The notes: generated by a model from the sequence alone, not told the origin. Counted from the first letter of the stretch, positions 1-64,000 are shown. The stretch: 64,000 bases of DNA from Burkholderiaceae bacterium (GCA_031253795.1 JAIRVR010000066.1:4258-68257), one strand, 5' to 3'. Numbers and translations are program-made.

Positions 1-2
1 AG

Positions 3-140
3 GCCTCGCATTTCTGCATGTCCTGGCGCGGCGTGCGCGAGATGGACAGCAAGATGCTGAACTCCGTCATGCGCGGGGCCTTCCTGACCAATCCCGAGCT
101 GCGCCGCGAGTTCCTCTCGCTGGTGTCCCACCGCAAATAA
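3..140 (+). CDS. folE: GTP cyclohydrolase I, C-terminal fragment (truncated by window edge)
   Basis: Manual translation ASHFCMSWRGVREMDSKMLNSVMRGAFLTNPELRREFLSLVSHRK* matches the FolE C-terminal H-x-CM-x-x-RGV ... G-x-F ... R-x-EFL pattern. Confidence 0.85.
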   Translation, partial: ASHFCMSWRGVREMDSKMLNSVMRGAFLTNPELRREFLSLVSHRK

Positions 141-180
141 GCTTCCGGCGCGGCGCCCCGGTGCGCCGGTCAACATGCCC

Positions 181-210
181 AGGCTGCGGACCACGCGGCC
201 TTTTTCTTTT
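181..210 (+). terminator. Probable intrinsic terminator after folE
   Basis: GGCTGCG-GACCA-CGCGGCC hairpin followed by TTTTTCTTTT. Confidence 0.6.
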
Positions 211-243
211 CTGTTCCGCGTTTCCCCTTTCTCTGCGCTGCCC

Positions 244-1125
244 ATGTCGCTGCAAGCCTTTGCCCTGATCATCGTCGCCGGACTGGTCCATGCCGGCTGG
301 AACATCGTGGCCAAGAAGGCGGGAGGCGATTCGCGCTTCGCCTTTTTCTCTTCCATCATCCTGATGGTGATCTGGGCACCGCTGGGCTGGTGGGTGGGCC
401 GCGATGTGGTGCCGCTCTGGGGAATGGCCGAGTGGCTGGTGGTGCTGGTCAGCGGCCTGCTGCATGTGGCGTACTACGTGACCCTGCTGCGGGGCTACCG
501 AAGCGCCGATCTGACCGTGGTCTATCCGCTGGCGCGCGGCTCTGGGCCTCTGCTGTCGTCGATGGTGGCGGTCATCTTCCTGGGCGAACAGATCTCCTCG
601 CTGGGCGTGCTGGGCATTGCCGGCGTGGTGGTGGGGGTGTTCCTGATCGCGGGTGGCCCCGGCCTGCTGCGCGCGCGCCATGACCCCGAGGCGCGCGAGC
701 GCCTGCGGATGGGCCTGTGGTATGGCCTGCTGACGGGGGCCTTCATCGCCAGCTATACGGTGGTCGACGGCTTTGGCGTGAAGATGCTGCTGATGTCGCC
801 CATCCTCATCGACTACATGGGCAACTTCGTGCGCGTGTTCCTGCTGGCGCCCGTGGTGCTGCGCGATCTGCCCACGGCACGCAGCCTGTGGCGTGTCCAG
901 TGGCGTTTGGCGGCCCTGGTGGCCCTGGTCAGCCCCGTGGCCTATGTGCTGGTGCTCTACGCCATGCAGGACGCGCCCATGTCCCATGTGGCGCCCGCGC
1001 GCGAAGTGTCCATGCTCTTCGCGGCCCTGATCGGCGGCCATCTGCTGCGCGAGGGCGATCGCGTCGCCCGCATTCTGGGTGCCGTGTGCATTGCGGCCGG
1101 GGTGACGGCGCTGGGCCTGGGCTGA
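244..1125 (+). CDS. EamA/DMT family transporter
   Basis: About 10 hydrophobic segments in two repeats; HAGWN, YPLARGSGP and APAREVS motifs; start placed at MSLQAF. Confidence 0.88.
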   Translation: MSLQAFALIIVAGLVHAGWNIVAKKAGGDSRFAFFSSIILMVIWAPLGWWVGRDVVPLWGMAEWLVVLVSGLLHVAYYVTLLRGYRSADLTVVYPLARGSGPLLSSMVAVIFLGEQISSLGVLGIAGVVVGVFLIAGGPGLLRARHDPEARERLRMGLWYGLLTGAFIASYTVVDGFGVKMLLMSPILIDYMGNFVRVFLLAPVVLRDLPTARSLWRVQWRLAALVALVSPVAYVLVLYAMQDAPMSHVAPAREVSMLFAALIGGHLLREGDRVARILGAVCIAAGVTALGLG

Positions 1126-1234
1126 ACTCCATGGCCTGCCCCGGGAGCCGGGCCTGCCTGGGGGCTGGATGGCCATGGTGCAGCTCCGAGGCGCGCCATG
1201 CGCAACGAGCGGATGTATTGACAGGAGAGATGTG

Positions 1235-1879
1235 ATGCCGACCGTGGAAACCTTGCTGGCCTTCTTTGGCGTGGCCGTGCTGCTGGGCCTGAGCCCGGGG
1301 CCGGACAACCTGTTCGTGCTCATGCAGTCTGCCCAGCGCGGCTGGCGCGTGGGCCTGTGCGTGGTGCTGGGCCTGTGCCTGGGGCTGGTGGTGCACACGG
1401 CGGCCGTGGCCCTGGGGCTGGCGGCGCTGGTCGCGGCCTCGCCGCTGCTGTTCACCGCCATCAAGCTGTGCGGTGCGGCCTATCTGGCATGGCTGGCATG
1501 GGGGGCGCTGCGCGCAGTGGCCCGGCCGGGCGAGATGCCGCAGGCCGGTGCCGGCGACCTGCTGACCCCCGCCCAGGCGCTGCGCTGGGTGGGGCGTGGC
1601 GTGGTGATGAACCTCACCAATCCCAAGGTGCTGATTTTCTTCCTCGCCTTTCTGCCGCAGTTCGCGGATCCCGCACGCGGCAGCGTGGCCACGCAGGTGA
1701 TGGTGCTGGGCTGCGTGTTCATGATGGCGGCGCTGCTGGTGTTCGGTGCCATTGCCTGCTGCTCGGGCTGGTTCGGCGTGCTGCTTCAGCGATCCGTGCG
1801 CGCCCAGAACTGGCTCAACCGCGTGGCCGGGCTGGTCTTCCTGGGCATGGCCGTGCGGCTGGCTCTGGTGCAGCGCTAG
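1235..1879 (+). CDS. LysE/RhtB family translocator
   Basis: SPGPDN, GAAYL and NLTNPK motifs; AGGAG RBS upstream of ATG 1235. Confidence 0.92.
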   Translation: MPTVETLLAFFGVAVLLGLSPGPDNLFVLMQSAQRGWRVGLCVVLGLCLGLVVHTAAVALGLAALVAASPLLFTAIKLCGAAYLAWLAWGALRAVARPGEMPQAGAGDLLTPAQALRWVGRGVVMNLTNPKVLIFFLAFLPQFADPARGSVATQVMVLGCVFMMAALLVFGAIACCSGWFGVLLQRSVRAQNWLNRVAGLVFLGMAVRLALVQR

Positions 1880-1941
1880 GGATGCCCTGCTTTTCACCGC
1901 GGGCCATGGTGCATGGGCCGGGTCGTGGCACAGTCCATGCC

Positions 1942-2829
1942 ATGCTTTCTCGTTTGCGCAATCTTTCATGGCCTGCCGCCTTGCTGATGGCGGGACTGTC
2001 CGGGCTGATCCTGCTGATGGCGGCTGCCTGGCTGGTAGGCAGCCTGCTGAGCCAGCCAGACCACCAGCCTGTCGGCGCGCCGCCTGCAGACTGGCCAGCC
2101 CAGACGCTGCAGCTGCCCACCGATGGTGGCGGGCAGGTCAGGGGCTGGTTCGCCAAGGGGCTGCCGGGCCATGGCGCCGTACTGCTGTTGCACGGCGTGT
2201 ACGCAGACAGGCTGGCCATGCTGGCGCGTGCGCGCATGCTCCATCGGCAAGGTTATTCCGTCTGTCTGATCGACCTGCCCGCGCATGGTGAAAGCAGTGG
2301 CGAGCGCATCAGTTTCGGCATGGTCGAGGGCGTGGGCGTCCGAGCCGCCATGGCCTATGTGCGTCAGCAACTGCCCGGCGAAAAAGTCGCGGTGATCGGC
2401 ACGTCGCTGGGCGGTGCGGCCCTGCTTCTGTCCCACGTGACGCCGGGACCGGATGCCGTGGTGCTGGAGTCCGTGTTCCCCGACATCCGGCAGGCCATAG
2501 ACAATCGCGTGCGCGCGCATATCGGCTGGCTGGCGGACGTGGTCACGCCTTTGCTGGCATGGCAGCTGCCGTTGCGCCTGCATCTGGAGCTGGCGCAGCT
2601 GCGCCCGATAGACCATGTGCAGGCCTTGGGTGCTCCGGTGCTGATTGCGGCCGGCCTGCAGGACCGGCACACCACGCCCGCAGAAACCCGCCAGCTGTTC
2701 GAGGCGGCGCGCGAACCCAAGGCGCTGTGGATGGTGGAAGGCGCCGCGCATGTGGACCTGTACGACTATGCCCCCCAGTCCTACGAGCAGCGGGTTCTGG
2801 GATTCCTGGATCGATATCTGGGCCATTGA
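1942..2829 (+). CDS. Membrane-anchored alpha/beta hydrolase
   Basis: N-terminal TM helix, LLHG, AHGES, GTSLGG nucleophile elbow, D(RHT) and H(VDL) triad candidates. Confidence 0.85.
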   Translation: MLSRLRNLSWPAALLMAGLSGLILLMAAAWLVGSLLSQPDHQPVGAPPADWPAQTLQLPTDGGGQVRGWFAKGLPGHGAVLLLHGVYADRLAMLARARMLHRQGYSVCLIDLPAHGESSGERISFGMVEGVGVRAAMAYVRQQLPGEKVAVIGTSLGGAALLLSHVTPGPDAVVLESVFPDIRQAIDNRVRAHIGWLADVVTPLLAWQLPLRLHLELAQLRPIDHVQALGAPVLIAAGLQDRHTTPAETRQLFEAAREPKALWMVEGAAHVDLYDYAPQSYEQRVLGFLDRYLGH

Positions 2830-2912
2830 TGGAGACAATGGCGGGCAGGCGTTGCCTGGCCCGTCCGGCACCGCGAAATGCAAGGAGGGGTGCCCGACCC
2901 TTGATCCAGCCC

Positions 2913-3935
2913 ATGACACAGACCACGGCCCACACCATCGCCATTGCACAGGTCCTGCAGATCGTGCAGGGCGTGCGCCGCGCAGGGGTGGATGTCGAGG
3001 CCGTGCTGCGCCGTGCCGGCATTGCGCCGGCCTTGCTGGATGTGCCGCTGTCGCGCGTCACCCAGGCGCAGTATGCGGCGCTGATGCGTGTGCTGCGACG
3101 TGTCAGCCGAGACGAGCTGTGGGGCCTGTGCCAGCATCCACTGCCCGTGGGCAGCTTCGCCCAGGCCTGCCGGATCATGCAGCCTTGCCGCACGCTGGGC
3201 GAGGCCTTGCACGCCGGCCTGCTTTTTTACCGCCTGGTGCTTCGTGATTTTGCGCCGAGGCTGCAGGTGGCCGATGGCATTGCCCGCATCGTCGTGGCCT
3301 CTCGGTGCGAGCGCGATGCACCGCTGGCCTATGCCGAGCGATCATTCTGCTTTCTGGGCTATGGCGTCATGTCCTGGCTGGTCTCGCGCAGGATCGAGCT
3401 GACGGGCGTGTGCGCTCCCGGCGACAGCATGCCCTATGGCACGGAGGCGCAGCGCCTGTTCCTTGCGCCCCTGAGGCCGGACTGCGACTTCACCGGGCTG
3501 GAGTTCGATGCCCGGTGGCTGGAGCTGCCGGTGGTGCAGAGTCCGCAAAGCCTGGCCGAATTTCTGGGCCAGGCTCCGATGGGGCTGGTGGTCCGCTACC
3601 GTGGCCGGACCCGGCTGGGCGAACGCATCCGGCATCTGCTGCGGCGAGATCTTGCTGGCGAGCTGCCTTCGCTGGAGCAGGTGGGGGGCGCGTTGTCCAT
3701 GACACCGCAGACCTTGCGCCGTCGTCTGCGTGACGAAGGCCTGGGGTTTCAGTCGCTCAAGGACGATCTGCGCCGCGATGCGGCCATCGAGCTGCTGCAC
3801 CAGCCGGAGTTGACGCTGGCCGATATCGCGGCCCGTGTGGGCTTTGCGGAGGCCAGCACCTTTCACCGTGCCTTCAAGGGGTGGACGGGCCTGCCGCCGG
3901 GCGCCTACCGGCGGGCCCAGCACCGTGGCCGCTGA
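2913..3935 (+). CDS. AraC family transcriptional regulator
   Basis: C-terminal double HTH (MTPQTLRRRL...IAARVGFAEASTFHRAFKGWTG..PG.YR). Confidence 0.92.
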   Translation: MTQTTAHTIAIAQVLQIVQGVRRAGVDVEAVLRRAGIAPALLDVPLSRVTQAQYAALMRVLRRVSRDELWGLCQHPLPVGSFAQACRIMQPCRTLGEALHAGLLFYRLVLRDFAPRLQVADGIARIVVASRCERDAPLAYAERSFCFLGYGVMSWLVSRRIELTGVCAPGDSMPYGTEAQRLFLAPLRPDCDFTGLEFDARWLELPVVQSPQSLAEFLGQAPMGLVVRYRGRTRLGERIRHLLRRDLAGELPSLEQVGGALSMTPQTLRRRLRDEGLGFQSLKDDLRRDAAIELLHQPELTLADIAARVGFAEASTFHRAFKGWTGLPPGAYRRAQHRGR

Positions 3936-4075
3936 TCTTTTTTGCCAATCATTTTGAGCCGTTCGGTGATTGGTGGCTCAAGCCACCATGGCCACACTGT
4001 CGGTGGATCCCTGTCACATGGCAGGGCATGCACCCCGCAAAGGAGGGTGCAGTACATCGCACAAGGAGACAAGCC

Positions 4076-5059
4076 ATGGAATCCAGCCGACGCGGCTGCC
4101 TGCGGGCGGCCATGGCGTACGCGGCAGCGGCATCGCCCATCGCCTGGGCGCAGTCCGCAGCCGCCTATCCCTCCAAGCCACTGCGCATGGTGATCCCCTA
4201 TCCGGCCGGGGGAGGTACGGACATCATCGGCCGCATCATTGCCCAGCAGTTGAGCCAGGCCTGGGGGCAGCCCGTGGTGGTGGAGAACCGGCCGGGCTCC
4301 AGCGGGATCATCGGCAACGATGTGGTGGCCAAGTCGGTGCCCGACGGCCATACCTTGCTGCTGGGGATCACGGCCATGATCCAGTCGCCGGCGCTGTACG
4401 CGAAGGTGCCCTATGACGTACTCAGGGATTTCGCGCCGGTCTCGCAGGTAGCCCTGTCCTCGGATCTGCTCGTGGTGCCGCGCGATGTGCCGGCCGCGAC
4501 GCTCAAGGAGTTCATTGCCCTGGTCAAGTCCCATCCCGGCAAGTACAGCAACGGCAACTATGGCAACGGAACGTCCTCGCACATGCATGGTGAACTGCTG
4601 CGAGCCAGTGCGGGGCTGGACCTGGCATTGATCCCCTACAAGGGGGCGGCGCCGCTGGTCAACGATGTGCTGGGCGGGCAGCTGTCCTCTGGCTTCATCG
4701 ATGTGTCCTCGGCCAATGCCCATCTGAAGTCCGACAAGATCCGCATCCTGGCCATCACCGGCATGCAGCGCCATCCGGCCCTGCCCGATGTACCGACCTT
4801 CACCGAGCAGGGCCTGGCGGGGTTCGAGGCCAATGGATGGTTCGCGACCTTCGTGGCGGCGGGAACGCCCCGGCCGATCGTGGACAGGCTGTCGGCCGAG
4901 GTGCGGCGCATCGTGGCCTCGCCCGAGCTCAGCGGCCGGCTGACCTCCATGGGGCTGCGTCCGGTGGGCAGTACCCCGCAGGAGCTGGCCGCCGTCATGG
5001 CACGAGATCTTCCGCGCTGGGGGCGCATCGTCAAGGACGCGGGGATCAGGCTGGAGTAG
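4076..5059 (+). CDS. Tripartite tricarboxylate transporter substrate-binding protein (Bug/TctC family)
   Basis: YPSKP...PYPAGGGTD, VENRPG, PYKG, PDVPT motifs; signal peptide; AAGGAG RBS. Confidence 0.93.
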   Translation: MESSRRGCLRAAMAYAAAASPIAWAQSAAAYPSKPLRMVIPYPAGGGTDIIGRIIAQQLSQAWGQPVVVENRPGSSGIIGNDVVAKSVPDGHTLLLGITAMIQSPALYAKVPYDVLRDFAPVSQVALSSDLLVVPRDVPAATLKEFIALVKSHPGKYSNGNYGNGTSSHMHGELLRASAGLDLALIPYKGAAPLVNDVLGGQLSSGFIDVSSANAHLKSDKIRILAITGMQRHPALPDVPTFTEQGLAGFEANGWFATFVAAGTPRPIVDRLSAEVRRIVASPELSGRLTSMGLRPVGSTPQELAAVMARDLPRWGRIVKDAGIRLE

Positions 5060-6476
5060 CGCTGGCCGGCATCGGCCAGGCGGGCAGGGGTGGGCGCAAT
5101 TGCTCGAGCACGCGGGAGAGCCGCAGCACGCCCAGGTCGTCGAAGCGGCGCCCGGCGACCTGCACGCCGATGGGCAGCGCGCCATCGTGGCTGCAGGGCA
5201 CGGAGGCTGCGGGCTGCTCCGACATGTTGTAGGGCACCGTGAACCCTATGTGTTCCAGCGGACGCAGCGGGTCATTGGTCGGACAGGGGATCTGCGCGGC
5301 AAATGCCGTGATGGGAGCCACCGGCGACAGCACATAGTCGAAGGCTGTCGTGGCCTGTACGGTGGCCACGCGCACCAGATGCGACTGCTGGCTGGCGGTG
5401 TACAGCTGCATGGGCGTGAGTGACGAGGCGCTGCCGGCCCAATCGCGTATGAAAGGAAGAACCGCGTCACGCTGCGAGGCCGACAGGGCTTGCAGGTCCA
5501 TGTGCGAACGCATGCGCCAGAACTGATCCAGGCCGTCGAGCATCTGCGGCGTCAGCCAGGGCCGCAGATGCTCCACATGGGCGCCCGCCGTCTCCAGCCA
5601 GCCTGCGGCCTGCTCCACGGCGGCGCGCACCCGGGGGTGCACGGGCAGGCCGCAGCCGGCCTCCAGCAGCAGGCCGATGCGAAGGCCGCGAACCTGGGCG
5701 GGATCCATGTCGAAGCCGCTCCAGTCGATGCCATGCGCGGGCAGGCTCATGCTGTCGCGCGCATCGGGCCGCGACAGCACCTGCATCATCAGCGCCGCAT
5801 CGGCGACGCTGCGCGTCATCGGGCCGGCGCAGCGGCCCGTGTAAGGCGGGTCGATGGGCACGCGGCCCAGGCTGGGCTTGAGGCCGAAGACGCCGCACCA
5901 GCCGGCGGGAAGACGGATGGAGCCGCCGATATCGGTGCCCACATGCAGGGGGCCATAGCCTGCAGCGGCCGCGGCGCCTGCTCCGGCGCTGGAGCCGCCT
6001 GGCGTCTTGCCGAGGTCCCAGGGGTTGAAGGTGTTGCCATGCAGCGAGGACAGGCCCGAGGACAGCATGCCGTAGTCGGGCATGGTGGTCTTGGCGAACA
6101 GGATGGCTCCGGCCTCGCGCAGGCGCGCCGCCGCGGGTGCATCCTGGGGGGCGGCCACCAGCGGCATGGCCGCCGTGCCCAGGGGCGTGGGGTCGCCGCG
6201 CGTGGCGATGTTGTCCTTGACCGTGGCGGGCACGCCGTCGATCAGGCCCAGGGGCTGGCCGCGCAGCCAGCGCGCCTCGCTTTCGCGGGCCTGGGTCAGG
6301 GCGGCCTCGGGCCGCAGCAGGTAGGTGGCGCCCAGTGCGGGCTCCCAGCGCTGCACATGGTCCAGCAGCTCGCGCATGACCTCGACGGGCGACAGACTGC
6401 GGTTGCCATAGGCGCTCAGCAGTTCATGGGCGCTAAGGTCGTGCAAGGCCTGGGCCTGCGGCGCAAGTGTGTTCAT
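5046..6476 (-). CDS. Amidase (amidase signature family)
   Basis: GVPATVKD, GGSSAG, GTDIGGSIRLPA signature. Confidence 0.93.
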   Translation of the reverse strand: MNTLAPQAQALHDLSAHELLSAYGNRSLSPVEVMRELLDHVQRWEPALGATYLLRPEAALTQARESEARWLRGQPLGLIDGVPATVKDNIATRGDPTPLGTAAMPLVAAPQDAPAAARLREAGAILFAKTTMPDYGMLSSGLSSLHGNTFNPWDLGKTPGGSSAGAGAAAAAGYGPLHVGTDIGGSIRLPAGWCGVFGLKPSLGRVPIDPPYTGRCAGPMTRSVADAALMMQVLSRPDARDSMSLPAHGIDWSGFDMDPAQVRGLRIGLLLEAGCGLPVHPRVRAAVEQAAGWLETAGAHVEHLRPWLTPQMLDGLDQFWRMRSHMDLQALSASQRDAVLPFIRDWAGSASSLTPMQLYTASQQSHLVRVATVQATTAFDYVLSPVAPITAFAAQIPCPTNDPLRPLEHIGFTVPYNMSEQPAASVPCSHDGALPIGVQVAGRRFDDLGVLRLSRVLEQLRPPLPAWPMPASATPA

Positions 6477-6546
6477 GGCGGTGTCTCCTGGGGCTGGGGG
6501 GAATCCAGTGTGGGCCGCCGGGGACGGCAGCCCTGTCGCCTGCGGC

Positions 6547-8040
6547 TCAACCGGCCCAGGACAGCGCAGAGAGGTCGTTCACGAAGATGGGCATGTCCTT
6601 CCAGAGGCCACGCAGGCTCTTGTGGGCCACCGTGACCCATTGCGGAGTGTAGAGAAAGGCGTGCACCGACTCCTGGGCCAGCAGCCGCTGGGCATCGCCC
6701 AGCAGTCGCGAACGGTCGGCCGGGCGCGAGGCGTTCTTGATCTTGTCGTAGAGCTCGTTGAACTGGGCCGACTGGTAGCCCCAGTAGTAGTCGGGCTTGG
6801 CGAAATTGCCCAGGTCGAACGGCTCCACATGCGAGATCAGAGTGAGGTCGTAGTTCTTGTTGGCATATGTGCCCGACAGCCACTGGGCCCACTCCACGTT
6901 CTGCAGCCTGGCGCGTATGCCGATCTTGGCCAACTGGGCCGCGATCAGTTCGCCACCCTGGCGCGCATAGGGCGTGGGCGGCAGCGTCATGCCCAGCTCC
7001 AGCGGTGTCTTGATGCCGGCCTCGGCCAGCAGGGCCTTGGCTTTCTCCACGTCATAGGGGTTGATGCCCGTGGTGTCCACATAGCCGAAGGCCGTGGGCA
7101 CGTAATAGCTGCCGATGGGCAGTCCATAGCCGTCGCCGGCTCCGTCGATCACGGCCTTGCGGTCGATGGCGGCGGCAATGGCCCGGCGCACGCGCGCATC
7201 GTTGAGCGGCTTGCGGGCGTTGTTGATGGCCAGGATGGTCTTGGCGCGCGAGCTGCTGACCACCACCTGGAAGCGCGCATTGGCCTTGAACTGGGCCACG
7301 CTGCGCGGCGTCACGCGAGGGAAGGCATCCACGTCGCCGGCCAGCAGGGCCGCCACCTGGGCCGCAGGGTCGGAAATGAAGCGGAAGGTGGCGCGGCGTA
7401 TGCGCAGGCTGGAGGCCGCACGGTACTCTGGCCATGCCGAGAGCGTGACCGAGGCGCCGCGGATCCAGTGGCCCAGCTGGTAGGGCCCCGTGCCAATGGG
7501 GCGCGTGGCATTGTTGGGGGCGCTCTTGGGCTCGACGATGATGGACGTGGCCTGGCCCAGGACGAAGAGGAAATCGGGGTCGATGTCCTTGTTGGTGACG
7601 ACCACCGTGTGTTCGTCGATCACGCGCGTGCTCAGGCTGGCGAAGGTGCGCCTGTCCTTGTTCGTGCTCTTGTCGTCGGCGGCGCGGTCGAAGGAGAACT
7701 TCACGCTCTGGGCGTTGAAGGGTTCTCCGTTCTGGAAGCTGACGCCCTTTCGCAGCCGGAAGGTATAGGTCTTGAGGTCGGACGAAACGTCCCAGCTTTC
7801 GGCCAGCAGCGGAGACACGCTGCCGTCGGCGTTGATCTTGGTCAGTGTCTCGAACAGGTTGTACAGCACGATCTCGCCGATGGACGAGGCGGCGCCCGCC
7901 GTGGGGTCCAGGCCCGGCGGCTCCAGCGTCATGGCCAGCGTGACGCTGTTCCTGCGCTCCTGGGCCAGGGCAGGCCAGGGCGTCAGCAGCGGCAGGCCGG
8001 CAGCAGCGGTGCTGGCCAGCAGGGAACGGCGATTGAGCAT
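6547..8040 (-). CDS. Peptide/nickel-type ABC transporter substrate-binding protein (family 5)
   Basis: Tat-like NRRSLL signal, PLLAESW, YTFRLRKGV.F, PIGTGPY motifs. Confidence 0.92.
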   Translation of the reverse strand: MLNRRSLLASTAAAGLPLLTPWPALAQERRNSVTLAMTLEPPGLDPTAGAASSIGEIVLYNLFETLTKINADGSVSPLLAESWDVSSDLKTYTFRLRKGVSFQNGEPFNAQSVKFSFDRAADDKSTNKDRRTFASLSTRVIDEHTVVVTNKDIDPDFLFVLGQATSIIVEPKSAPNNATRPIGTGPYQLGHWIRGASVTLSAWPEYRAASSLRIRRATFRFISDPAAQVAALLAGDVDAFPRVTPRSVAQFKANARFQVVVSSSRAKTILAINNARKPLNDARVRRAIAAAIDRKAVIDGAGDGYGLPIGSYYVPTAFGYVDTTGINPYDVEKAKALLAEAGIKTPLELGMTLPPTPYARQGGELIAAQLAKIGIRARLQNVEWAQWLSGTYANKNYDLTLISHVEPFDLGNFAKPDYYWGYQSAQFNELYDKIKNASRPADRSRLLGDAQRLLAQESVHAFLYTPQWVTVAHKSLRGLWKDMPIFVNDLSALSWAG

Positions 8041-8168
8041 GAACAGGTCTCCGGAATGCGTGGGAAATACTGGTAGAGCGGGGGCCGCATGGCGGCCTGC
8101 ATCTGCGTTTTTACACCACGGTGCAGCGTTGCGCAGGCCTTGCGGGCTCTGGGACGCAGTCGTCGCGC

Positions 8169-8963
8169 TCAGGTCCTGGCGCCGGGCACGGCGCGGACCA
8201 GGGCCTGGGTGTAGGGATGGCAGGGCGCCTGGAACAGTCGGCGTGGCGCACCGCGCTCCACGATGCGCCCCTCGCTGAGCACGATGACCTGGTCGCACAG
8301 GTGCTGGACCACGGCCAGGTCATGGCTGATGAACAGGTAGGACAGGCCCAGTTGCTGCTGCAGATCCTGCATCAGATTGAGCACCTGGGCCTGTACGGAA
8401 ACGTCCAGGGCGCTGACCGGCTCGTCGGCGACGATGAGGCGCGGGCGCGTGATCAGCGCGCGCGCGATGGCGATGCGCTGGCGCTGGCCGCCCGAAAATT
8501 CATGCGGGTACTTGGCCAGATCCTGGCTGCGCAGGCCGACCTGGGCCAGCGCGGCCTCGGCCTGTTCGCGCTGCTGCGTGCGCGAGGGGGGCTGGGGCAG
8601 GGCCGTCAGCGGCTCGCAGACGATGGCCTGCACCGTCATGCGTGGATCCAGCGATCCGTAGGGGTCCTGGAACACCATCTGGAAATCGCGGCGCGCCGCG
8701 CGCAGGGCCCGGCCGTCCAGGCCGTGCAGGTCCTGCCCCAGCAACCGCACGCAACCGGCGCTGGGCCGGTCCAGGGCCATGACCAGACGCGCCAGCGTGG
8801 ACTTGCCCGAGCCCGACTCTCCCACCACGCCCAGGCTGCTGCCCGCCTGCAGCGTGAAGTCCACGCCGCGCAGCGCATGGACTTCGTGTGGCGCCTGCCA
8901 TAGCGAACGCCGCGGCAGCCGGTAGCTGCGTTCCAGGCCCGTCACCTCCAGCAGCGTGCTCAT
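8169..8963 (-). CDS. Dipeptide/oligopeptide ABC ATP-binding protein (DppF-like)
   Basis: [30 protein letters not shown]. Confidence 0.92.
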   Translation of the reverse strand: MSTLLEVTGLERSYRLPRRSLWQAPHEVHALRGVDFTLQAGSSLGVVGESGSGKSTLARLVMALDRPSAGCVRLLGQDLHGLDGRALRAARRDFQMVFQDPYGSLDPRMTVQAIVCEPLTALPQPPSRTQQREQAEAALAQVGLRSQDLAKYPHEFSGGQRQRIAIARALITRPRLIVADEPVSALDVSVQAQVLNLMQDLQQQLGLSYLFISHDLAVVQHLCDQVIVLSEGRIVERGAPRRLFQAPCHPYTQALVRAVPGART

Positions 8964-9991
8964 GCCGCCCCCTCCGATGCCATGGCCTCGGGCCGCAGGC
9001 AGCGCACCACGTGGGGGCGGGTCCAGGCCTGCAGCGCAGCCGGCGCGGGCAGGCGCGGCCTGTCCAGCACCAGGGGGGCCGGCTGCTCGGTATAGCAGCC
9101 CTGCTGCGTGAAGCCGCAGCGGCCCGCGAAGGGACATCCGGCAGGCAGGTCCACGAGCTCGGGCACGGTGCCCGCAATCGTGGACAGGCGCCGGCCAGGC
9201 GCGCCTCCTGCGTTGAGTTGGGGGCGCGCCGAGAACAGCCCGCGCGTATACGGGTGGGAGCGGTGGGCGAAAACGCTTTCCGTCATGCCGCTCTCGACCA
9301 CGGTGCCGCCATACATGACCAGCAGTTGTTCCACATTGCGGGCGATCACGCCCAGGTCATGCGAGACCAGCAGCAGGGCCATGGAGTGCTCGGCGACGAG
9401 TTCCTGCAGCAGGTCCAGGATCTGCTGCTGCACGGTCACGTCCAGTGCCGTGGTCGGCTCATCGGCGATCAGCAGGTCGGGATTGCAGGCCAGGGCCATG
9501 GCAATGGTGATGCGCTGGCGCTGGCCGCCCGAAAATTGGTGCGGATAGTCGTCATAGCGCCGGGCTGCATGGCGTATGCCCACGCGCTCCAGCAGTTCTT
9601 CGGCGCGCGTGCGCGCGGCCTTGCGGCCCATGCCCAGGTGGCGCAGCAGGGGCTCGGCCACCTGGCGACCAATGCTGTGAACGGGGTTGAGGGCCGTCAT
9701 GGGCTCCTGGAACACCATGGCCATGCGGTTGCCACGCAGCTGGCACAGCGCACGCTCGCCCAGGTCCAGCAGCTCCTGCCCATCCAGGCGTATGCTGCCG
9801 TCCACCTGGGCGTGCTCGGGCAGCAGACCCATGAGGGCGAGGGCCGTCAGGGACTTGCCGCAGCCGGACTCTCCGATCAGGCCCAGGGTGGCGCCGCGCT
9901 CCAGCAGAAAATCCAGGTCGCGCACGGCCAGGGCGCGGCCACGGGGCGTCTGCAATGTGATGGACAGCCGGGAGACTTCGAGCAGGGGCAT
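8960..9991 (-). CDS. Dipeptide/oligopeptide ABC ATP-binding protein (DppD-like)
   Basis: [26 protein letters not shown]-terminal GCPF..RC motif. Confidence 0.92.
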
Positions 9992-10004
9992 GGCCGGCCT
10001 CCGC

Positions 10005-10901
10005 TCAGCGCTGGCGCGCCAGGCGCGGATCGAGCAGATCGCGAAGGCCGTCGCCGAGCAGGTTGAGCCCCAGCACGGACAGGGCGATGGCCAGGCCCGG
10101 CCAGACGGCCAGCAGCGGCGCCTGGAACATCAGGGTCTGGGCCTCGCTGAGCATGCGGCCCCAGGAGGCCTGGGGTGGCTGGGTGCCCAGGCCCAGGTAG
10201 GACAGGGCGGCCTCGGCCAGGATGGCCAGGGCGAACTGTATAGTGGCCTGGACCACCAGCACGGCCAGGATGTTGGGCAGCACATGGTGCAGCGTGATGT
10301 GGGTGCGGCCATGGCCGCAGGCACGGGCCGCCAGCACATAGTCGCGGGCCCATACCGACCTGGCCGATGCGCGCGTGATGCGCGCAAAGGTGGGAATGTT
10401 GAATATGCCGATGGCGATGATGGAATTGACCATGCCTGCGCCGAACACGGCCGTGAGCATGATGGCCGACAGCAGGGCCGGGAAGGCGAAACCGAAGTCG
10501 GCCATGCGCATGATGGCTTCCTCCACCCAGCCGCGGCAGGCGGCTGCCACCAGGCCCAGCAGCACGCCTGCACCCAGGCCTATGCCCACGGCGACCACGC
10601 CCACCAGGATGGAGCTGCGTGCGCCCGCAACCAGAAGCGAGGCCACGTCGCGGCCGAAGGCATCCGTGCCCAGCCAGTGTGCGGCGCCGGGGGGCAGCAG
10701 CTTGGCCTCCAGGTCCATGTCATAGGCGGATGCGGGGCTCCAACCCAGGGACAGCACGGCAGCAGCCAGCAGCATCAGGGTCAGGGCCGCGCCGAGCATG
10801 AAGCTGCGGTGCGCGCGCATGCGCCGGCCCAGGCCGGGCGGGGCGCCGAGAGTGACGGCGCGCGTGGGCAGACCGGCGGGAGGCGGGGAGGAGGGGCTCA
10901 T
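10005..10901 (-). CDS. ABC transporter permease (DppC-like)
   Basis: HWLGTDAFGRD, HVLPN, EAALSYLGLG motifs; ATG overlaps the upstream stop. Confidence 0.92.
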   Translation of the reverse strand: MSPSSPPPAGLPTRAVTLGAPPGLGRRMRAHRSFMLGAALTLMLLAAAVLSLGWSPASAYDMDLEAKLLPPGAAHWLGTDAFGRDVASLLVAGARSSILVGVVAVGIGLGAGVLLGLVAAACRGWVEEAIMRMADFGFAFPALLSAIMLTAVFGAGMVNSIIAIGIFNIPTFARITRASARSVWARDYVLAARACGHGRTHITLHHVLPNILAVLVVQATIQFALAILAEAALSYLGLGTQPPQASWGRMLSEAQTLMFQAPLLAVWPGLAIALSVLGLNLLGDGLRDLLDPRLARQR

Positions 10902-11860
10902 ATGTCGCTGGCCTCGAGGCGCGGATCGATGGCCGCATACAGCAGGTCGACGATGAAGTTGACCACCACCACCATGGCGGCCAGCAGCAGCACGCAGTTG
11001 CGCACCACGATGAGGTCGCGGTTGGCGATGGACTGGAAGATCAGCCGGCCCAAACCTGGCAGGTAGAACACGTTTTCCACGACGATGGTGCCGGCCAGCA
11101 GATTGGCGAACTGCAGGCCCATGACCGTGACCACGGGAATCATGGCGTTGCGCAGCACGTGGCCCCAGAGCACGGCGCGGCGGGACAGGCCCTTGGCGCG
11201 TGCCGTGCGCACGAAGTCCTCGCGCATCACCTCCAGCACGGCCGAGCGCGTGATGCGCGCCAGGATGGCCGCCTGCACCACAGCCAGCGCAATGGCCGGC
11301 AGCAGCAGAGCCTGCAGGGCCGGCAGCAGGCCGCCGCCGTCCTCTGACCGCCAGCCGGGAAAGCCACCCGCCGAAAACCATTGCAGCTTCACCGAAAACA
11401 GCAGGATGAGCAGGATGGCGAACCAGAAATTCGGGATGGCGATACCGATCTGGGCCAGGCCCATCACGCCCAGGTCGCCCCAGCGGTTGTGGCGCGCCGC
11501 CGCATACACGCCCGCGGTCAGGGCCAGCACCGTGGTGATCAGCATGGCCAGAATGGCCAGGGGTACGGTGATGGAAAGGCGCTCCAGCACCAGGTCAAGC
11601 ACGGGCGAGCCATAGGCATGGCTCAGGCCCATGTCGCCGTGCAGCAGGCCTTGCAGCCACTGCAGGTAGCGCTGCCATGCCGGCTGGTCCAGGCCCAGCT
11701 GCAGGGCCATCGCCTGGACGGCCTCGGGAGAGGCGTCGGGCCCCATCAGCATTTGGGCCGCATTGCCGGGCAGCACCTCCAGCACCCCGAAGACCACGGC
11801 CGAGGCACCCAGCAGCGTGGCCGCCAGGGTCAGCAGGCGCTTGAGCAGGAACAGGCTCAT
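10898..11860 (-). CDS. ABC transporter permease (DppB-like)
   Basis: EDFVRTARAKGL, HVLRNA, VENVFYLPGLG motifs. Confidence 0.92.
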   Translation of the reverse strand: MSLFLLKRLLTLAATLLGASAVVFGVLEVLPGNAAQMLMGPDASPEAVQAMALQLGLDQPAWQRYLQWLQGLLHGDMGLSHAYGSPVLDLVLERLSITVPLAILAMLITTVLALTAGVYAAARHNRWGDLGVMGLAQIGIAIPNFWFAILLILLFSVKLQWFSAGGFPGWRSEDGGGLLPALQALLLPAIALAVVQAAILARITRSAVLEVMREDFVRTARAKGLSRRAVLWGHVLRNAMIPVVTVMGLQFANLLAGTIVVENVFYLPGLGRLIFQSIANRDLIVVRNCVLLLAAMVVVVNFIVDLLYAAIDPRLEASDI

Positions 11861-12030
11861 GGGCGGCCTGTCCTGCCGCGGTTCGCGGGCAGGGTGGGTG
11901 GGGTCACGGCGGTGGGGTGGCTGGGGCTTCGGGCCCGAATGGTACTGCGCTGCAGCGATGCACGCAGCATAGCGGCCTTTGGGGGCGGCTTGCCCGTGCG
12001 CCCTCCATGCTTATGGCCGGGGCCGGATAA

Positions 12031-12384
<354 letters not shown>

Positions 12385-12416
12385 TCCGCCTGCCCCATCG
12401 TGCAGGGGCTGCGGCC

Positions 12417-13040
12417 TCAGGCGGCTGGGGGAGCCGGATCGGCCGGGCGCGCAGGCTTGGGTCGCGGCGGCTTGGTCGTGTGGATCAGCAGGCTGGCCTT
12501 GTCCATGTGGCCTGCCTGCAGTTCAGGCCAGGCCTTGAGCGAATGGACGATGCTGTCCTCGATCAGCTGGCGCTGGTCGGGGGCGGGCTTTTTGAGCACC
12601 CAGTTGGCCACCTCGGCCTTGTGGCCGGGATGGCCGATGCCTATGCGCAGCCGCCAGTAGTCGGCCGACCCGAGCTGGGCGTGGATGTCGCGCAGGCCGT
12701 TGTGGCCGCCATGGCTGCCGCCACGCTTGAGCTTGACCTGGCCGGGTGCGAAGTCCAGTTCGTCATGGACCACGAGCACCTCCTCGGGCTGGATCTTGAA
12801 AAAGCGCGTCAGCGCGCCCACGGACTTTCCCGACAGGTTCATGAAGGTCTGGGGCTGCAGCAGCCACAGCGGTTCGCCACGGACGCTGGCACGCGCCATG
12901 AGGCCGAAATAGCTGCGCTCGGGCACCAGCTGGACCTTGAGTTCGCGCGCCAGCGCATCGATCCACCAAAAGCCCGCGTTGTGGCGCGTGTCCTCATACT
13001 CCGGCCCGGGATTGCCCAGGCCGACAAACAGTTTGATCAT
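12417..13040 (-). CDS. pth: Peptidyl-tRNA hydrolase
   Basis: GLGNPG, TRHNAG, HDELD, GGHNGL, RLRIGI. Confidence 0.97.
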
Positions 13041-13090
13041 GGGGCGATTATCTCCATGGCGCGTCGTGCGCCAGCAGCAGGGGGCAGGTC

Positions 13091-13154
13091 CCATGCAAAA
13101 GGCCCACGCGAGGTGGGCCTTTTGCATGGACTGCGGCGGCCAGGGCCGCCGCAG
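13091..13154. terminator. Two GC-rich hairpins after rplY; the first is a probable bidirectional terminator
   Basis: CCATGCAAAAGGCCCAC/GTGGGCCTTTTGCATGG 17-bp stem (13091-13129); CTGCGGCGGCC/GGCCGCCGCAG (13131-13154). Confidence 0.75.
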
Positions 13155-13167
13155 GGAAAGCCAAGAA

Positions 13168-13797
13168 TTACTTCTTGCCCTTCTTGGCCGGAGCGGCCGG
13201 GGCGGCAGCGGGTGCTGCACCTTCTTCGGGAGCCACTTCGGGCAGCTTGATCGACACCAGGGCGGGGTTCTTGTTGGAACCGCGCACCACGGCCTTCACG
13301 CCGTTGGGCAGCTTGACAGCTTGCAGGCCCAGGGCGGACTTGGAGGTCAGGTTGCTCAGGTCCACGGCGATGAACTCGGGCAGCTGGGCGGGCATGCAGA
13401 CCACGTCCAGTTCGTGGATCAGGGGGGTGACCGTGCAGTTTTCGACCTTGACGGCCTGCGATTGCTCGACGCCTTCGAAGTGCAGAGGCACCTTCAGGTG
13501 CACCTTGGTCTTGTCGTCAACGCGCTGGAAGTCCACGTGCAGCACCAGCTGCTTGTAGGGGTGGAACTGCACATCGCGCAGCACGACCTTGGAGGTCTGG
13601 CCGTTGACTTCCATGTCCAGCACGCTGGAGTGGAACGCTTCCTTCTTCAGGGCGTGCCACAGGGCGTTGTGATCGATTTCGATCAGCTGGGGTTCGGTGG
13701 CGCCACCGTAGACGATGCCGGGGGCCTTGCCCGAATTGCGCAGACGGCGGCTCGCACCCGTACCTTGCTTGGCGCGCTCAAAAGCGACGAATTGCAT
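13168..13797 (-). CDS. rplY: 50S ribosomal protein L25/Ctc
   Basis: [21 protein letters not shown]. Confidence 0.97.
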
Positions 13798-13841
13798 AAC
13801 TGACTCCTAGATGGATGGACCGCGACCAGTCCCATCCGTTG

Positions 13842-13875
13842 AAAAAAGAGCAGCCTCGGACAGGAGGCGGCTCTT
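13842..13875 (-). terminator. Intrinsic-terminator-like hairpin between prs and rplY
   Basis: Minus strand AAGAGCCGCCTC-loop-GAGGCTGCTCTT followed by a U-tract. Confidence 0.65.
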
Positions 13876-13963
13876 GCGATGTCCCGGATCCTTGCGGATC
13901 GTCCCGGAACGCGCAAACCTCCCGAAGGAGGTCTGCAGATTTTTGGCTACAAAGCCGGCTATT

Positions 13964-14923
13964 TTATTCCGAGAACAGGCTCAGCACCGAGTCACCGGTG
14001 GAAATCCGCTGAATGGTCTGGGCAATCAGCGGTGCCACGGACAGCTGGCGGATCTTGCTGCAGGCCTGTGCCTCGGGGCTCAGCGGGATGGTGTTGGTCA
14101 CCACGACCTCGTCCAGGGCGTTGCCGTTGCCGATGCGCTCGATGGCGGGGCCCGAGAAAATCGGGTGTGTGCAATAGGCGTAAACGCTCTTGGCACCGCG
14201 CTGCTTGAGCACCTCGGCAGCCTTCACCAGGGTGCCGGCGGTATCGATCATGTCGTCCATGATCACGCAGTTGCGGCCATCGATGTCGCCGATCACATGC
14301 ATGACCTCGGACACATTGGCCTTGGGGCGGCGCTTGTCGATGATGGCCAGATCGCAGCCCAGTTGCTTGGCCAGCGCACGGGCGCGGACCACGCCACCGA
14401 CGTCGGGGGAGACGACGATCAGGTCTTCGTAGTTCTTCTGGCGCAGATCGCCCAGCAGCACCGGCGTGGCGTAGATGTTGTCGACGGGAATGTCGAAGAA
14501 ACCCTGGATCTGGTCGGCGTGCAGATCCATGGTCAGCACGCGTTCCACGCCCACGGCCTGCAGCATGTTGGCCACGACCTTGGCCGTGATCGGCACGCGG
14601 GTCGAGCGCGGACGGCGGTCCTGGCGCGCATAGCCGAAGTAGGGGATGACGGCGCAGATGCGTTCGGCCGATGCGCGCTTGAGCGCATCCACCATGACCA
14701 GCAGCTCCATCAGGTTGTCGTTGGTCGGCGCGCAGGTGGACTGCACGACGAACACGTCGCGGGTACGCACGTTCTGCTTGATCTCGACGGCGACTTCGCC
14801 ATCGGAGAAGCGACCAACGTCGGCGGCACCCAGAGTGGTGCCCAGGTGCTGAACGATTTCAGCGGCCATGCCAGGATTGGCATTGCCGGTGAAGACCATG
14901 ATGTCTGGATGATGTGAATGCAT
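13964..14923 (-). CDS. prs: Ribose-phosphate pyrophosphokinase
   Basis: [31 protein letters not shown]. Confidence 0.98.
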
Positions 14924-14968
14924 TTGAGCGCCCCAGTGCTATGGGTTTGCCTTTACGCTAAAGATGTT

Positions 14969-15045
14969 TGGCAGGGGAGGAAGGACTCGAACCCTCGCAT
15001 GCCGGAATCAAAATCCGGTGCCTTTACCAACTTGGCGACTCCCCT
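14969..15045 (-). tRNA. tRNA-Gln(TTG)
   Basis: AGGGGAG/CTCCCCT acceptor stem, CCGGA-TTTTGAT-TCCGG anticodon arm, TTCGA T-loop, CCA end. Confidence 0.97.
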
Positions 15046-15074
15046 ACACAGGCCTTCTGCCGCAGGCAGCAAGC

Positions 15075-15938
15075 CTAAAACTTTTCATCCGGCACCCAAT
15101 CCCTGATCGGATGTGTTGCCAGATTGTTGCAAACCTTGATGTTCCATGTGCCTGGAGCCTTGTGGACATCAATGTCATGCGTCATTGGTGCAAACACCGC
15201 ACTTCCTGAGCCTGTCATTCTAGCATGCAAACCTGATGATCTGAGCCAATCAATGGCATTTTTCACTTCGGGCTGCAATCTTTCTGCAACGGGCTGCAAG
15301 TCATTCCGGCCAAAGCCGTAGTGGTCTGCAACAAAGTCAGCGATTGTAGCATGGGCGCTGTCGCGTTCGAGGTCCGGCGCGCCAAAGATTTTCTGCGTCT
15401 CCAGGCCGGCGCCGGGTTTGATCACCGCAAAGCGTTGTGGCGGGGGCAGGGCCGCACCTTCCAGTGCCGTGATCTGCTCGCCGATGCCGGCCACCCAGGC
15501 CGAGGTCCCGCAGAGGAAAAAGGGCACGTCGGCGCCCAGGCCCAGGGCGATGCGCTGCAGCTCCCGGCGCGGCAGATGGAGGTCCCACAGGCGGTTGAGG
15601 GCGATCAGTGTGCTGGCCGCATCCGATGAGCCGCCGCCCATGCCGGCCTGTGCCGGTATGCGCTTTTCCACGCCGATGTGGGCGCCCTTGCCGCAGCCCG
15701 TGGCCTGCTGCAGGGCGCGGGCCGCGCGCACGATGAGGTCGTCCGCGGGGAGGGCCATGCCCGACAGGTCTTCGCGGCTGATCCGGCCATCGTCGCGCAG
15801 CTCCAGGTGCAGCGTGTCGTGCCAGTCTATGAGCATGAACACCGATTCCAGCAGGTGGTAGCCGTCCGCGCGGCGGCCCGTGATGTGGAGGAACAGATTG
15901 AGCTTGGCCGGGGCCGGCACGTCATGGAGCGAGCGCAT
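15075..15938 (-). CDS. ispE: 4-diphosphocytidyl-2-C-methyl-D-erythritol kinase
   Basis: APAKLNLFLH, GMGGGSSDAA, MTGSGS. Confidence 0.97.
   Translation of the reverse strand: MRSLHDVPAPAKLNLFLHITGRRADGYHLLESVFMLIDWHDTLHLELRDDGRISREDLSGMALPADDLIVRAARALQQATGCGKGAHIGVEKRIPAQAGMGGGSSDAASTLIALNRLWDLHLPRRELQRIALGLGADVPFFLCGTSAWVAGIGEQITALEGAALPPPQRFAVIKPGAGLETQKIFGAPDLERDSAHATIADFVADHYGFGRNDLQPVAERLQPEVKNAIDWLRSSGLHARMTGSGSAVFAPMTHDIDVHKAPGTWNIKVCNNLATHPIRDWVPDEKF
15217..15225 (-). promoter_or_regulatory. Putative extended -10 promoter inside ispE for tRNA-Gln/prs
   Basis: TGcTAGAAT on the minus strand in an AT-enriched stretch; it includes an AGA Arg codon, rare in GC-rich genes. Confidence 0.5.
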
Positions 15939-15968
15939 GGCGGGAAAGAGGAAAGGGTGAAGAGGGGC

Positions 15969-16487
15969 TCAGGGCGTGTCGAGCACGACGCGCAGCGTGG
16001 CCGGAGGTTGCGGGTCATTGCGCTGTGCCCGCAGGCGGCCCTGCTCCATACGCGACAGATCGACCTCCCAGCCGGGTACGGCCGTGGCACGGCCTTGCAG
16101 CCAGTCGAACAGGGCTGTGATGGGCAGGGCGCTGCCCGTGAGCTCCTGCACCAGGGCTGGCAGGGAGTCCGAGGTCCGCGTTTCCTGGCCCTGCTGCAGC
16201 GAGGCCTGGCCCGGCTGCCATAGCAGGCGCGCCAGCGTCGATCCCAGCGGCGTGAACAGCAGCAGTTCGCCGCTGCGGGCCGTGCCCTGCAGCTCGAAGC
16301 CCGCACTGAAGGACTGGTTCTGTCCATCATCGACCTGGAGGGCCAGGCGGCCGGACCAGTGGCCTGCCGACGCATTGGCACCACCGGCCGGCAGCTGCCG
16401 TGGCGGCAGGGCGCAGCCGGCCAGGGTCAGCAGGGCTGTGCAGGCCAGACCCGCGCACCACGTGCGGCGGCCGCGGCTGGCGCGCAT
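15969..16487 (-). CDS. lolB: Outer membrane lipoprotein insertase LolB
   Basis: Lipobox LAGC, WSGRLAL, TPLG, LFDWLQG; located between the TPR gene and ispE. Confidence 0.88.
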   Translation of the reverse strand: MRASRGRRTWCAGLACTALLTLAGCALPPRQLPAGGANASAGHWSGRLALQVDDGQNQSFSAGFELQGTARSGELLLFTPLGSTLARLLWQPGQASLQQGQETRTSDSLPALVQELTGSALPITALFDWLQGRATAVPGWEVDLSRMEQGRLRAQRNDPQPPATLRVVLDTP

Positions 16488-16498
16488 GTCGTTGTGGA

Positions 16499-18283
16499 TC
16501 AAAGCGAGACGCCCAGCCTGCGCAGGGTTTCACGCAGCATGCTGTTGTCGGGGTTCAGGCTCTGTGCCTGGCGCCAGATTTCCTGGGCGCGCTCGCGCTG
16601 GCCCATGGTCCACAGCACCTCGCCCAGGTGGGCGGCGATTTCCACGTCGGGCCGTGCGGCATAGGCGGTTTCGAGCAGCTTCAGGGCCTGGTCCAGCTCG
16701 CCGCGGCGGAACTTGACCCAGGCCAGGCTGTCGGTGATGAAGGGGTCGCCAGGCGCCATCTCCAGGGCTTTGCGCACCAGTTGCTCGGCCTCGTCCAGGT
16801 GGATGCCGCGCTCGGCGAACGAATAGCCCAGAGCGTTGTAGGCGTGCTGGAAGTCGGGCTTGCGCTCGATGATGCCGCGCAGCAGGCGCTCCATGTCCTC
16901 GAGCTTGCCGGCGCGCTCCGCGAGCAGGGCCGTGTCATAGGCCAGTTCGGCGTCTTCGGGGTCCTGCTTTTGCAGTTCGGCCTGCAGCGCATAGGCCTGG
17001 GCTGGCTGGTCGGCGTCGCGCAGCAGCTGCACTTCGGCCAGGCGCTTGAGACGCTGCTGGCTGGGGCCGCTGGCCGGCACGGCCTCGATCAGGGCGCGCG
17101 CCTCCTTGAGCTTGCCCTGGCGTGCCAGCAGGGAAGCGCGGCGCGCCTGCACGCTCAGCAGATTGGGCGCGTCCTCGATGCGGCGCAGCATGGCGTCGGC
17201 ATCGGCATAGCGCCCCTGCTTTTCGGCCAGCTGGGCCTGCAGCAGGTAGTACTGCGATTGCGCCGCGCTGCGCGCGACGCCCGCGGGAATCTGGGGCACG
17301 AGCCTGCCGAAGCGTTCGATGGACGCCTGGGCCGGTCCGGTTTCGTTGGTCTGCAGCTGCATGGCGGCCAGCGTGGCCCAGGCATCGGGAAAGTCGGGGA
17401 AATCGACCGTGATGACCAGGAGCTGTTGGCGTGCCTCGGGCATGCGCTGCTGGCTCAGCAGCACGCGCGCGTAGGCCATGCGCATCTGGGCCGAGGGATT
17501 CTTGTCCAGGTAGCGCTTGACGATGGCCTCGGTGTCCGGCACGCCGGCTTCGAGCAGTTCCATGGACAGCAGGGCTACGGCGCCCGTGTCGGGCGCGAGG
17601 GCCTGGGCCTTCTGCACCGCCTGGAGGGCGGCTGCCTTCTGGCCTGCGCCCAGGCGCATGTGGCCGATGGTGGCCCAGGCCAATGGGCCGCTGCTGGTGT
17701 CGTTCAACTGGTCGGCCATGGCCTGCTCGACCACATCGGCGGCCAGGGGCTTGTCGCTGGCGTTGTTGTACAGCTGGGTGATGGCGAGGAAGGTGGCCGG
17801 TTTGGACGGCGACGGCGTCAGCGCGATCTCGCGCTTGAGGTAGCTGGCCGAGTCCGCGATGCGGTTCAGTGCCACCAGGATCTGCAGCACATAGCGGTTG
17901 GCGTCGCGCGACTCGGGAAAGGCCTCCAGCCAGGCGCGGGCATTGGCCAGCGCGCGCTCGCCCGAGCGCGACTGCAGCGCCAGTTCGGTGCCGCGCCGGT
18001 AGAGCTGCTCGCTGCCGCTGGTGCGTGCAGCTTCCATCATCATGGCCTGGGCGTCGCCCAGGGCACCCTCGCTGGCCGCGAGTTCCCCGACCAGAATTTC
18101 GTAGAACAGTTCCGCATTGAGGGCGGCGCGCTCTTCCTCGGCATCCACGACGCTGCTGGGCGGCTCGGGAGCCTCGGTCTCTATGGTGGCAGCGGTCTTG
18201 CCTGGGAGGGCCCAGGATGTGGCAGAACCCAGGGCCAGGGCGGCGGCCACGGCGAGTCCCTGAAGGCGTAGAGGATGAACCAT
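16499..18283 (-). CDS. Exported tetratricopeptide-repeat protein
   Basis: Signal peptide, multiple TPRs, AYNALGY...DSLAWV...[12 protein letters not shown]-terminus typical of the TPR gene upstream of lolB. Confidence 0.88.
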
Positions 18284-18345
18284 CGACCCATAATAATCGA
18301 AGCCTTGCCCCGCATTCCGCACAACGACAGTACAACCCGGACCGC

Positions 18346-19173
18346 ATGCCTGAATTGCCCGAAGTCGAAGTCACGCGACGCGCGTTTGCTTCGCAGATCG
18401 CCGGAGCCCGCATCCTGGGCGCCTCCCTTGGAAAGCCGCTGCGCTGGCCCCTGGGTCTGGAGCCCGCGCAGCTCGTCGGCCGCGAGGTGCGCGGCGTGCG
18501 CCGGCGCGGCAAATACCTGCTGATCGACCTCAGCGAAGGCATGCTGCTGCTGCATCTGGGCATGTCGGGCAGCCTGCGCTTCGCGGCGGCCCACGGGCCT
18601 GCGCTGGGGGCGGCGGGGCCGCACGACCACTTCGACCTGGAGACCAGCCAGGGCCTTTTGCGTCTGCATGATCCGCGCCGCTTCGGCGCGGTTGTCCATG
18701 TCCGCGGCGAGGATGACCCGCTGGCGCGCAAGCTGCTGGACCATCTCGGCATGGAGCCGCTGGACGAAGGCTTTGCCTTCGAGGCCTTTCGCGCCGGCCT
18801 GCAGGCCAGCCGCACGCCCATCAAGCAGCTGCTGCTGTCGGGCAGCGTGGTCGTGGGCGTGGGCAATATCTACGCGTCGGAAGTGCTGTTCATGGCGCGC
18901 ATTTCGCCCACGCTGCCGGCCCGCGAAGTGGGACCTCGCAAGGCGCGCAAACTGTTCGAGGAAATACGGCGCGTGCTGGCCCTGGCCGTGGAGCAGGGCG
19001 GCACCACGCTGCGCGACTTTTCCGCACCCGACGGCATGGCCGGCCATTTCCAGCTGCAGGCCAGGGTCTACGGCCGCCAGGGGCTGCCCTGCACCCATTG
19101 CGGGGCCCCCATCCAGCTGCTGCGCCAGGGGCAGCGCAGCACGTTTTACTGCGCACGCTGCCAAAAGGCGTGA
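18346..19173 (+). CDS. mutM: Formamidopyrimidine-DNA glycosylase
   Basis: [24 protein letters not shown]-terminal C4 zinc finger. Confidence 0.98.
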
Positions 19174-19396
19174 TCCAGCGCCAGCACCGGCGTCCCGCAA
19201 ACCAAGGGTATTAATTAGTTGCTTATGTAAGCAAATGCTTATCAAATAGGCGCGACAGGCCTGCGGCAGCCTGTACAGGGGCTGGCGGCCAGGATGCCCA
19301 TGGGCGGCGGTGCTATATTTTGAGGAGAACAGGCGGCGGTCTGCGCCATGGCCATGGCGCGAGACCGGCGGAACCGAGGCATGGCGGGGGAATCAC

Positions 19397-21394
19397 GTGG
19401 GACCATCTTTCAATGAGCAATTCGACCAGCACGGGGCATGGCGCCGCGGCTTCGCGCAGCAGCTGCATGGACTGCGCGAATGGCTGCAGTCCCAGGACCT
19501 GCTGGACGCCGCCGTGCAGGAGCGGCTGCAGCGGCTCGAGGCCCAGGTGCGCGGCGACAAGGTCATGGTGGCCTTCGTGGCCGAATTCTCGCGCGGCAAG
19601 TCCGAGCTGATCAATGCGGTTTTCTTCGCGCACTACGGGCGCCGGCTGATGCCTGCGAGCGCCGGCCGCACGACCATGTGCCCGGCCGAGCTGGGCTGGG
19701 AAGGCGACCTGCAGCCCAGCCTGCGCCTGCTGCCCATCGACACGCGCGAATCCATGGAAAGCCTGGGCCAGTGGCGCGCGCGCCCCGAGTCCTGGGTGCA
19801 GCTGCCGCTGGATGTCAAGGACGCCCAGCAGATTGCCGACACCCTGGCCAAGGTGGCCGAGGTGCGCAAGGTCTCGGTGGAGCAGGCGCGTGTCTGGGGC
19901 TTCTGGCATGACGACGACAGCACGGGCAATCCCTTCGTGGACGCCCAGGGCCAGGTCGAGGTGCCCATGTGGCGCCATGCCCTGATCAACATGCCCCACC
20001 CCTTGCTCAAGCAGGGCCTGGTGATCCTGGACACGCCGGGCCTGAACGCCGTGGGTGCCGAGCCCGAGCTGACCGTGAACCTGATCCCCCAGGCCCATGC
20101 CGTGGTCTTCGTGCTGGCCGCCGACACGGGCGTGACCAAGTCCGACCTGGCCATCTGGCGCGACCACGTGCTGCCCCCCGAGGCGGCCGCTGGTGCGCAG
20201 GCGCTGGCCGATTCCCGCCTGGTCGTGCTCAACAAGATCGACACCCTGTGGGACAGCCTGAGCTCGGGCACCCAGGTCCAGGCGCAACTGCTGCGCCAGC
20301 GCCAGGAGTCCGCGCGCATGCTGGGCCTGCCCGTGGAGCGCGTGCTGCCGGTGTCGGCGCAGAAAGGCCTGGTGGCCAAGGTGGGCCACAACGACGCCCT
20401 GCTGCAGGCCAGCGGCCTGTCGGCCTTCGAGAACCTGCTGGCCGAAGGCATCATGGGCCAGCGCCAGAAAGTGCTGCAGACGGCGGTGACGGCCAATGTG
20501 CAGCAGCTGCAGGCCGAGGTGGAGCGCGTGCTCAACATCCGCCGCCGCGACCTCGATGACCAGATGGCCGAGCTGCGCAGCCTGCGCGGAAAGAATGCCA
20601 GCGTCATCGCGTCCATGCGCCACCGGATCGAGAGCGAGCAAAAGGATTTCGATGCCAGCGCCGCGCGCATACAGGCCGTGCGCCTGGTCCACATGCGCAT
20701 GCTGCGCGACGTCTTCCGCCAGCTGGGCTCCAGCGCCCTCAAGCAGGAACTGGCGGCGCTCAAGGAGGCGCTGGACCAGCGCGGCCTGAAGCTGGGCGCG
20801 CGCAAGGTCTATGCCGAGACTTTCGAGCGCCTGCGTGCCGTGGCCGCCAGGGCCCATTCCCAGGCCGGAGAAATCCAGTCCATGCTGGGCGCGACCTTCA
20901 AGGAGCTGAACGCCGAGTTCGGCTTTTCACTGCAGGCACCGGCCCCCCTGGAGCTGTCGGAATTCGGGGTCGACCTGCAGCGCATCGAGGCCAGCTATAC
21001 CCAGTACCTGGGCCTGGGCCACGCCCTCAAGCTCAGCAGCCCGGCCTTTTCCCAGCGCCTGGTCAAGGCCCTGGCCATGCGCCTGCGCACGGTGTTCGAG
21101 TCGGCGGCCAACGACGTGGACCTGTGGAGCAAGTCGGCCACGGCCCAGCTCGATGCACAATTGAAGGAGCGCAGGCGCAGCTTTGCCCGCCGCATCGAGG
21201 CCGTGGACCGCATCCAGAATGCGGCCACGGGCCTGGTGGAACGCATCGCGGAGATCGAGGCTGCCGACGATCAGCTCACCTCCCTGCACCTGCAGCTGGG
21301 CCAGGCCACGCTGCAGCTGCTGGAGCCGCTGTCGCAGCCTGCCGTGCGTTCCGTTCTCGATGGCGCCGCGCAGCACTCCCCCTTGACCGCTTGA
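19397..21394 (+). CDS. Bacterial dynamin-like GTPase
   Basis: G1 AEFSRGKS, G2 GRTT, G3 DTPG, G4 NKID; long helical/coiled-coil C-terminus; GTG start inferred. Confidence 0.85.
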   Translation: MGPSFNEQFDQHGAWRRGFAQQLHGLREWLQSQDLLDAAVQERLQRLEAQVRGDKVMVAFVAEFSRGKSELINAVFFAHYGRRLMPASAGRTTMCPAELGWEGDLQPSLRLLPIDTRESMESLGQWRARPESWVQLPLDVKDAQQIADTLAKVAEVRKVSVEQARVWGFWHDDDSTGNPFVDAQGQVEVPMWRHALINMPHPLLKQGLVILDTPGLNAVGAEPELTVNLIPQAHAVVFVLAADTGVTKSDLAIWRDHVLPPEAAAGAQALADSRLVVLNKIDTLWDSLSSGTQVQAQLLRQRQESARMLGLPVERVLPVSAQKGLVAKVGHNDALLQASGLSAFENLLAEGIMGQRQKVLQTAVTANVQQLQAEVERVLNIRRRDLDDQMAELRSLRGKNASVIASMRHRIESEQKDFDASAARIQAVRLVHMRMLRDVFRQLGSSALKQELAALKEALDQRGLKLGARKVYAETFERLRAVAARAHSQAGEIQSMLGATFKELNAEFGFSLQAPAPLELSEFGVDLQRIEASYTQYLGLGHALKLSSPAFSQRLVKALAMRLRTVFESAANDVDLWSKSATAQLDAQLKERRRSFARRIEAVDRIQNAATGLVERIAEIEAADDQLTSLHLQLGQATLQLLEPLSQPAVRSVLDGAAQHSPLTA

Positions 21395-21406
21395 CCGCCT
21401 GATATC

Positions 21407-22474
21407 TTGACTCTTCCTTCTATTGCCACGGCCGTGGTGCAGTGGCAGGCCTCGCATGGGCGCAACCACCTGCCCTGGCAGCAGACGCGCGACCCCTACC
21501 GCGTCTGGCTCTCCGAAATCATGCTGCAGCAGACCCAGGTGAGCACCGTGCTGGGCTACTACCAGCGCTTTCTCGATGCCTTCCCCGATGTCGCCAGCCT
21601 GGCGGCGGCTCCCCAGGACGCCGTGCTGGCGCTGTGGAGCGGCCTGGGCTATTACAGCCGTGCCCGCAATCTGCACCGCTGCGCACAGGACGTGGTCGAG
21701 CAGTGGGGGGGCGCGTTTCCGCGCCGCAGCGAGGACCTCGCCACGCTGCCGGGCATAGGCCGCTCCACGGCCGGCGCCATCGCCTCCTTCTGCTTTTCCG
21801 AGCGCGTTCCCATCCTCGATGCCAATGTGCGGCGGGTGCTCACGCGCGTGCTGGCCTTCGATGACGACCTGGCCGTGGCCAGGAACGAGCGCAAGCTGTG
21901 GGACCTGGCGCAGCAGCTGTGCCCCGTCGACGACCTGGAAAACGCCATGCCGCGCTACACCCAGGGCATGATGGACCTGGGTGCCAGCGTCTGCCTGCCG
22001 AAAAAGCCCAGTTGCCTGGTCTGCCCGCTGCAGCCCCAGTGCCGAGCGGCCCGCCAGGGCCTGCCGGAGAACTACCCCGTGCGCACGCGCAAGCTCAAGC
22101 GCAGCGCCGAAAGCTGGTGGCTGCTGATCGCCGTGGACGAGCGACAGCGCGTCTGGCTGGAGCGGCGTCCCGAGCAGGGCATCTGGGCCGGCCTGTATGC
22201 GCCGCCCGTGCTCCAGGACCGCCCGGCCCTGGCGGAGGCAGCCGCCCGGCGCTGGCCGGCGGCAGCCGCAGCGCAATGGCGGGAGCTGCCCGGCTTTCTG
22301 CACGTGCTCACCCACCGCGACCTGCATCTGCATCCCGTGCTGGTGCCTGTGGGTGCCGGCGTGGCGCCGGGCGTGGAGGGTGCGTCCGGCTGCTGGGCCG
22401 GCGCCCAGGACTGGGCCGGAATGGGCCTGCCGGCTCCGGTGCGCAAATTGCTGGATGCACAGTTCGGCGGCTGA
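21407..22474 (+). CDS. mutY: A/G-specific adenine glycosylase
   Basis: SEIMLQQT, WSGLGYYSRARN, LPGIG HhH, CxxxxxxCxxCxxxxxC Fe-S motif. Confidence 0.97.
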   Translation: MTLPSIATAVVQWQASHGRNHLPWQQTRDPYRVWLSEIMLQQTQVSTVLGYYQRFLDAFPDVASLAAAPQDAVLALWSGLGYYSRARNLHRCAQDVVEQWGGAFPRRSEDLATLPGIGRSTAGAIASFCFSERVPILDANVRRVLTRVLAFDDDLAVARNERKLWDLAQQLCPVDDLENAMPRYTQGMMDLGASVCLPKKPSCLVCPLQPQCRAARQGLPENYPVRTRKLKRSAESWWLLIAVDERQRVWLERRPEQGIWAGLYAPPVLQDRPALAEAAARRWPAAAAAQWRELPGFLHVLTHRDLHLHPVLVPVGAGVAPGVEGASGCWAGAQDWAGMGLPAPVRKLLDAQFGG

Positions 22475-22483
22475 TCGGCAGCC

Positions 22484-22717
22484 CTAGAAGCGGCGCCGGG
22501 GCAGCAGCAGGGCACAGCGCAGCAGCATCCAGGCCTGCCAGTGTTCGCGGGCTCCCGGTGTGCGGCGGGCGCGGGCCGCTGCATCGGCGATGAACAGGCG
22601 CAGGGCCCGCAGCGTTTCGCGGTCACGGCTTTGCACGGCCTGTTGCCAGACCTGTTCGCAGTGCTGGCGCTGCCGGGATGGATCGGACAGCGACTGGAGA
22701 TCGTCCAGGGCTGTCAT
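22484..22717 (-). CDS. Small hypothetical protein (77 aa) coupled to creD
   Basis: ATG overlaps the creD TGA (ATGA); fills the gap to convergent mutY. Confidence 0.55.
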   Translation of the reverse strand: MTALDDLQSLSDPSRQRQHCEQVWQQAVQSRDRETLRALRLFIADAAARARRTPGAREHWQAWMLLRCALLLPRRRF

Positions 22718-24126
22718 GGCTGCACTCCCTGCGGCATGGCGGGGGCGTCGCTGTCCTGGCGTCCGAAGGCATACCAGTCCACATGGCGCGTGCAGACCAT
22801 GATCACGGCGAGGGCGCCGAACAGTGCCAGCGACCCCACGATCAGCGCGCCCTGCTCCAGTTGCAGCAGGACGTAGAGCAGGCCATAGAGCGAGGCAATG
22901 CCGGCCGCGAAGGGCAGACCTCGGCGCAGGCTGCCCAGGATGTGGCTGGCGTAGTAGCCCAGCAGCAGCACACAGGCGCCGGCCGCCAGGCCATAGGCGA
23001 TGGAAAAGCGCAGGTGTTCGGACAGGCTGACCAGCAGCAGGAAGAAGCTGCACAGTGCCGAGCCCACAAGCAGGTACTGCACGGGATGCACGCGCAGGCG
23101 CTTCAGCACTTCGAAGAGGCCGACGGCCACGAAGGTCAGCACCACGAAGAGCAGGCCGTATTTGGTGGCGCGATCGCTCAGCGAATAGGGATTGATGGGG
23201 TCCACGAAGTCGGTGTCCACCGACTCCAGACAAGGCCCGCCCGAGGCCGCCTGGGCGGGGCTCGCATAGTCGTCGATGCCGCGCCGGCTGGGCTGGCACA
23301 GCGGCTGCTGATCGCTGAAGGCCTGGCGTGCCGACGAGGCCAGGGAGGAGAGGTTCCAGCTGGCGTTGAAGCCCTGGCTGCCGACTTCGCGCTGGTTGGG
23401 CAGAAAGCTGCCGCCGAAGGAGGGGTGCGGCCAGTCGGCCGACAGCTGGACCTGGCTGTGGGTTCCCAGCGGAACGAAGGCCAGCTTTTCTGTTCCCACC
23501 AGTTCCAGGGCAATGCTGAGTTCCAGTGGTCCGCTGGCGGGAATCTGGTGGCGTGCCAGCGTGGCCTGCAGGCCCTGGGAATAGCGCTCCAGCGACGTGC
23601 CTGGTCCCACGTCCAGGCTCTGGCCCTGCACGTCGATGCTGGCCGAACGGATGCCTCGCGGGTCGCTCAGCGACAAGGCCACGCGCAAGGGACCGCACCG
23701 CACGGTCTGTTCGGCCGTGGCCTCGGAGGCCGGGCGTTCCAGAAAGCTGGCAACGTTGGCGAAGCTGGCGCTGATGCGATCCTGCATGGCATAGGTGCTG
23801 ACATGGTGCAGCCCCCGGGAGCGCTCCTCCATGCGAGCCCTGGCTTCATGGCGCAACTGGTCGGGCAGCAGCATGCGCTGGAAGGGCCGCGTGGTCCATT
23901 CGGTCTTGCTGCCGTTCTTCAGGCCCGTGGTCTCGGTGCAGTTTTGCACCAGCACCGGCCCCATCAGGGTCTGGCGGCCGGCGAGACTGGCGACCACGCC
24001 CTGCACGGCGTTGTCGCGGTTGCGTATGCGGTCCTGCACCACGTCGTGGATCAGGCCCAGGCCCAGCATCAAAAGGCCCAGCATGGCCAGCAGGGCCACG
24101 GCCTTGGTAAACATTCGGTTCTTCAT
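22714..24126 (-). CDS. creD: Inner membrane protein CreD
   Basis: WPHPSFGG.FLP, DRATKYGLLF, HPVQYLLVG, LLVSLSEH. Confidence 0.95.
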   Translation of the reverse strand: MKNRMFTKAVALLAMLGLLMLGLGLIHDVVQDRIRNRDNAVQGVVASLAGRQTLMGPVLVQNCTETTGLKNGSKTEWTTRPFQRMLLPDQLRHEARARMEERSRGLHHVSTYAMQDRISASFANVASFLERPASEATAEQTVRCGPLRVALSLSDPRGIRSASIDVQGQSLDVGPGTSLERYSQGLQATLARHQIPASGPLELSIALELVGTEKLAFVPLGTHSQVQLSADWPHPSFGGSFLPNQREVGSQGFNASWNLSSLASSARQAFSDQQPLCQPSRRGIDDYASPAQAASGGPCLESVDTDFVDPINPYSLSDRATKYGLLFVVLTFVAVGLFEVLKRLRVHPVQYLLVGSALCSFFLLLVSLSEHLRFSIAYGLAAGACVLLLGYYASHILGSLRRGLPFAAGIASLYGLLYVLLQLEQGALIVGSLALFGALAVIMVCTRHVDWYAFGRQDSDAPAMPQGVQP

Positions 24127-24192
24127 TCCACATCCCGGTCGTTGATCGTGGGACGCAGTCTGTTCAGGGCGCGTGTGGGGGAAATGAAGTCT

Positions 24193-24208
24193 GTGAAGCC
24201 GGTGTGAA
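24193..24208 (-). promoter_or_regulatory. cre-tag (CreB binding site) upstream of creD
   Basis: Minus strand TTCAC-ACCGGC-TTCAC, an exact TTCAC-N6-TTCAC match. Confidence 0.8.
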
Positions 24209-24241
24209 GCGGGCCGGCCCGCGTGCGTGCAGAACACGCCC

Positions 24242-25699
24242 TCAGGCCGGCCGGCCCCAATCCAGGGTCACGCGCAGGCCGGGGCAGGCATGGGCCACCT
24301 GCATGCTGCCGCCGTGCAGCAGCATGATGCGCAGAACGATGGACAGGCCCAGGCCCGTGCCGCTGCGCTCGCCATTGGGGCGTGGCGTGGTGAAAAAGCG
24401 CTCGCCCAGGCGGCCCAGCAGGGCATCGGGCACACCGGGGCCATGGTCGCGCACGCTGACGCGTCCAGGCGCCAGATCCACCTCGATGGTGCTGCCTTCG
24501 GGCGCGAAATCGATGGCGTTGCTCAGCAGGTTGCTCAGGGCCAGCACCACCAGATCCTGTTCCCAGGGCCCGCTGCTGTCCTGCCCGTGCAGGCGCATTT
24601 GCAGGTGGCGCTGGCGGGCGGTGTCGCCCAGCTGCCGCATGGCCAGTTCGGTGCAGGCCCGCAGGCTGCAGGGCGCCGGGACATGCAGGCCGCGGCGCTG
24701 CTCCAGCTGGCTCAGCCGCAGCAGCTGGTCAACGAGGTTTTGCAGGCGCTGGCACTGGTCCACCACCTGCCGGGCAAACACGGTCCGGTCGGCGGGGGGC
24801 AGGTCGTCCTGCAGCAGTTCGCCCGCGCCACGTATGGCGGCCACGGGGCTTTTGAGCTCGTGGGTGAGGGCGCGCACATAGCCTTCGATGTAGTCACGTC
24901 CCTCGAGGCGGCCGCGCATGTTCTCCATGGCGCGCGCCAGCTCGCCCAGCTCGCCCGGCATGGAGGGGGCTTGCAGTCTCGGAGCCGCCGATACCGGCGA
25001 GGCGGCCTCGTTCAGCGTGGGCGCCTGGACCTGCTGGGCATAGTTGCGCAGGCGCCGCACATGCAAAACCAGCCACCAGGTGACGGCAAAGCCCACGCCG
25101 GCCGACAGCAGCAGGAACAGCAGGCCGCCGCGCAGCATCTTGCTTTCGGCGCTGTCGATGATCTGCTGCACCGACCGCGCCGGCTTGGAGGCGGTCAGCA
25201 CGCCGGCGATATGCCCATCGACCAGGATGGGCGCCGAGACATACATCACGCTGCTGGCCTCGTCGTACTGGACCTCGCGCGTGGTGCGCGCTCCGTACTC
25301 GCCGCGCAGCGTGCGGTACACGTCGCGCCAGCGCGAATAGTCGGCCCCCTGGTCCGTTCCCGCCGAGTCGAAGAGCACGCGGCCCTGCGCGTCGGTGACC
25401 GTGATGCGCATGTCCAGCCGTGTCTTGCGCGCGTCCCAGATCCAGACCTGGACCGACTGCCCCGCATAGGCGCGCATCTGCCGTGCGAAACGGCTGGCGT
25501 CGCCCCCCTGCTGCAGGCTGCCGTCGGTCAGGTCGTCGCTGGCCACGGCGGCCAGGGCGTAAGCGGTCTCCACCAGGGTGTCCTCGGTCACCTTGCGCAC
25601 GCTGGGCTTGACCTCGACCATGAACACGCGCAGCACGAAGAAGGCGGCCAGGCCGTTGATGACGAAGAAGGCAAACAGCAGGCGCAGGCCCAGGTGCAT
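24242..25699 (-). CDS. creC: Sensor histidine kinase CreC
   Basis: DYSRWRDVYRTLRGEYGAR periplasmic motif, LTHELKSP, NAIDF, GTGLGL. Confidence 0.95.
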   Translation of the reverse strand: MHLGLRLLFAFFVINGLAAFFVLRVFMVEVKPSVRKVTEDTLVETAYALAAVASDDLTDGSLQQGGDASRFARQMRAYAGQSVQVWIWDARKTRLDMRITVTDAQGRVLFDSAGTDQGADYSRWRDVYRTLRGEYGARTTREVQYDEASSVMYVSAPILVDGHIAGVLTASKPARSVQQIIDSAESKMLRGGLLFLLLSAGVGFAVTWWLVLHVRRLRNYAQQVQAPTLNEAASPVSAAPRLQAPSMPGELGELARAMENMRGRLEGRDYIEGYVRALTHELKSPVAAIRGAGELLQDDLPPADRTVFARQVVDQCQRLQNLVDQLLRLSQLEQRRGLHVPAPCSLRACTELAMRQLGDTARQRHLQMRLHGQDSSGPWEQDLVVLALSNLLSNAIDFAPEGSTIEVDLAPGRVSVRDHGPGVPDALLGRLGERFFTTPRPNGERSGTGLGLSIVLRIMLLHGGSMQVAHACPGLRVTLDWGRPA

Positions 25700-25714
25700 G
25701 GCGGTGCCCGCTTC

Positions 25715-26425
25715 TCAGTCCGGCAGGTTCAGGCTGTAGCCCATGCCGCGGTGCGTGGCGATGAAGTCCTGCCGCGGCGCCAGTGCCCTGAGCTTGGCCC
25801 GCAGCGTCTTGACGTGGGTGTCCACGGTGCGGTCCGTGCTCTCGCTGTCCTGGCCCCAGACGCTGTCGAGCAGGAACTCGCGGCTCAGGATGCGGCCCGG
25901 CCGCTCCAGCAGGCAGCGCAGCAGCTGGTATTCGCGCCGCGTCAGATCCAGCGGCAGGCCATGCATGTGCACGCGCTGACCCTGGGCGTCGATGCTGAAG
26001 ACTCCCCCGGGCTGTGTCGGGGCCGCTGCGGCGAAGTGCCGGGCACGGCGCAGCAGGGCCCGCGTGCGTGCCACCAGCTCGCGCGGGCTGAAGGGCTTGC
26101 TCAGATAGTCGTCGGCGCCCAGCTCCAGGCCCAGGACACGGTCCATTTCCTCGCCGCGCGCGCTCAGCACCAGCACCGGCACGGCACTGCCCGCGGCGCG
26201 CAGCTCGCGACACCAGTCCAGGCCATTGCCGTCGGGCAGGCCCACATCGAGCAGCAGGGCGTCATGGGGCTGGGCCCGCCATTGCGCCCGGGCATCGGCC
26301 AGCTGCAGGCTGTGTTGAACGGCGATGCCGTCGCGCTCCAGCGCATAGCAGACCGTGCGCGCGATGGCGGGGTCGTCTTCCACCAGCAGCACGCGTGCGC
26401 GGCCTGGAGAGGGCGTTTCCTGCAT
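25715..26425 (-). CDS. creB: Response regulator CreB
   Basis: REC (LDVGLPD) plus OmpR wHTH (DRTVDTHVKTLRAKL); directly upstream of creC. Confidence 0.92.
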   Translation of the reverse strand: MQETPSPGRARVLLVEDDPAIARTVCYALERDGIAVQHSLQLADARAQWRAQPHDALLLDVGLPDGNGLDWCRELRAAGSAVPVLVLSARGEEMDRVLGLELGADDYLSKPFSPRELVARTRALLRRARHFAAAAPTQPGGVFSIDAQGQRVHMHGLPLDLTRREYQLLRCLLERPGRILSREFLLDSVWGQDSESTDRTVDTHVKTLRAKLRALAPRQDFIATHRGMGYSLNLPD

Positions 26426-26441
26426 GGCGGGGCGCGTGCGC

Positions 26442-27341
26442 CTAGGCCGACGGGGGCGGCGGGGACAGCAGGGGCTGGGGTCGGCTGTCCAGTGAACGGT
26501 GGCGGCGCAGCGTGGGCCAGCGCTGCGCGAAATGGCGCGCCAGCTCCTCGACCAGGAACACGGAACGGTGCTGGCCGCCCGTGCAGCCGATGGCGACGGT
26601 GACATAGCTGCGGTGGTTGCCAGCCATCATTTCCAGCCAGGATTCGAGGAACTGCTGTATGTCCAGCCGCATCTTTTCCACGCCGGGCTGCTGGCGAAGG
26701 AAATCGGCCACGGGTGCGTCCAGTCCGGTCAACGGACGCAGGTCGGTCTCGTAGTGCGGGTTGGGCAGCATGCGCACGTCGAACACATAGTCCGAATCCG
26801 AGGGCAGGCCATGCTTGAAGCCGAAGGACTGGAAGACCAGGGTCATCTGTCCCACGGGCTCGGCGATCATTTCCTTGATGTAGCTTTGCAGCTGGGACGA
26901 GCGCAGATGGCTGGTGTCGATGACATGGGACTTGTCGCGCAGTTCGCCGAGCAGTTCGCGCTCGTTCTCTATGTCCTGCACCAGGGCCCGCCGGCCTTCG
27001 GCCACCGGCGCCTGGGACAGTGGATGGCGGCGGCGGGTCTCGGAAAAGCGGCGCACCAGGGTGCCCGTGGTCGCGTCCAGGAAGATCAGATGCGGCACCA
27101 CGCCCAACTGCTGCAGCCTCTCCAGCTGCATGGGCAGATGGGGCAGGCTGCCCGCGCTGCGCGCGTCCATGGCGATCGCCACCTTGTTGCTGTGGCGGCC
27201 ATGTTCGAGGGCGACAAAGGAGGACAGCAGCTCGGGCGGCAGATTGTCCACGCAGTAGTAGCCTGCATCCTCCAGAGCGTGCAGGGCCACGGACTTGCCG
27301 GATCCGGACATTCCGGTGATCAGCACGATTTCGAGCGACAT
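26442..27341 (-). CDS. rapZ: RNase adapter RapZ (YhbJ) family P-loop protein
   Basis: [40 protein letters not shown]. Confidence 0.95.
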
Positions 27342-27345
27342 GGGC

Positions 27346-29148
27346 TCATCCTCCTGTGGAACGGCGACCGGCATTGGCCGTGCGCATGGCGGCCGAGCCG
27401 GTCCTGGCGCGGGGCGATGCCGCGGCGGGGGGCTGCAAGGGCGCGGGATCGCTGCGCTTGTTGCGCCGTGCAGGTGCGCGCGGTGCGGGCGCCTGCCGCG
27501 CCATGGCCAGCATTTCACGTGCATGGGCCAGGGTGGTTTCGGACAGGCGCTCACCGCCCAGCATGCGGGCCAGCTCGGCTTCGCGCGCATCGCCGGCCAG
27601 TGGCTGCACCGTGCTCAGCGTGCCCTGGCGCGCGCGCTGCTTGGCCACCAGGTAGTGGTGATCGGCGCAGGCCGCGACCTGGGGCAGGTGGGTGACGGCC
27701 AGCACCTGGCGCGAGCGGCCCAGCGCATGCATGAGCCGGCCCACGGTCTCGGCCACGGCACCGCCAACGCCCGAATCGACTTCGTCGAAGATCAGGGTGC
27801 CGGCCTCGCCCAGCTCGCTGGTGGTCACGGCAATGGCCAGCGAGATGCGCGACAGCTCGCCGCCCGAGGCTACCTTGGCAATGGGCCTGGGGCTGGCACC
27901 TGGGTGGCCGGCCACGAGGAAGGCCACGCTGTCCGTGCCGAAGGCACCAGGCCCCTCGGCCGACGTCAGCGCGGCTTCGAAGACGCCGCCTTCCATGCCC
28001 AGGCCCTGCATGGCCTGGCTGATGGCCCGCGACAGCCGGGGTGCCGCCAGCGCGCGCTGCTGCGACAGCAGGCGCGCCGCGGCCTGGTACTGCTGCTGGG
28101 CCGACTGCTCGGCGGCATGCAGCGACTCGATGTCCACGGCCGCATCCAGCTGCTGCAGCTCCTGGCGCCAGCCGGCCAGCAGGCCCGGCAGCTCCTCGGG
28201 CGTGCGCTTGTAGCGGCGAGCCAGCTGCATCCACAGCGACAGTCGGGTGTCGAGTTCGGCCAGGCGTTCGGGATCAAGGTCGGCGCGGCGCAGATAGGTC
28301 TGCAGCGAATGGCGCGCATCCTCGACCTGGGCCACGCAGGAGACCAGTACATCGGCGATGTTGCGGAACTCGGGCTCCAGGTGTTCCTGGTTCTGTATCA
28401 GATGGCTGGCGCGGCCCAGCGGATGGCTGGCGCCGGCCTCGTCGTCCTCCAGCATCTGCAGCACCGTCTGTGCCGTGTCGATCAGGGTCTGGGCGTGGGA
28501 CAGGCGCGTATGCTGGGCATTGAGCTCGTCCCATTCGTCGGCCTGGGGCGACAGCTTGTCGAGCTCGGCGATCTGCCATTGCAGGCGCTCGCGTTCGCGC
28601 TGCAGGCTGTCCTGGGCCGACTGCGCGCGCTGCAGGGCCTGGCGTGCCTGGCTCCAGCGTGCCCAGCAGGACTGGACTTCGCGGCTGTCTATGCCCCCGT
28701 AGGCGTCGAGCAGGGCGCGCGCGGCATCGGCGCGTGTCAGGCTCTGCCAGGCATGCTGGCCATGGATGTCGATGAGTTGCTCGCCCAGGGAACGCAGCTG
28801 CGTGGCCGTGGCCGGTGTTCCATTGATCCAGGCGCGGCTGCGGCCCTGGCTGTCGATGCTGCGCCTCAGCAGAAGACTGCTGCCTTCGCCACCGTCCAGG
28901 CCTGCTTCCTCCAGCCAGGGCAGCAGGCCTTGCGTGCAGTCGAATTCCACGCAGATATCGGCCTGGGCACAGCCCTCGCGCACCACGTCGGCGTCGGCGC
29001 GTGCGCCCAGGGCCAGCTGCAGGGCATCGATGAGAATGGACTTGCCCGCGCCGGTTTCACCGGTCAGTACCGTGAACCCCGACTGCCAGTCCAGGTCCAG
29101 CGCCTGGACGATCACGAAATCGCGCAGCACGATGCGCTTGAGCGCCAT
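27346..29148 (-). CDS. recN: DNA repair protein RecN
   Basis: [41 protein letters not shown]. Confidence 0.97.
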
Positions 29149-29150
29149 GG

Positions 29151-30047
29151 TCAGGCGCCTCCCTCGTTCCAGCCGAGCTTCTTGCGCAAAGTGGCGAAGT
29201 AGTTCCAGCCCTTGGGGTGGAGAAAACGGACGCTGTGGTGTGCACGGCTGACCAGGATGCGGTCGCCATGCTGCAAGGAGGCCAGGGACTGCATGTCGAA
29301 ATTGGCGCTGACGTCGCGCCCTCCGACCACCTCGATCGTGACTTCGCTGGCGTCGGACAGCACGATGGGGCGGTTGGACAGGTTGTGCGGCGCGATGGGC
29401 GCCATGACCCAGGCCGGAATGGAGGGGTGCATCATGGGGCCGCCCGCTGACAGCGCATAGGCCGTCGAGCCCGTGGGCGTGGCCACGATCAGGCCGTCGG
29501 CGCGCTGGTTGGAGACGAAGCGTCCGCCGACCTCGATGCGCAGCTCCACCATGCCCGATGTGCCGCCGCGATTCACCACCACGTCGTTCATGGCCAGGGC
29601 CTCGAACACGCATTCGCCGTCGCGCATGACGCGGGCACACATCAGGGGGCGCAGATCTTCCTCGTATTCGCCCTGGAGCATGGGCGTGAGCGTGGCCTCG
29701 AAATCCTCGAGGGCGATGTCGGTGACAAAGCCCAGCCGGCCCTGGTTGATGCCGATGAGCGGCGTGCCGTAGCGTGCCAGGTGCCGGCTCACGCCCAGCA
29801 TGGTGCCGTCGCCGCCGACCACCAGGCCCAGGTCACAATGCCTGCCCAGGCCGTCCACATCCATGGAGGGATAGTCGGTCAGCCCCGAATACAGGGCAGA
29901 CTGTGTGTCGAGCACGACTTCGCAGCCCTGTTGCCGGAGAAAGACGGCGATGCGCTGCAGGGCGTCGCTGGCAATCTCGGACGGGGCGCTTGCGCTGGGA
30001 GCGTGGTACTTCCCTATCAAGGCGACGTGGCGAAATGTGGTCGTCAT
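29151..30047 (-). CDS. nadK: NAD kinase
   Basis: [26 protein letters not shown]. Confidence 0.97.
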
Positions 30048-30077
30048 TTCTGGAAATTACATCATTAAAATCAGCAC

Positions 30078-31082
30078 ATGCTCGACGAACGTGCCAAGTT
30101 GTTGCTCAAAGCGCTGATCGAGCGCTATATCGCCGATGGCCAGCCCGTGGGCTCGCGCACGCTGTCGCGCGCGTCCGGGCTTGAATTGTCGCCTGCCACG
30201 ATACGCAACGTGATGGCCGACCTCGAAGACCTGGGGTTGATCATCAGTCCGCATACGTCAGCAGGCAGGATTCCGACCGCGCGGGGCTACCGCCTGTTCG
30301 TGGACACCATGCTCACGGTGGACCGTGCAGATTTCGTGACGCCCGAACTGGTGCCCGAGCAGCCCCAGAAGGTCATCGCCAATGCGGCCAACCTGCTGTC
30401 CAACCTGTCGCAGTTCGTGGGCGTGGTGCTGGTGCCGCGTCGCACCTCGGTATTCAAGCACATCGAATTCGTGCGCCTGTCCGAGCGGCGCTTCCTGGTC
30501 ATCATCGTCTCGCCGGATGGCGACGTGCAAAACCGCGTGATCTTCACCGATGTCGACTACACGGCGTCGCAACTGGTGGAGGCGTCCAATTTCCTCAACA
30601 GCCACTATGCAGGCCTGGCCATGGAGGAGGTGCGCGAGCGCCTCAAGGGCGAGGTGGAACTGCTGCGCGGCGAGGTGGCGTCGCTGATGCAGGCGGCCGT
30701 CAATGTGGGCACCGAGGCCATGAGCAAGGCCCAGGAGGATGTGGTGATCTCGGGCGAGCGCAATCTGCTGTCGGTCAGCGATTTCTCCAGCGACATGGGC
30801 AATCTGCGCCGCGCCTTCGACCTGTTCGAGCAGAAGACCCAGATCCTGAGGCTGCTGGACTTCTCAAGCCAGGCCGAGGGCGTGCGCATCTACATCGGTG
30901 GCGAAAGCCAGGTCGTGCCCTTCGAGGAACTGTCCGTGGTGAGCGCTCCCTACGAGCTGGATGGCAAGGTGGTCGGAACCCTGGGCGTCATAGGGCCGAC
31001 CCGCATGCATTACGACCGCATGATCCAGATCGTGGACATCACCTCCAAACTTGTCAGCAATGCCCTGAGCCACAAGCGCTAG
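30078..31082 (+). CDS. hrcA: Heat-inducible transcription repressor HrcA
   Basis: [37 protein letters not shown]. Confidence 0.97.
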
Positions 31083-31116
31083 GCACTACAATGCCTGGAT
31101 CTGCTGCGGCAGATGC

Positions 31117-31195
<79 letters not shown>

Positions 31196-31207
31196 TCGTT
31201 TGGTATG

Positions 31208-31242
31208 AAAAGCCTGCCTCCTCCAAAGGGGCAGGCTTTTTT
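31208..31242 (+). terminator. Intrinsic terminator after tRNA-CAT
   Basis: AAAAGCCTGCC...GGCAGGCTTTTTT. Confidence 0.85.
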
Positions 31243-31306
31243 GCATGCGGCGGCACGGCAGTTGCCGTGCCCTGCCGCCGATGTCCATTGCACGGAGGAA
31301 ATCCCT

Positions 31307-31780
31307 GTGACCGCCTTGCCACCGCTGCAGATACGCCCTGTGCAGCTGTCCGACTTCGACCCCTGGCTTGCCTTGTGGGATGGCTATAACGCCTTTTACG
31401 GACGCAGTGGTGCCACGGCCCTGCCGCCGGAGATCACGCGCACGACCTGGGAGCGCTTGCACAATCCGCTGGAGCCTGTATTCGCCCTGGTGGCGGAAAG
31501 CCAGGGCGAGCTGGTCGGGCTGACCCACTACCTGTTCCACCGCAGCACCACGCGCCTGGGCCCGGTCTGCTATCTGCAGGACCTGTTCGCCGATGCGCGC
31601 CGACGTGGGCAAGGCATCGGCAAGGCGCTGATCCACGGAGTCTACGAGCAGGCGGCGCGGGCCGGCGCAAGCCGCGTTTACTGGCAGACCCAGGCCGGCA
31701 ACGAGGCCGGGCGCGCGCTGTACGACAAGGTGGCCGAGCATCGGGGCTTCATCGTTTACGGGCACGAGATCCAGGCCTGA
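31307..31780 (+). CDS. GNAT family N-acetyltransferase
   Basis: YLQDLF, RRGQGIG acetyl-CoA motif, N..GRALYDK; GGAGG RBS before GTG. Confidence 0.9.
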
Positions 31781-31920
31781 GTCTCCGGGGGGCTAGTCCT
31801 TCCCTGCATCCCGGTCAAAAGCGTTTAACCCGCAGGAAACCCCCTGTCCGGGTCGCGCGGCCGTGGTCTTGTAATGCAATCCCACATCGCCGGCCCAAGC
31901 CGGGCCGCAGGGACAGGAAC

Positions 31921-33504
31921 ATGGGACTCGCCAACTTGAACATCGCACGCCGCCTGGCCGTGGGCTTCGGCCTTGTCATCGTGCTGCTGGGGGCCATCAC
32001 GGCCATCAGCCACAGCCAGCTGGTCCGTCTGCAGGACAGCATCGTGCGCGTGACGCAGCAGCGCTACCCCAGCACCGTGCTGGCCAACAGCATCCAGATC
32101 CAGGTCAACAAGATCGCGCTGGATCTGCGCGATCTGATGCTGACCGATGACGCGGCCAGGATCCAGGCTCTGGTGCAGGACGCCGCGGCAGCGGACGAGA
32201 AGATGCACGCCGGCCTGCTGCGCATGGCCGAGGCGGCACACACCGCGCAGGAAAAGCAGAAGGTCCAGGCCACGCTGGCCGCGCGCGATGCCTACGTGCC
32301 CGTGCGCGACGGCCTGCTGCGGCTGGCGCTAGAAGGTCGCGAGGGCGAGGCCAGGGCCTACCTGCATGCACGGTTCATGCCGCCGCAGATCCAGTACTTC
32401 ATCGCGCTGGATGCCATGTTCGACCACCAGGGAGCCCTGATGGATGCGGCCGGCAACCAGGCCGTGAAAGAGGCCGTGCATGCCCGCACCCTCATCCACG
32501 CGCTGGCGGCGGCGGCGCTGGTGCTGAGCGCCCTGGCTGGGTGGCTGGTGTCGCGCAGCATCACGCGGCCGTTGACGGAGGCGGTCCAGGTGGCCCACCG
32601 CGTGGCCGAGGGCGACCTGGGAGTGCGGGTTCCGGTCCGCTCCCGCGACGAGACCGGCCAGCTCATGGCGGCACTGCGTGCCATGAGCCACAGCCTGGGC
32701 GCCATCGTGCGCCAGGTGCGCGAGGGCACGGACACCATCGCCGTGGCATCGAGCGAGATCGCACGTGGTGGCATGGACCTGTCGTCGCGAACGGAGCAGC
32801 AGGCGAGTGCCCTGGAACAGACGGCGGCCGCCATGGAGCAGCTGACCAGCGCCGTGCGCGGCAACGCGGTCCACGCCGGACAGGCCAACGAATGGGCCGT
32901 GGCCGCTTCGGCCGTGGCGGGCCAGGCAGGCCAGGCCATGGGGGAGGTGGTGGAGACCATGGGGGCCATCAAGCGCTCGTCGGACCGCATCGTGGACATC
33001 ATCGGGGTGATCGACGCCATCGCCTTCCAGACCAATATCCTGGCACTCAATGCCGCGGTGGAAGCGGCCCGCGCGGGCGAGCAGGGCCGGGGCTTCGCCG
33101 TGGTGGCCGGCGAGGTGCGACTGCTGGCACAGCGCAGCGCCGAGGCGGCCAGGGAAATCAAGGCTTTGATCACCGATGCCGGGGCCAACGTGGACCATGG
33201 CAGCGCCCTGGTCGGCCGGGCCGGTGCGACCATGGCCGAGGTGGTGGGCAGCGTGGAGCGCGTGGCCGGTGCCGTGGGCGAGATCAGCCGCAGCAGCCAG
33301 GAGCAAAGCCGCGGCATTGCCGAAGTCAGTGCCGCCGTGGGGGGGATGGACCAGACCACGCAGCAAAACGCCGCCCTGGTGGAAGAGACGGCCGCGGCGG
33401 CGCGGTCGCTGCAGGAACAGGCGGCCAGGCTGGCGCATCTGGTGACCGTGTTCCGCCTGGAGGCGACGCCACCTGCCCGGCTGCCTGCACCGGCGGCTGC
33501 CTGA
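31921..33504 (+). CDS. Methyl-accepting chemotaxis protein (4HB sensor, HAMP, signalling domain)
   Basis: Two TMs flanking a long periplasmic domain, [40 protein letters not shown]. Confidence 0.95.
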
Positions 33505-33569
33505 GTTTTTCAAAAAAATGGCATATTTAGCCGGAAGCGCCGCGCGCCGCTGCTACAATGCGAAGCGTT

Positions 33570-33646
33570 GCGGCTGTAGCTCAGCTGGATAGAGTACTTG
33601 GCTACGAACCAAGGGGTCGTGGGTTCGATTCCTGCCAGCCGCACCA
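33570..33646 (+). tRNA. tRNA-Arg(ACG)
   Basis: GCGGCTG/CAGCCGC acceptor, CTTGG-CTACGAA-CCAAG anticodon arm, CCA end; TGcTACAAT promoter upstream. Confidence 0.97.
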
Positions 33647-33654
33647 TCAAACGC

Positions 33655-33689
33655 AAAGCCCTGGAGCTGAAAGACTCCAGGGCTTTTTC
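33655..33689. terminator. Bidirectional-type intrinsic terminator between tRNA-Arg and the CHASE2 kinase gene
   Basis: AAAGCCCTGGAG...CTCCAGGGCTTTTT. Confidence 0.85.
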
Positions 33690-33732
33690 GTTTCTGCCTT
33701 CGCCCGCTGCCGGCGAGAACTTCCCTGGCCTG

Positions 33733-36147
33733 CTATGCCTGCTGCTGCGGACCCGCCACCGGCCGAAGAATGGGCAGCACGATGGCAAAGCTGCTGCCCT
33801 GGCCCGGCGTGCTGCGGATCTCCAGCCGGCCCCCGTGGCGCTCGGCCACGGTGCGTGCAAAGGCCAGGCCCAGGCCCACGCCGTCGAGCCGCTGGTGCTG
33901 GTCCAGGCGCTCGAAGGGGCGGCTCAGGCGCTGCACGGCCATGGCGTCCATGCCGGGGCCCTGGTCGCGGATCTCGATGCGGCCGCTTTCGCCGTCGGCC
34001 TGCACCAGGCAGTGCACGGTCGCTTCGACCTCTTGCGCCGCGCCGCTGGCCATGTCGCTGCCAGCTGCATTCTTGCGGCCGTATTTGATGGCATTGCCTA
34101 TGAGGTTGACGGCTGCCCGGTGCAGCAGGCCGGCATCGCCCACGACCTCGATGGCGTGTTCCGGCAGGCTGAACTGCAGGCGCACCTGGGCGGCCGATGC
34201 CTGGGCCCAGCAGCTTTCCACGGCCTGGTCGAGCACGACGCCCAGGTCCAGTGGTTCGCGGCGCAGGCTTTGCTGCTGGGCGCGTGCCAGGTGAACGAAG
34301 TCGTCGGCCAGCTTCAGCGAGGATTGCGCATAGCCTGCTATGCGTGGCAGCAGCATGTCGCCAGCCGTGCCTGCGGCCGCGCCCGACGGGCCGCGCTGCA
34401 TTTCGAGCAGGGTGATGATGGAGGCAATGGGCGCGCGTATGTCATGGGAGATGAACTCCATGGCCTGGTCGCGCTGGGCCTGGGTGTGGCGCAGTTCGCT
34501 GATGTCGACCAGGGTGATGAGCCAGCCCTGGGTGGGAGGCGCCTCGAAGGCCTGGGCCAGCAGCATCAGATGGCGGTCCTGGGCATCGCTCCCCTCGCTG
34601 CTGGCGGGCAGGCTGCCCTGTGCCAGGGCCTGGGCCGTCAGCAGCACGCGGCCGGGTGTGGCGTCGCTGGCAGGCGTTTGCAGACCTTGCAGCAGCCGGG
34701 GCAGGTCGTCGCCGGGCTGGAGGCCATGGCCCAGGCTGGCGGCATAGGCGTGGGCTGCGGCATTGGCCAGAAGCACCCGGCCCTGGCGGTCGCAGACAAA
34801 GGTGGGCGAAGGCAGTTGGCGCAGGCTTTCGCTGACGAAATGGTGCAGGGAGCGCAACTGGTGCGAGGCCTGTTCCACCGCGGCAATGCGCTGGTCCAGC
34901 AGGTCGCCTCCCAGGCTGGCCGACATGGTCAGGCCCTGGCCGCGCAGGTCGCGCAGTTCCAGGGCCAGGAAACGCGCCGCGGCGCGCAGACGCAGCCAGC
35001 TCCACAGCGGATAGGCCAGGGCCAGGCCCACCAGGGCGGCAGCGGGCGCGGTCTGGACCTGCCACAGGCGCGGGGCCAGGCCTGCCAGCATCAGGCTGGC
35101 CAGGGCCAGCAGCAGGCAGGCCAGCATGCCGCCCGAGGGACCCAGCCAGGCCAGGGCCAGCAGGGCGGCCAGCACCGGGGCGAGGTTGAGGGCGCGGTCC
35201 AGCGAGGCAGCGGCGGGCTGCAAATGGGTGTGCTGCAGGTTGCCGTTGAGCACATGGGCCAGCAGCTCCACGCTGGGCACGGGGCGCGTGGACGCACCCA
35301 GCGGCGCCGTGAACCAGGTGCCCAGACCGGCGGCCGTCGTGCCGATGAGCACGTATTTGTTGCGGAACGCGGCCGCGGGAATCTTGCCGCGCAGCACGTC
35401 GATGTAGGAATAGGTGGTGAAGGGCGCGGTGCCGCCTGGGCCGTCCGTGCGCGGCGGTTGGGCGAAGGCGATGATTTCGTACTGCCCGCGCGTCCAGGCC
35501 GAAGGGCTGGCCGGAGCCTGGGGCGGGGGCTGGACACAGGCACGGCCCGTTTCGCCCAGGCAGTGCAAGGCCATGGCCATGTGCCACCAGGGGGCGGCCG
35601 CCGGGCCCTCCAGGGCGTAGAACCCCCGCACTTCGCCGTTGGCATCGACGGGCAGCTGGGTATGGCCCAGGCCGGCGGCGGCGTCCGCCAGGGCGGGCAG
35701 CGGCGCCATGCCCGGTGCCACGGGCAGCACGGTACGGCCGTTGGCGCGCAGGCTGCGCGCCAGGAGCAGGTCATCGCCGGGGTAGTCCCAGTCCTCTTCG
35801 CTGAACACCACGTCCAGGCCGATGGCGCGTGGTGGCGCCTGGGCGATGTTTTCCAGCAGGGCCGCGTGCAGGGCACGGCGCCAGGGCCAGCGGCCTATGG
35901 CGGCAATGCTGGCATCGTCGATGGCAACGACCACGATATCGGCCGATGCCCGGGGCTGGTGCAGCCAGCTGGCGGCGTCCTGCACCAGGTGGTTGGCGCG
36001 CGGCAGCTGGCCGGGGCCGCTGAGCCAGAACACCAGGGACAGCAGGCCGGCCGCCAGCAGGGCCCAGTCACGGCGCAGCCCGTGGCGCCGCGAAGGCCGC
36101 GGGGGCGCCGCCGTGGTCATTGCGTGTTCGGGCGGGGACGGCTCCAT
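33733..36147 (-). CDS. CHASE2-domain sensor histidine kinase (CHASE2, 3 TM, PAS-like, HisKA, HATPase)
   Basis: IVVVAIDDASI..IGRWPWRR, IGLDVVFSE, KYVLIGTTA CHASE2 motifs; FISHDIRAP H-box, NAIKYG, DQGPG, GVGLGL. Confidence 0.92.
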   Translation of the reverse strand: MEPSPPEHAMTTAAPPRPSRRHGLRRDWALLAAGLLSLVFWLSGPGQLPRANHLVQDAASWLHQPRASADIVVVAIDDASIAAIGRWPWRRALHAALLENIAQAPPRAIGLDVVFSEEDWDYPGDDLLLARSLRANGRTVLPVAPGMAPLPALADAAAGLGHTQLPVDANGEVRGFYALEGPAAAPWWHMAMALHCLGETGRACVQPPPQAPASPSAWTRGQYEIIAFAQPPRTDGPGGTAPFTTYSYIDVLRGKIPAAAFRNKYVLIGTTAAGLGTWFTAPLGASTRPVPSVELLAHVLNGNLQHTHLQPAAASLDRALNLAPVLAALLALAWLGPSGGMLACLLLALASLMLAGLAPRLWQVQTAPAAALVGLALAYPLWSWLRLRAAARFLALELRDLRGQGLTMSASLGGDLLDQRIAAVEQASHQLRSLHHFVSESLRQLPSPTFVCDRQGRVLLANAAAHAYAASLGHGLQPGDDLPRLLQGLQTPASDATPGRVLLTAQALAQGSLPASSEGSDAQDRHLMLLAQAFEAPPTQGWLITLVDISELRHTQAQRDQAMEFISHDIRAPIASIITLLEMQRGPSGAAAGTAGDMLLPRIAGYAQSSLKLADDFVHLARAQQQSLRREPLDLGVVLDQAVESCWAQASAAQVRLQFSLPEHAIEVVGDAGLLHRAAVNLIGNAIKYGRKNAAGSDMASGAAQEVEATVHCLVQADGESGRIEIRDQGPGMDAMAVQRLSRPFERLDQHQRLDGVGLGLAFARTVAERHGGRLEIRSTPGQGSSFAIVLPILRPVAGPQQQA

Positions 36148-36168
36148 GGCCTTTGTGCGGCAGCCGCA

Positions 36169-37953
36169 TCACTGGCGCTGCAGCCGGTCCCCATGGCCCA
36201 TGTGCAGCATGCGGCCGCTGGCGTCGGTGATCCAGCTGCCGGTCTGGAACTGGCGCGCTGCCGAGAATTCGCTGCGCAGGCCGTTGGCATCCTCGATCTG
36301 CAGGCGCATGAAGTAGTTGCCCGGCGGCAAGGCCTCGGTGCTCCATTCGGGACGGTCCACCCAGACATCGACCAGGGGCTGGGCAAAGTCCTGGCCGCTG
36401 GCAGCCTGCACGCGGTAGCGTTGGCCGGCTTCGCCGCTCCAGCGGATATGGCGGCTGCCCTGGCCCTGGCCACCGTCGAGCTGCAGGGCATCGGCCGAGG
36501 GCTGGCGTGGCGCGACAGCCAGTTGCAGGCCCTGGGGCGCGGCGAACGGACCCTGGTCGGCCTGGCCATCGGGCAGCAGGCGCACGCTGGCCGCACGCCA
36601 CAGGTAGCGGCCGGCCGGCAGGGAAGCCAAGGCCTCGGCCGCCAGGCCGCAGTCCTGCAGGTCCCGGGCGTCCACCACGGGATGGGCGAAGGCGTCCGCA
36701 TCCGGCGCGGCGGCGGCTACCTGAATGCGATAGCGCGCCGCGCCGACGACGCGCGTGCACTGCAGGCCCGCACGGCCCAGGCCGACGACGGCGTCGGCGG
36801 CCGGCGCCTCGTACAGCGGCGGCACGGGATGGGCCTTGACGCGCAGCGCATGGCTGCTGGCGCGTCCCGGCACGCCCTGGGCGTCGACGCCGCGGATGGA
36901 CAGCACGTAGTCGCCGTCCTCCACGCCGGACAGGCGCAGGGGCGAGGCCGTGAAGCTGCCGTTGCGCAGCACCTGGGTCAGCTCGGCATCGCGGGCCAGC
37001 ATGACCTGGTAGCGCACGGCGCCTGCTTGCGTGGGCAGGGGCAGGCTGACCCAGTTGGCATCCTCGGCCAGGGCGGGCCATGCGCTGGTGTCCGGCGCAT
37101 CGAGCATGTCGCGGGCCTGTCCAATGCGGCCATCGGCCGCCACGGCCAGGCCCTGGCCAGGGTGCAGCAGCGTGCCGCCACCCTGGGCCGCAGGCAGGGT
37201 GGAGTCGACAGCGACCGAGCCATGGTCCACGGCCGCGACAGTACCCGTGCCTGAGTCCGCATCGCCGTGGGTCTGGACCAGAAAGCGCGTGCCGCGCACG
37301 CTGGTGGATGCCGCGGGTGTGCGGATCTCGAAGCGGCGCTGGCCGGCCTGGGCATCGGGTGCCACCGTGGCCTCTACGCTGCCCTCGCGCAGGTCCAGCA
37401 CGGACTGCAGACTGCCGGCACGGCCCTTGCGGCGCATCTGGCGCAGCAGCACATCGGACTGAGACTGGACACGGACCAGGGATCCATCGGCCAACCGCAC
37501 GGCGACGAAGGCATCGGGCGCCAGCTGCAGGCGGTCCCCCTCCTGCAGGGCCTGACCCTGGCGTACCGGGCTGGGCGCCACGCCGGTTGCGGGGGTGTCA
37601 GCCAGGTGGTCGAGGGGGCGCGAGGCGCGCACGTCACCCTGCACGAATTCCACGGAGGCGGCCGCGGCACGCAGCAGGCGGCTGGGAATTTCCAGCACCG
37701 AGCCGGGGCGCAGGCGATAGGGATTGGCCACCCCGTTGTGCTGCTGCAGCAGCGACCACTGGCGGTGGTCGCCCAGATAGCGGGCTGCCAACTGCTCCAG
37801 CGTGTCACCGGCCACGACGCGGTGGGCGATCACGTCGCCGCCGCGCGGCATGGGCGTGATCTGGGCCTGGGCCGCACCCATGGCCAGCAGCGCGTAGGCC
37901 AGGGCGGGGCCGCGCCAGCGCGACGGGAGGCAAGGCGACGGCAGGGCTGTCAT
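36169..37953 (-). CDS. Exported LysM + FecR-domain protein with C-terminal Ig/Fn3-like repeats
   Basis: Signal peptide; LysM (HRVVAGDTLEQLAARYL...NPYRLRPGSVLEIP); FecR (EGDRL...DGS...FEIRTP...VRGTRF); three Y.V.....G.Y beta repeats. Confidence 0.85.
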   Translation of the reverse strand: MTALPSPCLPSRWRGPALAYALLAMGAAQAQITPMPRGGDVIAHRVVAGDTLEQLAARYLGDHRQWSLLQQHNGVANPYRLRPGSVLEIPSRLLRAAAASVEFVQGDVRASRPLDHLADTPATGVAPSPVRQGQALQEGDRLQLAPDAFVAVRLADGSLVRVQSQSDVLLRQMRRKGRAGSLQSVLDLREGSVEATVAPDAQAGQRRFEIRTPAASTSVRGTRFLVQTHGDADSGTGTVAAVDHGSVAVDSTLPAAQGGGTLLHPGQGLAVAADGRIGQARDMLDAPDTSAWPALAEDANWVSLPLPTQAGAVRYQVMLARDAELTQVLRNGSFTASPLRLSGVEDGDYVLSIRGVDAQGVPGRASSHALRVKAHPVPPLYEAPAADAVVGLGRAGLQCTRVVGAARYRIQVAAAAPDADAFAHPVVDARDLQDCGLAAEALASLPAGRYLWRAASVRLLPDGQADQGPFAAPQGLQLAVAPRQPSADALQLDGGQGQGSRHIRWSGEAGQRYRVQAASGQDFAQPLVDVWVDRPEWSTEALPPGNYFMRLQIEDANGLRSEFSAARQFQTGSWITDASGRMLHMGHGDRLQRQ

Positions 37954-38663
37954 GGCTGGTCGGGCCGGGTTTCAGGGGCGGGATCGGGCACATCGAGGCG
38001 GTAGCCATAGCCATAGACGGCGCTGATGGCATAGGGCTGGCCCGCGCGCAGGTTCAGCAGTGCGCGCAGGCGCGAGATATGGGTGTCCAGCGAGCGCGAC
38101 TGCACCTCGGCGTTGTGGCCCCAAACGGCTTCGCGCAGGTGGTCGCGGGACAGCAGGCGGCCCTGGTTCTGGAACAGGGTCAGGGCCAGCATGTACTCGC
38201 GGTGCGTCAGTTCCATGGGTTGGCCATGGACTTCAAGGCTGTTGGTGGCCGTCTGAAAGCGGTAGGGGCCGAACTCCATCACGCTTTGCGTGTTCACCGG
38301 ATAGGCGCGACGCAGCAGCGCCGCGAGTCGTGCGCGCAGCTCGCCGTGGCGAACGGGCTTGACCATGAAGTCGTCCGCACCGCAGGCCAGGCCTTCTACG
38401 ATGTCGGCCTCTTCGCTGCGGTGGGTGACGATGAGCACGGGCAGCTCCTTGCTGACATGCTCGCGCACCCAGCGCACCAGGTCCGTGCCCTCCATGTCGG
38501 GCAGGTGCCAGTCCACGATCAGCAGGTCGAAGCTTTCGCGGCGCAGATCCTGCTGCAGGGCGCCACCCGTCGTATAGGCATGGCAGCTGTGGCCTGCTTC
38601 CAGTGCAACCTGGCGCAGCATGTCCAGTTGCAACTGATCATCGTCCAGAGCAGCGATACGCAT
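37950..38663 (-). CDS. OmpR-family response regulator
   Basis: MRIAALDDD, VDWHLPD, GADDF.VKP, SRSLDTHISRLR, YGYGYRL; ATGA overlap with the next gene. Confidence 0.93.
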   Translation of the reverse strand: MRIAALDDDQLQLDMLRQVALEAGHSCHAYTTGGALQQDLRRESFDLLIVDWHLPDMEGTDLVRWVREHVSKELPVLIVTHRSEEADIVEGLACGADDFMVKPVRHGELRARLAALLRRAYPVNTQSVMEFGPYRFQTATNSLEVHGQPMELTHREYMLALTLFQNQGRLLSRDHLREAVWGHNAEVQSRSLDTHISRLRALLNLRAGQPYAISAVYGYGYRLDVPDPAPETRPDQP

Positions 38664-38751
38664 CCCAATGTCCTTTCATGCGGGAGCCGGTGGAACCGGC
38701 CCCGATGTAGCGGGCAAGCTGCCCGTGAATTCGCAGTGTCCCAAACAGAGC

Positions 38752-40059
38752 TTACCCCTGCTCCGCAGCCTCGCGCAGCTGCTGCAGGGCGGCCAGGGCA
38801 AGCGCCTGTTGCTCGCCGGCGAAGGGCTGCAGGCGTGCCTGCAGGTCGGCCAGCGCCTCGGCGCCCTCGCGCTGCAGCCGGCCTATGGCCTGCCCGGCCT
38901 CCTTGGGGGCGTCGAAGCCCAGGCTCTGCAGCAGCAGCGCGCCATCGGCCGCCACCAGCTTGAAGTAGAACTTGCCATCGGCTTCGCGGTATTGCTTGAA
39001 CTGGGGCAGGGCCTGGCGTGCGGCCTTGGCCTTTGCGCCACCGGCCGCCTGTGCCAGGTTGCGCAGGCCGACGGCGCTGCGCAGCTCGCGCACGAAGGGA
39101 GTGGCCAGCCTGCGTGCCTTGGCGGCGCCGGCCTGCAGGATGTCTTCCAGCTCGCCGGGATGGGCCACCAGGTGTTCGTAGCGCTCGCGCATGGGCGCCA
39201 GCTCGCGGTCTATGCGTTCGAACAGCAACTGCTTGGCATCGCCCCAGGCAATGCCCTGCTCGTACTGGCGGCGAAGCGCCCCGGTTTCCTCTTCGCTGGC
39301 GAAGCCCTGGTAGATCTGGAACAGGGCCGAGCCTTCGACTTCCTTGGGCTCTCCGGGCGCGCGCGAATCGGTGGTGATGCTGTTGATGAGCTTGCGCAGC
39401 TGATCGCGCGCAGCGAACAGCGGAATGGTGTTGTTGTAGCTCTTGCTCATCTTGCGGCCGTCGAGGCCCGGCAGCGTGGCCACGTTGTCCTCGACCTGGG
39501 CCTCGGGCAGCGTGAAGAATTCGCTGCCATAGAGGTGGTTGAAGCTCGATGCCATGTCGCGCGCCATCTCGATGTGCTGCACCTGGTCCCGGCCGACGGG
39601 CACCTTGTGGGCGTTGAAGATCAGGATGTCGGCGCCCATGAGCACGGGGTACATGAACAGGCCGGCCGTCACACCGTCATCGGTTTCCGTGCCTGCCGCG
39701 TGGTTCTTGTCGACGGCGGCCTTGTAGGCATGGGCGCGGTTGAGCAGGCCCTTGCCCGTGACGCATGTCAGGAACCAGCACAGCTCGGGGATTTCGGGAA
39801 TGTCCGACTGGCGATAGAAGGTCACATGCTCGGGGTCCAGGCCCGCGGCCAGCCAGCTGGCGGCGATTTCGATGGTCGAGCGCTGCACGCGCGCGGGGTC
39901 CTGGCACTTGATGAGCGCGTGGTAGTCGGCGAGGAAGTAGAAGTTCTCGACCTCGCGCGAACGGCTGGCGGCAATGGCCGGGCGCAGCATGCCTGCGTAG
40001 TTGCCCAGGTGCGGGGTTCCGCTGGGAGTGATGCCGGTGAGAAAGCGCGTTGTGCTCAT
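38752..40059 (-). CDS. trpS: Tryptophan--tRNA ligase with C-terminal extension
   Basis: TPSGTPHLGNY (HIGH), YPVLMGADIL, VPVGRDQ, KMSKS. Confidence 0.97.
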   Translation of the reverse strand: MSTTRFLTGITPSGTPHLGNYAGMLRPAIAASRSREVENFYFLADYHALIKCQDPARVQRSTIEIAASWLAAGLDPEHVTFYRQSDIPEIPELCWFLTCVTGKGLLNRAHAYKAAVDKNHAAGTETDDGVTAGLFMYPVLMGADILIFNAHKVPVGRDQVQHIEMARDMASSFNHLYGSEFFTLPEAQVEDNVATLPGLDGRKMSKSYNNTIPLFAARDQLRKLINSITTDSRAPGEPKEVEGSALFQIYQGFASEEETGALRRQYEQGIAWGDAKQLLFERIDRELAPMRERYEHLVAHPGELEDILQAGAAKARRLATPFVRELRSAVGLRNLAQAAGGAKAKAARQALPQFKQYREADGKFYFKLVAADGALLLQSLGFDAPKEAGQAIGRLQREGAEALADLQARLQPFAGEQQALALAALQQLREAAEQG

Positions 40060-40124
40060 GACAGGAAACTGCAACAGGGAAATAAAGGGAGGGGCGGGGC
40101 GGATGGCGCAGGCCAGCCGCCACC

Positions 40125-40793
40125 TCAGCGCAAAAGTGCGATCAGGGGAGTCAGGACGAAATCGATGACCGCATAGCCGAGGTCCATCAGCGGCCGCAGC
40201 CACAGGCTTCCGACCACGCCGGCGATGACCAGGCCCATGACGATGAAGAACCCCCAGGGTTCGATGCGCGCCACCCACTGCGCCTGGCGCCAGGGCAGCA
40301 GGCCGACGAGGATGCGCCCACCGTCGAGCGGCGGCAGGGGGAACAGGTTGAAGGCCCACATCACCAGATTGACCAGGATGCCGGCGCGGCACATTTCGAG
40401 GAAGAAGCGTTCGCTGACGCCTGAACCGACCAGGGCGACCAGGACGATGCCCCAGAGCAGGGCTTGGGCAAAATTCGAGGCCGGGCCTGCCAGCGCCACC
40501 CAGATCATGTCGCGCTTGGGGTGGCGCAGCTGGTCGAAACGCACGGGCACGGGCTTGGCATAGCCGAACAGAAAGCTGCCCGAGGTGGCGAAGTACAGCA
40601 GCAAGGGCATCAGGATGGTGCCTATGGGATCTATGTGCTTGATGGGATTGAGCGTGATGCGTCCCAGCATGGCCGCCGTGTTGTCGCCGAAATGGCGTGC
40701 TGCATAGCCGTGGGCGGCCTCGTGCACCGTGATCGCGAAGAGCACGGGCAGGGCATAGATGAGTACGGTTTGTATGAGGTTGGAGATGTCCAC
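40125..40793 (-). CDS. Site-2 protease (M50) family protein
   Basis: HEAAH zinc motif, AGPASN, NLFPLPPLDGG; GTG start inferred. Confidence 0.92.
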   Translation of the reverse strand: MDISNLIQTVLIYALPVLFAITVHEAAHGYAARHFGDNTAAMLGRITLNPIKHIDPIGTILMPLLLYFATSGSFLFGYAKPVPVRFDQLRHPKRDMIWVALAGPASNFAQALLWGIVLVALVGSGVSERFFLEMCRAGILVNLVMWAFNLFPLPPLDGGRILVGLLPWRQAQWVARIEPWGFFIVMGLVIAGVVGSLWLRPLMDLGYAVIDFVLTPLIALLR

Positions 40794-40961
40794 GGCGGGC
40801 ATTGTCTCAGACGCGGCCTGCCCCCGTGCCGGGCGGCCCCAGAGCCCGAGGGGCGGCATGGCTCTCTAGAGGTTTCCAGCGATTGGCAAGTCCGGGTGTA
40901 TGTTGCAAAATGAAACTTCATTCTTGACAGGCCTTCGGGCCGCGCGCACAAGGGGTGGAAC

Positions 40962-42224
40962 GTGGGTGTACTGGGCTTGGGCAGGTTGCCGATAGGCTGG
41001 CGCTTGGTGATCGCATTCGGCGGCATCAATCTCCTGGTGTTCACGATGATGGCGGTCACGGTGTTCTCGCTGGGCCAGGCCCAGCAGGCGCTGGCGGCCG
41101 GCGGTGCGACCACGGTGGCCGAACAGGCCCTGGTGCAGACGCGCTGGTGGGTCATCGGCCTGGGCTGCGCGGTCTGCGCCCTGGCCCTGGTGGCGTGGTT
41201 CAGCCTGCGTCGCGGCATCGTCCAGCCCCTGGGTCAGGCCATCCTGATCGCAGAGACCGTGGCCTCGGGCGACCTGAGCCAGGAGTTCTCGACCGAACTT
41301 CAGGGCGATTTCGGCCGCCTGCTGGGGGCACTGGGCACCATGGAGGACACGCTGACCGAGCTGGTGGGCCGCATCAAGCAGTCCACGGACGAGATCGGCA
41401 TTTCGGCGGGGGAAATCAATGCCGGCAACAGCGACCTGTCGCAGCGCACCGAGGCCCAGGTCTCGGCCCTGACCCAGACGGCGGCCAGCATGGAGCAGCT
41501 CACGGCCACGGTGCGCCAGAACGCGGACCGCGCGCATTCGGCCAGCAGCCTGGCCGTCGATGCCTCGGCCACGGCCCAGCGCGGCGGCGCCGTGGTCGGC
41601 GAAGTGGTGCAGACCATGGAGGCGATCAGCGGCAGCTCGCGCAAGATCGTCGACATCATCCAGGTCATCGAGGGCATTGCCTTCCAGACCAATATCCTGG
41701 CGCTGAACGCCGCCGTGGAGGCCGCACGGGCCGGGGAGCAGGGCCGGGGCTTTGCCGTGGTGGCCAGCGAGGTGCGCAGCCTGGCCGGCCGCTCGGGCGA
41801 GGCCGCCAAGGAAATCAAGGAACTGATCACGGCCAGCGTGCGCCAGGTGGAAAGCGGGGCCGGCCTGGTCGGCCAGGCCGGCGAGACCATGCAGGAAATC
41901 GTCGGCGCCGTTGGCCAGGTCACAGGCCTGCTGGGCGAAATTTCGCTGGCGCTGCGCGAGCAAAGCCAGGGCATTGCCCAGGTCAATGTGGCCGTGGGGC
42001 ACATGGACAGCGCCACGCAGGAGAACGCTGCCCTGGTGCAGCAGGCCTCGCTGGCCGCATCGGCGCTCAACGACCGGGCCCATGAGCTGCAGCAGGCCGT
42101 GGGTGCCTTCAGGCTCGACGACGAAGCTCCCGAGGCGCCCCCTGTGCGCCCCGCCATGGCGCCGGTGGCCGCGAGAACCCCGTTGCCGCAGCGCCAGGCC
42201 CTGCCGGTGCTGGAGCGGGTTTAG
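40962..42224 (+). CDS. Methyl-accepting chemotaxis protein lacking a periplasmic sensor domain
   Basis: Two TMs separated by about 24 aa, HAMP, conserved signalling hairpin. Confidence 0.9.
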
Positions 42225-42274
42225 CGCATGGGATGCGCGGCCTGCGCGGCGCATGGCTGCATGCGCCGCGGGGC

Positions 42275-42919
42275 TTATTCGATATCGAGCCCCAGTGCGT
42301 CGAGGCTGCCACGGCCCTGGCGCACCACGGTGGGCGGATTGCCCAGGGACATGGGCACGAGGTCGATGACGGTGGTCGGCTCCGAAGGGCAGGCGCCGGC
42401 GTCGACCACGGCGTCGAGATCATGGGCAAAGCGCTCGATGATCTCGTCGGCGTCATGCAGGGGCTCGGTGTCTCCGGGGGCGATCAGCGTGGTGGCGATC
42501 AGCGGCTCGCCCAACTGCTCCAGCAGCAACTGCGTTCCCTTGCGGTCGGGCACGCGCAGGCCTATGGTCTTGCGCGAAGGATGGCTCAGCCGCTTGGGCA
42601 CTTCCTTGGACGCTTCGAGAATGAAGGTATAGGGGCCCGGCGTGGCCAGTTTGAGCAGGCGGTACTGGCGGTTGTCCACGCGCGCATAGCTCGACAGCTC
42701 GGACAGGTCGCGGCACAGCAGGGTCAGGTGGTGCTTTTCGTTGATCTGGCGTATGCGGCGCAGCCGCTCCACGGCAGGGCGATCATCCAGGTGGCAGACC
42801 AGGGCATAGCTCGAATCGGTGGGGATGGCGAGAATGGCGCCCTGGCGCAGCATGTCGGCGGCCTGCTTGATCAGCCGGGGCTGGGGATTGTCGGGATGGG
42901 CTTCGAAGCGTAGAACCAT
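42275..42919 (-). CDS. YciO-like Sua5/YrdC/TsaC family protein
   Basis: HPDNPQ.RLI, PTDSSY, TPGPYTFIL, KTIGLRVPD. Confidence 0.92.
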   Translation of the reverse strand: MVLRFEAHPDNPQPRLIKQAADMLRQGAILAIPTDSSYALVCHLDDRPAVERLRRIRQINEKHHLTLLCRDLSELSSYARVDNRQYRLLKLATPGPYTFILEASKEVPKRLSHPSRKTIGLRVPDRKGTQLLLEQLGEPLIATTLIAPGDTEPLHDADEIIERFAHDLDAVVDAGACPSEPTTVIDLVPMSLGNPPTVVRQGRGSLDALGLDIE

Positions 42920-42943
42920 GGGTGTTTCCGGGATGCGCGCGGC

Positions 42944-43807
42944 TCAGGCCCGCTGTATGCGCTCGTCCAGCAGCTCCCACACGGGTGTGAGATGGCCGGG
43001 CAGATAGGGCAGCTCGCCCAGGTCGGTGTGCGATTCCTCGGGGCTGTGGAAGTCGCTGCCGCGCGAGGCAGCGAGGCCGAACTCGCAGGCCATGTCGGCA
43101 TAGGTGGCGTATTCGCTGGGCCGGTGGCTGCCGGTCACGACCTCCACGCCCTGGCCGCCATGGGCCTTGAATTCCGAAAACAGCGCGTATTCCTCGTTGG
43201 CCGTCAGCGCGTAGCGGGCGGGATGGGCGATCACGGCCACACCGCCCGCGCCCGTGATCCAGCGCACGGCATCGCCGAGCCGGGCCCAGGTATGGGGTAC
43301 GTAGCCGGGATGGCCTTCGGTGAGGTAGCGGCGAAACACCTCCGAGGTGTCGCGGCAGCGGCCCGACTCCACGAGAAAGCGTGCGAAATGCGTGCGCGAG
43401 ATCAGCTCGGGATTGCCGGCGAAGCGCAGTGCGCCTTCGTAGCTGCCCTCGATGCCCGCCAGCGCCAGCTGGCGCGCCATTTCGCGCGCCCGCGGGCCGC
43501 GGCCGCCACGCGTGGCATGCAGGCCATCGGCCAGGGCAGGGTTTTCGGCGTCGAAGCCCAGGCCCACGATATGCACGGTGGTACCTGCAAAGCTGACCGA
43601 GATTTCCGAGCCCGTCAGATAGTCGATGCCGCAGGCCCTGGCTGCGGCCGCAGCGCGACGCTGGCCGCCGACTTCGTCATGGTCGGTCAGCGCCCACAGC
43701 TCCACCTTCCGGGCAGCGGCGCGTTCGGCCAGTTGTTCCGGTGTCAGTGTCCCGTCCGAGACCACGGAGTGGCTGTGCAGGTCGGCGTTCAGATAGGTCT
43801 TGGCCAC
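42944..43807 (-). CDS. PHP-domain 3',5'-nucleoside bisphosphate phosphatase (YciV/TrpH-like)
   Basis: DLHSHS..SDG, ALTDHD, AHP, GSDFH; GTG start inferred. Confidence 0.92.
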   Translation of the reverse strand: MAKTYLNADLHSHSVVSDGTLTPEQLAERAAARKVELWALTDHDEVGGQRRAAAAARACGIDYLTGSEISVSFAGTTVHIVGLGFDAENPALADGLHATRGGRGPRAREMARQLALAGIEGSYEGALRFAGNPELISRTHFARFLVESGRCRDTSEVFRRYLTEGHPGYVPHTWARLGDAVRWITGAGGVAVIAHPARYALTANEEYALFSEFKAHGGQGVEVVTGSHRPSEYATYADMACEFGLAASRGSDFHSPEESHTDLGELPYLPGHLTPVWELLDERIQRA

Positions 43808-44015
43808 GAAACCATTGTAGGTGCGGGCCATTTTCCGACCCGTGCACTGCGGCTGGGGACTTCCCTGAGTGCGGTGTAACAGCACTCAATAGTGACGCTC
43901 CCGTGACGAAGACCAGCCAGGCGCCGCCCGAGGGAACAGGAAGAATTTTCCGGAAGGCATGGCTGGCAGGGGCGCCGGGCCGGCTTCCGGCATTGCTTGC
44001 ATAGATCGGCTATTC

Positions 44016-45770
44016 ATGAATCTGAATCAATTCACCGTCGCGCAAAAGCTCTGGGCCCTGGTGCTGGGCCTGCTGGTGGGCATGCTGGCCGTCAATGGCG
44101 GCATCCTGGTCTACCTGCATGGGGTCAACGAAAAGATCAACACCGATGTGATGACGGCCCAGCAAGGCGCCACCCTGGCGCGTGAATGGCGGCATCTGAC
44201 GCAGATGAGCGTGGAGCGTTCCATCGTGTCCGCCATGTCGCCGGACGAAACGCTGGCGGCCCAGCAGCGCGCCCTGATGATGCAGGGCATAGAGCGCATC
44301 AACGGCCTGCAAAAGCAGGTGGGCGAGCTGGTGCTCAATGCCCAGGGCCGCCAGGCGCTGGAGGCCGTGGCGGCCGAGCGCAAGGAAACCCTCAAGGCCA
44401 ATACCGCGGCCCAGGATGCGCGCAAGGCCAACGATTTCGCCTCCACCTTCGACATCGTGGAAAAGCAGCTGCGCCCGGCGGCCGAGCGCTACAACGCGGC
44501 GCAGGAAGCCTTCGTGAAGGAACTGGAGCAGCAAAGCGTGCAGGCCCGTGCCGATGGCATGGAGAACCGCCGCCAGGCCTACTGGCTGGGCGCGCTGGCC
44601 AGTGCAGCCATCGTGGTCCTGGGCCTGTTCCTGGGCATGACGACCATGCGTTCGATCACGCGCCCGCTGGACCAGGCCGTGGCGCTGGCCGACGGCATCG
44701 CGGCCGGCGACCTCACGGGCTCGGTGCAGAATGACCGTGGCGATGAACTGGGCCATCTGCTGCGCGCGCTCAACGGCATGACCCAGCGCCTGCGCGGCGT
44801 GGTGTCCGAAGTGCGCTCGGGCGTGGATTCCGTATCCACGGCGTCCAATCAGATCGCCAGCGGCAACCAGGACCTGTCGGCGCGCACCGAGCAGACTGCG
44901 GCCAACCTGGAGGAGACCGCGGCCAGCATGGAAGAGCTGACGGCCACCGTCACCCAATCGGCCGATACGGCACGCCAGGCCAATCAGCTGGCGGCGACGG
45001 CGGCCCAGGCGGCCGAGCAGGGCGGTGGCGTGGTGGCACAGGTGGTGCAGAGCATGCAGCAGATCACCGACAGCAGCCGCAAGATCGCCGACATCATCGG
45101 GGTGATCGATTCCATCGCCTTCCAGACCAACATCCTCGCGCTGAACGCGGCCGTGGAAGCCGCGCGTGCCGGCGAGCAGGGTCGGGGCTTTGCCGTGGTG
45201 GCCGGCGAGGTGCGGGCCCTGGCCCAGCGCAGCGCCGAGGCGGCCAAGGAAATCAAGCTGCTGATCACCACCAGCGTGGACAACGTGCGCTCGGGGTCGC
45301 AGCAGGTCGAGCAGGCGGGGCGCAGCATGGACGACATCGTGGCCAGCGTGCGCCGCGTCAGTGACCTGATCGGAGAGATCACGGCCTCGTCCACCGAACA
45401 GCGCGACGGCATCGGGCAGGTCAATCAGGCCGTCACCCATCTGGACCAGATGACCCAGCAGAACGCGGCCCTGGTCGAACAGTCCAGCGCTGCCGCCCTG
45501 GCCATGCAGGACCAGGCCCAACGCCTGTCCCAGGTGGTGGCGGTCTTCAAGCTGGGTCAGGAGGGCAGCGCGCTGGCGCCCGCCGCCGCGGCGAGGCCGT
45601 CCGTCCAGGCCCGCAAGCCGGTGGTGGCATCTGCTGGCGCCACGGCATCCGCGCGCACCGCGCCGGCCGTGAAGAAGGCAGCGCCTGCCCCGGCGGTTGC
45701 CAGGCCGGCTGCCGCTGCACTGCCGGCAGCCAAGGCAGCCGCCAAGGACGACGACTGGGAGACCTTCTGA
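44016..45770 (+). CDS. Methyl-accepting chemotaxis protein with C-terminal DWETF pentapeptide
   Basis: 4HB-type sensor, DELGHL HAMP, signalling hairpin, Ala/Pro linker ending DDDWETF. Confidence 0.95.
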
Positions 45771-45843
45771 AGGGGAGGAGCGGGGAAGGCGGGTCGGGGT
45801 CCTGGTGGCACCGGCCCGCCTGCCTTTTCGCCCGCCTTTTTTG

Positions 45844-46506
45844 TCAGTTGCGTGGCTTGCCGTAGTCGGGCGAGCGGGGCCCCGGCAGCAGGCCGCGCAG
45901 GCTGGCGGGAGACAGCATGCGGTGGTTGGCGAGCGAAGCCATTTGCACGCTGCGCTCGCTCACCGTCTCCAGGATCTGGTTGACCAGGGCGGTCACCAGC
46001 ATGCCCAGCAGTCCACCCCCGGAATTCTGGCCTTCGGCGCTGGAGGCCGTGGCCGAGCCGTTCCACAACTGGGTGCCGGTGCGCAGATCAATGAGCTTGG
46101 CTTCCAGCGTGACGACCGAGGCGCTGGCGAGCACCGCATAGCTGGTGCCGTAATTGCGGATGTTCAGGTACAGGGCCGCATCGGCGCCGAAGATCTGCCG
46201 CAGCTTGGCCACGGGCAGGTCCTGGGCATCCTCGGGGCTGGCGATGCCGTTCTGGTGGAACATGTCCTGCGTTACGGCCACGGGCAGCACGTAGTAGCCG
46301 GCTTCGGCCAGCGGCAGGGAGATCTGGGACAGCACGCCGGCCGCGGCGCTGACCTCGGGCGACTGGTTCAGCGGCGGCATGACGAGAATCGAGGCAGGTT
46401 TGGCGGCCTGCAGCGCCGAATAGTCATAGGGCGCGGTGGTCGCGCATCCGGTCAGGGCCAGTCCCATGGCCACGGCCAGGGTTTTGATGAAGGGGATCGG
46501 GCGCAT
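45844..46506 (-). CDS. DUF799/GNA1162-like lipoprotein
   Basis: Lipobox LTGC, PASILVMPPLNQS, PLAEAGYYV.PV, FGADAALY, GLLPGPRS. Confidence 0.85.
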   Translation of the reverse strand: MRPIPFIKTLAVAMGLALTGCATTAPYDYSALQAAKPASILVMPPLNQSPEVSAAAGVLSQISLPLAEAGYYVLPVAVTQDMFHQNGIASPEDAQDLPVAKLRQIFGADAALYLNIRNYGTSYAVLASASVVTLEAKLIDLRTGTQLWNGSATASSAEGQNSGGGLLGMLVTALVNQILETVSERSVQMASLANHRMLSPASLRGLLPGPRSPDYGKPRN

Positions 46507-46507
46507 G

Positions 46508-46885
46508 TCAGTGCTTTGAAGGGACCGTGAAACTCTGTAGCAGCGTGTCCATGAAGATGGCGGATTCAGGGAAATGCACCTTCTCCTCGGCCAATTGCTG
46601 CACAGTCTTTTCGTTGTTGCCGGTCTTCGAATACAGCAAGGCCATATGGGCGCGATAGCCCGGGGGCAGGGCCTTGCCTTCGCCCAGCACCTTCTGCTGG
46701 TTTTCTTCGAGCCGCAGCAACTGGTCCTCGGCAGCGGTGCTGCCGTCATCCTTCAGGTACTGGTAGACCTGGGGCTGGTAATCGTTCCAGGCGTACAGCG
46801 GTGGGCGGGGCGCGGCGCAGCCAGTCAAGGCCGCGCAGGCCAGGGCGGTGGAAAGGGCCAGGAGACGGCGTACGGCCGTCCTCAT
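46508..46885 (-). CDS. DUF4810-like lipoprotein
   Basis: Lipobox LTGC, LY.W..YQ..VY.YLK, PPG..AH..LLY, EK..FPES. Confidence 0.85.
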   Translation of the reverse strand: MRTAVRRLLALSTALACAALTGCAAPRPPLYAWNDYQPQVYQYLKDDGSTAAEDQLLRLEENQQKVLGEGKALPPGYRAHMALLYSKTGNNEKTVQQLAEEKVHFPESAIFMDTLLQSFTVPSKH

Positions 46886-47562
46886 GGCGCGGGCTTCCAT
46901 GCACCGCTGTCCATGCCGGCCGCCAGCTTGTCCACGGCTTCCCGGATGGCCAGGTCCAGCACCTTGCCATTGAGGGTGGAGTCGTATCCGGCCGTGCTGC
47001 CGAAGCCCACGACTTCACGGTTGGACAGGCTGTATTCGCCAGCGCCCTGGACCGAATACACGACTTCCGAGGTCTGGACCTTGACGATGTTCAGGCTGAC
47101 CTTGGCATAGGCCACCTGCTCCTTGCCGCGTCCCAGTACGCCGAAGAACTGGCGATCGCCAACGACCTTGCGGCCGAATTCGCTCACATCGCCGGTGACG
47201 ACATAGGTGGCACCGCGAACGGTCTGTTCCTGCTTGTTGAAGCCTGCTTCCTGGCGGGTCTCGGACATGTTGTCGCGGTCGAGCACGCTGAAGCGGCCGC
47301 TTTGCTGCAGGTGGGTCACGAGAATCGTGCGTGCCTGGCCACCGAGGCGGTCGATGCCATCCGAGAAAATGCCGCGCTGGAAACTGGAGCGGTTGTCGAA
47401 TTTGCCGACGGAAATGGGGCTGCGCGGTCCCTGGTACTGGCTGTATGCCGAAACGGGCTTGGGCGTTTCGATCACGCGCGATTGTTCAGTCGTGGTACAG
47501 CCGGACAGGCCGGCCGTGAGAGCAATGGCTGCGGCAGCGCAGGGCCAATAGCGGGATGTCAT
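46882..47562 (-). CDS. CsgG/HfaB-family lipoprotein
   Basis: Lipobox LSGC, ISVGKFDNRS, GRFSVLDR, VTGDVSEFGR, GKVLDLAIREAV. Confidence 0.87.
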   Translation of the reverse strand: MTSRYWPCAAAAIALTAGLSGCTTTEQSRVIETPKPVSAYSQYQGPRSPISVGKFDNRSSFQRGIFSDGIDRLGGQARTILVTHLQQSGRFSVLDRDNMSETRQEAGFNKQEQTVRGATYVVTGDVSEFGRKVVGDRQFFGVLGRGKEQVAYAKVSLNIVKVQTSEVVYSVQGAGEYSLSNREVVGFGSTAGYDSTLNGKVLDLAIREAVDKLAAGMDSGAWKPAP

Positions 47563-47649
47563 CGATGCGATTCCTCAGGTCAAACCGGCTTTGCAATAAT
47601 TTGTTGCAAAAAAAGCCGGCCATGTTACCCGAATGGGCGCATGACGCTT

Positions 47650-49368
47650 CTAGGTGCCTTCCGAGTTGATGCCTTCGATCAGGAATTGCACCTTGCGCTC
47701 ACCGCGCCATTCATTGATGTCCAGGCGATAGGCGAAGCAGGCGGATTCGGGCAGGGGGTCGGTATGGCCGAACCAGATGCCGTCGACCATTTCGCCATGG
47801 TGGCGCAACTGCAGCTTCAGGTGGCGTTCACCGACTAGGCGCTGCGACAGCACTTCGATTTCCTCGCTGAAGGTGGGCGGTGCAAAGCCCTGGCCCCAGA
47901 CCTCGAGGTTGAGCCGCTCGACGATTTCCGCGTTGCGAAAGCTCGGGTCCAGGGGGCCGTCGGTTTCCATGCGCCGCGTCAGCGTGGCCGCATCCAGCCA
48001 TTCCTGGGCGACCTGGGCCAGGGCCTGTTCGAAGCGCGAGAAATCGGCCTCGGCAATGGTGCAGCCCGCCGCCATGGCATGACCACCGAAGCGCAGCAGC
48101 AGGCCGGGGTGGCGCTTGGACACCAGGTCCAGCGCATCGCGCAGATGAAAGCCCGGTATGGAACGGCCCGAACCCTTGAGCTCGTGTTCGTGGCCTGGTG
48201 CACCACTGGCCGCGAAGACGAAGGTCGGCCGGTGCATGCGGTCCTTGATCCGCGAGGCGACGATGCCGACCACGCCCTCGTGGAAGTCGGGGTCGAAGAC
48301 GCTGATGGCGGGCGGCGGCGTCATGCCGTCGGCGCACAGGCCCTCGGCCATGAGCATGGCCTGCTCGCGCATGCCGCCTTCGAGCTCGCGGCGTTCGCGG
48401 TTGATGCTGTCCAGCATCTGGGCCAGCTGGGCCGCGCGGCCCTTGTCATCCGTGGTCAGGCACTCGATGCCGATGGTCATGTCGGCCAGCCGGCCCGCGG
48501 CATTGATGCGCGGGCCCAGGGCGAAGCCGAAATCGAAGGTAGTCGCGGCAAGGGCCTTGCGCCCTGCAGCGTCGAACAGCGCCTGTACGCCGGCCTGCAT
48601 CTGGCCGCGGCGTATCTGCTTGAGCCCCAGGGCCACGAGGCGGCGGTTGTTGGCATCCAGGCGCACCACGTCGGCCACCGTGCCCAGGGCCACAAGGGGC
48701 AGCAGGGCCTCCAGGCGGGGCTGGCTGGCCTTGTCGAAGCGCCCGCGCGCGCGCAGCTCGGCGCGCAGGGCCAGCAGTACGTAGAACATCACGCCCACGC
48801 CGGCCATGGACTTGCTCTCGAAGCCGCAGCCGGGCTGGTTGGGGTTGACGATGGCATCGGCCAGCGGCAGGTGGCTGCCGGGCAGGTGGTGGTCGGTGAC
48901 GACCACCTGCAGGCCCAGGGCCTTGGCCTGGGCCACGCCTTCGACGCTGGCGATGCCGTTGTCCACGGTGACCAGGACCTGGGCGCCGCTTTCATGGACA
49001 CGCCGTGCAATGGGCGGCGTGAGGCCATAGCCGTCCACCACGCGGTCGGGCACGAGGTAGTGGGTGTCGGCGGCACCCAGCATGCGCAGGCCGCGCCAGC
49101 CCACGGCACAGGCCGTGGCACCGTCGCAGTCGTAGTCGGCCACGATGCACAGGCGCAGGCCGCCTTCGATGGCGTCGGCCAGCAGGCGCACGGCCGCTTC
49201 CATGCCCAGCAGGCCTGCGGGCGGCAGCAGGCGTGCGGGCGCATCGTCGAGCTCGTCGGCCGAGCACACGCCGCGGGCGGCATACAGCTGGGCCAGCAGG
49301 GGGTGGACACCGGCCCGGCACAGGGCCGAGGCCTGGTCCGCGGGAATATCGCGGGGAATGATTTTCAT
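47650..49368 (-). CDS. recJ: ssDNA-specific exonuclease RecJ
   Basis: DYDCDG, TVDNG, TDHH, GTVADV, GPRINAAGR, GGHAMAAG. Confidence 0.97.
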   Translation of the reverse strand: MKIIPRDIPADQASALCRAGVHPLLAQLYAARGVCSADELDDAPARLLPPAGLLGMEAAVRLLADAIEGGLRLCIVADYDCDGATACAVGWRGLRMLGAADTHYLVPDRVVDGYGLTPPIARRVHESGAQVLVTVDNGIASVEGVAQAKALGLQVVVTDHHLPGSHLPLADAIVNPNQPGCGFESKSMAGVGVMFYVLLALRAELRARGRFDKASQPRLEALLPLVALGTVADVVRLDANNRRLVALGLKQIRRGQMQAGVQALFDAAGRKALAATTFDFGFALGPRINAAGRLADMTIGIECLTTDDKGRAAQLAQMLDSINRERRELEGGMREQAMLMAEGLCADGMTPPPAISVFDPDFHEGVVGIVASRIKDRMHRPTFVFAASGAPGHEHELKGSGRSIPGFHLRDALDLVSKRHPGLLLRFGGHAMAAGCTIAEADFSRFEQALAQVAQEWLDAATLTRRMETDGPLDPSFRNAEIVERLNLEVWGQGFAPPTFSEEIEVLSQRLVGERHLKLQLRHHGEMVDGIWFGHTDPLPESACFAYRLDINEWRGERKVQFLIEGINSEGT

Positions 49369-49378
49369 GGCGCGGCCT

Positions 49379-50377
49379 TCAGAGCATGGCGCCCAGGGCG
49401 GGCAGGGGCCGGGGGCCCAGCAGGCCGGCCAGGCGGTCGCGCCAGCGCGGCGCGCGCCGCTGCCAGGCCACGGCATGGCGTTCGCCGCAGAGGACCAGGC
49501 GCAGGTCGCGGCCTGCGCGCACCTGCCCCAGCAGCGCGGCGATGAGGCCGGCATCCAGGGCCTGCCATGCGGCGCGCCATGGGGCGACCTGGCCTTGCAG
49601 GGCGGCCGTGCGCAGGCTGTTCACGCACTGTACGGAGCGGGGCCGGGCCGCAGCGGCATCCGCCGGAAGCCGGCCCGCGCCATGGACCCAGAAGGCATTG
49701 ATGGGTGGCTGGCCCAGGGCGGCGCGCGCATCGTTGAACACATGGGTGTAGAGCAGCATCTGCACCTCGCTTTGCAGGCGGTGCAGGCTGCGCGCCTGCC
49801 GGGCGTCGGGCAGCCAGGGGCGCACGTCGCGGCCGATGACGCGGTCCAGCGAGGCCGTGGCCAGCCCGTCGAACAGTTCGCCACGGGCCAGCCAGCACTG
49901 GGGCTGCCGGTATTCGAGCGTGATGCCGTCGTCGGCGAACCACGGCGCCAGCAGGGCCAGCAGCTGGCGCGATTCTTCCTCGCCCAGCGGCGTGCTCTGG
50001 GGATCGCTCTGGTGGACCTGGTCCGCGCCTATGTGCCAGTGGCAGGGTGTGACGTAGGCGCAGGCCTGGTGGTACTCCGCGGCCTCGCGGGCGGCCCAGG
50101 GAATCAGGCCGGGCGCATCGGGCAGACCCATGGAGCGCGCCAGCGCGCGTTCGTGCGGGGGCGAGAAATCCATTTCGCTGCCGGACTGGGAGGGGCCGGC
50201 CTCCATCAGGGCGAGCAAGGCCTGCAGGTGGGGCAGCTGCAGGCCCTGCCAGGCAGCGGCGACGGCCGCCTCGTCATCCGCATCCGAGGACGGGCCGCCG
50301 GCATAGGGAATGATCCATTCGGTCGTTGCCTCCAGCGCAGCGGGGGCGAAGGAAACCAGGGGGGCGGTCGAAAGCAT
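49379..50377 (-). CDS. Phosphoglycerate mutase-like protein upstream of recJ
   Basis: TPCHW and EVQMLLY.H..N..R...GQPPINAFWVHGAG resemble ApgM-type mutase-like proteins. Confidence 0.7.
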   Translation of the reverse strand: MLSTAPLVSFAPAALEATTEWIIPYAGGPSSDADDEAAVAAAWQGLQLPHLQALLALMEAGPSQSGSEMDFSPPHERALARSMGLPDAPGLIPWAAREAAEYHQACAYVTPCHWHIGADQVHQSDPQSTPLGEEESRQLLALLAPWFADDGITLEYRQPQCWLARGELFDGLATASLDRVIGRDVRPWLPDARQARSLHRLQSEVQMLLYTHVFNDARAALGQPPINAFWVHGAGRLPADAAAARPRSVQCVNSLRTAALQGQVAPWRAAWQALDAGLIAALLGQVRAGRDLRLVLCGERHAVAWQRRAPRWRDRLAGLLGPRPLPALGAML

Positions 50378-50410
50378 GGCCGCTATTGTCGGGCATGGGT
50401 CGCTTCGCGT

Positions 50411-52057
50411 TCAGCCAAGTCCGCTTTGCCCCTGCGCGCGCAGCCGCGCACAGGCCTGGGCCTCGGTGCGATGCAGCTGCAGGCCGTCGAGCAGGCCCGC
50501 GCGCTGCAAGGCTTCCTCGACCGGGCGCTTGAGTCCGGCCAGGTGCAGGCCGACGCCGCCGTGCCTGCATTGCGTGCTCAGCCTTTGCAGGGCCGCCAGG
50601 CCCGTGGCATCGATGCGGTTGATGGACTGGGCAAACAGGCACAGGGTATGCGTGCCGGGGGCGGCCCCCAGATGGTCGGCCACGCAGCGCTCCAGAAAGG
50701 CCGAGGAGGTGAAGTCCAACGCCGCATCCATGCGCAGGGCCAGGGTGTGGGGGGCCAGGGCTGGCAGCTTCCACTGAACGCGGTCGCGCAGGCTGCCGTC
50801 GGCATGCAGCCCCACTTCGACCACGCGCGGATGCAGGCGCTGCCACAGCGACCAGGCCAGGGACAGGCCGAGCCCCAGGCCCACGCCCAGGTGCAGGGCC
50901 GGCGCGCTGGCCAGGGTGGCGGCAAAGCTGAGCACGGCGATCACGGCTTCGGCCCTGGACAGTCGCCACAGCCGCACGAAGGCCAGGGGCTGGACCAGGC
51001 CGACCACGGCCACCAGGACCACGGCCGCGAGCACGGACTGCGGCACGGGGCGCAGCAGCGGCATGGCGGCCCACAGCGACAGCGCCAGGACCAGGACCGA
51101 GAACAGCGTGGCCCAGCCGCTGCGGGCGCCCGCATACAGATTGAGGGCCGAGCGCGAGAACGAGGCGCTGGTGGGAAAGCCTGTGCTGAGCCCGGCCGCG
51201 ATCTTGCCCAGGCCCTGGCCTATGAGGTCCTGGTCCTGGTCCCAGATGCTGTGGCGGTCCGCATGGTCGATCTGGGCGCTGGAAGCGGTTTCCAGAAAGC
51301 TGATGAGGGCGATGACCAGGGATGGCACCAGCAATGCCTGCAACTGGCCGGTCGTCGGAAGGGGGGGCCAGCCCAGCGCCGGCAGGCCGCCGGGCAGGGC
51401 GCCCACCACGGCCGTGCCGCGGGCCTCCAGACCCATCCCTGCGGAAATGGCGGCACTGGCCAGCACCACGACCAGGATGGTGGGAAATTTCGGCCACCAG
51501 CGCCGTGCCAGCACGAGGAGCAGCAGGGCGCCCAGGCCCAGGGCCAGGGCGGCCACGTCCACCTGGCCATCGGTACCCCGGCCCAGCAGCGGTCCGATCT
51601 GCGAGCCGATGATGAGCAGGGCGGCCGCCTGGGTGAAGGCCATGAGCACGGGGGCGCTTACCAGGTTGAGCAGCCAGCCGCAGCGCGCCAGACCCAGCAG
51701 CAGCTGGAGGGCGCCGCTGAGCAGGGCCAGCCAGGCCGCCAGGGCCACCCACTGGGCACTGCCCGGCATGGCCAGACCCGTGAGCGAGGCCTGGATCACC
51801 AGGCAGCTCAGGGCCGTGGGTCCTACCGACAGCCGTGTGGAGGCGCTGAACAGCACGGCCACCAGGGCCGGCAGCAGGGACGCGTATATGCCCGTGACCA
51901 GGGGCATGCCGGCCAGTGCGGCATAGGCGACGCCCTGGGGAACGACCATCAGGCCCACGGTCAGTCCGGCCAGCATTTCGCTGCGCAACAGGGCTGGCGA
52001 GGGGCGTGGCCAGCGCAGAAAGGGCAGCCAGCGCGCGGCATCGGACCGGGATCGCAT
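50411..52057 (-). CDS. SulP family anion transporter with STAS domain
   Basis: AGLTVG...VPQGVAYA, GIYAS, SVGPTA, SFSRSA; STAS INRIDATG. Confidence 0.93.
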   Translation of the reverse strand: MRSRSDAARWLPFLRWPRPSPALLRSEMLAGLTVGLMVVPQGVAYAALAGMPLVTGIYASLLPALVAVLFSASTRLSVGPTALSCLVIQASLTGLAMPGSAQWVALAAWLALLSGALQLLLGLARCGWLLNLVSAPVLMAFTQAAALLIIGSQIGPLLGRGTDGQVDVAALALGLGALLLLVLARRWWPKFPTILVVVLASAAISAGMGLEARGTAVVGALPGGLPALGWPPLPTTGQLQALLVPSLVIALISFLETASSAQIDHADRHSIWDQDQDLIGQGLGKIAAGLSTGFPTSASFSRSALNLYAGARSGWATLFSVLVLALSLWAAMPLLRPVPQSVLAAVVLVAVVGLVQPLAFVRLWRLSRAEAVIAVLSFAATLASAPALHLGVGLGLGLSLAWSLWQRLHPRVVEVGLHADGSLRDRVQWKLPALAPHTLALRMDAALDFTSSAFLERCVADHLGAAPGTHTLCLFAQSINRIDATGLAALQRLSTQCRHGGVGLHLAGLKRPVEEALQRAGLLDGLQLHRTEAQACARLRAQGQSGLG

Positions 52058-52060
52058 GGC

Positions 52061-53386
52061 TCAGCGCTGGGGCATGTCGCCAGCCGTATAGACCAGGCTG
52101 ACCGTGGCGTCCTCGGGTATGGCGGGCATGCCGGCATTCCAGGCCTCCCAGTCCTCGCGCAGGGCGGCCAGGTGCCCGGGCGCCTGGAGCGCCTGGTTGG
52201 CGCGTTCGCGCTCGTCGCCGGCCAGGTTGAACAGATAGTCCACTCCATCCACGCGCAGGTACTTCCAGTCGCCGTCGCGCAGCGCGCGCTGGCCGCGGTG
52301 CTTCATGCGCCAGTACAGGCGGCGTGCAAATTCGGCGCCCTCGTCGCGCAGCACGGGCATCAGGGATACGCCATCCAACGCGTGGCTTGGCGGTGCCTGC
52401 ACGCCCGCGGCGTCCAGTACGGTGGCCGACCAGTCCATGCTCATGCAGTGCTGTGTGCTGTGGCGGCCGGGCGCGATCACGGCGGGCCAGTGGGCGATCC
52501 AGGGCACGCGGATGCCGCCTTCGGTGAGGTCCATCTTGCCGCCGACCAGGGGCCAGTTGTCGGAGAAGCGCTCGCCCCCGTTGTCGCTGGTGAACACGAT
52601 GAGGGTGTTGTCGAGCTGACCGGTGGCCCGCAGGGCCTCGACGACCCAGCCTATGCCCTCGTCCATGTGGTGGATCATGCGCTGGTACTGGTGGATATTG
52701 CCGCCTGCCAGGTGAGCGATGCCGGCGCCCAGGGCCTCGGCGGTGGCGCGGTCGTCGCGGGTTTCCCAGGGCCAGTGCGGCGCCGTGTAGTGCAGGCTCA
52801 GGAAGAAGGGCGCATCGCCGCTCGCCATGCGCTGCACGAAGTCCACGCTGCGCTGTGACAGCAGGTCGGTGAGATAGCCTTCGTCATGGTGCTCCTGCTC
52901 GCCTGTCCAAAGGTCATGCTGGCCTGCGCTGCTGAGGTGGGTGAAGTAGTCCACGCCGCCGGACATGGGACCGAAGTACTCCTCGTAGCCCGAGCGCAGG
53001 GGGCCGAAATGGGGTGGGTAGCCCAGGTGCCATTTGCCGATCAGGGCCGTGCGGTAGCCGGCGTCCCTGAGCAGGGAGGCCACCGTGGGAATGTCGGGAG
53101 GCAGGCCCAGCCTGGCACCCAGCGGCGTGCCGCGTGTCTTGCTGTTGATGGGCTCTTCGGCCGCGCCGCGAAGCCGGTACTGGTAGCGTGCCGTGGCCAG
53201 GGCAAAGCGCGTGGGCGAGCATACGGGCGAATTCGCATAGCCCTGGGTCAGGCGCAGGCCATGGGCCGCCAGGCCGTCCAGCACGGGCGAGACCGCGCCG
53301 AAGCCGGCCTCGCGGCCGCCGTAGCAGCCCAGGTCGGCATAACCCAGGTCGTCGGCCACGATGAAAATGATGTTGGGACGTTGCAC
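52061..53386 (-). CDS. Formylglycine-dependent (S1) sulfatase, cytoplasmic
   Basis: RPNIIFIVADDLG, CSPTR, GY.TALIGKWHLG, FTSDNG, EGGIRVP; no signal peptide. Confidence 0.93.
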   Translation of the reverse strand: MQRPNIIFIVADDLGYADLGCYGGREAGFGAVSPVLDGLAAHGLRLTQGYANSPVCSPTRFALATARYQYRLRGAAEEPINSKTRGTPLGARLGLPPDIPTVASLLRDAGYRTALIGKWHLGYPPHFGPLRSGYEEYFGPMSGGVDYFTHLSSAGQHDLWTGEQEHHDEGYLTDLLSQRSVDFVQRMASGDAPFFLSLHYTAPHWPWETRDDRATAEALGAGIAHLAGGNIHQYQRMIHHMDEGIGWVVEALRATGQLDNTLIVFTSDNGGERFSDNWPLVGGKMDLTEGGIRVPWIAHWPAVIAPGRHSTQHCMSMDWSATVLDAAGVQAPPSHALDGVSLMPVLRDEGAEFARRLYWRMKHRGQRALRDGDWKYLRVDGVDYLFNLAGDERERANQALQAPGHLAALREDWEAWNAGMPAIPEDATVSLVYTAGDMPQR

Positions 53387-53391
53387 GGGGC

Positions 53392-54402
53392 CTACTCCAT
53401 CTTCATGCCCGTGGCCTGGATCACGGCACGGTAGCGGTCGCTCAGTGCCTGCAGGCGCGCGGTGGCGGCGCTGCCGGTCAGGCCTTCATAGGCCAGATCG
53501 TTGGCGCGCATGCGTTCGCGCAGCGGGCCATCCTGCAGCGCCTTCTCGAGCGCGGTCTGGATTTTCCGCACCAGTGCTTCGGGCGTGGAGGCCGGTACCC
53601 ACAGCGCGAACAGCACTTCCTGCTCCAGCCCGGGGTGGCCCAGCTCGCCAACGGTGGGGACATCGGGCACCAGGGGATTGCGCTGGCGCGTGGTCACGGC
53701 CAGCGGCAGGACCTTGCCGGCAGCCACCTGGCCCAGCAGGGCCGAGGAGCTGATGATGCCGCCGTCCACCTCGCCGGACAGCACGGCGGTGGCGGCCGGG
53801 GCGTTGCCCTTGTAGGGCACGTGGCTGACCTTGGCGCCGGTCTCGTGCCCGAGGATGGCCGATGCCAGGTGGCCCGGTGTGCCATAGCCCGCCGAGCCCA
53901 GGGTCAGACCGGACTTTCTGCCGCGCGCGATGAACTGGTCCAGCGTCCTGAGGCCGGTCTGGGGATGGACGGCGACCATCATGCCCTGGGAGGCCAGGAC
54001 CATGACCGGCCGCAGGTCGCTGCCCTTGAAGGGCATGCCTTTGTAGATGAAGGGATTGACCGTGAACGTCGTGTCGATGCCGAGCAGCAGGGTGTAGCCG
54101 TCGCCTGCGGCCTTGGCCGCGTTGTCCGTGCCGATGTTGCCGCCGGCACCGGGGCGGTTGTCCACCACGAAGGGCTGGCGCAGTTCGCGCTGCAGCACTT
54201 CGCCCAGGCTGCGCGCCAGGATGTCGGCCGCGCCGGCCGGCGCAAAGGCCACGACCACGCGCACGGGCCTGGCGGGCCAGGCTGCGATGGCGGATTCGGC
54301 CGCGGGCTGGGCAAAGGCGGCCATGCCTGCGCCCAGTCCGGGCAGCAAGGCCAGGAGGGCGCCGAGCCAGCGGCGGCGAAGAGGGTTCTTTACGGAAATC
54401 AT
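53392..54402 (-). CDS. Bug/TctC family substrate-binding protein
   Basis: WPARPV..VVAFAPAGAAD, DNRPGAGG, HVPYKG, PDVPT. Confidence 0.92.
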   Translation of the reverse strand: MISVKNPLRRRWLGALLALLPGLGAGMAAFAQPAAESAIAAWPARPVRVVVAFAPAGAADILARSLGEVLQRELRQPFVVDNRPGAGGNIGTDNAAKAAGDGYTLLLGIDTTFTVNPFIYKGMPFKGSDLRPVMVLASQGMMVAVHPQTGLRTLDQFIARGRKSGLTLGSAGYGTPGHLASAILGHETGAKVSHVPYKGNAPAATAVLSGEVDGGIISSSALLGQVAAGKVLPLAVTTRQRNPLVPDVPTVGELGHPGLEQEVLFALWVPASTPEALVRKIQTALEKALQDGPLRERMRANDLAYEGLTGSAATARLQALSDRYRAVIQATGMKME

Positions 54403-54524
54403 GGGCAACTGCTTCCTGCGGTACGGGGGCGCCTGGCTTTGCGAAAATGGCCACGCCGGCCTGGGTCGGCGGCTCCCCTTGTCTCCTTGCGGGCCGGTGG
54501 CCAATGTAGGAGCCGGGTTCGCAA

Positions 54525-54537
54525 TTGATCTAATCAA
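54525..54537. promoter_or_regulatory. Putative MarR operator
   Basis: Inverted repeat TTGAT-CTA-ATCAA 3 nt before the marR ATG in the divergent intergenic region. Confidence 0.6.
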
Positions 54538-54540
54538 CCG

Positions 54541-55068
54541 ATGTCCGTGAATACCCCTGGCGGCCGCGCCGCGCCCACGTCCATACAGCAGATGCTGCTG
54601 TTTCGCATCAACCGCTATTTCGGGGCGGCGGGTGGCGTGGCCATGCGCATGTGCGAAGCGCATTTCGGCGTCACGCGGCGCGAGTGGGGCGTGATGGCCA
54701 CCGTGGCCAACCATGAGGGACTGCTGTCTTCCGAGCTGGCCGAGCGCGCCCAACTGGACCGCGCACGCACCTCGCGCGCGCTCAGCGGCCTGGAGGACAA
54801 GGGCTGGGTGCTGCGCACGCCGCTGCCAGGCGACCGCCGCCGCGTGGCCGTGTCGCTGACCGCGGAAGGGCGGCGCATGTACGGCCTGATCCTGCCGCGC
54901 ATGGCCCAGATCCATCTGGACCTGGTGTCCGTGCTCAGCGACGAGGAGCTTGCACAATTCGATACCTTGCTGGCCAAGCTCCAGGGCCATGCCGTGGCGC
55001 TGGCCGCCGACGGCCGTTACGACGCATTGCCGCGCGTGGACCGGGCGCGGCATCGGCGTGCGCGCTGA
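54541..55068 (+). CDS. MarR family transcriptional regulator
   Basis: GVTRREW, ELAERAQLDRARTSRAL, DRR...LTAEG. Confidence 0.92.
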   Translation: MSVNTPGGRAAPTSIQQMLLFRINRYFGAAGGVAMRMCEAHFGVTRREWGVMATVANHEGLLSSELAERAQLDRARTSRALSGLEDKGWVLRTPLPGDRRRVAVSLTAEGRRMYGLILPRMAQIHLDLVSVLSDEELAQFDTLLAKLQGHAVALAADGRYDALPRVDRARHRRAR

Positions 55069-55129
55069 CACGCCGACGGCAAAGCCTGGCGTGATGCAGG
55101 GCCTGTGGGCAATGACACAATGCATGCCC

Positions 55130-56375
55130 ATGCAATTTCCTTACGAGCTGGCCGTCGGCTGGCGCTATACCCGGGCGGGCCGCGCCACGCGCCGCAACGG
55201 CTTCATCTCGTTCATCTCCGGTGTTTCCATGCTGGGCATCGCCCTGGGGGTGGCTGCGCTGATCATCGTGCTCAGCGTGATGAACGGCTTCCAGAAGGAA
55301 GTGCGCGACCGCATGCTCAGCGTGGTCTCGCATATCGAGATCTTTGCACCCCAGGGAGCGGCCCTGCCCGACCTGGAGCGCACCATGCGCGAGGCGCGCA
55401 GCAACCCCGACGTGCTGGGGGCGGCGCCCTTTGTGTCGGCGCAGGCGCTGCTGGCGCGCGGCGAGGACATGAAGGGTGCGCTGGTGCGCGGCATAGATCC
55501 CGCACGCGAAGGCGAGGTCACCGACGTGGCCGCGACCAATGCCGAGGTGCTGCAGCGCCTGGTGCCTGGCGAGTTCAATGTGGTGCTGGGGGTGGAGCTG
55601 GCACGTTCGCTGGGCGTGCGCCAGGGTGACCTGGTCACCCTGATCGCGCCGGGCGGCCAGGTCACGCCGGCCGGCGTGGTGCCACGGCTTAAGCAAATGC
55701 ATGTGGCAGGTACCTTCGATTCGGGCCACTACGAATACGACTCGGCCCTGGTGATGATGCATTACGAGGACGCGCAGCGCCTGTTCCGCCTCGAGGGGCC
55801 CACGGGCATACGGCTCAAGCTCAAGGACCTGCACGAGGCGCCGCGCGTGGCCATGGAGCTGGCCCACACCATCACCGACCGTCTGCTGATCCGTGACTGG
55901 ACCCAGCAGAACCGCACCTGGTTCGCGGCCGTGCAGCTGGAAAAGCGCATGATGTTCATCATCCTGACCCTCATCGTCGCCGTGGCCGCCTTCAACCTGG
56001 TGTCCACCCTGGTGATGACGGTGACCGACAAGCGCGCCGACATCGCCATCCTGCGCACGCTGGGGGCCTCGCCGTCCAGCATCATGGGCATCTTCATGGT
56101 CCAGGGGGCCATGGTCGGTGTCATCGGCACCCTGGCGGGACTGGCGCTGGGCCTGGGCATCGCCTTCAACATCGACGTCATCGTGCCCGCCATCGAGCGC
56201 CTGCTGCACGCCAATTTCCTGCCCAAGGACATCTATCTGATCAGCAAGATGCCCAGCGATCCGCAGTACAGCGACATCATGCCGATCGCCGTGATCTCCC
56301 TGGTCCTGGCCTTTGTCGCCACCATCTACCCCAGCTGGCGCGCCAGCCGCGTGAATCCTGCCGAGGCGCTGCGCT

Positions 56376-56383
<8 letters not shown>
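55130..56383 (+). CDS. lolE: Lipoprotein-releasing ABC transporter permease LolC/E
   Basis: [46 protein letters not shown]. Confidence 0.93.
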
Positions 56384-57095
<712 letters not shown>

Positions 57096-57128
57096 ACCCT
57101 GCCTGGACCGGCCGACGCGGGGGCGCGC

Positions 57129-58589
57129 TCAAGCCATGCGCAGCAGCTCGGTGGGCAGGCGTGGCGCGTGCGCCTGCGCCGCGGATGGCGCAGCCTTGAT
57201 CTGAGGCGCGGCCGGAACCAGGGCGGCAGGAAGAGGCTGGCGCGGTGCCGGTGTGCGTGGTGCATCGGGCGTGGACAGGTTCTGGGCCGTGAGGTCGGCC
57301 GTGACCTCGCGCAGCCGTGCCGACTGGGTCAGGGAAGCCTGGACCACGTCGCCCATGATGGCCGTGACCTGGTGCGAGGAGCGGACGATCTCCTGCATGG
57401 TGCCTCCGGCCTGGCGCACCTGATCCGAGCCCAGGGCAACCTGCTGTACCGAGGTGTGGATGAGCTGCTTGATCTCCTTGGCCGCGGCTGCGCTGTTCTG
57501 TGCCAGGGCCCGCACTTCGCCGGCCACCACGGCAAAGCCCCGGCCCTGCTCGCCGGCACGCGCAGCTTCCACAGCGGCGTTCAGCGCCAGGATATTGGTC
57601 TGGAAGGCGATGCCGTCCATGACGCCGATGATGTCGCTGATCTTGCGCGAGCTGGCGCTGATGGATTCCATGGTGCCCATGACTTCGTTCACCGTGCGTC
57701 CGCCCTGTTCGGCGATCTGGCAGGCCTGGAGGGCCAGCTCGTTGGCCTGGCCCGCCTGTTCGGCGCTGTCGCCCAGTCCCTGCATGGCCTCGCCCAGGGT
57801 CTGGGCTGCGGTGAACCGGCGCGTGATGTCGGTGGCGTACTTGACCACCTTGAACGGCCGGCCATCGGCGTCGAAGATGGGGTTGTAGCTGGCCTCTATC
57901 CACACCTGGCGGCCATTCTTGCCGATGCGCAGGTACTGGCCTGCGTCGTGCTGGCCGCTGCCCAGCTTGCGCCAGAACTGGGCGTAGGCCGGGCTCTGGC
58001 GTTCATGGGGCTGGACGAACATGCTGTGGTGCCGGCCCACGACCTCGTCCAGCGCATAGCCCATGGCGCGCAGGAACAGCGTATTGGCGTGGAGGATGGT
58101 GCCATCCAGGTCGAATTCGATAATCGCCTGGACCTTGGAAATGGCTGCCAATTGGCCTTCGGCATCGGCATTGCGCCGCTGCTGTTCGGTGATGTCGGTG
58201 GCGTATTTCACCACTTTGATGGGCTGGCCATGTCGGTCGACAATCGGGTTGTAACTGGCCTGCAGCCAGACTTCGCGCCCGTCCCTGGCAATGCGGCGGT
58301 ATCGGCCCGCATCGTGAATGCCATTGCCAAGGCGTTGCCAGAACGCAGCGTATTCAGGTGATTCGCGCATCTGCTCGTCGACGAACATGCGGTGATGCTG
58401 GCCCACGACCTCGCTGGCCTCGTATCCCATGGTGTCGAGGAAGTTGCGGTTGGCCGACAGCACATGGCCCTGCAAATCGAACTCGATCACGGCCTGTGAT
58501 TTGTGGATGGCGGCCAATTGGCCCTTCAATTCAGCCTGCCGGCGCGCGTTACTCCAATCCAGGAGCCGACTCCAATCAAAGCGCTTCAT
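57129..58589 (-). CDS. Soluble PAS-PAS chemoreceptor (BdlA-like)
   Basis: Two PAS/PAC repeats (AVIEFDL.G....AN..F...MGY...WL.ASYNPI...[10 protein letters not shown]), no TM, short signalling domain. Confidence 0.9.
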
Positions 58590-58795
58590 GGGGATTCCTC
58601 CTAGGCAGGCTGTGCCGTGGCACGGGAGTCCAATGTGATGGCAAATGTTTCTTTATGTATTTTTATGACGGGTGGGCAAGTTCGTGCATTGATTTTGTCA
58701 AATGGAGTGGAGTCGCAATAAATCCTCTGTGAGCGGGCGTGAGCCCCCGGCGCGCCCAGGCCGGGTGCCGTTGCCGACGGTGGCATGATGCGCCC

Positions 58796-59623
58796 ATGCC
58801 CTGCTGGATAGATACGCACTGCCACCTCGATGCCCCCGAATTCGATGCCGACCGCGACGCGGTCCGGCAGCAGGCAGCGCAGGCCGGCGTCGCCCATGCC
58901 GTGATTCCGGCCGTGGCGCGCGCCCACTGGGACACGGTGGTGGCCCTGGCCCGGCGCCACGGCGACAGCTATGCGCTGGGCATCCATCCGCTGTACACGC
59001 CCGCGGCGCAGGAGGAGGACATCACGGCCCTGCGCGAGGCATTGCAACGCCTGCGCGGCGACCCCCGGCTGGTGGCCGTGGGCGAGATCGGCCTGGATTT
59101 CTTCGTGCCGGGCCTGGATGCCGAGCGCCAGATCTGGTTTTACGAGCAGCAGATCGCGCTGGCGCGCGACTTCGATCTGCCCGTCATCCTGCATGTGCGC
59201 AAGTCCAGCGACCGCCTGCTCAAGACCTTGCGCGCCCGGCCCGTGGCCGGCGGCATCGCCCACGCCTTCAACGGCAGCGCCCAGCAGGCGCAGGCCTTTG
59301 CCGACCTGGGCTTCAAGCTGGGATTTGGCGGTGCCGTGACCTATGACCGCGCGCTCAGGCTGCGCGAACTGGCCGCCACCCTGCCCCTGGACAGCCTGGT
59401 TCTGGAGACCGACGCACCCGATATTCCGCCGCACTGGCTGTATGCCACGGCCGGGCAACGCGCCGCCGGCCAGCCCCAGGGCCGCAATACGCCAGGCGAG
59501 CTGCCGCGCATCGCCGCCGAGGTCGCTCTGCTGCGCGGCATGCCGCTGGATGCCCTGGCCGAGGCCACGGTCCGCAACGCCCGTGCCGCCTTGGGCGGAT
59601 TGCCGGCCATGGGGCAGGGTTAG
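58796..59623 (+). CDS. TatD family hydrolase/nuclease
   Basis: IDTHCHLD, GIHP, VGEIGLD, LHVR, HAFNG, LETDAPD. Confidence 0.95.
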   Translation: MPCWIDTHCHLDAPEFDADRDAVRQQAAQAGVAHAVIPAVARAHWDTVVALARRHGDSYALGIHPLYTPAAQEEDITALREALQRLRGDPRLVAVGEIGLDFFVPGLDAERQIWFYEQQIALARDFDLPVILHVRKSSDRLLKTLRARPVAGGIAHAFNGSAQQAQAFADLGFKLGFGGAVTYDRALRLRELAATLPLDSLVLETDAPDIPPHWLYATAGQRAAGQPQGRNTPGELPRIAAEVALLRGMPLDALAEATVRNARAALGGLPAMGQG

Positions 59624-59684
59624 GGCTGGCTCAGGTATTGGCGGGCGGTGGGCAGGCCAGGGGCCGCTGGGCGACAATGCGCCC

Positions 59685-60221
59685 ATGTCTTCCCCCGCCC
59701 GTCCCGAAGCCTCGCCGGGCGAGCTGCGCCGGCAGGGCCTGGCCCCGGTGGCCGATGCGCGCACGCGGGCCCTGGTTCTGGGCAGCTTTCCCGGCCAGCG
59801 CTCGCTGCAGCTGCAGCAGTACTATGCCCATCCTCAGAACCAGTTCTGGCCACTGCTGCAGGCGCTGTGGCCCCAGCATGCCCAGCCCGGCCGCGAGGAC
59901 TACGCGGGCCGCTGCGAATGGCTGCTCGCGCGCGGACTGGGGTTATGGGACGTGTATGCCAGCTGCGAGCGCGAGGGCAGCCTTGACAGCGCCATCCGCG
60001 CCGCCGAGGCCAACGACTTCGCCGGCCTGAGGCAGCGCTGCCCCCAACTGGCCCTGGCCCTGCACAACGGAGGCGAGAGCTTCAAGCACGCGGGCCGCAT
60101 CCAGGCCCTGGGCCTGACGGCTCTGAAACTGCCATCCACCAGTCCCGCCAACGCGGGCTGGCGATTCGAACGCAAGCTCGATGCCTGGCGCCAGGCCCTG
60201 GCTTCCCATCAACTGATCTGA
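59685..60221 (+). CDS. DNA-deoxyinosine glycosylase (UDG family 6)
   Basis: LGSFPG..SL, QYYAHP.NQFW, GLWDV, REGSLDSAI, LPSTSPAN. Confidence 0.88.
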   Translation: MSSPARPEASPGELRRQGLAPVADARTRALVLGSFPGQRSLQLQQYYAHPQNQFWPLLQALWPQHAQPGREDYAGRCEWLLARGLGLWDVYASCEREGSLDSAIRAAEANDFAGLRQRCPQLALALHNGGESFKHAGRIQALGLTALKLPSTSPANAGWRFERKLDAWRQALASHQLI

Positions 60222-61037
60222 TTGTCCGAACCCGTGATCCGCAAGACCCGTGGTGCTGCCAAGCCCGACCCTTCCCCATCCGGCCCCCAGGGCACGGCCG
60301 CCGAACTGCCCGAAGTCAGCGTCTCCGACGACGGCGATGTGCGCCACCTGCATCTGGGCACGCCCTGGATACAGGGCTCCATGCGCATACGCGATCCCTT
60401 CGAGATCGAGCTCGAATATGTGCAGCGCATGATGGGCTGGCTGATGTTCATGGAGCCGGCCGGCGTGGCGGGCCGCCATGCCATGCAGCTGGGACTGGGT
60501 GCGGCAGCCATCACCAAGTTCTGCCACAAGAAGCTGCGCATGCGTACCACGGCCATCGAGCTCAATCCCCAGGTGCTGGCCGTTTGCCGCAGCTGGTTCA
60601 AGCTGCCGCCCGACAGCGACACGCTGCGCGTGGTCCTGGCCGATGCGGCGCAGGAGATCCGCAAGAGCGAATGGCAGGGCACGGTCGATGCCTTGTCGGT
60701 GGACCTGTATGACCATGATGCTGCCGCGCCCGTGCTCGACAGTGCCGAGTTCTATGCCGACTGCCGCCAGCTGCTGACCGAGGACGGCATCATGGCGGTG
60801 AACCTGTTCGGCCGCACCTCCAGCTATGAGCGCAGCCTGGCGCGCATGGCCGAGGCATTTGGCGAAGAGGCACTGTGGGCCTTTCGCCCCACGCGCGAAG
60901 GCAATACGGTGGTGCTGGCCCAGCGCACACCGCGCGTGCTCGAGGGGGCCGAGCTGCAGGCGGCCAGCGCCCGGGTACAGGCCCGCTGGGACCTGCCCAC
61001 GACCCGCTGGCCCAAGATCTTCGGCCGGCCCTGGTAG
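60222..61037 (+). CDS. Spermidine synthase-like SAM-dependent methyltransferase
   Basis: QGSM...LEYVQRMM, LGLGAAA, IELNP, VDLYD, AVNLF; TTG start directly after the upstream stop. Confidence 0.8.
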   Translation: MSEPVIRKTRGAAKPDPSPSGPQGTAAELPEVSVSDDGDVRHLHLGTPWIQGSMRIRDPFEIELEYVQRMMGWLMFMEPAGVAGRHAMQLGLGAAAITKFCHKKLRMRTTAIELNPQVLAVCRSWFKLPPDSDTLRVVLADAAQEIRKSEWQGTVDALSVDLYDHDAAAPVLDSAEFYADCRQLLTEDGIMAVNLFGRTSSYERSLARMAEAFGEEALWAFRPTREGNTVVLAQRTPRVLEGAELQAASARVQARWDLPTTRWPKIFGRPW

Positions 61038-61145
61038 GCACGGCGCGCAGGCGGTACACGGCAGCCGGCAGCGCCCTGCGCGTGACGCCCGGCGTGTTGA
61101 CGCCCAGCGCTTAACATGGGGCCACGCACACTTTTGGCCCCGCCC

Positions 61146-62948
61146 ATGTCCGAGCCTCTCTCCACCGCGTCCGCGCGGCCAGCCGCCTCCCTGTCATCCA
61201 TGTCCGGGCCACTGGACTGGCGCCGGCTGCTGCAATGGCTGCAGGCCGATGGCGTGATCAGCGCCGAGGAGGCACAGCGCACGGCCGCGCGCTGTTCGCA
61301 GGCCGAGAGCAGCCAGCACCCGCTGGCCCGCCTGGCCAACGTGGGCGTGGCGCGTGCCAGCGATGGCCGCGGCATGGACATCGAGGAGCTCACGCAATAC
61401 CTCGCGCGACGCAGCGGCCTGGCGTACCTGCGCATAGATCCGCTGCGCGTCGACGTGGGCCGTGTGGGCGAGATCATGAGCGCCAGCTATGCGGAGCGCC
61501 ACAAGGTCCTGCCCGTGCAGGTCTCGCCGCAGGAAGTGGTGGTGGCCACGGCCGAGCCCTTCATCGATGACTGGGTGGCCGAGGTCGAGCGCCAGGCCCG
61601 GCGCAAGGTGCGCCGGGTGGTGGCCAATCCGCTGGACATCAAGCGCTACACGGTGGAATTTTTCGCGCTGGCCAAATCGGTGCGTGCGGCCGAGAAGGCC
61701 GGGGGCGCCGCCAGTTCGGCCAGCTTCGAGCAGCTCGTGGAACTGGGCAACAGCAGCAAGCAGCTCGATGCCAATGACCAGGGCGTGGTGCGCGTGGTGG
61801 ACTGGCTGTGGCAGTATGCCTTCGACCAGCGCGCCAGCGATATCCACCTGGAGCCGCGTCGAGAGCAGGGCGTGATCCGCTTCCGCATTGATGGCGTGCT
61901 TCATCCGGTCTACCAGATGCCCATGGGCGTGCTCAATGCCATGGTCTCGCGCGTCAAGCTGCTGGGCCGCATGGACGTGGTGGAAAAGCGCCGCCCCCAG
62001 GATGGCCGCATCAAGACCCGCAACCCGCGCGGCGACGAAGTGGAAATGCGCCTGTCCACCCTGCCCACGGCCTTTGGCGAGAAGATGGTGATGCGCATCT
62101 TCGATCCCGACAACACGGTCAAGGACCTCGATGCGCTGGGTTTCACCAGCCATGACGCCCAGCGCTGGAACGAGCTGGTGCGCCGGCCGCACGGCATCAT
62201 CCTGGTGACCGGGCCCACGGGCTCGGGCAAGACGACCACGCTGTACTCCACGCTCAAGCGCGTGGCCACCGAGGCGGTCAATGTCAGCACGGTGGAAGAC
62301 CCCATCGAAATGATCGAGCCCAGCTTCAACCAGACCCAGGTCCAGCCCCAGCTGGACTTCGGTTTCACCGAAGGACTGCGCTCGCTGATGCGCCAGGACC
62401 CCGACATCATCATGGTCGGCGAAATCCGCGATCTGGCTACGGCCGAAATGGCCGTGCAGGCGGCGCTGACGGGTCACCTGGTGTTCTCCACGCTGCACAC
62501 CAACGATGCGCCCAGCGCCGTCAGCCGGCTCATGGAACTGGGCGTGCCGCCCTACCTGATCAACGCCACCTTGCTGGGCGTGCTGGCCCAGCGCCTGGTG
62601 CGCACGCTGTGCCCCCAGTGCAAGCAGCCCGATGACGAGGCTCTCGCGTCCACGCTGGCCGATGCCGTGCGGCCCTGGAAGCTGTCCGGCAGCTACCAGC
62701 CCTACAAGCCCGTGGGCTGCGTGGACTGCCGCATGACGGGCTTTCGCGGCCGCATGGGCCTGTACGAATTGCTCACGGTCAGCGAGGCGCTCAAGCAGCA
62801 AATCCATACCTCGCCCTCCATGGACACGCTGCGCCGCCAGGCCGTGCAGGACGGCATGCGCCCGCTGCGCCTGGCCGGTGCCCTGCGCGTGGCCGAGGGA
62901 TTGACCACCTTGCCCGAGGTCATGGCCAGCACGCCGCTGCTGGGCTGA
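61146..62948 (+). CDS. GspE/PulE/PilB family ATPase (orphan)
   Basis: ASDIHLEP, GPTGSGKTTTLY, TVEDPIE, RQDPDIIMVGEIRD, STLHTN, CxxC...CxxC. Confidence 0.93.
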   Translation: MSEPLSTASARPAASLSSMSGPLDWRRLLQWLQADGVISAEEAQRTAARCSQAESSQHPLARLANVGVARASDGRGMDIEELTQYLARRSGLAYLRIDPLRVDVGRVGEIMSASYAERHKVLPVQVSPQEVVVATAEPFIDDWVAEVERQARRKVRRVVANPLDIKRYTVEFFALAKSVRAAEKAGGAASSASFEQLVELGNSSKQLDANDQGVVRVVDWLWQYAFDQRASDIHLEPRREQGVIRFRIDGVLHPVYQMPMGVLNAMVSRVKLLGRMDVVEKRRPQDGRIKTRNPRGDEVEMRLSTLPTAFGEKMVMRIFDPDNTVKDLDALGFTSHDAQRWNELVRRPHGIILVTGPTGSGKTTTLYSTLKRVATEAVNVSTVEDPIEMIEPSFNQTQVQPQLDFGFTEGLRSLMRQDPDIIMVGEIRDLATAEMAVQAALTGHLVFSTLHTNDAPSAVSRLMELGVPPYLINATLLGVLAQRLVRTLCPQCKQPDDEALASTLADAVRPWKLSGSYQPYKPVGCVDCRMTGFRGRMGLYELLTVSEALKQQIHTSPSMDTLRRQAVQDGMRPLRLAGALRVAEGLTTLPEVMASTPLLG

Positions 62949-63144
62949 GGCCGCCATTCAAGGGGCTGCGCCGAGCCGCCTGCCGAGGTGTCCCGCATGC
63001 GCTGCAGGCCGCATGGGGCGGGCGTTTCGGGCCGCCATGTGTGTAGGACATGAGGGTATGCCCTTTGTAGGTGGAATCCACATTCGGACACAGTTTTTAT
63101 GAACGCACAATCGCCGGGTCGTGATTCCGTAAGGAGACATTCTC

Positions 63145-63633
63145 GTGAAAATCAAGAGTCAGAAAGACTTTTTTTCCGGCTTGATGTTCTTGGTGATTGG
63201 CCTCGCATTTGCGATCGGCGCAACCAACTACACCGTCGGTACGGGCGCCCGCATGGGCCCCGGCTACTTCCCCCTGATCCTGGGTGTGCTGATGGCCATT
63301 CTGGGCGCGGCCATCTGCGTCTCGGGCCTGAGCAAAGGCCCTGAAGGCGGGGACAAGATCGGCAAGTGGGCCTGGAAGCAGGTGTTCTTCATCCTGGCCG
63401 CAAACTTTGCCTTCGGCATCCTGCTGGTCGGCGTTCCGAACCTGGGCATCCCCCAGTTCGGCCTGATCGTCGCCATCTATGCGCTGGTGTTCATCGCCAG
63501 CCTGGGCGGCCACAGCTTCAACTTCAAGGAAGTGGCCATCCTGTCCACGATTCTTGCAGTGGGCAGCTATGTGGCCTTCGTGTGGGCACTGAATCTGCAG
63601 TTCCCCGTCTGGCCCAGCTTCATCACCGGCTAA
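63145..63633 (+). CDS. tctB: Tripartite tricarboxylate transporter TctB
   Basis: KDFFSGL.F, RMGPGYFP, 4 TMs; AAGGAG RBS. Confidence 0.9.
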   Translation: MKIKSQKDFFSGLMFLVIGLAFAIGATNYTVGTGARMGPGYFPLILGVLMAILGAAICVSGLSKGPEGGDKIGKWAWKQVFFILAANFAFGILLVGVPNLGIPQFGLIVAIYALVFIASLGGHSFNFKEVAILSTILAVGSYVAFVWALNLQFPVWPSFITG

Positions 63634-63648
63634 GCAGGAGCATCGTCC

Positions 63649-64000
63649 GTGGAACTCTTTCAGAACCTGGCGACCGGCTTCGGCGTCGCCTTCACTTTCC
63701 AAAACCTGATCTACTGTTTCGTCGGCTGTCTGCTGGGAACACTGATCGGCGTGCTGCCCGGCATCGGCCCCGTGGCCACGATCGCCATGTTGCTGCCCGC
63801 GACCTACGCCCTGCCTCCGGTGGCGGCGCTGATCATGCTGGCCGGCATTTACTACGGTGCCCAGTACGGTGGTTCGACCACTGCCATTCTGGTGAACCTG
63901 CCTGGTGAATCCTCTTCCGTGGTGACCGTGATCGACGGCTACCAGATGGCGAGAAAGGGGCGAGCGGGACCGGCTCTTGCAGCCGCCGGCATCGGCTCGT
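63649..64000 (+). CDS. tctA: Tripartite tricarboxylate transporter TctA (truncated by window edge)
   Basis: Manual translation MELFQNLATGF...GTLIGVLPGIGP...YYGAQYGGSTTAILVNLPGE; AGGAG RBS. Confidence 0.92.
   Translation, partial: MELFQNLATGFGVAFTFQNLIYCFVGCLLGTLIGVLPGIGPVATIAMLLPATYALPPVAALIMLAGIYYGAQYGGSTTAILVNLPGESSSVVTVIDGYQMARKGRAGPALAAAGIGS

What the first reader, a model, noticed from the sequence alone, without database searches (positions are those of the whole stretch)
33733..38663. Response regulator / LysM-FecR-Fn3 protein / CHASE2 kinase: candidate cell-wall-anchored three-component signalling system
Seen: a tight operon (ATGA overlap, then a 21-nt gap) of an OmpR-type regulator, a 594-aa exported protein with LysM, FecR-like and three beta-sandwich-like repeats, and a CHASE2-3TM-PAS-like kinase. 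There is no ECF sigma or TonB-dependent receptor nearby, and the FecR protein lacks a cytoplasmic anti-sigma region. Established: LysM binds peptidoglycan; classical FecR relays signals from TonB receptors to ECF sigmas; CHASE2 ligands are poorly defined. Inference: the FecR domain acts as a periplasmic protein partner of CHASE2, reporting cell-wall state or surface contact to phosphotransfer. I recall similar gene triads in other proteobacteria, so the mechanism rather than the arrangement is the likely novelty.
Basis: partly seen in the sequence, partly recalled or inferred. Interest (0 to 1): 0.7.

Follow-up and report, generated by a model that had tools for sequence, protein, structure and literature searches.

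The report
BiofilmReg-type envelope sensor operon
These three genes are a Delftia/Comamonas-type copy of an already published operon (gene regulator, exported LysM-FecR protein, CHASE2 sensor kinase); what is still open is how it senses, and the exported protein keeps an invariant Gly-Thr site at which related FecR proteins cut themselves, so it likely works as a self-cleaved, wall-attached input for the kinase.

Summary
In detail: intact OmpR-type regulator, exported LysM-FecR-3xFn3 protein and CHASE2 kinase, with an ATGA overlap and a 21-nt gap, and no ECF sigma or TonB receptor found on the contig. The arrangement is not new. It is the three-gene form of the Burkholderia 'BiofilmReg' operon (PMC5192318), and Burkholderia proteins from such a locus hit these three genes best. 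The scan also noted this cassette before on other DNA. No mechanism was found in print. Added here: gene order is kept in 22 of 22 same-genus loci fetched; 39 of 40 family genomes with the LysM-FecR protein have a CHASE2 domain, against 29 of 60 without it; the protein stays beside CHASE2 when the output is GGDEF-EAL instead of a kinase; and its Gly221-Thr222 aligns with the mapped self-cleavage site of E. coli FecR and is invariant, although the fold does not need it. Against an obligatory pair: 17 of 41 family copies have no adjacent CHASE2, and 26 of 40 sampled CHASE2 loci have no FecR neighbour. Binding, cleavage, signal and regulon are untested. Known operon, new host family, one testable mechanistic lead.

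The parts
37950..38663 (-). OmpR/PhoB-type response regulator, 237 aa, phospho-acceptor Asp51
   Evidence: best genome hit of the B. thailandensis operon regulator, 49% identity, E 1.6e-61
36169..37953 (-). Exported LysM-FecR-3xFn3 protein, 594 aa (COG4254-type as named in PMC5192318); start overlaps the regulator's stop (ATGA)
   Evidence: best genome hit of the B. thailandensis protein, 31% identity, E 5.4e-41
37864..37953 (-). Likely Sec signal peptide, residues 1-30 (AQA|Q)
   Evidence: sequence and relatives, by eye
37684..37824 (-). LysM domain, residues 44-90
   Evidence: Pfam E 1.3e-7; LysM structures
37105..37662 (-). FecR domain (fold of the PupR juxta-membrane subdomain), about residues 98-283; no STN subdomain follows
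   Evidence: Pfam E 9.5e-14; 6ovm_R Z 16.2, rmsd 2.2, 132 aligned, PupR range 111-262
37288..37293 (-). Gly221-Thr222 in the VRGT motif: candidate self-cleavage site
   Evidence: aligns with E. coli FecR Gly181-Thr182; invariant; between two strands in the model
36235..37104 (-). Three fibronectin type III-like domains, about residues 284-573
36172..36234 (-). Conserved C-terminal tail (xSGxxLxSGxG-like consensus), function unexplained; replaced by a hydrophobic membrane anchor in some relatives
33733..36147 (-). Sensor histidine kinase, 804 aa: TM, CHASE2 (about 35197-36012), three TM, PAS-like, HisKA (His568), HATPase
   Evidence: best genome hit of the B. thailandensis kinase, 30% identity, E 2.1e-68
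33655..33686 (.). 12-bp hairpin between the kinase stop and the converging tRNA-Arg; likely terminator closing the operon
   Evidence: found on +; a T-rich tail on the minus side is seen in the sequence
33570..33646 (+). tRNA-Arg(ACG), downstream boundary, present in 17 of 22 same-genus loci

Best explanation
This is an intact three-gene BiofilmReg-type operon whose exported LysM-FecR-Fn3 protein likely acts as the periplasmic input of the CHASE2 kinase: it would hold on to the cell wall through LysM, likely cuts itself at Gly221-Thr222 into two pieces that stay together, and would contact CHASE2 through the FecR domain, so that a change at this joint would switch phosphotransfer from His568 to Asp51 of the regulator. 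Shown here: the genes, domains, catalytic residues, conserved order, relationship to the Burkholderia operon, statistical linkage to CHASE2 and the invariant Gly-Thr. From established knowledge: LysM binds peptidoglycan; HisKA kinases phosphorylate co-encoded OmpR-type regulators; FecR and FoxR self-cleave at this Gly-Thr. Inferred: direct contact, cleavage in this protein, the nature of the signal, and an envelope or biofilm regulon. The operon assignment is about 0.9 likely; the confidence below is for the partner mechanism.
For: Order regulator-FecR-CHASE2 in 22 of 22 same-genus loci fetched and 5 of 7 loci from other families of the order. In 100 family genomes, one per genus, 39 of 40 with the LysM-FecR protein have CHASE2, against 29 of 60 without; the exception has a truncated gene. 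A FecR-like ORF lies in 14 of 40 CHASE2 loci and 0 of 40 CHASE (PF03924) control loci. The protein stays beside CHASE2 when the output changes: of 22 non-standard partners scanned, 19 are GGDEF-EAL, 1 GGDEF, 2 hybrid kinases. Some CHASE2 neighbours are little more than a FecR domain (ORFs of 164-185 aa). One 99%-complete same-genus genome has lost the FecR gene and keeps only scraps of regulator and kinase between trpS and tRNA-Arg. FecR-domain distances track CHASE2 distances better than LysM or Fn3 do (partial correlation 0.41 against 0.03-0.29 in 55 loci). RGT is present in 29 of 29 loci not selected on the motif and 119 of 120 database homologues, aligns with FecR Gly181-Thr182 (site from PMC12036975), and the fold exists without it in PupR.
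Against: 17 of 41 LysM-FecR places in the family draw have no CHASE2 gene within about 5 kb, and 26 of 40 CHASE2 loci have no FecR neighbour, so neither needs the other next door. In FoxR and PupR the partner-binding surface needs the STN subdomain (PMC7186176, PMC11637429), which this protein lacks, so any contact is of a different kind. Most of the overall co-divergence contrast comes from one clade of 12 loci; without it the length-matched values are 0.67 against 0.61. Kin are not independent in any of the counts. The window's protein has no membrane anchor, so what would hold its C-terminal piece is unknown. The only phenotype in print is one polar insertion, with no complementation described in the text read (PMC5192318).
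Confidence: 0.45

Rival explanations
1. The LysM-FecR-Fn3 protein is a co-transcribed envelope scaffold or adhesin-like output. CHASE2 senses its own ligand, and the two never touch.
For: 16 intact copies stand without any signalling gene detected beside them, 10 of them behind a molybdopterin-synthesis gene. 26 of 40 CHASE2 loci lack a FecR neighbour. Leptospira FecR-domain surface proteins are described as adhesins (PMC13719327), and the domain hits Lsa33 and LipL45 models below cut-off. PMC5192318 drew the two proteins as sensing different signals.
Against: A mere output would not be expected to follow CHASE2 across kinase, GGDEF-EAL and cyclase outputs, nor to occur almost only in genomes that have CHASE2 (39 of 40).
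Confidence: 0.27
2. The protein is a relay for a third, unlinked component (an outer-membrane protein, lipoprotein or incoming protein signal). LysM only positions it, and wall state is not the signal.
For: S. meliloti CHASE2 cyclases need the outer-membrane receptor NsrA and respond to a protein signal (PMC7529298, PMC13001267). [quoted passage not shown] Burkholderia adds a DUF4136 lipoprotein gene. CHASE2 neighbours without LysM exist.
Against: No fourth gene follows here, and the Burkholderia DUF4136 protein found no match in this 59%-complete genome. LysM is detected in all 29 loci that carry the full protein.
Confidence: 0.23
3. It is a detached part of iron cell-surface signalling that works in trans with a TonB receptor and an ECF sigma factor.
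For: Same fold as PupR and same Gly-Thr; the genome has many TonB receptors.
Against: No anti-sigma domain, no N-terminal membrane helix, no STN subdomain; the 8 classical FecR genes already have their own sigma and receptor.
Confidence: 0.05

Closest known systems
BiofilmReg operon of Burkholderia contaminans (BCAL1443 locus; COG4254 LysM-FecR protein; P. aeruginosa PA4035/PA4036), PMC5192318
   Same: Same order, same domains, start of the middle gene inside the regulator gene; proteins of a B. thailandensis locus with the four-gene layout hit the three window genes best.
   Different: No DUF4136 fourth gene (the three-gene form, which the paper calls ancestral); middle protein 594 aa with three Fn3 domains and a tail, against 454 aa; the paper found no copy in Comamonadaceae, where it proves common; sits 88 nt behind trpS.
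Cell-surface signalling regulators FecR, FoxR, PupR (PMC12036975, PMC11637429, PMC7186176)
   Same: Same periplasmic beta fold and the Gly-Thr at the mapped self-cleavage position.
   Different: No anti-sigma domain, membrane helix or STN subdomain; LysM and Fn3 instead; output is a kinase, not an ECF sigma; no TonB receptor linked.
S. meliloti NsrA with CHASE2 cyclases CyaD1/D2/K (PMC7529298, PMC13001267) and Campylobacterota CHASE2 cyclase clusters (PMC9239204)
   Same: CHASE2 sensors that depend on, or cluster with, an extracytoplasmic partner protein.
   Different: Cyclase output and outer-membrane partners. That NsrA itself carries a FecR domain is recalled only; its paper was not held.
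Leptospira FecR-domain proteins LipL45 and LIC_20185 (PMC13719327)
   Same: FecR domain without sigma factor, with a GT motif and reported fragmentation.
   Different: Surface proteins studied as adhesins; no CHASE2 link in the passages read.

Membership tests
BiofilmReg operon (three-gene form) | Order regulator - LysM/FecR protein - kinase on one strand, closely packed | tested here: met
BiofilmReg operon (three-gene form) | Receiver plus winged-helix regulator | tested here: met
BiofilmReg operon (three-gene form) | Exported middle protein with LysM and FecR domains | tested here: met
   signal peptide judged by eye; the COG4254 model itself was not available
BiofilmReg operon (three-gene form) | TM-CHASE2-3TM-PAS-HisKA-HATPase kinase | tested here: met
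   PAS and HisKA hits are below Pfam cut-off
BiofilmReg operon (three-gene form) | Sequence relationship to the Burkholderia genes | tested here: met
   B. thailandensis locus with the published layout: best hits in this genome for all three. One direction only; the B. contaminans record itself was not fetched.
BiofilmReg operon (four-gene Burkholderia form) | DUF4136 lipoprotein gene after the kinase | tested here: not met
   a hairpin and tRNA-Arg follow the kinase; no match in the genome
BiofilmReg operon (three-gene form) | Needed for biofilm formation | not testable with these tools
   one polar insertion in B. contaminans (PMC5192318)
FecIRA-type cell-surface signalling | N-terminal anti-sigma domain and membrane helix | tested here: not met
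   signal peptide and LysM instead
FecIRA-type cell-surface signalling | Adjacent ECF sigma and TonB-dependent transducer | tested here: not met
   none on this contig
FecIRA-type cell-surface signalling | C-terminal STN subdomain | tested here: not met
   the PupR match ends at residue 262; Fn3 domains follow
Self-cleaving FecR domains | Gly-Thr at the FecR/FoxR cleavage position | tested here: met
Self-cleaving FecR domains | Actual cleavage into two associated pieces | not testable with these tools
   needs protein work

The most novel reading that the evidence does not exclude
The FecR domain is a general self-cleaving joint, and here it is built into a tether that runs from the cell wall (LysM, on the N-terminal piece) towards the inner membrane (Fn3 rod on the C-terminal piece, ending in a membrane helix in 24 of 108 loci scored). 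Wall stretch, wall hydrolysis or surface contact pulls the two pieces apart, as TonB force is proposed to do in E. coli FecR, and the released joint switches CHASE2. CHASE2 would then be a protein-binding receptor for FecR domains across kinases, cyclases and c-di-GMP enzymes, a bacterial parallel to adhesion-receptor self-cleavage.
Probability: 0.15. Interest if true: 0.8.

Novelty: new member of a known kind. Interest (0 to 1): 0.32.

Why it matters
As a gene arrangement it adds little: it extends a published operon to Comamonadaceae. The open question is real, though. CHASE2 has no known ligand in the papers read and no sequence-detectable solved structure, and the operon is tied to biofilm formation in Burkholderia. 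The Gly221-Thr222 site gives a cheap, sharp test: one blot and one point change. If cleavage and contact hold, they would supply the input for a widespread orphan sensor family and a possible wall-tension sensor.

Tried and rejected
Complex prediction of the middle protein (mature residues 62-564, LysM left out) with the CHASE2 domain: verdict 'no answer', score 0.00 in both runs, controls not folded; not counted for or against binding. Inter-protein mutual information on 80 paired rows (about 46 effective): no signal above the re-paired control, maximum Z 6.4 against 7.2. Conserved regulator-binding motif in 54 dereplicated upstream regions of 83: top dyad in 11 sequences against 6-10 in shuffles, and it looks like trpS coding sequence. 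No sigma-70 promoter match. CHASE2 model (pLDDT 93.9): no Foldseek match at E 0.001, best structural Z 5.3, rmsd 3.6, 123 aligned; inconclusive, not a claim of a new fold. No RNA holder was listed. The search against protein representatives could not be run, so remote relatives outside Pseudomonadota were not surveyed. Literature: nine searches gave no paper testing FecR-CHASE2 contact or cleavage of a LysM-FecR protein; the library lacks most subscription papers, and the original FoxR and NsrA papers were not held. P. aeruginosa PA4032 and PA4036 mutants were near wild type in one table of a screen (PMC6605022, one passage; assay column not seen). Rejected: the 1218-aa plus-strand ORF (shadow frame); horizontal island (GC like the rest; position conserved); classical iron signalling.

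Full report
Observation. The three ORFs, their junctions and domains are as described. Catalytic residues are intact. The middle protein folds with confidence (mean pLDDT 88.9) into LysM, a FecR domain that matches the PupR juxta-membrane subdomain (Z 16.2, rmsd 2.2, 132 aligned) and three Fn3 domains. The window's contig has no TonB-receptor or sigma region-4 match, while the 8 classical FecR genes of the genome each have both beside them. The nearest named homologues are from Delftia (74%) and Comamonas.

The arrangement is published. PMC5192318 (read: parts 1-4 of 6, the whole main text; later parts with remaining references, tables and legends, and the supplement, not read) describes the 'BiofilmReg' operon: regulator, LysM-FecR protein (COG4254), CHASE2-PAS kinase and, in Burkholderia, a DUF4136 gene. 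A plasposon in the regulator abolished biofilm. The paper calls the three-gene form ancestral, reports none in Comamonadaceae and offers no tested mechanism. A 2026 review still cites only this paper for it (PMC13760557, passages). A B. thailandensis locus has the published layout; its regulator, FecR protein and kinase each hit the window's gene best and by a wide margin (E 1.6e-61 against 5.7e-28; 5.4e-41 against 6.2e-4; 2.1e-68 against 1.4e-20, one direction only). Earlier notes of this scan filed several other loci under the same operon; I had found the paper before that look-up.

Conservation. 23 of 24 same-genus genomes have the middle protein. I fetched 22 (one, split over two contigs, was left out) and all keep the order. 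The 24th genome, 99% complete, has only scraps of regulator and kinase between trpS and tRNA-Arg: one joint loss, which a single deletion could explain. Of 7 loci from other families, 5 keep the order, 1 is reshuffled, 1 has no CHASE2 beside it. A pattern scan gave 80 loci: 78 hold the FecR domain, 70 have CHASE2 next, 8 do not (2 cut by contig ends, 1 with the kinase converging).

Is the link to CHASE2 more than chance? (a) From 121 genomes of the phylum, 82 had CHASE2. I took one high-scoring locus with usable flanks from each of 40 genomes; 31 were cyclases, 4 kinases, 2 Ser/Thr kinases, 3 unassigned. A FecR-like ORF lay within the 10-14 kb fetched in 14 of 40, against 0 of 40 CHASE control loci from 29 of the same genomes. 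The profile was built from this family and may miss distant FecR domains. (b) In 100 family genomes, 39 of 40 with the LysM-FecR protein have CHASE2, against 29 of 60 without; the exception has a truncated gene. Of 9 genomes with only a FecR-domain match, 8 have it within about 5 kb of CHASE2 (read by eye). (c) The partner's output varies: 19 GGDEF-EAL, 1 GGDEF, 2 hybrid kinases among 22 scanned of 25 (3 cut ones left out). (d) Against: only 24 of 41 family places have CHASE2 adjacent (read by eye, the 17 others checked), and 26 of 40 CHASE2 loci lack a FecR neighbour. Relatives are not independent, so the Fisher values printed overstate. (e) FecR-domain distances follow CHASE2 distances more closely than LysM or Fn3 distances do (0.72 against 0.28-0.43 over 80 rows), but one clade of 12 drives most of this; the remaining effect is small.

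The Gly-Thr site. VRGT is the most conserved stretch of the protein. RGT is present in 29 of 29 loci found by whole-protein search, 119 of 120 database homologues (the other is a 366-aa partial protein), 3 of 3 annotated loci, and 77 plus one KGT of 78 pattern-scan loci, which were partly selected on the motif and do not count as independent. A profile of this family alone aligns Gly221-Thr222 with E. coli FecR Gly181-Thr182. That is the mapped self-cleavage site; the two pieces stay together, and their separation, proposed to be driven by TonB force, triggers signalling (PMC12036975, passages and Discussion). FoxR cuts at the same kind of site (PMC11637429, passages). PupR has the same fold without Gly-Thr (PMC7186176, passages, calls the residues non-conserved), so the fold does not demand the motif. 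Leptospira FecR proteins without sigma factors carry it and fragment (PMC13719327, passages). Cleavage here would give a 20.6-kDa LysM-bearing piece and a 39.2-kDa Fn3-bearing piece. In 24 of 108 loci scored the protein ends in a hydrophobic helix, which would span wall to membrane; the window's protein ends in a short conserved tail instead. All of this is inference from a motif.

How it most likely works. The middle protein is exported, binds the wall through LysM, likely self-cleaves, and likely contacts CHASE2 through its FecR domain; the kinase then phosphorylates the regulator, which by analogy with Burkholderia controls envelope or biofilm genes (0.45). Rivals: an independent scaffold or adhesin (0.27); a relay for an unlinked third component, as NsrA is for S. 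meliloti CHASE2 cyclases (PMC7529298 and PMC13001267, passages) and as suggested by Campylobacterota clusters (PMC9239204, passages) (0.23); iron signalling in trans (0.05). PMC5498481 (passages) found that an S. meliloti FecR-domain protein, SMc02177, was not needed for perception of the plant signal tested, a caution against assuming that every such protein is an input.

Verdict. A real, intact, conserved operon of a known kind in a family where it had been reported missing. The mechanism was not found in print in nine searches, with the limits of that library; supplements were not read and could hold expression or fitness data on these genes. Interest 0.32; the pull-apart model (probability 0.15) would deserve 0.8.

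Noticed in passing
window 31117-33646: A chemoreceptor gene (31921-33504, Pfam) and a likely acetyltransferase (31205-31780, judged from the translation only) sit between tRNA-Met and tRNA-Arg; in 6 same-genus loci the two tRNAs are only 114-240 nt apart, so this looks like a recent insertion.
   Followed up: partly
window 38664-40859: The operon starts 88 nt behind trpS (which carries a C-terminal DUF1508), itself behind a likely site-2 protease gene (judged from the translation). By eye 19 of 22 same-genus loci have the trpS end directly upstream, so read-through from trpS is possible.
   Followed up: partly
L235-L250: A stand-alone subfamily of LysM-FecR-Fn3 genes in the same family, with no signalling gene detected beside them; 10 of 16 lie behind a molybdopterin-synthesis gene, one in front of a cyclic-nucleotide-binding protein. 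All 16 genomes have CHASE2 elsewhere.
   Followed up: partly
L252 5851-7972 (G010): Collapsed operon: scraps of regulator and kinase in under 900 bp between trpS and tRNA-Arg, no trace of the middle gene.
   Followed up: yes
L052, L156, L164-L233: A C-terminal hydrophobic tail (PWWLLLL-like) is common where the partner is GGDEF-type (11 of 15) and rare where it is a kinase (5 of 78).
   Followed up: partly
PDB 4m0n and 4m0h: Two near-identical anti-sigma structures have Ala and Gly where FecR has the cleavage Thr; possibly made to avoid self-cleavage (my guess, not checked).
   Followed up: no
window 22714-26605: A second two-component cluster that reads like creB-creC-creD (judged from the translations only).
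   Followed up: no
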